59,077 nucleotides of DNA from Ramazzottius varieornatus (GCA_001949185.1 BDGG01000011.1:1352518-1411594), one strand, 5' to 3'; counted from the first letter of the stretch, positions 1-59,077 are shown. Notes: generated from the sequence alone by a model not told the origin. Program-made: numbers and translations.

Positions 1-318
1 CGCAAGGTAAGAGAGGAAAGTGGGAAATGCAGGCGGAAGAAGTCTCATGTGCTGAATTCAATTCTGTTGCAGAGTTTGTTGACGCAAACGAAGCGCGCCG
101 CTTTGGAGAAGATCAACCTCAAGTTCATCGATACTTCGTCCAAGTTCGGTCATGGTCGCTTCCAGACCGGCGCCGAGAAGGCCGCTTTCATGGTAAGCAG
201 AATTTTCTGTTTGGTGTTCATCAAGGGAATTCCTTCTGCGTGTTCGAGTTGGGAAAGAGGTTCGTTTTTGTTTTCGTAGGGTCCGCTCAAGAAGGACAAG
301 ATCAAACCCAAGGCCTGA
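1..318 (+). CDS. RPL3: 60S ribosomal protein L3, last exons (1-6, 73-192, 280-318)
   Basis: Spliced translation [40 protein letters not shown]|[12 protein letters not shown] matches the uL3 C-terminal signature; GT-AG introns 7-72 and 193-279. Confidence 0.95.
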
Positions 319-784
319 TTTGTTTCTTTTTGCTAAAACTAAGCCGGTAGCTTCGTTCTGCAACTGAATCTGTCCACAGTTTAGATTTTCGGATTGCGGA
401 AATATAACTCGAGGATTTGTTTCTGTATTGTGGGCTCGTGGCTATATTTCAAACGACACTGAATTTCATCACGCCTAAAGCGATAAGGATGCAGGTGACG
501 TCCTTTCATAGATGGAAGGTATACGTATGTTGGTGGCACTGATCGATTTTCCGGGAATGGTAAAAGGGACAGAGAGAACGAGAAGCCAGGAGGATGTTTC
601 CCTAAGTGGCGCACATTTTCAGTGTTTCGGCCGAAAAAGTGCGCCACTTGAAAATTGTCGTGTCTTGCCGACTTTGTTTGTACGGTCCCAGTTCAGGCTG
701 GAGCAATTGGAACTTGATCTTGGAATAGTTTGAGAATTTGTCTTTCTGGACGAAGTGGAGCTTTGGACATTGAAAGGATGGGAA

Positions 785-1970
785 ATGGTGATTATCGCTG
801 CGGCTGTCTGCGCTGGAACTGGAAGAGGTAAAGTTTGAATAGACGAGGAAATATTCGCCAGAAGTAAATTAACTAGAACTATGATGTCGTTTTATAGTGT
901 ATGTTTCCCGTCAGTTTCTGGAAATTTCGAGAGCTCATATCGATGAACACCTCTCCACGTTCAAAATTCTGTTGGATGGGAGACCGGTGGGTTTTTCGCT
1001 GAGCTTTTCCGTGGTGGAATCGGAGAGCGTTCGCTTCGTCTACCGGAAACTGATCGAACCAAAGTACGAAGGTGTGGTGATTGTTCTTCTCATCACGACA
1101 AAGAATGAAAATATCCTGGTGGCGAAGAAATGTCTGGAGCTGACGGTCGACGTGGTAAGATCCACTTCTCGAGTTTTGTGTTGGAGAAATTTAGGAGAAT
1201 TACCGATTTTGAAGAGTTCGAATGATATGGGAGGCCGGCAAACGTAGCGTGCAACACCGTTGTTATAAGCGGCGCACGAGTTCAGCCAATAGCAACAGAT
1301 AGGTGCGCGACTTCGAAAAACAGGCGAACTCGACAAGACTAATTTTCCAGAAGACGCACTCTTACAGCTTATAACCACGCAAACGTGCGCCACTGTGAGA
1401 ACTCCACAGATCTTTCTCCCAAGTGGCGGACGTATCTATTAATGCTAATTTCTACGACGACTTGCGCCAGTTGAGATCACAATCTTGTGGGTTTCGTTGG
1501 CCGCCCTTCAGTTCGGAATATCTTTACTTTCGAGAATCATTGCAGATGAAAGAGCGATGTATGTTCTTCGATGAGAAATGGGTGCTGAAGCATTCACTGG
1601 ACTTGGTTCTGGCCTTTGACGAGATGGTGTCGATGGGTTACGTGGTAGATGTGGACATGGGGGCCGTTGTGGAATGTTTGAGTATGGAATCGGAAGAGGA
1701 AAACCGGCAACGGCTGATTCGCAACGTGAGGGAATCCTTTGATGATAATAATGACTTATTCTGTATGGTTTGCTTTGTTTTTTCTTGCAGTGGCAGGAAA
1801 TGGAGACCCGGAAGTTAGCGGAGAGAAGAACTAAGGACCAGGAAAAAGAAGCCAGAGCAAATTCCGCAGTGGCTGACACCGACGTCGTGTCCTACTCCAC
1901 CTTTGGCTCCTACACGTTGGAACAAGATGCACTGAAACCATCCACCATGTCGATTAAACGCCCACCCTGA
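785..1970 (+). CDS. Divergent coatomer delta-like protein (longin domain plus following helix, no mu-homology domain), spliced
   Basis: MVIIAAAVCAGTGR|VYVSRQFLEI...ESESVRFVY...LITTKNENIL...DLVLAFDEMVSMGY...MESEEE aligns by eye to the delta-COP/ARCN1 N-terminus (MVLLAAAVC..SRQF..ETESVRYVY..LITTKNSNIL..FAFDEIVALGY..MDSHEE); stop at 1968-1970. Confidence 0.8.
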
Positions 1971-2659
1971 TGTGTTTCAATATATTTTCAGGTTTTTGAG
2001 TTTAAAGATTATGGGACAAGTCTTTTCGCTACCGCGGTACGGAAGCATGTACGGACGCGCTCCATTCACGCTAGTACACTTTTTGACACTTCTCTACGAT
2101 CGAAGTTCCATTTTGCGGTTTTTCGCCTGTCCCATACTGTTTACTGTCTCATGATTTCTCAATGTACGTACAGTATACGGCTTCGATTTCCTATAAAATG
2201 AACCGTTGGATGGGATTTGCATGAACATGCATACATTCCCGCTAACGAGCATCACAATAGTCTGGATGCAGGCAGTGGAAAGATCTATCTTGGTCTTCTG
2301 CTGAGCACAGGGTCTTTCAAAGGCATCGAACGCTGATGTAAAGCATTTTAAATGTGATTTGACAATTCGGTTTCAAAAATGTGGAGAATATCCGGTTCAT
2401 GCATGAGTGGAACGGAATTTCAGGAACTCAAATATAGGAGATCGAGGGTTTAGTGACAGAGCAACATCAAATATGCGTCGACGATTGCTAATTTCGCTGA
2501 CCTTGTTCGCAACATGCGTCACAGAATAAAATTCTGCCGGCCTTCGTCTCCAGTTTGAATCGATGCTGACAATAAAGCTCACAAATTTGGTCGACATTCC
2601 GCAAGACGTTGCTCGTATCTCGATCCATTGTTTATTCGCCGAAAAAGGACGCCGACAGA

Positions 2660-5324
2660 ATGATTGCGGGACTTCTTTCCCTGTTTCTTCTAGGCATTTC
2701 CTGTACCTGTAAGTACTGTACATTTTCTGCTTAGTTTGGCCGTTCATAGATTCCATGACCGAAATTTTTTTGAACAGATGCATATGACAAGGCCAATCTG
2801 CGTACCATCAACATCCAAGCCCAGTTTCTTCGATGGCCCAATCCTATCGCCATTCCTTACTATCTCGACGCTGCCTACAGTACATGCCTTTCACCTTCGG
2901 GAATTATCATTGTCAATTTAAAGCTGGTTCATTTCTTTCTAGCTACGGATGAAAGAACGCAAATCAAAGCAGCCATCGCCAAAGTGATGGCAGATATGAA
3001 ATCATGCATTGGGTTCGCCGAAGTTCCTCCCACCGATCCGTCGTATAAAGTGAAGATCACTCCTTTTGCTGATGACGGGTAGGAAAAGGCTTCTTTTTTC
3101 GTTAGTTGGGAGCTTAGCACACAAAAGGGACAAGACACGGTTTTGTGCACGTGAAGCGCGCACCTACTCAGTGTTACTGGCTGGAGGCGTGCGTCACCAG
3201 CAAAGCTCGGCAAGATGGTTTTCCGAGTAGCGCACGTCTTCGGTCGAAAGCACTGAAATCAGTCTTGCAGAGGTTGTCCACCGCGCTCCCAGTTGAATTC
3301 CTGAATGCCAAATGCCTCTTTCCTCGATCCATAGGACAACAGCCGAGCCATACTGCTACTCCTACCCGGGTTACTACAAGGACCTTCAAACATCGGGCAG
3401 AACAGAACAGCGAATGGTTCTCGCCCGCGGACCAACCGGCTGTTTTACCGGGAAACTGCGCGACTTAATGAAGTAGCGCGTGGTTTTTCTTGCTCTTGAA
3501 ACGAATGAGCGTTGTCTTCAAAGGTTGTTGTATCTCTTTTGCAGGTACGTCGTTGTCACCCTTGGGAAGCGCAACGAGCATCAGCGCGGCGATCGCGCTG
3601 ATTACATTGACGTCAAGCAAGAAGCTTTAGCCGAAAGTAAGACATTCACGTGAAACTTCAAAAGTGTTTATTTAGTGCAGAAATAAACCTTGACAGTCTG
3701 GTGAATATTGATTTATATCCTTGAAGATGCCTACAGTGGAACCGCATACCGAATTTATTCAGCACAAGAAGCCTACTGGTCCGCGTTTCCGTACGACTAC
3801 TGTTCCATCACGCACAACCGCCCTACTGACTTGGCGAAACCTGGTCAGCAGGCTTTCACGGTCAAGAAAGCCCCCTTCTTCATACCGACATTGGACAGAC
3901 TCAGCAACAGCGACTGCCAGTTGATTAGCCTGATGTTTCCCGCTACATGTGACCGAAAGAAATGCGACCCACGTAAGCCAGATTTTTCATTTTTCTACCC
4001 AGACGAAGTGGTGCATTCTAGCGCGTCCTCCTTCCAGTGGACTGCGCCGCTCAAGTGAACACAACGACAACGCCTGGCACCACCAGTGCTGCCACCACAA
4101 CTTCCGGGTCGACCACAGCGGCGTCCACCACGGGTCCAACAACGACAGCTCAAACCAGTTCCCAAACGGCATGTCCCACTGTCACAACAGCGGCGACGGC
4201 CACAACGACTGCTGGACCGACCATTCCTCCTTTCGTCAAGAGCACCTGTACCGACGGTGACTTTTCCATCTTTTGCAAGAAGGCTCCCACCGCGTCGTTA
4301 TTGTACCAAGCTGGTGCGACGACGGACGACGATGTCTACGTCCTCATCAGTGGTAGGTGCTCTGTACAGGCATTAGAGGGCGCGGAAAAATATCTGACTT
4401 TCATACTGGATATGCTTCTGCAGGAAACTGTGCGATGACGTATACGTTGGGCGAGAAACCGTTTCCGTCCGACCCAACCAAGTCGGTGATGGCGGTCGAA
4501 CCAGTACTAACCGTTAACCAGACCGCCAACCCAGTTGACCTTTCGCTTCTCTTCCCGGGATACGACGCCCTGGGTCAGACCTTGCCCATCAACTTTGCCT
4601 TCACCGCCAGTAACAACGGTCCCACCTTTCTCTCCAATTCGGCCAACGTAAGTTGTCCCCTCTTAGACCGACGCTGTTTTTCCATCGCAAGTCATTTACA
4701 CAGCGAATGCTTGTAGCCGACAAAAGCCGCTGCCTGCAGCTACCCACCAACCCAGCCTGCCACGCCCTGTTTCCAAGCCACGTGGCCTGCGCCACCCTTG
4801 GACGGAAGCCTGTCAACTGCGGCTCCAACAGCCTCCTCGACAACCGTGCTGGCTAAAGACCAATTCATAGTTTACCACAACTGTAAGCAATTCTTCTTAC
4901 CAAATTCTGGTCAGAGAATTTTGCCGCATGGTTCAACACAAAAGACAAAAGACAAAACCTGGTGCGTTGTTTACAGCAACCAAGCAGATGTGCAGAAGTA
5001 CCACCGGCCAACCGACACAGGCCAACCAGCCACTGTGCTTCACCTTGACTAAAGAACTTGATCCCATTGTCAAAGTGACGGCCATTCAGTACATGAACGA
5101 CCCTACCGGTCCTCTGGTGCTGGTCTTTGGAGAAGACGCAACTGCAGCACATTACATTGCGATGGGTGACGGACAAACGGTCGGCTTCAGCTTCGATGTA
5201 AGTCACTCTTGAGCTCGATCGAAATGAAGGTACCAATAACGTACGGGACTTAACATCTGGACTGTTTCAGACTTCGGGAGGAGCGTTTCCTACTTCGACA
5301 TACACCAACCGGATGAAATGCTAG
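2660..5324 (+). CDS. Secreted astacin-fold pseudoprotease with Thr-rich linker and Cys-containing C-terminal domains (multi-exon)
   Basis: Signal-peptide exon MIAGLLSLFLLGISCT; RWPNPIAIPYYLD; SCIGF; CYSYPG; KYVVVTLGKRNEHQRGDRADYI at the HExxHxxGxxHExxRxDR position; PYDYCSITH at the Met-turn; TTTT-rich stretch about 4060-4220; last exon TSGGAFPTSTYTNRMKC*. Confidence 0.75.
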
Positions 5325-5786
5325 ATAGCTCGAGGAGAAGTCGCTGGTATCTCATTGATATTGTGGCTGGTAATTGACTGAACACTAGATCAAGAGTAGC
5401 AAGATCATAATTTTGAGGTTGATGCGTTCAATTTTATTTTACCCATACTTCAAGAAGCCGAAACCACACAATCATTAATATCTAGGCCGTGATATCTCAG
5501 CATCCTGATGGGTTACACTTTTGCCAGAAGGACGAGGTGATTGGTTCCGATCAACAATTGGTCAAAGCCATATCATTGCTCGGTACTAGATGAGCTTTAG
5601 TAACGGTTATCAAAGGAGCGTCTGTCGCCGAAGTGAAAAGGATAACGGTAATGGAACAAACGGCGGGAAAAAAAGGATTTGATACCTTCACTGTGTATGT
5701 CTTGCTCGCTAAAGAGCATTGATACTGAACAGCCCGAAAGGACTTCGGGTGGACGATTGATTAGTGCGGTGCATATGTAACGCTAC

Positions 5787-6472
5787 CTATATATAAGGTT
5801 GCGGTCTCGAAGACAGAATGATTACACCGTAAGATCCGTTGTGAGCTGTGAGGGGCGAGCCAATGGAACGTATCGTCATCTGCCGGCCTTGAGTGGCATG
5901 TCTGACTTGGACAAGGCAGAACATAATTCTCTGGTGTTTCTGGTAGGAAAGACTGTAGATGAACAAGGGGCAGCCGTAGTAGTCTTTCGACTCTTCCCGC
6001 AATAGAAGTTCCTCGTACAAAGTTCCAGCGGAGCTGCTGTTGGCCTCACCTGCTGCCAGCTGCATCCAACGGCATGTCATGGTTGAGTTGGCGCTGCCAT
6101 TTCCCCCTTGGGCAACCATATCTTTGCAAAGTTGGCCACAATCACCAGCGAGTCCTCCATATGCCCTGAAATGAGGTGGACTCTTTCTGGCTCTCCAGAC
6201 AGATCGGCAACGAGCAAGTCCGTTGATGAGCGAGGTGGTACGTTCTTCGACAAGCTGACGCTAACTGTCTCATTCCCGGAACTTGTTCCATCACATTGAC
6301 ACGATATATTACAGGTTTGCACATTGCCGACTGCTGTAACGTCATTCCGTGTCGAAATAATACTAGCTCCCCAAAACATGAGAGCCACCAGTAAGAGAGT
6401 CATTACTAGAATTACGTGGAGCCAAAAATGTTTCAAGAAAGAAGGATGCGTTTTAGAAGGCATCGCGTACAC
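5787..6472 (-). CDS. Putative type II membrane protein of unknown family, possibly disrupted
   Basis: ORF 6077-6472 has one hydrophobic N-terminal segment (FWLHVILVMTLLLVALMFWGASII); an overlapping ORF continues in another frame; no recognisable motif. Confidence 0.3.
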
Positions 6473-6696
6473 CGGTCACCGAGACATGAATTTTGAAACT
6501 TGCTCAGGTACGCCATAGTCAAGGAAGTCGACCACATACTGGTACACTCGCTGGTTCGAAGCTGTTGATTGTGTACGGCTAATCGGTATATGTTACCTGA
6601 ATTGACCTTTGACGGAAAGATCGAACCTGAAATGGTACGTTGTTGGATTTGCTCCCAGCCTCAGAGCAACCACGTTTGCGAGAGGCCAGCTGTCCG

Positions 6697-7222
<526 letters not shown>

Positions 7223-7643
7223 TCAGATGATCAAAGAAGACTTACCCAGACTTCATGGCAAAAATCCGCAGAAGATTACCGTACATTTCGACAACGCGAA
7301 GTCCCACGTGGCCAAACTGACCCAAGAATGGATGGAAGAGAACCATCCGAATTACATTGCGGATCACGTTTGGATGGCCAACAGCCCTGACCTAGCTCCC
7401 TTGGACTACGCGATAAATGGGATTTTAAAAAATATTTTAGGTGAACGGAAGGTAACCACTGTCGCCGGTCTGAGCAAGATCCTCAAAGGGGTGTGCGCAA
7501 ACTTCGACCTCGGAATCATCCGCCGATCACTTTTGTCCTGGGAATGCAGGGTCCAAAAGATGCTAGACAGACGCGGGGATGTTGAAACTGATTGAAAATG
7601 ATAGCTTCCGTTTTGAATGCGTAGGAATTTTTTTGGCAGTGGT
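7223..7643 (+). mobile_element. Tc1/mariner DD37D (maT-type) transposase C-terminal fragment with probable right terminus
   Basis: HFDNAKSH...WMANSPDLAPLDY with 37 residues between the second and third catalytic Asp; ends ...ttttttggcagtgg followed by TA. Confidence 0.85.
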
Positions 7644-7645
7644 AG

Positions 7646-8125
7646 CAAGTTGGCGTACTCACCCTGTAAATCCACGCTGCCTTTACGCTTCGAAGTTTAT
7701 GGTTCCGTACGCGGCTTTAGGCTGTTTTTCTCACAAATGAGAAACCACGATATCCACGCGGCGAGTTTTATATCATTATCGATTTCAGAATTCCACTTCA
7801 AAATAAGTAGATTATCACGCTTCTCTCCCTTAAGGCAAATTCTTTTATCAGTAAACACATTGCCCGCATCGCTAAACAGTCTTTCAGATGGCGTACTCGA
7901 AATTCGAATATAAAGAACTCTCTTCGCCCTTGTAGGTTTCATTGGCGTGCATTTAACTACGCGATGGAAAGCTGAGCCAGCCACGCTGTGCCGACTGTTG
8001 CGAGCTGACATCCGCGCTATACCACGCTGACCCACCCATTATTCCTGTACTATTTACGCTGATCCACGCGGAGCGAGCAGCGTGGATCAGCGTGATACCG
8101 CGTGACCACGCTGCTGCGAGCTCTA
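7646..8125 (-). mobile_element. hAT transposon remnant (C-terminal dimerisation domain plus one terminus)
   Basis: ISSTPSERLFSDAGNVFTDKRICLKGEKRDNLLILKWN is a hAT dimerisation motif; repeated CCACGC subterminal motifs; minus-strand end TAGAGCTCGCAGCAGCGTGG. Confidence 0.7.
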
Positions 8126-9820
8126 AGCGTTGGTCTTCGCCGACAGATAGCGTGATTAGCTCATACCGGAAACCCGGAAAGTTTTAAACTCATAAAGTTT
8201 TGGACGGGACTTCGACGGGAGAAAGTATCATTGCGGCCACGAACGTGGAGACACGGCGAATGAGTCAAAGCGAAGGCGGAGTTCAAGGCGGGACTGCAAT
8301 CAACAGATTTGATGGACTTTATTGGGAAGCACTCTCTGAAATCTAAATCACCACGTCAGTCACCCTGTAGCCTCGACTCATCCCAAACTCTATTACAGAA
8401 CATAACGACAGAGGAAGCTATAGCTATGACAGAAGCGATCACAGGAAGACTCCCGGTATCACAAAGGAACCCTGCTACGCCTGAAACAGCTGACTGAACC
8501 GTGAACGTTGATCACGGCTTCCGATTGCCGTGAACTCACGTCACACAGTCAGTTTTGATTGATTGATTGATCTGCCATGTCCTCACGTTCGTGACCGCAG
8601 TGGTTTGTCCATTTTCCCGCGAACCTTCATCCTTCCAGGAACACATCTTGAAAAACCGCGCGCCTCTTTCCCGTCCCTCCAAAAAGTCTGAATACTGGAA
8701 CCGAGTGTTGTTTATGCGCAGCAATCAACATGAATCAATCCGCAAAGCGGAAAGGGCTCGATTTAGCGACGGGAGTGGACTCTGAAACGGGTCGTGGTGG
8801 GCTGATGGACAAACGCCGTTCTGACTCACGCTCTTCTGGCTCTAACGGCTGTTCGGACATGGGTGGCTCTTTCGAATCATTACCAGCAGGAGAGTACGGC
8901 CGACACAGCGCCAGTCACAAACGACGGGCTTCCGAGCCGGCACCCGTCAGTGACGGCCACGCCGGTTTAGCCCCGATGGCCGGCACTGTTTCTATCTTTA
9001 CTCTCCATTCCCCTGGCGCTTGCCACGATCCTTTCTCCATCAACGTCTGTCTCATCGAATTCGACCAAAAGTCGATCAAAGGTACGTCCAAGATCGTATT
9101 CACGAGTGGCGCATTCCATCAACCAATGATACCGGCAGAGAGGGCAACGTGGTGGAAAGATCGACAAGATCGTTTTCCCAAGTGGCGCACCCTTCCAACC
9201 AACAAAACTGATAATGTGCGCCACTCGAAGAAACTCGACGGGATCGTTTTCCCAAGTGGCGCAAGCGTTCAGGCGAAAGCTTCAGAAAAGTGCACCGCTA
9301 TCCTACAACATGAATCAAGTCATGCGTTCCACTGAGTGTGTCATCCACAGGCGGACCAGCTATCTGTCACCTCGTGACTATCAGTGTCAAGTTTTCGGCC
9401 ACTGACAGTACGTGCACGGCTTCCGGCAACAATCTCACAGTTCCTTCTCCTCTGACTCCGGCAAGAACTTTCCCGCGACCTCTTTTCCACGCCCAACATC
9501 GGCCGGCTCGCCTCACGTATTTTTTCCTCGCTGTTGCTTCCTCTAGTTCTCTTTGCTGATTTCCCTACGGATTGAGTTTAGCGTCTTGTCTTTTTTCTCC
9601 GTACCAGTGACCAGTCTGTATGTAGTTTTCGACTTTTAATATCGTCAAGGTTGATTAGTGACCTCTGCTACAAGGTGCTTTCGGTCTGCACAACCGGGTC
9701 ATCAAAATGAAAGTTTATCAAGGCCACCAACGTCTGCTTATCCTCCAGAGACAGCTTGCCACGCCACCGAGAACGAAACGGTCAACTACTTCAACATGGG
9801 TTCGCGCAAAGGATGGTTTA

Positions 9821-12375
9821 CCCTAACCAAAATCCCGAAAAATTGAGGACTCCTGCGAAAACTTCGTGGAAGAAATGTTACGGGAAAAGTTCATCGTTCG
9901 TGAAAGGCTTCCGCAGAGAAAGGCGAAAAATTCCGACATATTTTCACTCTGCAGGACACGATGTTTTCAACCGAAGCCCACCAGACTTTTCCGAGGGAGT
10001 TAAACGAAGTTTAGCCGATGAAAGGAAGGACGTTTTCCGCTAGAAAAAGGCGAACACTGAGAGACAATCAGAAACGAGATGCCCATACAGCTGTTCTTGT
10101 AGAAATGACAACCAACAGACTAAAAGATCTCTTGGTTCTATTCTTCTTCGCCTTCTGAGGGACTGTCCCGCTTCTTCGAGGTCGACGGCTTCTTCAACGT
10201 CGGCTCCTACTGGGGGTCTTCAGCGTACGAGCCAGCCTCTTTCTCCCGAAGGTAGCCCACTTTCTTGCTGGAAGCTGCCAGCAATCCTTCGGTACTAATC
10301 TAGAGGCTTGGGTTCTTGAGACATGCGGGATGGTGAGAATTGATCCATCCTGCAAAAACTTATGCGGTTAGTTTCGTGTTTCTGCAGAGTCACCGCGTCC
10401 AGGGACAGTCCCTTACCCGTGATGTTGTTGACGACGTCCGATCCTAGTGCAGCTTTCCAGCCGAAGTACTGTTCGGTGAAGATACCGAGAATTGTGTCGT
10501 AGGTACCGTCAAGAGCAGGGCCAAGTCAACCGCATCCAACATGAGACTCTTCCGCAGCTGGTCCTTGAATACCTTGGAACCCTGCTCAAGGACGTATCGT
10601 CGACTGTCTGGGTACAATTCCACCCTGTTGAGGCCGCCTGTGTTCAGGTTGTCCTTTACTCGTTGAAGCAGCTGTCTTTGATGAGGAGTCAAGCTACCTG
10701 CAGACACATTGAAAACACCCAGGTAGTAAAAAGAGTTCGTCCCGTGAAACTATATTTGCTTTTTGGTGAATGACCGATGTTAAACCACCGATTGTTTTCT
10801 GGAACCTACTTAGCGATGAACGGTGAAGTGACGTTGCCTGAGACGACGGGACTGTCCTTTTGTCGAACTAGGCGGCTGTTCCGGACTTGGTCCCGGGAAC
10901 AGTACCCCGAACCTCTGAAATAATTCCGCTCTTAGAACCTTGAAGAAAGGTCGATCAGGCGGTCAGTTTCTCCAGTCTCATATCATACCTGGAGCTTCCG
11001 ACGTGCGGATGGCGATATCCCTGCGGTATCAGTAAGGTTCCTTGATGGTTCCTTGAAAGCTCCGACGAGGCCCACGACGTGTCAAAATATTTCACTCCTA
11101 CCAAAATTTAACCAGGAAATTAATAACGGTCACAAAGTGGACATGTAACGATGATGCAGACCGTGCCTGACGTCTCCGCGATATTTCCTGTTAACTGTGC
11201 CCAACCTACAACGCGACCATACATTTCGCATAATCTGCATGAAGTAGAAATAAAGGGACAAGCTTACCGGGAACGGCCATTTCGACCACGGTGACTTGGT
11301 CGATCTGAAAGGGACTGTCCCGCAACGTATAGCTCGTCTGGTGATCTTCTCGATCACACCTAGGATGGTTGGCAGTTAACACTTTGGATTACTTAAAACT
11401 ACAGTTGCACGGCCTCTTGTCCTCCTCATGCGAGAAACAAGGCTGTGCCAGAACCGAGCATAGCCCTTGCTGGATGCCTGGGTTGTAGACAGGGCTGAGC
11501 CGACGCTCTTGCTTTTCACAAATCAACAATCAATGGATACCGGCGAATGCGTCGCTGGAATGGGTCCCACAGGCACGTGTAGAAATATCCATTGATTGTT
11601 GATCGAACTGCCGGTCGATAGAACTGCAGATTTTCCCTTCGGAAGATCTGCGAACAACTGGCCTCCGTATGTATTCGATTTCTCAGTGAACAAGTAGAAG
11701 ACATCCCCAGGAGTAACTGTCAGTCGGTTGGACGGTAGGGGTTTTTGGAAGAGAAGGCAAGGTTTCACGTCGCCTGCAAAACCAAAACCAACCCCGATCA
11801 ACATGCGTACCTTTATGGACCTCTAGCACAGCGTTCCCAACTATCTTACCTTCACCGCTTCAAAGGTATACGCTTGTCAAACCAGGTAAAAGAGGGACTG
11901 TCCCGTAAAAGCCCTAATCCCTAATAAAGAAAAGCATGAAACGTCAGCCTTCTCCATAAGGAAGAAATCCTATTAATAGCCACCGTCACGCTCACCTTTG
12001 CCTTTTCAACGACAGCATCTCCATCTCCGCGTCGTTCGCGAAGCATCTAGGCGTCCAGCTCTTCTCTGCCATCGCTAGCTGGTTGGAGCGGAATGGCAGA
12101 CAAGGTCGAAGACAGTTCAGGGGAAGAACAGAGCCGCTGTAAACGGACAAATACGGAAAAACAAAATTAAATTTCAAATTTCAAATTTCAAAAACCAGCG
12201 TGCTACTCGCACAGTGGTTGATTGCAGAGCTTGGTTGGTCTTTCCGTATTTGGAAAGTTTATCCTACTCAGTATTCGTTGCTTGTAGGAAGTTAAGTTCC
12301 GTTGGTTAGTTTGAGTAGCCTATGCGGCGGACTCCTGTGAGCATGAAAAATCCCGAATTTGGATTCTGGTCCGGG
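9821..12375. mobile_element. 2.55-kb insertion with imperfect terminal inverted repeats and apparent TTA target duplication; no transposase recognised
   Basis: Absent from the paralogous site at about 18680 (ggatggttcaactaaa); ends tta|CCCTAACCAAAATCC and GGATTCTGGTCCGGG|tta. Confidence 0.75.
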
Positions 12376-12494
12376 TTAACTAAAGCAGCACTGTGGCGAC
12401 ATCTACCATTTGACGGCCCGTGACAGTCTTGACCTTTTGTTTCACAAGACAGCAATAGGAGTCATGGGTTCCAAACGTGTTTACAGGCGATACA

Positions 12495-13440
12495 CTAATA
12501 ATACACTCGAAGCCATTTTTCAGTTGGAACACTACAATATGGACATGTTTTCTGGTCGCTACTGTGAAGCCTAAGTATGCAAGCACGACAGACATGAATA
12601 TGGCCACATGGAATCAGAACGACCATCTCACTGTTTGACAGACAGACCAAGCACTGAATCTCATTCTGCGGAACAGCTTCGACTCTTTCCTCGTTTCGTT
12701 TCACGGTTGGACAGGTGCATCCGTTTTTCGCAACAATCTTGACTCTCATATCCAACAGCCATCCGTACGACTTGAAGAAACGACGTATTCTGTACCGAAG
12801 TTCCAGGGAAAATTCCTATAAAGAAGATCAAAGGGGTCGTTTAGACTGCGCAGATGCGGACCGGGGGACAAGCTATTACTCAACTACTGTAGTGGTATTT
12901 AGGTAGGTGTACTGTACCGTCATCGCATCGCATAGCTCTTCGAACTGCTCGGGCTTGTTTACAAACCAAAGAAGAAACAGATGTACGCACAGTAGGGACG
13001 GTAAGCACAAATAATCCCAGTAGTGTACATGTTCGGGCCCCATGATCCAGCAAAAAGTCATCACTAAACCCAAACCGGCTGTCGAAAACCACGATTCAAG
13101 ATATATAGTAGGAGCGATCTGTCTACTGTACGAGCCCGAAAAAAAGAAACAGATCCTGGAAGTTGTATCACGACACTTAATGTAAAGACATGGCACTGAC
13201 AGTGCATGCACGAAGGCGAACGATATCTTACTCCACCATCGAGCGACTGATGGCTGCTTCAGGAGCTTTTGTGGGTGTTCAGCTGCCTGGCTTGCTTCAC
13301 CTTCAGCTTGTTAAGACAATGGTAGTTCACACTGGATACAGGTCTTCCCATACGGTTCACTGCGAAGGGAACAAGAGCCAGTAGACACAAAGACATGTCA
13401 TGAGACCAAAACCAAAGGCTACTGAGTGCAGTAGGCATTC
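12495..13440 (-). CDS. Multi-TM protein with C-terminal C3HC4 RING (RNF26/IAP-type), copy A; 5' part appears disrupted
   Basis: CLVC-x11-CGHIHVCRAC-x11-CPYC...WLRVYY*; hydrophobic upstream exon (GLGLVMTFCWIM, LPSLLCVHLFLLWFV); probable intron about 12817-12880. The 5' boundary is approximate. Confidence 0.7.
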
Positions 13441-14638
13441 TGCAGACAAAATAATCGTTCTTTCTGGAACCAGATGCAATTTGATCATTTCACAATCTTC
13501 GAAACTGATGAATTTAATAACAGTACGAGGAGCAAAGTCTTACTTTGCTCAGCGTACAAATTTGCTCGCCATACGTCACGAGCTATGCGCAGGCTTCTTA
13601 TGCTTTGTGACGTAGGCGAGCAAAGTTACACGCTGAGCAAGGTAAGCCCTCGCTCCTCGTAATAACTGTCAATACAGTCAGTACTGTCAATATAGTGTCG
13701 GAAATGCAGGCCTTCACGTCCTTCCATTTGAGCTTTTTCTTCAGTTTCCAGTTGGAAGTACCGATTATAAAACCGCCCTCCCGGCTGGAAGAGCGGAAGG
13801 GCGAAATAGTAATAATAATAATAATAATATTGATAACAGTAATCAAAAACTGAGAATGATTTGGTTTTGCGGTCGGTTCTGTGAGAGCGTTCTGACCCGC
13901 CATCAGTATGTGAGTGGATGCCAGTAGAAAACAGACACCTGGCTGGCTACTAGCTAGTGGTCTTGACCACTGGAACGGCCGGGCGAGCGCACTGACGCAG
14001 TGAAATTTGCGATAAGTGGATAAGTGGGTCTAGTACATCGGCTCGTTCAACTGGCGCACTATTTTTCAGAAGGGTGTGTGCGACAAAACCATGACCGGAC
14101 ATTTTGATCAGCATTGAAAACGTGACACTTAAAAGGGCCTCGCTTCGCTCGGCCGGATAAAGGCTAAAAAGTGAGGTTAGATTGAGCCATCATTGGGCAT
14201 TGGGCAGCGCTTGGAATCAGCTGTTTCCGGTCTGGATATAGCGAAAGGGCGAGGTGGAGGAGGTGTGGCAGCAAAACGTCTATTTCCTATTGCCATCAGA
14301 AAAGATCTTGTCCCAAATGACCTGCCAAGTGTCCGTTTTTTAATGGCACCCACTCATATGATACCTACAAGTGCGAGGCATCACGAGTAACCTTTAGCCC
14401 AGAATAACATGTTCAAAGAGGACGGAGACTGAACAGCAGCGAAGGTTGTCAACAGGAAACATGAAACTTCATACAATATCTTCAAAAACTAAGCTCTAAA
14501 TATCCAGAGACATACTTCATCGCTCACGTTGCTTCACGAACATCATTTTAATTACAAGCAAGAAGAAGTAAGAGCGCACTGCCATACAAATGACGAATAC
14601 TTCTTTATGCAGGAAACCTCGATAATGTCTTCGACACT

Positions 14639-15617
14639 TCAACCAAACACTCGAACGCAGTCTTCGATGACGGATTGGCAGTACGGACACGTCGCAATTT
14701 CCGGCTTGTCGACAATCAGCTGTATGCAGCGTGCGCAGGACTTTGTATGTCCACAAGGAACGATGACCACAATCGGATTGTTTGTACAGCACACAACGCA
14801 TTCAACATCCGGCAGACTCCGTACGTTTTCTCGCGGGAGATCCAGGCCACGTGCGGCAACACGTTGTCGTTCTTTTAGTTTCTGCATTATTTGGACCTCC
14901 AAATCATCGATTTCCTGTTGTATCTGGATCTGGTTGTGTTGTTCAGTTCGGAGCTCATTGATCAAAGCCTGCAGTTTGTCACGCTGAAGGTCGGTGGCTC
15001 GAATTAAGACACCTATGGCGATCAGGCACAAAATCTGCCAACAAACGCAAATATTTACTCATCCTGCACGTTCGTCAGAAAAAGAAACAAGGGGCAAGCT
15101 GTAGTCATCGACCAATACTACGCAATGTCGGTGCCACTTCCACACTGCTGATCACGAACTGCCGACTTACCATGCATGCTGTTTTGTAGAAGGTGTCAGA
15201 ATTCCAAAAAAAAGCAAAGACAACGACAGCGACGACACCTCCGACAATCATTCCTTTGGTGGTGAAGAACATTATTACTTGTGAAGAGCAGCAGAAAGAA
15301 TTCGGGATCACATCCAGCAGTTTCGTCAGTAACTGTAAGCAAGGACGTGCTTCCCAAGTTAACCGCGAAATCTCACATGCACAGCTGCTCAGCACACTTT
15401 TGCCGATAGTCCATACGGTGCTCGGAAAACCCGAAGGGTTGAGATTTTGTTGAGAGCAAAGACGGAACGAGATCTCGAAACATACGTAGATCAAGAAAAT
15501 GTTTTTCTCAATCAACGATCTAATTGCCGCACGTAAACAAAAGCATAGTAAAAATGGGAGTTGAAGTCTTTGCGGCCATTGGTCGATTGTTTCTGAAAGG
15601 AGACTCCTCACTGCCAA
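14639..15617 (-). CDS. TM / coiled-coil / C-terminal RING E3 ligase-like protein, copy B
   Basis: Intron 15035-15170 joins MIVGGVVAVVVFAFFW...ACM to ILCLIAIGVLI, then a Q/E/L coiled coil and CVVC..PCGHTKSCARC..CPYC..CVRVFG*. The start codon is uncertain. Confidence 0.75.
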
Positions 15618-15708
15618 CGTTGGAAAGGAAAACAGAGAACGAGGGCGGTCTTGACTGACCGTAGTCCCGCCTGTCTAGCGCGCGCTGGCGCACTTCATCT
15701 GCCGTGAT

Positions 15709-16636
15709 CAGTGGCGGCCCTACAAAATATTTTCCCAGTAAAGACAGATGTCGCCCACATGTACGACCTGTGAATGACGTAATTTTTGAGTACAGGTAAA
15801 ATCTGATGACGCAACCTTCCAAAAGTTCCAGTTTTGAAACCTGGCCTTTATTTGAAAAGTTCATGCACCGCACACTCACAACACGCAAAATAATTCTTTT
15901 TTTGTGGGAGGAAGTACGCAGACAAGAAACCCCCCGAAAAGAAACCGACCCAGAGGTCTCTGCATTCGGACATCACAATGAACTCATTGAGAGAACTATA
16001 TACAGGCGAAAAGTGTGGGAAAAAACACGTAAACACTGGAAGATTAGTCTGATTAAGCTTCAGGTAAAAAAGCACCAATATCAGCAACATTAAAAGACTC
16101 CATGTCGTCTGCCAGTTCTTCGTTGGTCGAAATGACGCACTGGCCGGTTTCTAAGTCGTTCAGATGAACGTTAGAGCCTGTCGAGGCTGCGGGAGTCTGA
16201 ACGGTCTCATCGGGAGAACCACTCTTATACCATTCGACGATAGTTTTGTGGTCTATGACCATGTCTCGGTACAGGTGTACCAATGTCACCCAGTTTAGCC
16301 GGGAGTTCAACATGGAACTACGAAGATACGTTTTTTCTCGCTTCAGTACAGAAAAGCTTCTTTCTGCTGAGGCGGAAGTTGCGGGGATAGTAGCCAAAAT
16401 GTGTAACAAGCTCTTGATTAATGGAACAGTTTTCTCTGGTCAGTGCTTTCGTGGAACATGACGCATTAGTTGTCGGCATCCGCCGATATCGTTCCAAATC
16501 AAATTTGAAAAAATAATTTTTCGCACCTGGTTACGTCATCATACTTCTGGTCCACTGAAATTTACGTCATCGACAGATCATACTTTTTCAGTAGTAGGTG
16601 TCCTTACTGGCAAATTTATTAGACGGGCCGCCGCTG
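15709..16636 (-). mobile_element. Internally deleted hAT element, 928 bp
   Basis: TIRs CAGTGGCGGCCC and GGGCCGCCGCTG; perfect 8-bp TSD GCCGTGAT (15701-15708 and 16637-16644); internal LATIPATSASAERSFSVLKREKTYLRSSM dimerisation domain. Confidence 0.92.
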
Positions 16637-17303
16637 GCCGTGATACACCGGAAACAGCTGTTTCTAACTTCGTCCGATCAGCGTGTCGGGAAATAGACTT
16701 ACAGATCCTATGCAGCACAGCACCGGTCGCAGTTACGCTGATAGCTACAAGGACTGCTTTGTCGAGGTTCTGCAGCATTTGGTCGATGTTGATGGCTTCT
16801 TTGGGCGGGCGTCTCACCAACCACACCCAGCCTGTTTTCCCAAGTGGCGTATTTTGTCAGTGAGGTTGGCTGGGAGAGTGTGCCACTTGGAAAACACGGA
16901 ATGATGGTTTTCCAAAATGGCGCACGTTTTCGATATTGTTTGCTCTAAGTGTACGCGACTTGAAGAGAAGATCCGGTCGAGTTTGTACGCTTTGGTTCCG
17001 GTGGGATTCTTCTTGACTTACTACTCGTTTATACTGCATAGCGTTTATAGCTTTGCGAGAGCGCCTACCACGCGAAGTACTGAGCCCGCGGAAGCACATG
17101 CGAGACGGGTCGCTGGAAAGTGAGTCCCGTTCGACATTGCGGAGAGAGCCGGAAGGACGTCAGCATGAAAAGGAAGCCAGACGACAAGTGGTCTCGCCCA
17201 AGAACACAGGTCGTCGGGGCCGGTCACTTTCACAGTCCGACATTTGCGGTATTCGTAACACCAGTGATTACGACTCGGAGGCCGAGCTGCAACAGAGCGG
17301 CAC

Positions 17304-17765
17304 CAGTACACGCGCGACGAGATATTGTGGGCCAGTAAAAATTGTGGGCCAGGCGGAAGAGACGGCAAATTCACATTTTGTATGGAAGTCAGAAACAGAA
17401 GTCGCACAAATGACGTATCGTAATAAAATTCAACCGTAGAAAATTGTCATGAACAGTGGCCATCAGCTGATCAGCTGTTTTACTTTAACGCTTCTACGCT
17501 GCTGTCGACTTTCTCCCGGAGGCCGGAGAAGCCTTGGAATAGTTTGAACTGTTGAAGGTGTAATGAAGATCTGACTGCTATAACATTAATATGACAAGCT
17601 TTAGCTCCTCGGCCCAATATCCAGCACGCACGTACAGGCGGTACAGCAGTGCAGTCTTCGATGTGGTTTTTACTTGAAGCAAAAATCACCTGCCCAAGCC
17701 GCTGTAGCGAAAAGGCCTGGCCCACAATTTTTACTGGTCCACGATATCTCGTCGTGCGTGTAGTG
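17304..17765. mobile_element. Non-autonomous CACTA/EnSpm-like element
   Basis: About 50-bp TIRs CAGTACACGCGCGACGAGATATTGTGGGCCAGTAAAAATTGTGGGCCAGGC and its reverse complement ending GTGTAGTG; 2-bp TSD AC. Confidence 0.75.
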
Positions 17766-17807
17766 ACAACAGCTGCACTTATTCCCAACTCTACACCGGG
17801 TAGCGGG

Positions 17808-17948
17808 TTTTTTCCTACGAGCTACCTCCCTTTCAAGGCCGTGTCCGGCACAGAAATGACAGCTGGGTGAATGCCGCCATTTTTCTATGAGACTGCTTGT
17901 CAGTCTGTGTGCCGGGCACGGCCTTGATAGGCCACCAGCGTAGAAAAA
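17808..17948. repeat. Short imperfect inverted repeat (MITE-like)
   Basis: tcaaggccgtgtccggcacag ... tgtgccgggcacggccttga with outer ttttcctacg / cgtagaaaaa. Confidence 0.5.
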
Positions 17949-18798
17949 GGGCGTAAACTAACTCACTGCACTGGATTCTCGAGTGTGAGGCCACGAGGTG
18001 ACTTAACGGTATGTTTGTTGTAGGAACGAATGTGCAACGAGGCAGCTGCGACCCAGACTTCATCAAAGTGCAAGTGGACTCTGAAATGGGTCGTGGTGGG
18101 TTGATGGGCAGACGCCGTTCTGACTCACGCTCTTCTGGCTCTAACGGCTGTTCAGACATGGGTGGCTCAACATGAATCAAGTCAGGCGTTCCACTGAGTG
18201 TGTCATCCACAGGCGGACCAGGTATCTGTCACCTCGTGACTATCATTGTCAAGTTTTCGGCCACTGACAGTACGTGCACGGCTTCCGGCAACAATCTCAC
18301 AGTTCCTTCTCCTCTGACTCCGGCAAGAACTTTCCCGCGACCTCTTTTCCACGCCCAACATCGGCCGGCTCGCCTCACGTATTTTTTCCTCGCTGTTGCT
18401 TCCTCTAGTTCTCTTTGCTGATTTCCCTACGGATTGAGTTTAGCGTCTTGTCTTTTTTCTCCGTACCAGTGACCAGTCTGTATGTAGTTTTCGACTTTTA
18501 ATATCGTCAAGGTTGATTAGTGACCTCTGCTACAAGGTGCTTTCGGTCTGCACAACCGGGTCATCAAAATGAAAGTTTATCAAGGCCACCAACGTCTGCT
18601 TATCCTCCAGAGACAGCTTGCCACGCCACCGAGAACGAAACGGTCAACTACTTCAACATGGGTTCGCGCAAAGGATGGTTCAACTAAAATAGCACTGTGG
18701 CGACATCTACCATTTGACGGCCCGTGACAGTCTTGACCTTTTGTTTCACAAGACAGCAATAGGAGTCATGGGTTCCAAACGTGTTTACAGGCGATACA

Positions 18799-19770
18799 CT
18801 AATAATACACTCGAAGCCATTTTTCAGTTGGAACACTACAATATGGACATGTTTTCTGGTCGCTACTGTGAAGCCTAAGTATGCAAGCACGACAGACATG
18901 AATATGGCCACATGGAATCAGAACGACCATCTCACTGTTTGACAGACAGACCAAGCACTGAATCTCATTCTGCGGAACAGCTTCGACTCTTTCCTCGTTT
19001 CGTTTCACGGTTGGACAGGTGCATCCGTTTTTCGCAACAATCTTGACTCTCATATCCAACAGCCATCCGTACGACTTGAAGAAACGACGTATTCTGTACC
19101 GAAGTTCCAGGGAAAATTCCTATAAAGAAGATCAAAGGGGTCGTTTAGACTGCGCAGATGCGGACCGGGGGACAAGCTATTACTCAACTACTGTAGTGGT
19201 ATTTAGGTAGGTGTACTGTACCGTCATCGCATCGCATAGCTCTTCGAACTGCTCGGGCTTGTTTACAAACCAAAGAAGAAACAGATGTACGCACAGTAGG
19301 GACGGTAAGCACAAATAATCCCAGTAGTGTACATGTTCGGGCCCCATGATCCAGCAAAAAGTCATCACTAAACCCAAACCGGCTGTCGAAAACCACGATT
19401 CAAGATACATAGTAGGAGCGATCTGCCTACCGATCCGTATCGATATACTGTACGAGCCCAAAAAAAGAACCAGATCCTGGGATTTGTATCACGACACTTA
19501 ATGTAAAGATATGGCACTGACAGTGCATGCACGAAGGCGAACGATATCTTACTCCACCATCGAGCATTTGATAGTTGCTTCCGAGCTTCTGTGGGTATTC
19601 AGCTGCCTGGCTTGCTTCACCTTCAGCTTTTCGAGACAATGGTAATTTTACCAGAACAAGTCTCAGCTTCTCTAAGATTCACTGCGAAGGGAGCGAGAGC
19701 CAAGTGACGCAAAGACATTTCACGACAATTAAACAAAAGGCTATAGAATGCAGCACGCAGTCTGCATACA
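18799..19770 (-). CDS. Multi-TM protein with C-terminal RING, copy C (paralog of copy A)
   Basis: The 86-aa RING ORF is identical in translation to 12495-12755; the TM exon is nearly identical; the 5' region is diverged and its boundary approximate. Confidence 0.7.
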
Positions 19771-19817
19771 AAACTATTGTACTCTCTGAAACCAGATGCG
19801 ACAAGGGTAGTGTCAAA

Positions 19818-20009
19818 TAGAAACCCTAAGTCATACAAAATCTTGTATGGAAAAAAAAGCTGCATCGGATTTGAGAATGCAGCAAAAAGCCGCACACAGT
19901 AAAGTTGGCAAAAAAACTGAATCTTAGGTTTTCCGTAAAAACCCAGGGGCGAAAACACAAAAATTCGTTCCCTAAACATTTGGAAAATTCTCATGATTTA
20001 GAATTTCTA
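19818..20009. mobile_element. Small MITE-like insertion
   Basis: Termini tagaaaccctaagtcat and atgatttagaatttcta; not seen in the paralogous region near 13480. Confidence 0.4.
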
Positions 20010-21369
20010 TTTTGCAGTACCCACATATTATTATATGGTAATAATATCATGTTTCACAATCTTCGAAAAGAAAAATAATAATAGTAACAGTGATAATAGA
20101 AATAATAATTATGATATGGAAAATTGTGATCGAAAAATGAGATACGAAATGATTTGGTTTTGCGCTTGGGTCTACTGAAGCATTCTGACCCGCCAAGTTG
20201 CAGCAATGTTGCAGCATGTTGCAGCAATAGCCAAGTGTATAATTACTTAGAGGTACCTGCATATGAGAATACGTCCGAAGTGTTTTCTTTCCGAACCAGC
20301 CTTTCATGACATCATCAGGGTCTTCGAAATATTGAACTGTACCTAATTTGCGCACCTTACCGCGGTAACGAGGTCACAATGAATGCCAAAAAGATTTGGA
20401 ATTACTGCGGAAAACACAAGGGTGCTCGGTTCCAGTCTTGGCATTACTCACTAGTCACTACCGTGGGTGGAAAATCAGGCGGCAAGTAGCCGGTATCAGC
20501 ACCCTCTACAGGCAATGGAGAACTTGCGGCGTTCCATGCTGCAGAAGACGCGCATCAGCAAGCACTTCCGATGCACGTTATTTCCATAGTCTCGATATTT
20601 GATAAGCTGATTGGAACGACAGCATACAGCTTTCATTTGCCGTCTAAAACCGCGTTGCACTGTGTAATTTTTCACTTGGAGACAAAAGTTGATTCTGATT
20701 TCAGTATTTTCAGATTCATATTTCTCGGGGTCAGTTTGATGTACGAGGAAGTCCCCTAGGGGCGTAAAAGCTTTGAAATGTGCTCGCGAATGATTTGGTC
20801 AGACATCCTTGGGATACGCAGATGCCCACATAATCATACCATTCACCTTCAAAAACTCGCGCATGCTAGCGTTCTGTCCCGTGGCGTGGGATGTTGTGTA
20901 GTAGGTGGTATAACAAACACGATTTTTTCATTCCACTACCCGGACGGAAGGCGTTCAGGGCAGAGTAGCCAAACCGAGCCATGTAGGCTACTACAACGGC
21001 AGCAATAGCGTTGCAAAGGTTACGAACATTTAACTGAGCCGGGACTTTAGACTACTTCCTGCTTTGTTTTGATGCAGTTCGTCTCAAGGCAAAACAGAAC
21101 GTCAGCAAAGTACTCATCACTAATTTACAGACTTTCGGTGAAAACGGAACCAGCTTTTTTCTAGTGAGCAGGATATGACCCTTCGCATGCCGTGTTGCAG
21201 TACGAATAGTTTTCGATCGTAAGGTTCAATACAATAAAAATGTTGTGTTACCAATCGTAACGCAAAGTATTAGACACCAGCTGACTTTGTGGAACTGGAT
21301 GCAACAGGATAATTTCATAATTTCTAAACTCGCACAAAGAAAATTAAACTCCAAGGAAAGAAAATTGCG

Positions 21370-22240
21370 CTACGTGCGCTCGTTTTGCAAATACATTTTC
21401 ACACAACGTTCTACTTTGGTGTGACAGACGGGGCATTTCCTAAACTGTTTTCGCGCCTTTCCGCAGTTTTCGCAAACTATCACGTGACCACACGGTGTGA
21501 CAAGGATGTCGGCGCTTCCGGTGTGACAATACACACAACCACCCACAACTCTTCCTCGTCTTCCAGATGTTTTCTCTACCAAGATCTTGCTATCTCGAAG
21601 CGCCGGCATCGAAAGCTTAATCCGGAGACCATCTTTCCTAATAGTGAGTTTCGCTGTAGCCGATCGAGCTTCGTGAAGCTTGGTTCTTGTCAGCGTCATG
21701 ACGTCACCTTGAAAATAGGAGTGATCGACAACAAACCACAGCGCACAAACCAGCGGAACCTGCAAAGCAGACGAGATACAGACGCATGCAGTCTCCACAT
21801 ACGGACCAGGTTGAAACTCAATCCTGGTACCATAAGACATGAATAAGGATACGACGGGCAAGCCATGAGATAAGCAGGAATGGTTTTCCCTCCTTCCATG
21901 ACATTTTTCCACACGTCCCGAGTATTATCTCCGAAGCCCTCAGTTCGATCCATCGTTGAATCCAGTCGTCAATCTGGAAATAAACAGACAGACAAGTATT
22001 ACAACTCCAGGTGATGCCACATCGACATTCAAATCGCCCATAGCAAACGGACATGCAGCAGAAGTCCAAAACACTGACCCGGAAATCGCTTCGATCGTGC
22101 AGTAGAACGTGTATTTGCACAAAAGATATGCGCCAATCAAGGGCAAGACAAGCGTAGAGGACACTGCTAATGAGGGCAAACAGCTGACTGCATCAGAGAT
22201 GGCAACAGAAACCTTTCCTCACCTGCCAAGATATTCCCGA
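21370..22240 (-). CDS. Multi-TM protein with C-terminal RING, copy D (divergent; 5' exons in several frames)
   Basis: CVYC..PCGHVIVCENC..CPVC..CVKMY; upstream hydrophobic segments QVPLVCALWFVV and LVLPLIGAYLLC. Confidence 0.65.
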
Positions 22241-23333
22241 AGGCTGCTAGGACGGGAAACTAACTGTGAGGATTGGAAGTAGAGACTTGAGAATCGGAAG
22301 AAATGTCGGGTTGCAGGCTGCCCGATCAATGGCGCAGCTGGCGTCACTGCCAATCCACTTCCGGGTCCGAACTGGGATGAATGCTCGGCGGCCGCACTTC
22401 CACTACATAAATCCTAGCTTCGTAAAAGTAAAGCCAAGACACAGGGATACGGTATTAGATTTGGGGAGCACTGAAACCACTGGAAGACATGATATCAGAC
22501 ACGGAGGCCAGTTTATCTTTCTCGAGACTCTCAAACACGGTAATGACAACAGGTAGTGAACGGATGACGTGAAGTATCCGTAGATTACGATCAACAGCGC
22601 GCCACACAGTCCTGTGTTCTGTAAAGTAGGCAGCTTCTGGCAGTAGGCGGAGATTCGACGCCAACTGCTTGTTGTTCCCCTTTCGTTGTTTTGTAACTGT
22701 TTCCGTGCATGAAGTACTACAGTATTCCTGTAACTGGACTACCCGTCATCCCACGTGCGCTACTGCCGTTTCTGTCGAGGTACATATGTACTTGGCAGTA
22801 CGTAGGTTTGTGTTCAACTTTCTGTCTTGCATTTCTGTCATAAGATCCAGCAATTCTCCATCCTTGCTGACCTTGTGCACTCTACAAACCTCCTACTGGG
22901 GCACCCGTGCTACGTTCACGTTTACGATCACTCCCGGAAAACAACCTGAACTTACGGCCACGGCACAAGTTTGCACCATTTCGCTGTGGAAGTTTATGGC
23001 CGAGAATTCGGATTTGGTGACCATCCGTTCGCTTTCAGTTGTCGCTTCGGAAAGGTTTTCAAAGACACCGACGAGTCAAGTAAACCTTTATATCGCCAAG
23101 TACGTATGTAACCGTCGTTTGACATCTTGGTACCATAAAATAACTGCGACCGGCATATCCGCAAATCGAAAAAGCTCAATGGACATGAATCAAACCTGCA
23201 GGACACTGCGAAAAGCCGAAAGAAGCAGCATTTGTGAGACTTTGAAGAAAAGTTTGCCCCAATATTCAAAGAACATCACCGAAATCTGATTTTGTATGCA
23301 CAGAAAAGAATAAGAATGTCAAGAAAACAAGCA

Positions 23334-28356
<5,023 letters not shown>

Positions 28357-29195
28357 CTTCCTGTAGTAAGGTTTGATCTACCGGAATCTTGAGACAGGAG
28401 AAATATCACAGGGAAGACGGGTGAAGTTACACATAAAAAATATGTGCACGACCGAATCAATCAGTAATCAAACGAAGGCCTCATGGGCAAACTTCCGCTC
28501 CGATTCACGATCGATATTCATGCTGCCAGTGCTCCTCTCTCTTCTGAAAACAACAGCCAAATTACATAAGATATCCGCGAACACTGACACATCTTATGTT
28601 TCTGTAAATTAGGAATTACAAAGGATTACAAGATTAAACAGGCTAACCATCGTGTCAGGCTGTTATCTATCCCTAAAAATGTTTCAAAAAATCTGTCCGT
28701 ACCTTTTCTGTTCAACCTCAGTTCCTCCCACGGGCCGGACATGTCTCCCATAGATCCAACCTTCGGAGAAGAAAAGGTGTAGAAGCAACGGAGAAACACG
28801 GAGAAATTCGGGAACAGGTGGCGAAGAAAGATACATCCACGCGTGTTATGAGTGTGGTCCGGGGATGTTATCCGATGACGGTGCTAGTCTGTACGGTAGG
28901 GAGCGCGATTTTTACACCCTCGTCCAGGGCGTAATCTCCGGTACCGCCCACCTCTGTGTTCTTTCCCGAGAAGATGTACGTACACGAACGGACCCAGTCG
29001 ATCGATCCACGTGGTTGTCTGTAAAGAATACATGTCACCCACGCGAAAATGGGCTTCAGAATGGTTCCTGCATGGCTGCTTTCAAGTTAATATTTCTCCG
29101 CAGTCTGGAAGTTTTTCGCAATCTTCGTTCGTTTTCTCGAAGGGTAGTGTAGTCTTCTTCCCGACTTCGAGACATTCTTCTTTGCAGGCAGAACC
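28357..29195. promoter_or_regulatory. Probable bidirectional promoter and 5' UTR region between WWP1-like and NOB1
   Basis: Divergent gene starts about 0.84 kb apart; positional inference only. Confidence 0.4.
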
Positions 29196-31723
29196 ATGGA
29201 TCCTTTCAGGAGCCCGGAACTGCGAGTTGGACACCTGGTTGTGGACGCTGGAGGCTTCATCAAGCACGTGGAAATTCTGGTGAATATTTCTGTCCTCGCA
29301 TTGCCGTTCTTCGCTTCATTCTGCCTTTCTTCTGTAGAATCTAGGTGAAAAGATTTACACGCTACATGAAGTCGTCGCCGAAATCCGGGACAAAGTGACG
29401 AGAGAACGTCTCGCTGTCTTGCCATACGAGCTTCATTTCCGTGAACCGCCAGTCGAACTTATCCGAATGGGTAAATAATTTTGACGTCGGCGAACGATTT
29501 CACCCAGATGGTTATCAGAGGTGGCACACGTCTTCATTGTTGGTGGATGGTGGCATGCGCCGCTTGGAAAGACAATCTTGCCGAGTTCCCAAGTGACGCA
29601 CGTTCTTGTTATTGTTACCTGCCCGGGTGCGCCACTTGGGGAATCATCTGGGTGAATTCGTTTGCCGACGTTCCAGTTTTTGCGTCCCTTCCGTCATGCG
29701 TGCTGGTTCCATAGGGAAGATGGATCAAATCTTTCATATCGAAGCCGTACTGCTAGAATATCATGTGGGTTATAACTACCGCTCTTTCGACCACTGCGAA
29801 GAGTGGCTTTAAAACTGCACCACAGTCCGCAGTGCTTAAACTATTATTCGCTCACTTGATTGTTGATTTGTTCGTTGTGTTATCATCGTTTTATTTCCGC
29901 AGTGACGGAATTCGCCAAGAAGACTGGAGACTACGCCAGTCTATCTGCGACCGATATCAAAGTCATGGCTTTGACTTTACTGCTGGAACAGGAAAATGGA
30001 GGACTGGACCACATCCATTTGGAACCGTCCAAAATCAGAGTAAGGAATGAAATTCGAATTTAGTTTGATTTAGTATTTTATTAACACTTAGTTTGTTTTT
30101 CTTACTTTAGACGTTCGTCCATTCCGCTTCGTCTTCGGTTACTGCCGAGGCAGTTCGACAGTCGGGTAGCACGCCTGGATTCTTTCTTCCCAAAGCCGAT
30201 GAGAAGTCGCTCCAGTCATCGAGAAAGAACTCTGAAAGTGTGACGGTTGATTCGAGTCAGCCGATCAATGGAGTTGACGAAATCAATCAACGGCTGGCTC
30301 AGCTCGATACGGAAGCTGAGCCGCAAGCTGAGCCGGAAGCTACTCCGTTCTCAGATCCCGACGACTGGTCTTCTTCCGAAGAAGCGGATAACGGGCAGAT
30401 ACGTGACGAACAGCAACCCGATGAAAGACTGAGCGAAGGAGTGAAGGAAGAGACGGAAGAAAATAAGGACGGAGAAGCTCGTAAGAAAATTATGACAGGA
30501 AGAACGGAAAATATAAATTTGCAAGAAATTCGATCCGCGTGGGTTCAAAATTTTTTTGGCTTCTTTGAGAAGATGAAGATGACGATGACGTTGGGTGGAT
30601 AACACCGCAGAACGTTAAGTCAATCTACAAGAAGATGGGCATGGAGAAGGAAGCGCCGAGCAAAGAGTGCAAAGTGGCTTGTCTCACGACAGATTTCTCC
30701 GTCCAGGTAACCCTTGCGTAAACCTGTTGTTTTTGTGTTTGGTTTGTCAAGGAGAGGGAAAGAATTTCGTATTAGATGTAACTTGGTTTATAGAATGTGA
30801 TGATGCAAATGGGTATGCGAGTTATCGGTGTGGACGGTTTCCTCATCAAGTCGCTACGGTCTTACGTCTTTCGATGCTTCGCCTGTTTCAAGTAAGCTTC
30901 CTAAATATTCTGAAATAACCCGAGTTTATCTTCGGTAAAGTTTGGGTCGATGTTAAATGGTCTTTTTAGAGTAACGCACAATATGGCAAAGAAGTTTTGC
31001 CCGTCGTGTGGAAACTCCACTCTGAAGCGAGTCTGCATGACCGTGGATAAGAACGGCAAGCCAAAATACCACATATCCACTAAAAGACCAATAAATATCC
31101 GTGGAACAAAGGTAAGACGAGCGTGGGAGTTCGGCAAACAAACCCAGCCAGATCGTTCCTAAGTGGCGCGTGTTGTCAGTGTTGTCGGCTGGTAGCGTGT
31201 GCCACTTGCATAAATGGTCCTGCCGTGTGAGTGGCGCACGTTTTAAGTGTTGTTGGCTGGGTGCGTGCGCCATTCAATCTTGTCGAGCCTGTCAAGTGAC
31301 GCACTCTTCCAGCAATACTTGCTCGGAGAGTGCGCCACTCGCAGAATCGATTTGATCGAGTTCCTTTTTAAGGAACTTCTCAGCATATCATGTGGTGGCT
31401 TGTGAGTTCATTAAGTGATGAAGAACTTTTTTAAATTTTTTGTGTGCTTTTAGTTTTCGTTGCCGTTGCCGAAAGGAGGGAAACACGCAGTGAACCCTCT
31501 TTTGTGCGAAGACCAACCTCAGCCGCATTTCTGTGCCTCCAAGAAAGCTCTAGAAAAGTTGAATGTTTTTGACCCTGATTATGTTGCTCGAGACTCGCCT
31601 TTTCTACTGAATGATCTGACCAGTCGGGCTTCTCTGTTGGGTCGACGTGGACCTAGCAAGTTTTGTGAAACTCAACCGTGGATGACCAAGAACCCCAACG
31701 CCGCTAGGCGGCCACGAAAGTGA
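29196..31723 (+). CDS. NOB1: 20S/18S-E pre-rRNA endonuclease NOB1 (PIN domain plus zinc ribbon), spliced
   Basis: HLVVDAGGFIK; EVVAEIRD; EFAKKTGDYASLSATDIKVMALT; GWITPQN; CLTTDFSVQ; FCPSCGNSTLKRV; LPLPKGGKHA. Confidence 0.93.
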
Positions 31724-32309
31724 TTTGTCTGCTTTGCTTGACCATTGAATGAAAGATTCTTTGTGGCTCTAACAATTGACCTGGAACCGTGTCACGCCAG
31801 TGAATGTAACCAACAGTGACCTCTCCATCTTGTGGCGTAGTCGTCCGCGTTCGAGCGGTACTTATGGTTTCAAGTCGCTGGGTAACAGAGACCATCCCAT
31901 GTGGTCTCGGGAAATGGTGGCGGTACAGTACATGGTTTTCACATGTTGCGAGCTTAGGTTAAGGTTACGTTCAAGTGATGAATTGAAGCTTGGAAGACAG
32001 ACAGCATTAACTGTTTGTCGCAACCTGGATGAACGACTCAGACGAGCTGGCTATCGCGCGAACCGATATGTGGAACATTACGAGATGACCGATAGCAATG
32101 ACAGCTCGCGGACTTGGCCATCTGATAACACCGGGGCAGAACACATATAGTGACGACTAACCTTTCCGGTCCTGAATCCTGTCAATCTTGCTAAGCGTCC
32201 AGTCCACATGGTTTGAGTGCGGAATTTCTGGTGGGAAAGGGAAAGTGAATTTGAGCCTTTCTCCGTTAAAAGTCGGCCTGGGCTAGTGGCTGCTGGAATC
32301 ACACCGACA

Positions 32310-34022
32310 ATGGCTTCTCGTATCTGGGCTGGACTTTTGTGGTCATCTTTTTTCGTTGTATCTCTGAGTGCAGTCGCCGAAGGTGGACAGAACATTGAAG
32401 ATTTTGTGCAGAAACGACCGGCATGTAAAGCCAAATATTTCAAGCAGAAGCTGGATCATTTCAGGTAGCGTATGTATTGTCCGTCGTTAATCTTCCCCCG
32501 AAGTCCAAACCCCATCTCTGTGGGTTTCTTTCTTCGGTTCACATTCGATACGCTGATATACATACAAGGCTTTCCTTTACAGTTTTCGGAAACAGCATGT
32601 CTTCGAGCAACGGTACGTCGTCTGCCCCGAAGAATGGAAAGAAGGCGGCCCTATTCTTTTCTACACTGGCAACGAAGGCGACATTATGCTCTTTCTCAAC
32701 AACACCGGCTTCATGTTCGAAATGGCCAAGGAGCTCTCCGCCATGGTCATTTTTGCCGAACATCGCTACTACGGCCGATCTATCCCCTTTGACGGGAAGA
32801 CCCTCAACGCCACCACACTCCCTTGGCTAACTTCCACCCAGGCCCTGGCTGACTACAACGACCTCATCATTAGTCTAAAGTCTATCATCAACGGGGCCAA
32901 GAATTCACCGGTCATTGCAGTAGGTCAGTGTTATCAACCACACTGTCTAGTTTTTACTGGACATGACCAGATAACACTCCTCACGTATCAGCTTGCAAAA
33001 GATAATTAATTTCTCTTTTGGCTGTCTTGTCAGGTGGTAGTTACGGTGGTATGTTAGCCGCGTGGATGCGAATGAAGTATCCAGCGACCATTCTTGGCGC
33101 CTTGTCCAGTTCCGCTCCGATCCTCCAGTTCGGTGACACCCTCCCCTGCAACACGTTCGCGCAGATCGCAACGAGAGACTATCAGCAAGCGTCGCAAACC
33201 TGCGTGGATACCATTAAGCGATCATGGGGCATTATAGCTGATCTCTGGCGAACTCAAGACGGCCGTGACTGGCTGAAAGACACCTTCCACATCTGTAACG
33301 CTCTGGACAACGACAAGATCAAGATGGAAGACTTCCGTGTGTGGCTCTTCGCCGGATGGACCTACATGGCCATGACCGACTACCCATATCCCACCAGCTT
33401 CCTTAAACCACTGCCCGGTTGGCCTGTCAAAGAAGCCTGTAAATTCCTCAACGATGGCAGTCATTTCCAGACAGATCGGGCCTTGTTGAAAGGTATCTTC
33501 AAGGGCATATCGGTGTATTTCAACTACACAGGCGCAGTGAAGACTTGTTTCAACTTGAGTGAGTCTTCGACGGGTTCAGCGCTTGGCGAAATTCAATGGG
33601 ACTACCAGGCTTGTTCGGAGGTCGTCATACCGGATTGTACGGATGGCAAGACGGATATGTTCTACAGCAGACCGTGGAACAAGACGGAGTACGCCGCCAA
33701 CTGTAGGAAGAACTTTGGGGTAAAGACGAATTTTGATGCGGCCTTGAGAGAATACGGAGGGAGTAATTTGAAGTATCACAGTAATATCATCTTTTCCAAT
33801 GGGCAACTGGACCCGTGGTCAGGAGGAGGGGTGCTGACAGCGCCGTCGCCCACCATCACGGTTATTCTGATCGAGGATGGTGCCCATCATTTGGACTTGA
33901 GAGCGTCACATCCCAAGGACCCGCAGTCGGTCATCGCGGCCAGGGCGCAAGAGGTTGGCATCATTAAGAGGTGGATAAAGTCAGCCCAGACGGTGGAGAA
34001 CGATCTCGATGATACCTGGTGA
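32310..34022 (+). CDS. PRCP: Lysosomal Pro-X carboxypeptidase (peptidase S28)
   Basis: Signal peptide; QKLDHF; FYTGNEG; AEHRYYG; GGSYGG nucleophile motif; AMTDYPY; DPWSGGG; AHHLDLR. Confidence 0.93.
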
Positions 34023-34513
34023 ACATGATATTGCTGGAATATAGTTGGGATATTTCCTAGCTTGCCACAAATCTCTTTTGTTTAATTACTTTTGACATAT
34101 ACCCGTTTATGATTCTCTTTCACAGCTCTCTCTTCAGCGTACTCATTGCTGAAGTGCTTCAACCTCACAGTAATCTTATTCTTTTTTCGGTTTGTGCTGT
34201 TGTACTTTTGGTTTTTATGTCCATCCTCGGAATTAAGCGCTCTTCGGACGACAACAGTTTTAAGGTCAGACAACCAGAACTCGCATCTTTTAGTGAGATT
34301 GCGTGACTTTAACCAACAGGCTTACATTTAGTAAAGGCAACGAAAGCATGAAGCATCAGTACACGCAGGACGAGAAATTCTGGTGCAGGCCTTTTCGCTG
34401 CGGCGCACGTACGTACGCCACAAATTCACACCAGTCCACTTTTCGGCAGTTTTCTACAGTTGAGTTTTCGTTTTGCCGTCGTTTCCGCCTGGCCCATAAT
34501 TTGTACATAGCTA

Positions 34514-37453
34514 CGAGGAGGAGGCAGTGGAGTGGACACCCCAAAAATTGACATCGGAGTGGACACAGCCATAACCCAGTAACCGATGGGTCGATTTGCT
34601 TTGCTTATTGCTCAAACGACAGATAAAACCTTAACAACTTGTTTGCTACCACACAAAAGCTGAGAGAGTTTCCAGAACGTCAGATTTTTCGTTCGCGAGC
34701 AGGAAGACTCGAACCAATGTTAAAGAGCCTACGACAGAAAGTCACAAAGGGCCGCCAGAGGCGCGCATGTCTTCGCTTGCTGTCATGATGACTACGTCAC
34801 CGGGCATTTTCATGCTCTCTAATGCCGTCTGAATGAAAGAAATCGTCTTGATGACGTACTTCCGACAGAATTTTCATTTCGCACGGTATGGTGATGGACT
34901 ACTGTGCCAAATATCATAAAGGATTCCTGTAAGTTGTAACTCATCTTCCTGATCTTTATGATGGCTTCTTCCAAACTCAAGACTGCTGCCGAGGTCAGCA
35001 GAGAACTAATGGATTCTGCTCTCTACGCGGTAAAGAAATCTGGAGTAAGCAAGAAGCTTGCGGCGAAGCTCTTTGGAGTGTCTCGAACGACGCTCGGCAG
35101 ACGTCTCCAGAATCCGCGTCCAGAACGACATGGTGGCCGAACAAAGTTTCCAGCTCAGGTGGAAGACGAGCTCGTGGATCTGCTCACTTCTTGCTGTATC
35201 ATGGGGATTCCCCTTAATCGCTATCACTGCTACCAGCTGTTTTCCCAGGTTGCAATTGAACTAGGTAAGGGAAACGTTCCAACAAAATCAGCCGATCTAA
35301 AATCATCCTGTTATTCAATTCTGTTTTGTTCAGGCTTGAAGAACACGGCATGTTCGTCCACGTCGTTCAAGAATTTCTTGAAGCGGCACAAATCTCTTTC
35401 CTTACGGATTAGTCACGCTTCTAACCGAAAACAAAACCGAGAGTGGACCATGGAAGTTTGCGAGCAGTATATCTCCAAGTTGCAAAAACTAAAAGATGGA
35501 GGATTCCTCGATGCACCTGAACAGATCTGGAATCTCGACGAGACCGCTTTTGACACCTCGCAAGTCGCCGATACGGTGGTTGGGGTAAAAGGACTGAAGC
35601 TGGTTCCTTCGCAGTTCAACGGTAATGCCAAAGAATGTGTTACAGTTCTTCCATGTGGAAATGCAGCCGGACTTCAACTAAAGTTTCTCGCCTTGTATTC
35701 GGGAAAACTGCACATTCAGTCTCGCCTACAAGATACCCATAACATGTGTTATCATGCTGTGAACGTGTCTGGCTACATGGATCAGTTGATATTCGCAAAC
35801 TATGTCAAGACGGTCGTGTTTCCGGCCATGACTGCTGAAAAGGTATGTGATCATGAATGCCGCTCATGACGTCACGAAGACCCGGCCTAAGTACGAACAA
35901 AACTTCGTCACGTCATGCGTGTGATAGCGAATTGCGGGATTCCCCGAATGTGACAGTTTCATCTTACAGAACGTGATTTTCGTGGATGGACACTTTTCCC
36001 ATGTCAACAACTTGTTGCTTGTTCGTTATTGCCGGGACCACTTCAAAGAAACTGGTGTTGAAGTGCAGATCTTCTGCTTTTCTTCGGGCCAAACCTCTCG
36101 GCTGCAGCCTTTTGACGTTTCAGCGTTCGGTCCAATGAAAAAGAAATGGAACGAACATCTACGCAATCGTCGAATCAAAAAAGGCATCGTACGTTAGAGA
36201 ACCCTTGATTTATTCGTCCTGACACTCCATTCAAAGTTAACGCCCAGATTCTCCCCTTTTAGGTCACAAAAGACACTTTCCTCTCGCATTTAGTTATGCT
36301 ATGGTTCAAGACGGAAGGATGCCCCGAACAGTTTGCTTTCGACGTAGGACCCACTCTGCAGTCAGGATTTGCTCGGTGCGGCCTATACCCTTTCAGTCCA
36401 GTAACCATTCGAGCAACCGTGAAGCCTTTTAACGACCCAACCGTCCTAGAAAGCGGAATCCGCACAATTGAACCAGACCAAAATCACGATGAACTGTTTG
36501 AGCTGCTGGCAAGAAGATACCACATTACTTCTAGCGACCACCACGCGGAAGTAAAAGAATTCGTTGAGAACGTGCAGCGCGGAGTAACTCCGGCCAGTGC
36601 ACTCGCCCGTGCACTGGCGAAATCTTTGATGGACGATGCGCCGAGAAAAAAACGACTGCAGAAGAACACCATGCTCAACCTTAAGGCTGGCGCACTGATC
36701 ACGTCCGATGAGTTCGTGGAGACGGTGGAGAAAATGCAAGCGGATTCCGCAGCCAAGAAAGCTGCGTTGAAGGCGGCGGATGCTGCTACAAAAGCAGCCT
36801 CTAAAGCAGCAGGAAAAGTAACAGCGAGTGCTGCGGAGAAGGCGGCGAGAAAAGCGGAGAAAGCAGCTGTGAAAGTCGCAGAGAAAACGGCGAAGGCAGC
36901 AGAAAAAGCAGCTACGCAGGCTGCAAAGGCAGTGGAGAAAGCTGCTGCGAAACTCGCTGCTCGGGATGCCAAATTGTCAAGAATACAAAAGCGAAAGACT
37001 GTCGATGATATACCACCACCGAAGAGAGCAAGAAAAGAAACGTGCAAAGCGTAACCGAAAGGGCTTCTGAGCTTAACTTTAATACGGCGGAATCCGCAGT
37101 TAGTACGAGATTTTTGCCACTTTTCTGACCAGTCCCAAATTTGCCTCTGACCGTTTTATATTGTGTGTAAGAGCAAGGTGCCTGTTCTAATTAGATAAGT
37201 GCGGAGTAAGTTACTCTGTTGGATGCGGAGATAAAAGCTTTCCCAGTCGGTCAGAAGAACTGTGAAGTCTGTGATGGATGCACCAGCGAAAGTGATGCCG
37301 CATCTGAAATTGTCAATACCGGACCGCGCCAAAACAATACCGCAGTTCTTTTGCGGTACCAAAAGCCAACTACATGTGCTGCCATCGCATACCGCAGAGT
37401 GTGTCCACTCCGATGTCAAATTTTGGGGTGTCCACTCCATTGCCGCCTCCTCG
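34514..37453 (+). mobile_element. Full-length pogo/Fot-like DNA transposon, 2940 bp
   Basis: 53-bp TIRs (CGAGGAGGAGGCAGTGGAGTGGACACCCC...) with about 3 mismatches; TA on both sides. Confidence 0.95.
34958..37054 (+). CDS. Pogo-family transposase (psq-type HTH, CENP-B HTH, DDE_1, Ala/Lys tail); exons 34958-35264, 35334-35842, 35970-36188, 36263-37054
   Basis: AAKLFGVSRTTL; IWNLDET; FVDGHFSH; LQPFDVSAFGPMK; three GT-AG introns give a continuous frame. Confidence 0.9.
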
Positions 37454-38153
37454 TATTGATTTCTCGACTTGCGTGTTTTGATATGATCGGCCCAGATCCC
37501 GATGAGTTTTCTTGCCTTAATTCGAAATGAAAACCCAACTTAATTGCGATCAGTCCATTGCGTACTCTGCAACCATTGGGATCATTGACTGTGTTTTCCC
37601 AACTAAGTAAAGCTCCTTCAGGCTTCAGTTTGCTGGACAACTTTTTCCGGCCAAGTATTATATCGTCATGCGTACAAGCGGGACTTACGGTATGAAATGA
37701 ATATTTGGTTGAGACGAGGCAGGCAAGCTCATGTTAGTGCTGTATGCACTTCCTGGTTCGCTGTTTTGTCTAGACTGCATGAGTAGTCAACCGACTCACC
37801 GGCCTAGTTCGTACCCGCAGGGCGATGCTTTCACGTACCGCAATAACATGATGATGGCAACCAGATAGACCCCACAACACGCGGAAGTGAGGGAGTCGGA
37901 CTTGCAGCGAACGTATTTACAGCCTGATCACTGTGATCGGCAAAGGCTGCGGAGTCAGCAGCAAGCACTGAATGGAACTCATGGAATCTAGGCACTGCAT
38001 AGCCAAGCCTTTGCTCGACGTCTCTCTTCCTCTTCAGCCTTCGCAGCATGTGCGGACATTAAAGATACAGCTGTTGTTGAATGCTTCACAAAGGTGTTAA
38101 ATACAGTAAATTGTCGTAGTCAACCGGAAGTATCGTTTTTTTGCCTCGAGAAG

Positions 38154-40678
38154 ATGCCGCTGGATTTTCTGAACAAGTTGGGCATTCGTCCCCCGCCGAT
38201 AAATGTACGAACGCTGCAAGGTATAGGCAAGGATCTCGGCTTCTTCAACAGCAACGCGCAGCACAAAAATCAGAACTACAACGCACTGAAGACAGCTTGT
38301 CTGCAAAGCGGCACTTTATTCGAGGACGAGCAATTCGCCTGCCATCCCCGCTCTTTATTCTACAGCAACAACCATGGTGTGCCAATCAACTCTGTCCAGT
38401 GGCTTCGACCAAAGGTATTTGCGTGATGAACGCTCATCTGCTCAATCATCGCTGACGTATTTTATCCGAACCTCTGTTTCTAACCAAGAATCAGTCATAC
38501 AAGTCCTGTTTTTTCTATCACAGGATATCAACCGTAATGCTTGCCTGGTACGAAGTGGCGGAACATCAACTGATGGCCGTGAAGGACAACTAGGACGGGA
38601 TGTTAGTCAAGGCCAGGTTGGAAACTGCTGGTTCGTAGCAGCCTGCGCCGTACTTGCTGAATTCCCAAAGCTGTGGAAACATGTAAAATCACTTCATGTC
38701 AAATTCGACATTTATTTTCTTTCGACATCTTCAGTGGCTTTCTCGCTGATCTGCGCTAGGTTATTCCTGATTTTAAAGAGCAAGAGCTGAACGAGTTCAT
38801 GGGCGCATCTGGCCGATACGGCGGTATATTCCATTTCAAGTTTTGGGTCTTTGGCGAATGGATCGACGTGGTAATTGATGATCGGCTACCGACCGTAAAT
38901 GGCCAGTTAATCTTCTGCCGCTCAAAAGCCGGCGATGAGTTTTGGAGCCCGCTGCTGGAAAAAGCCTACGCAAAGTAAGCTTCCGTCTTCAATGTCTCGA
39001 TTTTCATTGCGTCAAATTAGTTGTTATCCTGATTAGACTTCATGGGTGTTATGAAGCGTTAGACGGCGGCAATCTTACCGACGCTTTGGTTGACTTTACC
39101 GGTGGCGCAGCTGAGAGCATAGAGCTAAAAGATCATCAAAACGTGGAACTTCAGGACAATTTGTTCCGTCTGCTGGAGAGAGATCTACAGTTCAACAGTC
39201 TGATGTGTGCTGCCATTGATGTATGTTGACGATTATCTTATAGCTACCAGCTCTTGAAATTTCTCCAATACCAAAACGGTGTTTTATGCAGATTGATTCT
39301 CGGGACGAAATGGAAGCCGTACAGCAGAACGGCTTGGTGAAAGGCCACGCCTACGGTGTGACAAACCTAAAGACGATACTGAACAATGAAGTTCCCGGCC
39401 TGTTGTCCTTTCTGGGAGCCGGCAACCGTAGCGCGGTGCGCCTCATCCGGTTGAGGAACCCATGGGGACGAAAGGAATGGAACGGACGATTCAGTGATGG
39501 ATCACCCGAATGGAACCAGATCAGCCAACAAAAGCGCAAAGAGCTCGGTCTAATTTTCGAAGACGACGGCGAATTCTGGATGGCCTTTGACGACTTCTGC
39601 AAGCACTTCACCAGCGTTTCCCTCTGCCGCATCATTTACAACAGCTTGATCGGCTCCCTGTTGAGCGGAGGCGCCAAGAACTGGAGTGAGGGGGTCTTCA
39701 AGGGCGAATGGAAACAAGCGGATAAGTGTGGTGGTTGCATCAACAACCTCGGCACCTTCTTCAATAATCCCCAGTATCGCTTTGATGTGGCCAACGATGA
39801 CGAGCCGGTCATGATCAGTCTGTCACAGCCCGATAACCGCCACATGCGCTCGTCTGGAGGCGGCAATTATTTAACGATCGGGTTCTACGTGATGCGCATC
39901 GAGATCAACAGGAAGACGAGGGTGAGGATGCTGAAAGCCAAAGCCGGCTGCTCGGCTTATGGAGCCACTAGGACGAGGACCTTGCATATGACCCTGAAAC
40001 CCGGTCGCTATTGTGTCATACCGACAACGTTCGAGCCTGGTCAGGAAGGACAGTTTCTTTTGCGTGTCCTGACCAGCTATGACTGCCATCCTGGGTACGC
40101 TTGTGTTGAACTCAATACAAGAATTGTAGTGGTTGGACATTGTCTTGTAGAACGTTGGAGGTGGATCTCCCCAAACAGAAGCTGATGGGTGGACTGATGT
40201 CTGGTGGCAGCATCGACGCGCAGTACCTGATGTCCGTCACCGTTCGTCAGGCTGATGGCCTTCCCCTTAGCGCCAAAGGCTCTTTGCCTGATCCGTTCGT
40301 GGTCCTTGACTGTGAAGGAAAGACGGCCAAGACGCCGGTTGTCTTTAATTCTACTAGTCCGGTGTTCAACGAAACCGCCCTGTTTTACCGCAAGACACTG
40401 GCAGCTCCGGTAAACCTTCAGGTACAGTAAAAGCAACGATTGCCGATTTGAATCGGCCACTACCGTGTATTTATCACTACGTCTTGATTTTTTACCTGCA
40501 GGTCTTGAATCGCAACCTGATGAAGGATACACTGATTGGTCAGACTTCCATGTCTTGTAATCAAGTGACCAACGGGCGAGTTCGGCAGTTCCAGTGTCCT
40601 TTGCAAGGAAAAGATAGCGCCGCTGCCGGTGTGATTGTCATCGATGTGGCGATCTACACCGATCTGGCAGCAGTCTAG
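38154..40678 (+). CDS. CAPN5: Calpain-5 / Tra-3-type calpain (CysPc, domain III, C2)
   Basis: [20 protein letters not shown] and RLRNPWG supply the catalytic triad; GGCINN..NPQY; C-terminal C2 (PDPFVVL..SPVFNE) instead of penta-EF-hand. Confidence 0.92.
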
Positions 40679-42230
40679 ACTAGCTAAAAAATGAGAATTT
40701 AACGTCTTGGCTTGATGTTGTGTGGATTCGACGTTTTCTAGCAGAAAGGTGACGTAAAACGGATTCATCAGTAACATGACGTTGTATCCAAGTGGTAGTT
40801 ATTTTGCAGCTATTGCAAGGGAACGCGGTTTCTGACGAGGGAACCTTCAGACCATGTCACTCGCCGATCACGATAGAAATGATTTCACGTGATAGCTGAG
40901 ACTCATGGCTCTCTACAAAGTATCGGGAAGAACCGCGAATGACCATGCCCGGGCTCCACAGAAATTCTCGAATGCGTGGCAGTCGACATTGCAGAGATAG
41001 AATTGAGAGTATGAGACTGCGTACAGTAAAGGCTAATCAATCAAGTCATTCATCAATCAAGTCACAATGTATGCTAACATGACTCACATGCCTTGTCATG
41101 TCAGGTCATACATGACGATAACAATCTCTTCATCAGACTCGCCAGAATTATCAGAGCCATTTCCATCGTCAATCTCGCCATCATCAGACTGAAGAAAAGA
41201 GGAGTAATTGTAGAAACTTACGTCGAGAACATTGTCATCTTCGTCAACAGTACTCTACGCTTCTCGGCTTCCAAGTAATGATTATGAGCCATCACAACCG
41301 TTACACAGTATCAAGATGTCCAGATCAAAAACGGAGAGGCGCAAGAGAAAAGTGAAACTTTGTTATCTCATCAGCAGGATAGAAATCGACACAAGACAGA
41401 AAAAGTACTGTGAATGAGTGATCAGCCGTTTCCGGCTGCTGGCTTGAGTCAGAAAAGACCGTGACCGGGGGTTGTTTTACGCTGACTAAGAGCCAAACCC
41501 GTCCCACATCATTGGAATTTTAAAGTATTGACAGCCATAACTTCTAATAAAATTTGACTTGGTTCTTTGCGGAGCTTTCCAAGTTTCCGCCCATGGTGAT
41601 TTTTCTCGCCTCCACAATACGGCACCATAAGTTAAAACAAGTGTACATTCGGCAAAGCAAGACGAACTGTCACATGATGTTGGGATGACGCATGCGGGAG
41701 TGTCATTAATACAGTCAGGCCTTCAAGTATTCAAGTGCCGTTTCACGAACGCTCATTTCACAAGTTTCTGTCTCTGATCAAATGTAAGACTTTCATTCCC
41801 TTTTCTGTTGAACATAGCGCATAACTCCTGGTCAGCTTCACATCCGATTGATAAAGTCGTATCTGTCCGGCATAGTTTTGACAGGGAACGAATTGTTCTT
41901 CTTGAAGCAAACCGGCAGCTGAGTTTGAGTCTAAAAATGAGCCATGTCCCTCGTACTGGTTTCTTCTGCATAAATAACCGTACAGAAGGCTCCAAAAACG
42001 TTCTCTTTACAACGGAAGAACAGTCCTATGTAGAATCGGAGGGAAGGACTTTGGTTGATTAAACCGATCGGTTTGACGAATTAATATTTGTAGTAGCTCC
42101 TCTCGAGAACAAAACCGCATGTAGTGATAAACTTATCACGTCAAGTGGTGATTTGATATAGCTTCCTTCAGAGCCTACAAAGCAGCTCCTACAAAAGATG
42201 TTTGACAGTTACATACACACGACTGTACAG

Positions 42231-45200
42231 ATGTTTCTGGACAAAATCTGGGCAAAGTAATCTAGCCCAGAAATTGTTGTTGCAGCCACGAAGCTCCGCA
42301 TGACAGTACGGTTAACTATACCTTTCCTACGCATCGCCGTACATCAGGATGAAGCGTGGGAACTACAGTCTCATGGAAACGTTGGGACGAGGAGGGTACG
42401 GCGTCGTCTTCAAAGGAATACATACTGTGGTGAGCTTTCTTTCTGTGCAGTCTGACAGTCATTACGAGAGGCAGTTCATTCATCCGAGCTCGAGATGCTA
42501 ATGCGCAGTTGGTTTGTGCATGTGTTTGTCACAGCTCATTGTAAGGTATCACAGTAGTCACACACCACCCTACAAGAGCTGGTGTGAGGGGGAGGATTAG
42601 AGGCATAAACGGGAACCAGGAAGTTAAGAGGGAACATTGTTACTCGATCTTCCGTGACCACCTACCAGCACCGAGACGTGCCGGAGAGCGAGTATCGCCT
42701 CACCCCGTGAAGAGAGCAGGAGCTCTCTGATTAATCAGAGAAAGAAGCTCGGATATAATTCCACGGTGAACAGGTAGACCAAACAGAAGTACTCTCCAGG
42801 AAACGTATGAGTGCGGAAGGCGTAACAGAAAGAACAGACCAAACAGAGGGCGGATGGCGAGAAACGGCTACAGATGGCAGCACTGAAGGGAATACTATTC
42901 TGTTCTTTACACTGGGCGGAGTCGAGCCATCACGTGAATCAATTAAAGCTTTGTGTTTCCTTGCCGCGGCAAAGCCTTGTGAGAAGATTCCCATAAAGCT
43001 GATATCATTTTAACCGTTCGAGCAATCAATGCTGTGGAACTACGCAGAATTTATGGACTCTGACAGTACCAACATGGTTTGAACGCGTTTCTACATCGGT
43101 TCCAAAAAGAAAACGGTTGGTAATGGGGATCACGTTTGTCGGACTCTTTGGTCGTTTGTCTTGACCGTAAATTTTTTTGTAGAGTGCCAGTTAGCCCGAA
43201 CTTGATACAGAAACATTTCTCAAGGTCGTTATAGTTCGCTGGTACTGCGCGGGCAATAGGGTGAAGATGTGTAGAAATCGAAGTATCAACGTACCCGCAG
43301 AAACCGTAGACGTTGTCCAGTCTTTTGCTTTCCACTGGACTTTCCTTGCAGATAGAGTTTTGGTGATAACGACCTGCTGTAGCAAAGGGGACCTGTATTA
43401 GCGGCGGCGCACAGAGCTAGATTTGTCTGGGAATGTGCACAAAATGCATCCTCAAAGTAGCCACGTGACGTCGCTTCCCGATGAGCCATTGTCACCTGAT
43501 CTCTTGCTTGGCTGTGTTTGTACGCTGCACAGATGTTGAGCAATCGAGAGAACTAAACACAGACGCCAGCACTTTCAGCCGAGACCAGCAAACTTTGCCT
43601 ACGTGGGGACGACGTTGAGTTAGCCGCCTATGTTTGCCTGTTTTTTTGAAACTTACTCTCGAACACCATTGCATGGATGGGTGGACGAATAACGGGCTAT
43701 CGAATAATACGACTTGCGACTGGTAGCAGTGTCAGAAAATTCAAAAGATTGTCAAAACAGGAGGCGTCCGGATTCCATATTCAAGTGCCTAGACTCCTGA
43801 TTGATTAACCAAACAAGCAATGCACGCAGCACACCGCAGGAGTGGCTAACGGAACGAACGTTTCCTCGTACCTACTTTGCCAGGATTGGGGAGACAAGCT
43901 CCACCAAGTGGATTAACTGTATTTGTTCGTAGACTGGGCAAACAGTTGCTATTAAAGAGATTTTCCGTCTTCACATCGCTGGTGTTGGAGCAGACCGGGG
44001 ACTGTCGGTTGAGCGTGAAATCGAAATTTTGAAGGTAAGCGAATGCTCGTCGTGCAGCAGTGAAAACAGTTCCACGTCTGTCTTAGAGAAGGCTGCACAG
44101 CACAATTTTTGTGCAGGTAAACTTTTCCAAGTGACATCAGCCTGCCAGGACCACAGCGCTCTTGGGTGCGATACAGTAAAAAAATATACGGTCCTGCTGG
44201 TGATCGCGTAACTGAATATCTCAATCAATGACAAAAGTGTCATTTACTTAATGATCACCGGCAGTGCAGTACTTTCTTCATTGTAATGTTTGTAGATGGG
44301 GACTGTGTGAAGCACCCAAGGGTACCTATCCGTTCTGAGGGTGAATACAATGTTGTCACCAGGCAAGTTTGGGTTACACAATGACCGTACTGTCCAGGCG
44401 CCCCTGTCTTGTCCTCGTCCAAGGTCTACGCCTATCCGGTCCCGTCGAAGTGAGATAAGGAGATGCCACAAACCGAAAGCTTTCGCCTCTTTGTAGAAAC
44501 TTCAGTCCATACGACATAGAAACTTGGTGCTGCTGCTGGATGTACTTGAATCAACGGTAAGCGTGACTTCGGGCAGATTAAAAACACTGCAACGAACATT
44601 TTCTCCATTACGCAAAGGCACCGTGAATCCTAGGGGTCCGAACAGTGCACGCACGAAGGGAAAGTTTGGAACAGTAAAAAGTTTGGAGCGGGCAGAAAAG
44701 ACGACGAAATCAGAATTTGACCGTAGAAAGTTGTCAAAAAGTGCATTGGCGCGATTTGCACATGTACGTACGAACTTCCGTTCCGCTGTTTCGAAAGCGC
44801 CTGTTCCAAACTTTCCCTTTGTACGTGTAGCCTCACTGTGATTTCTTAATTGCCTGAAATGCATAACAAATTGATCGCACTGACAAGGAAAAAGAAACCA
44901 ATGAATATTAGCTTGCTTGTTAAAAGAAAAAAACAGCTTGCGAACCGGGGTTTCGTACCTATTGAATCCGCTAAAGGAAGACTAACGGTGACTTGGTACG
45001 GTCGATACGAGCAACGGCTGACCGACAGTAAATTTGAGTGTTTGTGCGTGGTGGAGCTCTCCAATCGAGACCAGTTTAGGGTCCCATCATAGTCCTGGGA
45101 TTTGATGGGAGCGAAAAGTAGCTTACATTCGAAGGCGCATGGAAACGCAAAGTCGGCTCACCCATGAGCCCATTAAACGCGAGTCTGTTTCTGCTGTATA

Positions 45201-48200
45201 ATCTTCCATTTCTGTGCGGATGTCGAAAAAATGGCAACCAGCCCAATCAGCCATGCCGCTGTGCAATAGTGAATGTGTTAAAAAATTAGTGCTTGTATGT
45301 TATACCCGGCATGTGACCACCGGCCTGTAATCGGGTCGGCTAACTCGAATGAACCTGGTCCCACCTACGGATCGGCCCCATGGGTGCAACGTACGTACAC
45401 GGCCAACGCATCGGCTCAAACCGTGACGTCACGTTCAACATTGCCATTTCCCAGCTGTTTTACAAATTAGAATTTTCCAGCGGCTTGGATGAGCCCAATA
45501 TCACGACCAGAAACTTACACTTTAGTTGAACAGAACAGATAGGGCTTATCAGGGAGGTGTAAGCAGTATGGCCTCTCAAAACGGGGCGGTGTAGTGGATG
45601 CGGTCGGACACGTATACACTGGCTCCCATAAGTGATTGGCCACCCTATACCACATTCAAAAATTCATAACTTCCTTCGTTATGGACCGATTTTAACATTT
45701 CAAAGTTGGCTAAGAACACTAATGTTTTATCTTCACGACTACATGACTTTCCTGACAACCCATGGATAAATCAACTGGCAGTGCTCGACCTACAAACCTT
45801 GAAAAAACCTTGTTTTAGGCGCCGTGCTGAGGTTGCCAGCCAACAGCTGGCGCAATCCGGTTGTCACCGCGAGGTAGAAACAATATCGGTCTTTCAAACA
45901 AGCCTACGTGCGAATTTCTCCGAGCTCTGTGGAAGGAGGTCCGCTAAAATGCCGATTTGGGTTTTCTCGCGGCGTAAAACAAACTGTTTTACCTTTAACC
46001 TTCAATATCTTCCGTTAACGTTAAGGCTCATTGAAAGACCTGAACAATAACGCTGAGTCGTCTTAGTTTAAGTGGCAACCATTCAGACGTATCTTAGGGG
46101 CGAAGATATCGGAGATAAGGCGTACGGAATATTCCCTGGCGAAGACAACCAAGACTACTTCCTGGTGGGCATGTTAGCGAAACTTCCTCTACAGAGCTGG
46201 GAGAAATTCGCACTTCGGTACGCTGCCGAAAATAGGGTGGTTCTGAAGGTTTATACGCCGAGCACTGCCAGCTGATTTATAGATGAGCTCCCACAAAAGT
46301 CACGTGGTCGTGAAAGTAAAACGATACTCTTCTCAGTCATCTTTGAATTATCAAAATCGGTTCACAACGAAGGAAGTTATGATTTTTCGAATGATTGTAT
46401 AGGGTGGTCAAGCACTTATGAGAGACCGTTTAGTTTCTGTCGGACGAGCAACCCATACGAGAGACTGCGCTAGTTTATCAGGACCGCTGGTTTGATCTTG
46501 TGCTGTGTTCCTTATTTGCACAGGACAAAAACCGCTCGGATAAGCTTATCCTCTGCCTGGAATACTGCAATGCCGGAAGCTACACGGATTACTTGTCGAG
46601 TACGACGTATTGACGCCACGTTTTTACAAAGAACTTCCTGTACTGTCCCCCGCTCGAATGTGTGGTCAAAAACACGGTCTCAGTTTTGCCATAGCAAGAC
46701 GTTATGCCAATCCCGCTTGGCATGGTCTGGCCAGCGGTCCACTTTTAAATTGATTACCAGATTGGCCAGTTCGAAGCCCATGTAATACTCGTATTACATG
46801 GGCTTTTCAAGTGTGTCACGAGCTCAGTGGACGAGGAACATGACGAAGCTTTCAGATATCGCAAACACGCTGATGAAAAACGACGCTCTAGTTCATCCGG
46901 GTACGCGGTAATTTTCATCCGCAATCGTAGCGTTACACATTCCATTTTAGCGCTCCGTGGACACGAGTCACCTGAAGATATGACTGACCACAAACTGACC
47001 ACCCATTCTGAGCGCGGGTACTGTGCCGTCAAAGAGTTTGCTTGCAGAAGTGAAAATTGTCAGCGAGGTCAAACTGCACGGATTTGCCATCCAGCTAAGT
47101 GAAGGTCTGAAGGTTCTGCATGATCTTTCAATCGTCCACAGAGACCTAAAGCCAGCCAACATTCTCATGCACAACGAGAATGCGAGTCAGGATCCGCAAA
47201 AGCCAGACAAGCTGATCTTGAAGATAGCGGATTTTGGTTTGGCCAAAATCATCAACAAGGATCTCGCAACCAACAGTAATCAAGTGGGCACCGATAGATA
47301 CATGGCTCCCGAAGTTGCCACAGCTCACAGGGCCCGCTATAATGGAAAAGCGGACCTCTGGAGCCTGGGTGTAATACTGTACGAGAGCATAACGGGAAAA
47401 CTGGACTACGTAGATACCGTAAGTCTTGTGAAACCTGCATTCTCGAAGTGTTGCTTTCATCTTTCCCTGTCTGCGTAAAAAACTGCATGGAAAGTGAGGT
47501 TCTGTCACGCGTTAGAGCCCGTTTAGCGGGCCAAGTTACCTGACTTGGCCGGTCCCTTTCCCTAAGGCTGCGAGGGAAGACAACTAACTAAACAGTACTT
47601 CCCCTCCACTTCCGCAAAATCAAGCTGATGGAAAGTACTGTCTACAATGCCACCCTAGCAGCAAAGAGACTTCACTTTGCAAGTACTGCATTCTCTCGAT
47701 GGTTCTTCGTGATCACGCGACATGTCGTAAATGGCGGGGACAGAAAATATCTTTGCCTTCGATCAAAAATTTACTCGCCAGTCCAGTGTAGTGGTGGGCG
47801 ACAATCAAACAGTCAGTGATATCAGTGTGGGTGTAATTTACTGCCATGATGACGTGCTTCGCAGGTCCATCGAGGGAAAACACTCGGTGTGCTATGGCAA
47901 GCAAAGGTAGCCGCATAAACATCCACGCTTTCCTCCAAAATTCATGCCCTCTGGTCGTCCACTTTGCTGCATCAGATAAATTTTATTTTGCGCTTTTCTG
48001 AAAAGATCTGATGTAGCCTGAAAGGACATTCATTTCTCATAGTACCGAGTGATGAAGTAATTGAGAAAAGGCCAGAGTGGAATTTACAGAGCGTTAGGAG
48101 CCAGAACGCGAAAGTATCGGCCGAGGATGGTTACGACGCTCATCGTAAAACAATCGTTTTTCCCTTTTTACATAAGGTTTTTCGAGACGGCTGATTTGGC

Positions 48201-50374
48201 TCGAACGCTCGATCATCCGTCTACCGAGTGGATGTTGAATGTGTGAGAAGATGGGGAATGGGAATTTTCAGGAGCCCTGTACGCTCGAGCTTCCGCTTAG
48301 CGCCGAACCGTCGTGCAGTACTTCCCATAAGACTGCCTCCGACACTCTCGATTCTCGCGATATCACAGAAGTAGATGCTGTGTTACAGTATAGTGGTAGG
48401 ACATGGATAGAAAAGCGGTGAGACAAGGTTAGGACTAAAGCTAGAGCGACAGAAGGAGGCAGTCGATCGCCGAGCCAGCGTCAACCGTAAAAAGGGTCCA
48501 ACTGGGACAACACCTATTGACTGAGGAAATGCTCATGACAGTTCGACAGGAGAAATAGAATTCGCTCGTAACATGCCGCAGATGGTGAGCGAAGTTCCAG
48601 TCTCCAAAAGTGTAGACGTTATGAGGACTACACAAGGCAGAAAATTTCGCAGGCTCTGAATTCTGACGGGTGGCATGTATACCTGGTCGGAAAGATGGAA
48701 GTACAGTAATACAATTAATAAATGTCTGGTGGTATTTACAACATTATTTAATTCGTAGCCGTTTCAGGATGTACCGGAATTTCCGCACGCTGCTGTTTTG
48801 GCGCTTTGCTCAAAAGTGGAAAGATCGGTTCAACACTTAACAATGCAGGTTTCGCGCGATCTTCAAGACCTCCTCGAGAATTTGTTGAGAGTGAGTCCGC
48901 TGGCCCGTATGGATTTCGAAGGATTTTATGACCATGCTTTCTTGCGGTTCCACATTGTACGCGAACGTGAGACCGTATCGTCTATCGCAAGCCAGTACGG
49001 TATGAGCACAGAGTGGCTTTGCCAAATGAACGACGCTATCGTCAACTGCTACAAACCGGTCAAAGGAGCTAAAATCTGCGTCCGGAGAAGCCAGTCCTGC
49101 ACCGCGACCAAACCGGGCCAAAAGAACGTGTGTGGTATCAATATCGGAGAAAAACATTGGATAGTTTCACAGTTCGATGGAGCGCAGTTTACTCAGGCTT
49201 CCCAAAAGAAGGCGCCTCTAGTGACAACTGTGCTCAGTAGTTTACAGAATCAGCTCGCTAAGGCCGGAGCATCGGCCGCAGGCTGTGCACCGCACGTGAT
49301 AGCTTATGACCTTGCACGCCTGGTTGGAAAACGTTTCAGACCACATCAACACGGAAGACCAACGATCGGGAAGTTCTCAAAAAATGGCGAACCGTCATTC
49401 AACGTGACGGCCGTAGTCCTGCCATCTGTCTATTCAATGCGACAGGAACTAGACAAGTCACTCCAGAGAGCTATTGTGGCGAGATATTGACGACGCTCAG
49501 ATCAAACGTCGAGGATTCGTTTGCATCTAACAGTGACCTACAAACGGTCATCGGGGTTCCCAGTCACTTTGATTTCGCACAAATGCTCAGAATATCCAAA
49601 ACTGCTAAGCTAGCAGGATGGAATGTGACCGGAGTTGTCGAAACACCCCTGGCGCTCGTTCTGGCTTACGATGTTTACAGGCATGAAGCCCTGACAGGAA
49701 ACGTTCTGGTGTGTGAGATAGGGGAGACGGAGATCAACTTTTCGGTTCTGCGCTACCGTGGCCCTTATACCTATGAAATTTTGGTGGCTGCACTTCAGCT
49801 TGGAATTGGACTGTCGTATCTAGACGAAGCGGTCGCCAAAGACGTTATTACGGAAGCAAAACGCGTTTTTGGCCAGAAGATCCAAAAGAACAGCGATGTT
49901 CTAAACACTTTGCGCACGGAAGCGCTGCAAGCTCGGCGCCGTCTGCATCATCCGTCTGCGGAAAGTATTGCCAACGAAAAAATTTATGAGGTTATTTACG
50001 CGAAGAATTGTTTCGAAGAAATGTCCTTCAAAACACGGCTGACGGTACCGATGGTGGAAGATTTGTATCAGCCTTTCTATGCTGCCATCACAGAGATAAC
50101 CGAGCAGCTGACGCAGAGTCTGAAGCAAGGCAACCATTCGACAGAAATAAGTCACATCATACTGGCCGGAGGCTGTCGTTCAGTCCCAAACATCCGCCAG
50201 TTATTGTTGAAGCCTTTTCCTCAAGCCACTATCCACGACAGGTTGGATCCAAGCGAATGCGCTGCGCATGGAGCTTCGTTTTACGCGCATCTCCTCGCTG
50301 TCCATCACTTCAAGCCACCGAAAAATGCGCTGTGCGAGTTCCCTCTCAGAGCTGTGTCAAACCATTTTGATTGA
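42231..50374 (+). CDS. ULK/Atg1-like Ser/Thr kinase - LysM - degenerate Hsp70 NBD fusion; exons (42231-42256), 42348-42429, 43933-44034, 44497-44556, 46524-46599, 47048-47418, 48768-50374 with one apparent frameshift near 49335
   Basis: Phase-consistent exons: LGRGGYGVVFKG | VAIKE..EREIEILK | HRNLVLL | LEYCNAGS | HRDLKPANIL..DFG..APE..ADLWSLG | DLLENLL..RMDFEGFYDHAFL. Then HIVRERETVSSIASQYGMSTEWLCQMN (LysM). Then CGINIG, RLVGKRF, VIGVPSHF, AKLAGWNV, ILAGGCRSVP, AAHGA (Hsp70 fold). The first exon is tentative. Confidence 0.85.
43050..43400 (-). mobile_element. Possible decayed LTR-retrotransposon gag fragment in a kinase intron
   Basis: Fragments LYLQGK / KAKDW and PANYNDLEKCFCIKFG resemble gag motifs across frameshifts; weak. 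Confidence 0.25.
44643..44830. mobile_element. CACTA-like MITE in a kinase intron
   Basis: TIRs cacgcacgaagggaaagtttggaacag and ctgttccaaactttccctttgtacgtg; second copy at 50579-50769. Confidence 0.7.
45617..46430. mobile_element. Non-autonomous Tc1-like element in a kinase intron
   Basis: About 95-bp imperfect TIRs: TA|CACTGGCTCCCATAAGTGATTGGCCACCCTATAC... and ...GTATAGGGTGGTCAAGCACTTATGAGAGACC. Confidence 0.7.
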
Positions 50375-50578
50375 CGACTCGCCAAAATTTCCTTCATTTC
50401 TTGCAATAGATTGTCCGTCTTTTTTACCGTTCGAGACAGCTACTTCATCCAGCTATGGTGCTACGACAGTTTTTTTATCGGCATGATCAGCGACATGAAT
50501 TCCCTCATCCTGTCATAATATGTCTCATTGTTTCGTACTTTCATCCGTCGAGGTCGCCTTAGTCTCAGTTTCTCATCA

Positions 50579-50769
50579 CCGTACACGCACGAAGGGAAAG
50601 TTTGGAGCAGTAAAAAGTTCGGAACAGGCGCTTTCGTAAGAGCGGAACAGAAGTCCGTACGTACGTGTGCAATGCTCACTAATGCACGTTGTGACAATTT
50701 CCTACGCTTGAATTCTCAGTTTACCGTCTTTTCCGCCTGTTCCAAACTTTCCCTTCGTTCGGGGCACCG
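50579..50769. mobile_element. CACTA-like MITE, inverted copy of 44643-44830
   Basis: Same TIRs; interior is the diverged reverse complement of the 44.7-kb copy. Confidence 0.7.
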
Positions 50770-50872
50770 AACGAAAAAAATTGCTTAGCCGAGTTTATGT
50801 GCTAACAATATCTGAGGCTCACACAGCTCAAAATGACACTCTCCGACAACGTGTGACATCATGAAGGCCTTA

Positions 50873-52078
50873 CTACCGCTTACTTGACTGTGGGAATAGT
50901 TTCAACTCTATAGTAGATGGCTGCGTTCTATTATTGTGCGACCCATGTACGAAGGTCAGATCCTCCTCAGCGACCAACTTTTCGTTCTGTTCCAACTGCA
51001 GCTTCAAGGCGTCTTCCTTGAAACTAATCATATCCATCAAGTCCTGCGTCTTCTGTTCCAGCCTTTCTTTTGTCGTTCTCAACGAAGTATGCAGCAAGTT
51101 CGCCCAATTCTGTCTGTCCAGTCCATACTTGCCGGCAATGTTTCCGCTGTTGATCAACATGGCGAGCGAATGTTGTCGCACATCCTCATATCCCTGCACT
51201 TGAAAGACTGTATCCCTCATCCGCAGTAAATCGTCCTCCGCTTCACCCATATACTTTATAAAGTCATCAATCAACTGCGCTATGGCTTCTTCGCTGTATT
51301 CTGCCGGCACCGGCATGTTGACTTTCGCCTGTAAACTGGAGACATGAGCTGCATTGTACTTTTGCCGTAGTAACTGATTGCCCGTATTCTCCGCTTGTTT
51401 CTCCTTCAAACTATCTTCCAACCTCTCGACCAACTCCTCGTAGTTCCTGTTCTGAACATCCAAGTCTTGTATTCTACGTTCAGCACTGGCCAACTGTTCT
51501 TCTCCACACATGTAGTCGCTCATCAGTTTGCACCATTCACTTTCGTTCTTCTCCAATGCTTCGTAAAGTTGATCATCTTCTTCCATACCTTCCATGACCA
51601 GTTCTTCCATATGGTCGATCATCTTGCCCTTGATCAACCATTGATCCCGCAATGTATCCTTCATGGTCTCTTTACCGCGCATTAAGAACAACTTACAATT
51701 AAAACCAGGAACGTTACAAACATTATCCCGCAACAGTTCGAGCCGGTTAGCTGTACGTTCTTTGCGACGTTGCCATTTCAATTGCTGCTTCTGCAGGGTC
51801 TTGTTGATACGAGTGAGCTGGTGCTCGTTCTTCTGCAGGTAATTTAGATCACGACGAACAGCGTCAGCTTTAAACTCCAACAATTTCTTCAGCTTCTCCA
51901 AAGCAGCGACAGTCATATGCGGAAGTAAATCTTCCGCTTCCTTGATGTTCTCTGAGGAAAACTTGATAGTGGGGAAATGGGAGGCGGAAAAGTCCCGTTC
52001 ATCCTCCCCTACAACGCTCTCAGTATCTGTCATCATGTACTCATCCTTACTCTGTTCTCGAGGTCTGGCCATTGTCAA
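50873..52078 (-). CDS. Intronless 401-aa coiled-coil protein of unknown family
   Basis: Long uninterrupted ORF, E/L/K/Q-rich with heptad-like pattern; no recognised motif. Confidence 0.7.
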   Translation of the reverse strand: MTMARPREQSKDEYMMTDTESVVGEDERDFSASHFPTIKFSSENIKEAEDLLPHMTVAALEKLKKLLEFKADAVRRDLNYLQKNEHQLTRINKTLQKQQLKWQRRKERTANRLELLRDNVCNVPGFNCKLFLMRGKETMKDTLRDQWLIKGKMIDHMEELVMEGMEEDDQLYEALEKNESEWCKLMSDYMCGEEQLASAERRIQDLDVQNRNYEELVERLEDSLKEKQAENTGNQLLRQKYNAAHVSSLQAKVNMPVPAEYSEEAIAQLIDDFIKYMGEAEDDLLRMRDTVFQVQGYEDVRQHSLAMLINSGNIAGKYGLDRQNWANLLHTSLRTTKERLEQKTQDLMDMISFKEDALKLQLEQNEKLVAEEDLTFVHGSHNNRTQPSTIELKLFPQSSKR

Positions 52079-52238
52079 TTCTTACTAATTCCACAAAAAC
52101 TACGAATTTTTTATTTACCAAGTCGCACCAACAAACGTTCGAATTCAAAATCATAAGACCTGCTGTCCGTGGTTACATGGTTACACGGAGCTTCGACAGC
52201 AGCACGTAAAATACCAACTCAGATGGTAAAGCGGCCTA

Positions 52239-54975
52239 TTATGAACAAACTCTTTTGGAAGTGCCGATCAACCAGTAAGTGCGCTCGACATTTTTCTGCA
52301 AAAACCGATGTGAAGAAAGTTATGGTAAAACGGCAAATCTCGATGGACGCTTCATTTATTCGTACTTACCGTAGTAAACCGGTCGGATCGTTCGATCAAG
52401 TCGTATCCTCCATGCTTGCGAAGAAGGTCTCGAGACCTGTGGCTGACCTGGATTTGATTCACTAAGGTATGGATAACAATGTTAAAGAATAATTCGCAAA
52501 GTACAACACAAGGCGCTGCTGGTCAGTATATTAACCTAGGCTACTTTGTTCCATGTGCTGCGCATAAGTCATCGTCTCGCCCACCAGCGAGTAACGTGGC
52601 ATCCTACCCCCAACAACGCCCGATAAAACAGGTCCTAAAACAAAAAACACAGTCTGCATTGAACTATAAAGCATACTTCGACCAGGCAGAAAGAAGGTTG
52701 ATTAGTTTACCTGTATGAAAGCCGATTCGAACTTTCAGCTGCTCATTAGACAAATGTTGGATTTTAAATTGCAGAGCAATCCTTTGTAAGGCCAGCGACA
52801 AACTGGCAATCTCATCCGCATGAAGTTCGCCGTTTCTGTGTGGAGCCCCGCTAACAACCTACGACGGTTTGCTATTTATGGTAGCTGCTCATCTGCCGTC
52901 TCTTGTTAATTCCGGAAAGTCTTACAAAGTAGGCATCGCCGATAGTTTCCACTTTGTAAACGTCATGAGCGTCTGCCTCGGCGTCAAATAACGAATACAA
53001 ATCATTGAGGAATGTAACAACCTGCATCGGTGTACTTTTGCCCGATATCACCGTGAACCCAGCGATGTCCAAACAGCACACCTACAAAAAGTCAGGCTGC
53101 TCTACCCGCGCAGCAAGACCCGAAAATCAGCGCGTACCGTTATAGCCTCGAAGTGTTCTGCGGGTACCAAACTGCCTCGTTTCAGCGAGTCAGCTACAGA
53201 CGGCGGTAGCAGACGATGTAACAGTTTGTCGGCTGTCCTTTTGGCCGCAGATATTTCTGCTGCTTGGGAAGACAGAGCGCTGGCCGACTTCTCGATGGTT
53301 TTGTTGATTTCCTTGGCGGAATACCAATACCAAGTACTCAAGGCATACGATACTCATCACCGTCAACAGAGCAGCAGCTTCCGTAAATTCGTCGTGAGCA
53401 GATCGAAACTGCGTCAGTGCAAACATGTAGTTAAGTTACTCTCTGCTTTAACCATCGAGGCAATATTTATATTTACGCCTGTGTCTAGACTGCTCCTGAT
53501 GGCGGAGACCAGATCAACTTCGATCGCACTAATTAAATCCATGTAGGCGGTAATGTTGGCGAACCACTCCTGCAATGCCATCCAAGAGAACAAATTTTTT
53601 CTGGGCACATCTATCGCGGGAAAAGAGGTGCCAATATTTTAGTAATAAGTCGTGGTTACTAACCAGGCTTTTTGGAACGTTTGCGGGACGGGGTTGGTTG
53701 GCTAGAATTTGCGGTCGCATGTCGTCCAGGACAGCGGTGGTCAGGTTTCGGTGTTTGATGGATACACCCTCAAATATCATGGCACTGCGATTGGAGTGTG
53801 CGAAGCATAAGTCCAGAAAGGTGTTGGCACTGAGGAAAACCTCTGCAAATGCTATCGTGGAGAGTGGTTTCGAGGCCCAGATTCGGGTAGAATTGACTGA
53901 CTCTTATACCATAGAACTTTTCGCTCTCGGCTTCCGTGTGGTGTCCTTTTGCAAAGTAGGCACTTCCAATGGCTCTCTGCATTCCTGAAGCAGCGCACTC
54001 GATATCGTGTAATGATCTCATCGATAGAGTGCGTGATTTGATTAGTACCTGTGTCACATGCCGCAGTAGCACTTACCAATGTGTTCTTTGGCGTGAAGAA
54101 AAAAATGTAATGAGGTCATGTGCCGCCAGAGATCACCGCTCCTGTCACCACTGAGGACTGTGTTCCGGTTCATCATCCGTAACGCCCCTTGGATAGTTTG
54201 GGAGAACCAGAGGATTTCTTCAAAGGTAGTGCTGTTCGAGGAGCGAGTGACCCTACGCCGAGTTATCCACTCCCTGAAATTATCACAAAGCATACAATGT
54301 TAGGTCGGATGAAGGTAGGCAAAAACAAAAAAATAAAAAGTAGATTGCAAACAACACGCCGCTATTCACCGAAAATTACTGTGCGAGGTCAACCAGCCAT
54401 CATCCTTCAAATCAGCACTTCCCGACCAGATCACAACTGCGTCCAACGCCGCGTCGGTTGAATTGCGTAGTATCTGCAGCTTGTCCCAGACTGATTCACT
54501 GCTAGAATTTGCGGAGAAAGAAGCTTGTTTTTCGTATTTTGCTTCCAAGAAATCCGTAGAGCGCAAACTTACTTGCGGGAACTGAGAAAGATGCTAGTCA
54601 TGCCGCGCTCTCTTTGAAGTCGAGTGACGACCTCACTCATTTGAGCACTGGCAGTTACAGATGTCGCTGTTGCTTCAGTACTTCGCTTTGCCTTAAGCGC
54701 GGAGGCGATTATTATTCCACACTAGAAAAAACCTCGTCAGCGATTCAGAGTAATCTGCAATCACTTCTCCGGCACCAAATTCTATGCCGTACCTGGAGGA
54801 ATAAAACAACCATCGGAACGCAGAGCATCAAGCAAAGTTGGACCATTCGCTTCCGACGTTGAGCGGGGGATTCTTCGACCAATGACAGCAGCTTCTTTGT
54901 AGCGCTTTGGCCAAGGCTGAGAACACTACCCGTCGCGGTCGTGATGGACGTACCGCGACTTTTTCGAAATTCCAT
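52239..54975 (-). CDS. Membrane guanylyl cyclase-like protein with NIT-type sensor domain (multi-exon; apparent frameshift near 53340)
   Basis: TM1 [16 protein letters not shown]; AKEHIG|[10 protein letters not shown] and [11 protein letters not shown] (NIT-like); TM2; [13 protein letters not shown]; LDIAGFT; [11 protein letters not shown]; VRIGFHTG; [10 protein letters not shown]; ends [13 protein letters not shown]. Confidence 0.82.
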
Positions 54976-55822
54976 GGTGTCGAAAGATCGAGAAAGATCA
55001 TTCGAAACAAGATGTGCCAAGTGAGCAGACTCGACCGGAATCGTTGGCTAGCTGTGCTAGCTTCACCGCGATTTATTACAGCAAAGATTTGTCAGAGTAG
55101 TCGGCCGACAGAAAAGCCACTCAGTGAATGAATGTCCACTCAAAAATACGCTTCTGAAAAAAACCGGAAGTGTGTTCTTTCGGAGCAAAAGGATAAGGAG
55201 AACACATTACGTCTTTTCTTGTCAACACGCTATCTGTCTCACTACCCATCTCGATGAAAGGTTTCGATTATCGGATCATGTATCGCGAGCTCATTCTGAG
55301 TGAAGGCATCAGTAACTACTGTAAAAATTCGCTGCTTCCGCGCAACACGTCATCGAACACATGAAGTACAGCTCCGGTCGGGCTTTACTACTTGTGCCAC
55401 CCCCCACGGGGGTGCATCGGCACGTACGTGTACGTACTGCGCGGACGCAGCGAATCTACATCCGACTACTGCAAATCGAACCAGACTTCCATTCACTTAC
55501 ACAAAGATGCAGTGTCCAAAAGGAATTCCTAAGTGGATACTGCTAAAAAACTAAGATACGAAGAGAACACTGATAGTGGCATCGCTTTCCGCTTCTTATG
55601 GGGATTGATATTAGAAAATAAGCAAGCTGATTCGCGGTTAACTGTGGAGCGACTCCCTCCTTCTTCCCCGAGTTTCCTTCTCATATTTCTCCTCGTACAC
55701 ACTCGATGTGAACGTACGAATTAGCCAACCTTGATCATGGCCATCAATGACCAAGTCGTCTCTCGATTCATTAGTCTTTCTGCGAGCTCCTCGCATTTTG
55801 CCTCAGCCATGGCGCTGCGCAA

Positions 55823-55940
55823 TACTGTATGCTCTCCCGAAATTCACGTACGTCACTGACTCTCAAATCATTGGGGTCTTACCGTCTAGTTTTACACTCT
55901 GAATGGGTGACGTACGTGAATTTCGAGAGAGTATACAGTA
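55823..55940. mobile_element. 118-bp MITE-like inverted repeat
   Basis: tactgtatgctctcccgaaattcacgtacgtcac and gtgacgtacgtgaatttcgagagagtatacagta; TA at both ends. Confidence 0.65.
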
Positions 55941-56233
55941 GCCAATGTGGCAAAAAATTGGTTCCCGTATGTCGTGCCCGTCATGTGACTATCGGCTCGT
56001 GATCGGGTCGGTTAATTCAGAATAATCCGGGTCGGTTAATTCTTCTTCGTTTCAGTCTTATGTCTCCTGAATGGCGTTTCTTTGGTGAGCACGGCCTCTT
56101 GGCTGAAGCCAAGAGGCCGATCAGTGGAAAACTGCGCGTGAATGCTGATGTGTTCTGTCTTCGGTATTTATTTTACTTCTATGCCAGTCAGCTTCGCGAC
56201 CTTACCTGTACATCAACTACACATTGAAAGAAT

Positions 56234-57285
56234 TCAGAAATACAGATCTTTTGTCAGCATGGACACTACGCTGGGCACCTGCTTCTTAGCATTCAAATCC
56301 GTTCTGTTAGCGCACGACTCGAAATTATAGGCCACGTCATAACTGACACGTGTCAACAGACGTTGAAAATCCACTTCTCGTTCATCGTCCCGGTTTGAAC
56401 CCGATGGAAACTTCATATCCCGCAACTTCCTGGTAAACGCTTCGACAAACCACGAACCGCGAGATGCATTGCGCCAGGAGTAATAACCAGGAACTGTGGA
56501 GTAGGCATAGAGGAAATCAGCTTCGGCTGGAATCCGCTGTGCGGAAGAATCGTCGCTCTCGACCGAACCAGGAAACAGCACGCCGTTCTCCAGCTTGTCC
56601 CCGCGGCAAGCTTGGATCAGGAAAACCTTGGGTTTGCCGATCAGAGAAGGGTGAATATATTTCTTGAACGGTAAGAGTAACTCATCTAGGCTTGTCTTCC
56701 CATCACGTCTAAAACACAAGAATATTTTCATCGATTTCTAACTTTGGTGAAACAGTTTTCTTCCGGAATTTACCCGTAGATGACTCCGTCGTTTCCGTGG
56801 CTCAAGATGGCGCAAATGAAACAGTCCATGGCGTTGTAATTGATCTCCGCCGCGTAGTATTCCATCGCTTTTCGCATGTTTCTAACAGTCAAGTCGTCGT
56901 ATCGGTGGATATTGCTTGTTTCAAAGCCGAGTAACCTAAACGAGTCTTGGAGGTTTGCAGCATCGACTTGAGTTCCTGTCCGCTGTGACATCCCCAGAGC
57001 AGGTTCGAAGGTCTCGTTGTTGATTATAACAGCCATACCGCGGCTATCGTGCCCCATGAAGTATCGAAGATGAACGTCTGGTGTCGACAACAGTAAGGAA
57101 TCACGTGGATAATGTGGCTGGTTAGGTTGAAGGGTATCAAGAGGATGCGCAGTCACTTGGGTTGACGAGCTGATCATCTGAAGTATGCTTCTTCTGGACT
57201 GTCCCATCGGAGGTCCTGCATCCGAGGACGTCGAGTTGGATTTCCTGACTCTTCTTTGCACGTTAGCGCTTTTGGGCTCGACCAT
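56234..57285 (-). CDS. Effector-type caspase (caspase-3/7-like), one intron at about 56710-56772
   Basis: RGMAVIINN; RTGTQVDA; ILSHG; KPKVFLIQACRG; IPAEADFLYAYSTVPGYYSWRN; GSWF; KQVP..SMLTKDLYF; no CARD or DED prodomain. Confidence 0.95.
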
Positions 57286-57907
57286 TTTTCAGCTGTAAGG
57301 CCGATCTGTTTTCTGTACTAATGGAAACCGACTGACGAGGATGGAAACAAGGAAGCTTTCACTGGGCCACCGATTTACAACTCGGATCACTTGGTATCCC
57401 CGAAAGACATCACCAGAATTCGATAGTGTCGTGAAAGAGACGAACCCTGAGCGAAGAACCAACGTGTTGACTGTGCTTGGAAAGTATCTACCCAGGTCTA
57501 AGAGTCACTTGAGGCTTTAGAACAGGCAATGAGAAGGAGATAATAATAGCGGACGTTTTTATCGTCAGTTCGAACAATGCACTATCGATAACTTTATGTA
57601 CTGTATATCAGCAAGAGCCCTAAATTCAGAGTTCCAGCCATTGTGACCAATTATCGAATTGGAGCAAATGAGCTAATAATCGCTCGGGTTTCTTCCTCTG
57701 TCCGCCAAGTTACTGCCGCTGAATATAAATTTGCCCACGGCACTCGTCACCGACTGAAAACGCCTGACGTACTCTTTGTGGCGAGCACATCGAGTGGCCT
57801 GTGCCAACGCCAAGATCATTTAATGGTGATCTCGAATTGGGCATCACGAACGACCATACCTGTCCCATGATGTCGGGGCGGATAGATTACTCAGTGCTAG
57901 TAACTAA

Positions 57908-58640
57908 GGTGCCGTCGCGTGCCGCGGTGGCAGTTGCTTTAGTGCAAACCAGAGTTACTCTTGCCACTGTGAAAGTGGGGGCAAACCGACGGCGGGAACC
58001 ACATTATACAAAGGTCTGCACGTGAAATATTTCGAGCGCAGAACGACGCAAAGATGAAAAAGAAAACGAGATACAGTGGGTACATAAGCCGATTAGTGCA
58101 GCGAGTATACACTTTCACGATAATCTCCTGACAAAATGCCATGTACAGTATTCATGCTTCATTCGTTGCAACTGCATCGCACTGGGCTGAAGCAGAGTTT
58201 CCAAGGGACTTGAGGCATGTACTAAGGGCAGGCTGTTAGGTTTCTGCAATACAGTAGGTAACGAGATCTTCGTCAGACTGGTCGAAGATGGACGAACTGC
58301 TGAAGTGGTGATGGTAGTTCGTGGGGAAGCGCAATGCGCAAACGATCCTGACTTGGGCCTAGGCGGCTGGCTGGCTCTTAGCCGCCTATGCAGGGTGTCT
58401 GCATGAGCATCCAGATCATCATCCAGATAACAGTGATGCGAAATCTGATCGTTTTCATCCTGCTGACCCTAACGCGATTTAGTGATTATAACGGAAACTT
58501 CACCACATCTACCGGTCAGGACTATCAAGTCCAATTCTGCGTTAATGCTTCCAGGGTAACCCATAAAGATTAAAGAGCACACACATGTGTACACGGTGGT
58601 GGCCGATTCAGGTTGTTGCTGTTGCCTGCCTTTGCGATCC
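57908..58640 (+). CDS. Possible small Cys-rich spliced protein, unidentified
   Basis: Exon-like open frames AVACRGGSCFSANQSYSCHCESGG, FCNTVGNEIFVRLV and DYNGNFTTSTGQDYQVQFC near plausible splice sites; start not found. Confidence 0.25.
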
Positions 58641-59077
58641 CCCTTAATCTCTAAGTAGCACCGTACGTACACATGCGCCCTCTGAACGATTTAAGGCACT
58701 ATATTAATTTTGTCGCTATACCGGGGTCTAACGTATGCACCGATCGAAAGGTTGGGGGTGAACCACAGTTTCCGGAGCTCCACTACTGGCAAATCCAGAA
58801 ACCAACACCCGGGAAGCACAAACATACAAAGGAATTTGGTAAAGCAGAGGACGCTAGAAGTATGCTCCTTCCCTTCGTTTTATTGCGTCCATCGAGTCGC
58901 CGGTCGTTTCTCGACGGCATTTTCCATATCGATTTAGACCCCTCATTAGCCAAATTCGGTCGACAGATTAGCATTGTAAGCACTAGTACAATCTACTCAA
59001 GGAAAGACTATAAAGCCGGTTATTGTTGTTCGTAGAACTGTACGGTTCAACAAAGGAGACAGTACGAGTGACTCCTT

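What the first reader, a model, noticed from the sequence alone, without database searches (positions are those of the whole stretch)
42231..50374. Kinase-LysM-Hsp70 fusion: candidate cytosolic glycan sensor built on an autophagy-type kinase
Seen: six phase-consistent exons scattered over 8 kb of transposon-filled introns rebuild a complete kinase with intact GxGxxG, VAIK, HRDLKPAN, DFG and APE motifs. The last exon runs in frame from the kinase end into a LysM module (about 48948-49082) and then an Hsp70-like NBD. No signal peptide or TM segment is visible. Known: LEYCNAG, ADLWS.G and RMDF..F..H.FL are typical of ULK1/Atg1 kinases; LysM binds GlcNAc polymers (peptidoglycan, chitin); the LysM kinases I know are plant surface receptors. 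Inference: this is an intracellular sensor coupling microbial glycan detection to phosphorylation or xenophagy. I do not know this three-domain architecture as a described family.
Basis: partly seen in the sequence, partly recalled or inferred. Interest (0 to 1): 0.88.

Follow-up and report, generated by a model that had tools for sequence, protein, structure and literature searches.

The report
Broken tardigrade kinase-LysM-Hsp70 fusion gene
A tardigrade gene really does string an autophagy-type (ULK-like) kinase, a sugar-polymer-binding LysM module and a degenerate Hsp70 ATPase domain into one transcript, an arrangement found nowhere else, but a one-base frameshift and an unspliced intron mean the complete three-domain protein is probably not made.

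Summary
The parts are real. Six GT..AG, phase-compatible exons encode a kinase with all catalytic motifs, nearest to ULK1/ULK2. The last exon runs straight from the kinase end into a LysM (Pfam above cut-off; modelled beta-alpha-alpha-beta fold) and, 13 residues later, an Hsp70-like nucleotide-binding domain. No signal peptide or membrane segment is present. Transcript contigs from three studies confirm the 47418->48768 junction.

- The Hsp70 domain switches frame (-1) at an A6 run (49379-49384). RNA contigs from three studies match the genome there, so the shift is real. The upstream frame stops at 49488-49490.
- Intron 4 (46600-47047) has an atypical donor and is retained in the only transcript contig that covers it, which brings in a stop.

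The Hsp70 domain has also lost its catalytic residues and has no substrate-binding domain. The locus is annotated in Ramazzottius varieornatus as fragments (RvY_15200, 324 aa; a second 263-aa model). No orthologue or similar architecture turned up in 1.84 billion representative proteins.

A paralogous ULK-like kinase appears fused to a GH19 chitinase-like domain; the scan's note s1-794837, on another piece of this genome, describes a kinase-GH19 fusion, probably this gene. That makes kinases that capture glycan modules the more interesting lead.

Verdict: a novel but interrupted lineage-specific fusion. The sensor function is unproven.

The parts
42349..42429 (+). Exon 1: start codon and glycine-rich loop of the kinase; no signal peptide
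   Evidence: weak Pkinase match to profile positions 1-20
43933..44034 (+). Exon 2: VAIK lysine and alpha-C glutamate
   Evidence: E2->E3 junction shown by the loose end of X1 record 1
44497..44556 (+). Exon 3
   Evidence: junction 44556->46524 in an X1 contig
46524..46599 (+). Exon 4 (LEYCNAG hinge region); ends in phase 1
46600..47047 (+). Intron 4, with atypical donor CGA|GTACGA. It is retained in the transcript contig, where reading through hits a stop at 46611-46613
   Evidence: X1 record 1 runs 46523-46967 and record 4 starts at 46939, with no 46599->47048 joint in any of four runs; donor comparison and read-through
47048..47418 (+). Exon 5: catalytic loop, DFG, APE; ULK1/2-like
   Evidence: Pkinase 109 bits; ULK1 1.8e-22
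48768..50374 (+). Exon 6: kinase C-lobe end, LysM, Hsp70-like NBD and stop codon; collinear with the genome in RNA contigs
   Evidence: junction 47418->48768 in X1, X5, X6; X1 record 4 covers 48768-50400 with no gaps
48951..49082 (+). LysM domain
   Evidence: Pfam 23.3 bits against cut-off 20.9; 26.4 bits; AF2 pLDDT 91.6 with a beta-alpha-alpha-beta fold; all top PDB fold matches are LysM at TM about 0.8
49122..49385 (+). N-terminal part of the Hsp70-like NBD in the kinase/LysM frame. The phosphate-1 loop and the catalytic lysine are replaced
   Evidence: alignment A1 with the genome's own Hsp70s
49379..49385 (+). A_AAA_AAT: the place where homology switches to the -1 frame (A6 run 49379-49384)
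   Evidence: no indel in contigs of three studies
49392..49410 (+). 7-bp hairpin starting 6 nt after the heptamer; not stronger than shuffled controls
   Evidence: z-scores -1.24 and -0.44
49488..49490 (+). TGA that ends the upstream (kinase-LysM) frame 35 codons after the shift
49385..50371 (+). Rest of the NBD in the -1 frame, open for 329 codons (Hsp70 profile positions 83-376; no substrate-binding domain)
   Evidence: HSP70 95 bits; HSPA1B/HSPA8 NBD residues 85-383 at 1.8e-22; Atlas Hsp70 NBD-only clusters at 0.96
44645..44815 (.). About 170-bp interspersed repeat with inverted ends in intron 3
   Evidence: 76 matches in the genome
47684..47883 (.). About 200-bp interspersed repeat in intron 5
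   Evidence: 40 matches, a lower bound

Best explanation
This is a lineage-restricted chimeric gene of the tardigrade Ramazzottius varieornatus (annotated piecemeal as RvY_15200 plus a 263-aa model). A divergent paralogue of the ULK/Atg1 kinases acquired a single LysM and an Hsp70-derived pseudo-ATPase NBD in its last exon. The 765-codon three-domain frame is interrupted twice in the mRNA. Intron 4 is retained and brings an in-frame stop. A -1 frameshift at an A6 run lies inside the NBD.

Standard decoding therefore gives at most a 470-residue kinase-LysM protein with a truncated NBD, and only if intron 4 is removed. If it is not removed, the products are fragments. The downstream frame is still open for 329 codons and all kinase motifs are intact, so the lesions look recent. 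This is a newly disabled or truncated gene rather than an old pseudogene.

The inferred function of the intact form is a soluble cytosolic Ser/Thr kinase. The LysM would tether or regulate it through GlcNAc-containing polymers (chitin or peptidoglycan fragments), and the catalytically dead NBD would serve as a protein-interaction or regulatory module.

Shown: domain content, splicing of three of the five junctions, the frameshift in RNA, intron 4 retention, and the lack of orthologues. Inferred: glycan binding, kinase activity, and the recency of the lesions.
For: - Domains.
- Junctions, and identity of RNA contigs with the genome at the A6 run in three studies.
- Frame switch.
- Intron 4 retained in a contig that is otherwise spliced, with an atypical donor.
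- Catalytic residues of the NBD replaced (phosphate-1 loop, Lys71 equivalent, Glu175 equivalent, phosphate-2 loop).
- Public gene models stop and start at the lesions. P0002 is RvY_15200 of R. varieornatus, which begins at the Met at 47167 and ends at 49487. P0001 covers only the downstream frame.
- An exhaustive HMMER search of 1.84 billion representatives found no full-length relative, only LysM-repeat proteins and one ULK-like kinase. None of the 98 hits has an NBD.
- The real ULK1 orthologue lies elsewhere in the genome.
- Paralogous ULK-like kinases carry other C-terminal modules, one of them GH19-like.
Against: - Intron retention rests on contigs of one study. Contigs drop rare isoforms, so a properly spliced minority mRNA cannot be excluded.
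- All RNA and DNA probably come from one clonal laboratory strain, so the lesions could be strain-specific.
- The 329-codon open downstream frame and the intact kinase motifs are also what one expects if the whole protein is still made, for example by ribosomal frameshifting.
- No selection test was possible because there are no orthologues.
Confidence: 0.62

Rival explanations
1. The full 765-residue kinase-LysM-NBD protein is made by programmed -1 ribosomal frameshifting at A_AAA_AAT (49379-49385), helped by the hairpin that starts 6 nt downstream. On this reading the gene is an intact cytosolic glycan-sensing kinase.
For: - The heptamer fits the X_XXY_YYZ pattern in the correct register, and the required shift is -1.
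- Hsp70 homology resumes exactly there, at the conserved Trp.
- A 7-bp hairpin begins after a 6-nt spacer.
- The downstream frame is open for 329 codons.
Against: - A one-base contraction of an A7 run gives the same picture, and one register in three would fit by chance.
- The downstream fold is no stronger than shuffles (z -1.24 and -0.44).
- Programmed -1 frameshifting is very rare in animal cellular genes (general knowledge).
- Intron 4 retention independently breaks the frame.
- There are no relatives in which to test conservation of the site.
Confidence: 0.09
2. The locus works as separate products, as annotated: an N-lobe-less kinase fragment with LysM (RvY_15200) and an independent 263-residue NBD fragment, each with its own function.
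For: Public gene models P0002 (324 aa) and P0001 (263 aa) exist. The transcript contig with retained intron 4 would favour such open frames.
Against: - P0002 starts inside the catalytic loop region, after HRDLKPAN. It lacks the ATP-binding lobe, so it cannot be a kinase.
- P0001 starts in the middle of the NBD fold.
- One contig covers both without a break (X1 record 4), so P0001 would need internal initiation.
- These models look like by-products of automatic annotation around the lesions.
Confidence: 0.1
3. The frameshift is an assembly error and the gene is intact.
For: Homopolymer runs are error-prone in assemblies.
Against: Contigs of three independent RNA studies cover 49379-49385 with no inserted or missing letters. 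These are X1 record 4, X5 record 13 and X6 record 18.
Confidence: 0.02

Closest known systems
ULK1/ULK2 (Atg1) kinases
   Same: The kinase domain is nearest to ULK1/ULK2 among all solved structures (83 and 73 bits against 62 for the next kinase). The C-lobe end resembles the ULK tail (hit P0073).
   Different: - It is not the orthologue. The genome's true ULK1/2 gene scores 190 bits to ULK1.
- No part scanned matched a MIT/ATG13-binding domain. The C-terminus is LysM plus an Hsp70 NBD.
- A tree of own-genome kinases did not resolve its position.
Plant LysM receptor kinases (CERK1, NFR1/5, LYKs)
   Same: Both combine LysM with a Ser/Thr kinase in one polypeptide. LysM folds from CERK1 and CEBiP ectodomains are among the structural matches.
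   Different: Plant receptors have a signal peptide, three extracellular LysMs, a membrane helix and an RLK/Pelle-type kinase at the C-terminus. Here there is one LysM, C-terminal to a ULK-like kinase, with no membrane segment, so both would sit in the cytosol.
Hsp70 family nucleotide-binding domains, including NBD-only Hsp70-like proteins
   Same: The actin-like NBD aligns over HSPA1B/HSPA8 residues 85-383. The Atlas's nearest clusters are short Hsp70 NBD proteins (score 0.96).
   Different: - The catalytic Asp10, Lys71, Glu175, Asp199 and Thr204 equivalents are replaced.
- There is no substrate-binding domain.
- It is fused to a kinase and a LysM.
- It is split by a frameshift.
GH19-LysM chitinase/lysozyme-like proteins of the same genome, and fern/algal chitinase-A LysM modules
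   Same: The genome holds a GH19 plus four-LysM gene and a GH19 plus LysM gene, which are a plausible source pool for glycan modules. The modelled LysM superposes on Pteris, Equisetum and Volvox chitinase LysMs.
   Different: - The LysM here is closest (38-41% identity) to a different single-LysM gene that looks secreted, at C2:2151109.
- It has no hydrolase domain beside it.
- It is attached to a cytosolic kinase.

Membership tests
Protein kinase (Pkinase, PF00069) | Glycine loop, VAIK lysine, alpha-C Glu, HRD..N catalytic loop, DFG, APE | tested here: met
   All are seen in exon translations. Pkinase scores 109 bits on exon 5. Continuity of the N-lobe and C-lobe depends on splicing of intron 4, which was not observed.
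ULK/Atg1 family | Kinase domain closest to ULK1/2 | tested here: met
   ULK1 1.8e-22 and ULK2 1.7e-19 lead the PDB list.
ULK/Atg1 family | Orthology to ULK1/Atg1 | tested here: not met
   Another locus (L011, G000:C7:1348xxx) scores 190 bits to ULK1 against 83 here. The tree is unresolved except for L011 grouping with a foreign ULK.
ULK/Atg1 family | C-terminal tandem MIT (EAT) domain that binds ATG13 | tested here: not met
   Pfam on both pieces of exon 6 gives only LysM and HSP70.
LysM (PF01476 / CBM50) | HMM match above the curated cut-off | tested here: met
   23.3 bits against 20.9; 26.4 bits; LysM-repeat proteins down to 1e-17 in the exhaustive search.
LysM (PF01476 / CBM50) | Beta-alpha-alpha-beta fold | tested here: met
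   AF2 pLDDT 91.6 with elements E-H-H-E. Top Foldseek hits are all LysM at TM about 0.8 and rmsd 1.3 A. Caveats: the alignment used was made of LysM domains, and the Foldseek E-values are only about 6e-3 for so short a domain.
LysM (PF01476 / CBM50) | Binding of GlcNAc polymers | not testable with these tools
   Needs a chitin or peptidoglycan pull-down.
Plant-type LysM receptor kinase | Signal peptide, extracellular LysM triplet, membrane helix, C-terminal RLK/Pelle kinase | tested here: not met
   There is a single LysM after the kinase. The maximum 19-residue hydropathy is 1.49. The kinase is ULK-like.
Hsp70 (PF00012) | Nucleotide-binding domain homology | tested here: met
   95 bits over profile positions 83-376. 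The N-terminal 82 positions are recognisable only by alignment.
Hsp70 (PF00012) | Catalytic residues for ATP hydrolysis | tested here: not met
   The DLGTT loop reads NIGEK. The Lys71 equivalent is Ala. The Glu175 equivalent is Thr. The DLGGGT loop reads EIGETE.
Hsp70 (PF00012) | Substrate-binding domain and lid | tested here: not met
   The match ends at profile position 376 of 599, and the stop codon follows at 50372-50374.
Programmed -1 ribosomal frameshift site | Slippery X_XXY_YYZ heptamer in the zero frame | tested here: met
   A_AAA_AAT at 49379-49385 in register.
Programmed -1 ribosomal frameshift site | Stable stimulatory structure 5-9 nt downstream | tested here: inconclusive
   A 7-bp hairpin follows a 6-nt spacer, but z-scores are -1.24 and -0.44 against shuffles.
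Programmed -1 ribosomal frameshift site | Conservation of the site, and trans-frame protein | not testable with these tools
   No orthologues were found, and no proteomic or ribosome-profiling data are on hand.

The most novel reading that the evidence does not exclude
Tardigrades, which lack the intracellular Toll components, most of the Imd pathway and NF-kB (PMC7056985), may have built their own class of cytosolic pattern-recognition kinases. They would have done so by fusing duplicated ULK-like kinases to glycan-recognition modules: LysM (plus a pseudo-Hsp70 scaffold) at this locus and a GH19 chitinase-like domain at G000:C7:230306-231572. The gene studied here would be one member, either recently disabled in the laboratory strain or kept whole by -1 frameshifting.
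Probability: 0.18. Interest if true: 0.8.

Novelty: new variant of a known kind. Interest (0 to 1): 0.5.

Why it matters
If the intact form works as its domains suggest, it would be the first animal kinase that carries its own LysM. It would be a soluble counterpart of the plant chitin and Nod-factor receptors. Together with the kinase-GH19 paralogue, it would point to an unexplored route of microbe or cuticle-fragment sensing in an animal phylum whose immune signalling is known to be non-canonical.

As it stands, it is mainly a clean example of a young chimeric gene caught at birth or at death. It is transcribed, its domains are intact, and its reading frame is broken. It also shows that the current annotation of this locus (RvY_15200 and its neighbour) consists of fragments of one gene.

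Tried and rejected
- **Assembly error at the A6 run:** rejected, because RNA contigs of three studies agree with the genome.
- **A small hidden intron that would restore the frame:** rejected, because contigs are collinear from 48768 to 50400.
- **Single-sequence AF2 of the 240-residue piece of exon 6:** failed at pLDDT 32, so nothing was learned from it.
- **Kinase tree against own-genome kinases:** unresolved, with a 121-column alignment and no starred branches.
- **Word-based homologue searches with the NBD piece and with RvY_15200:** these found only the gene itself and generic or ULK-like kinases. The length window (0.55-1.75 times the query) means a full-length fused relative of about 765 aa could not have been seen by these two searches. 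The exhaustive search has no such limit and also found none.
- **P0101, the best non-self hit:** a ULK-like kinase with a C-terminal membrane anchor, not a LysM protein.
- **Pfam scan of all 98 LysM hits:** It was replaced by a local phmmer run, in which one hit had a kinase domain and none had an NBD.
- **Literature searches:** searches for the architecture, for GH19 or LysM in tardigrades, and for the locus tags found nothing specific.
- **Joined protein:** the spliced protein was never joined or searched as one sequence. All searches were exon by exon, by reference.
Full report
**1. What is there**

Translation of 42200-50500 in three frames, with inspection of the borders, gives six + strand exons with GT..AG introns and compatible phases:
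- E1 42349-42429: ATG and glycine loop
- E2 43933-44034: VAIK and alpha-C Glu
- E3 44497-44556
- E4 46524-46599: ends in phase 1
- E5 47048-47418: HRDLKPAN, DFG, APE
- E6 48768-50374

Pfam, run exon by exon and by reference, gives these matches:
- Pkinase at 109 bits on E5, with weak matches on E1 and E4
- LysM at 23.3 bits (cut-off 20.9) at 48951-49082
- HSP70 at 95 bits on 49379-50371

The joined protein was never built or searched.

No 19-residue window reaches a membrane-helix hydropathy (maximum 1.49), and E1 starts directly with the kinase. A soluble cytosolic protein is therefore the default prediction.

**2. Transcript evidence**

Runs with small, transcriptome-like contig sets hold about 0.58 of the words of 46900-50400. 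That share fits exons only. Contigs of four runs were laid on 44450-50400:
- The joint 47418->48768 (GT..AG) is present in X1, X5 and X6, which come from three studies.
- The joint 44556->46524 is present in X1.
- The same X1 contig (record 1) continues 5' into letters that are the end of E2, so E2->E3 is also spliced.
- That same contig reads from E4 straight through the predicted donor at 46599/46600 to 46967. Record 4 starts at 46939 and passes the predicted acceptor at 47047/47048.
- No run shows a 46599->47048 joint.

Intron 4 is thus retained in the only data that cover it. Reading through meets a stop after four codons. Its donor, CGA|GTACGA, departs from the GT[AG]AG[CT] of the other four introns. 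X5 and X6 do not cover E4 at all, so they say nothing about this intron. Contigs drop minor isoforms, so a spliced minority form cannot be excluded.

**3. The frameshift**

The kinase/LysM frame runs on into the first ~88 residues of an Hsp70-type NBD, from 49122. It then stops at TGA 49488-49490. The rest of the NBD lies in the -1 frame, which is open from 49310 to 50371.

HMMER alignment to HSPA1B starts exactly at the two lysines and the conserved Trp, at 49379-49387, and runs to NBD residue 383. The switch therefore lies at the A6 run 49379-49384.

Contigs from three studies cross the run with no inserted or missing letters. The shift exists in the RNA and is neither an assembly error nor a hidden intron.

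Product sizes follow from the coordinates:
- E1-E5 are 230 codons.
- E6 to the TGA adds 240 codons, giving 470 residues.
- A -1 shift would give 765 residues.

**4. Could the shift be programmed?**

In favour:
- The run reads A_AAA_AAT in the register required for -1 slippage.
- A 7-bp hairpin starts 6 nt downstream.

Against:
- The folding energy of the downstream 60 and 100 nt is ordinary (z -1.24 and -0.44).
- A one-base contraction of an A7 run gives the same picture.
- One register in three would fit by chance.
- Intron 4 breaks the frame independently.

I put programmed frameshifting at about 9%.

**5. State of the domains**

*Kinase.* All catalytic motifs are present. The nearest solved kinases are ULK1 (83 bits) and ULK2 (73 bits), clear of the rest (62 bits or less).

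*LysM.* It aligns without gaps to eleven LysM domains of the same genome. With that alignment, AF2 gives pLDDT 91.6 and a beta-alpha-alpha-beta fold. Every top PDB match is a LysM, at TM about 0.8 and rmsd 1.3 A. Two caveats apply: the alignment itself consisted of LysM domains, and the Foldseek E-values are only about 6e-3 for so short a domain.

*NBD.* It derives from cytosolic Hsp70. HSPA1/HSPA8 lead the PDB list, and the Atlas finds Hsp70 NBD-only clusters at 0.96. The catalytic equivalents are replaced:

| Canonical Hsp70 | Here |
|---|---|
| DLGTT loop | NIGEK |
| Lys71 | Ala |
| Glu175 | Thr |
| DLGGGT loop | EIGETE |

The GG..P adenosine motif survives. There is no substrate-binding domain. 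This agrees with the scan's note s1-815450, and I checked that claim here.

**6. Organism, annotation, relatives**

The 324-aa public model identical to part of the locus is named hypothetical protein RvY_15200 of Ramazzottius varieornatus. The assembly has 55.84 Mb in 200 contigs, which matches the published 55.8 Mbp in 199 scaffolds (PMC5492148).

RvY_15200 starts at the Met at 47167, after the HRD motif. It uses the 47418->48768 junction and ends at the TGA. A second model of 263 aa covers only the downstream frame. The annotation therefore holds fragments cut at the two lesions.

An exhaustive HMMER search used the 243-residue piece that spans the kinase end, the LysM and the NBD start. 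It covered 1.84 billion representatives and found the gene itself, LysM-repeat proteins and one ULK-like kinase. Of the 98 foreign hits, one has a kinase domain and none has an NBD. Atlas clusters with this architecture do not exist among large clusters. Word-based searches found no orthologue either, but they are blind to proteins longer than 1.75 times the query. No paper mentions the locus or the architecture. Without orthologues, dN/dS could not be computed.

**7. The wider family in the same genome**

- The true ULK1/2 orthologue is at G000:C7:~1348000 (190 bits to ULK1).
- Divergent ULK-like paralogues lie at C7:230306, C11:975105, C1:1056788 and C1:284563. The C7 paralogue has the same exon layout in its N-lobe.
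- In the C7 paralogue, the kinase exon ends at C7:230882. A 124-nt GT..AG intron in the matching phase leads into an open frame with a GH19 chitinase-like domain. That domain scores 23.2 bits (just under the cut-off of 25.5) and is 32% identical to a GH19 of the same genome.
- The scan's note s1-794837, on another piece of this genome, describes a Ser/Thr kinase-GH19 fusion and is probably this gene. I have no RNA evidence for its junction.
- The genome has 16 LysM and 5 GH19 matches, including a GH19 plus four-LysM gene and a GH19 plus LysM gene on C6.
- LysM is reported as expanded in tardigrades (bioRxiv 10.1101/122309).
- The LysM studied here is closest (38-41% identity) to a single-LysM gene at C2:2151109 with a hydrophobic N-terminus. 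It therefore comes from the animal's own repertoire rather than from a recent transfer.
- The tree of the kinase pieces is unresolved, so monophyly of the ULK-like paralogues is not shown.

**8. Reading**

It fails on 'in frame' and on a demonstrated 'complete kinase'.

The best explanation (0.62) is a young, lineage-specific fusion gene that is transcribed but interrupted. The intact kinase motifs and the 329-codon open downstream frame argue that the lesions are recent. A neutral frame of that length would stay open by chance with a probability of about 1e-7 at about 4.7% stop codons (inference from the sequence).

The glycan-sensor idea rests on domain logic, now strengthened by a paralogue with a second kind of glycan module. 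It also gains interest from the known absence of intracellular Toll components, most of Imd and NF-kB in tardigrades (PMC7056985). No link to autophagy is shown: the gene is not the Atg1 orthologue, and no part scanned matched an ATG13-binding domain.

**9. Surroundings**

The introns carry many short dispersed repeats:
- Intron 1: two elements within 42583-43074
- Intron 3: an about 170-bp element at 44645-44815, and an about 820-bp element with about 220-bp inverted ends at about 45613-46432
- Intron 5: an about 200-bp element at 47684-47883

'Transposon-filled' is therefore fair for introns 1, 3 and 5. Neighbouring genes are ordinary animal genes: calpain, S28 carboxypeptidase, a C2-domain protein, a caspase, and a 401-residue coiled-coil-looking frame on the - strand just downstream, which has no Pfam match.

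Noticed in passing
L010:1444-2767 (G000:C7:230249-231572): A paralogous ULK-like kinase whose last kinase exon joins a GH19 chitinase-like domain through a 124-nt, phase-compatible GT..AG intron. The domain scores 23.2 bits (cut-off 25.5) and is 32% identical to a GH19 of the same genome. The scan's note s1-794837 probably describes the same gene.
   Followed up: partly
L012:787-3361 (G000:C11:974391-976965, - strand): A third ULK-like kinase (best PDB hit ULK1, 71 bits) with a C-terminal region of about 160 residues that matches no Pfam family.
   Followed up: partly
L037/L026 (G000:C6:744381-745793, - strand) and L039/L025 (G000:C6:1079959-1080528): Two genes combine a GH19 domain with LysM repeats (four and one). 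GH19 is unusual in animals. These genes are a possible source of the glycan modules seen on the kinases.
   Followed up: no
window 44645-44815; 47684-47883; about 45613-46432; 42583-43074: Several families of short interspersed repeats, some with inverted ends, lie in the introns. Each has tens of copies across the genome. Two of them show high depth in RNA contig sets.
   Followed up: partly
window 50873-52078 (- strand): A 401-residue open frame rich in Glu, Lys and Leu (coiled-coil-like) lies tail to tail with the gene and has no Pfam match.
   Followed up: no
window 56234-57285 (- strand) and 39286-40185 (+): A caspase (two exons, Peptidase_C14) and a calpain (Peptidase_C2 plus Calpain_III) flank the locus.
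   Followed up: no
P0101 (Logan contig, organism unknown): The closest foreign relative of the kinase C-lobe (38% identity) is a 355-residue ULK-like kinase that ends in a hydrophobic tail-anchor-like segment.
   Followed up: partly
runs X7, X8, X12 (organisms B, C, D; study P4): Runs labelled as other organisms hold pieces identical to this locus, introns included. This suggests that DNA or RNA of the same tardigrade is present in those samples.
   Followed up: no
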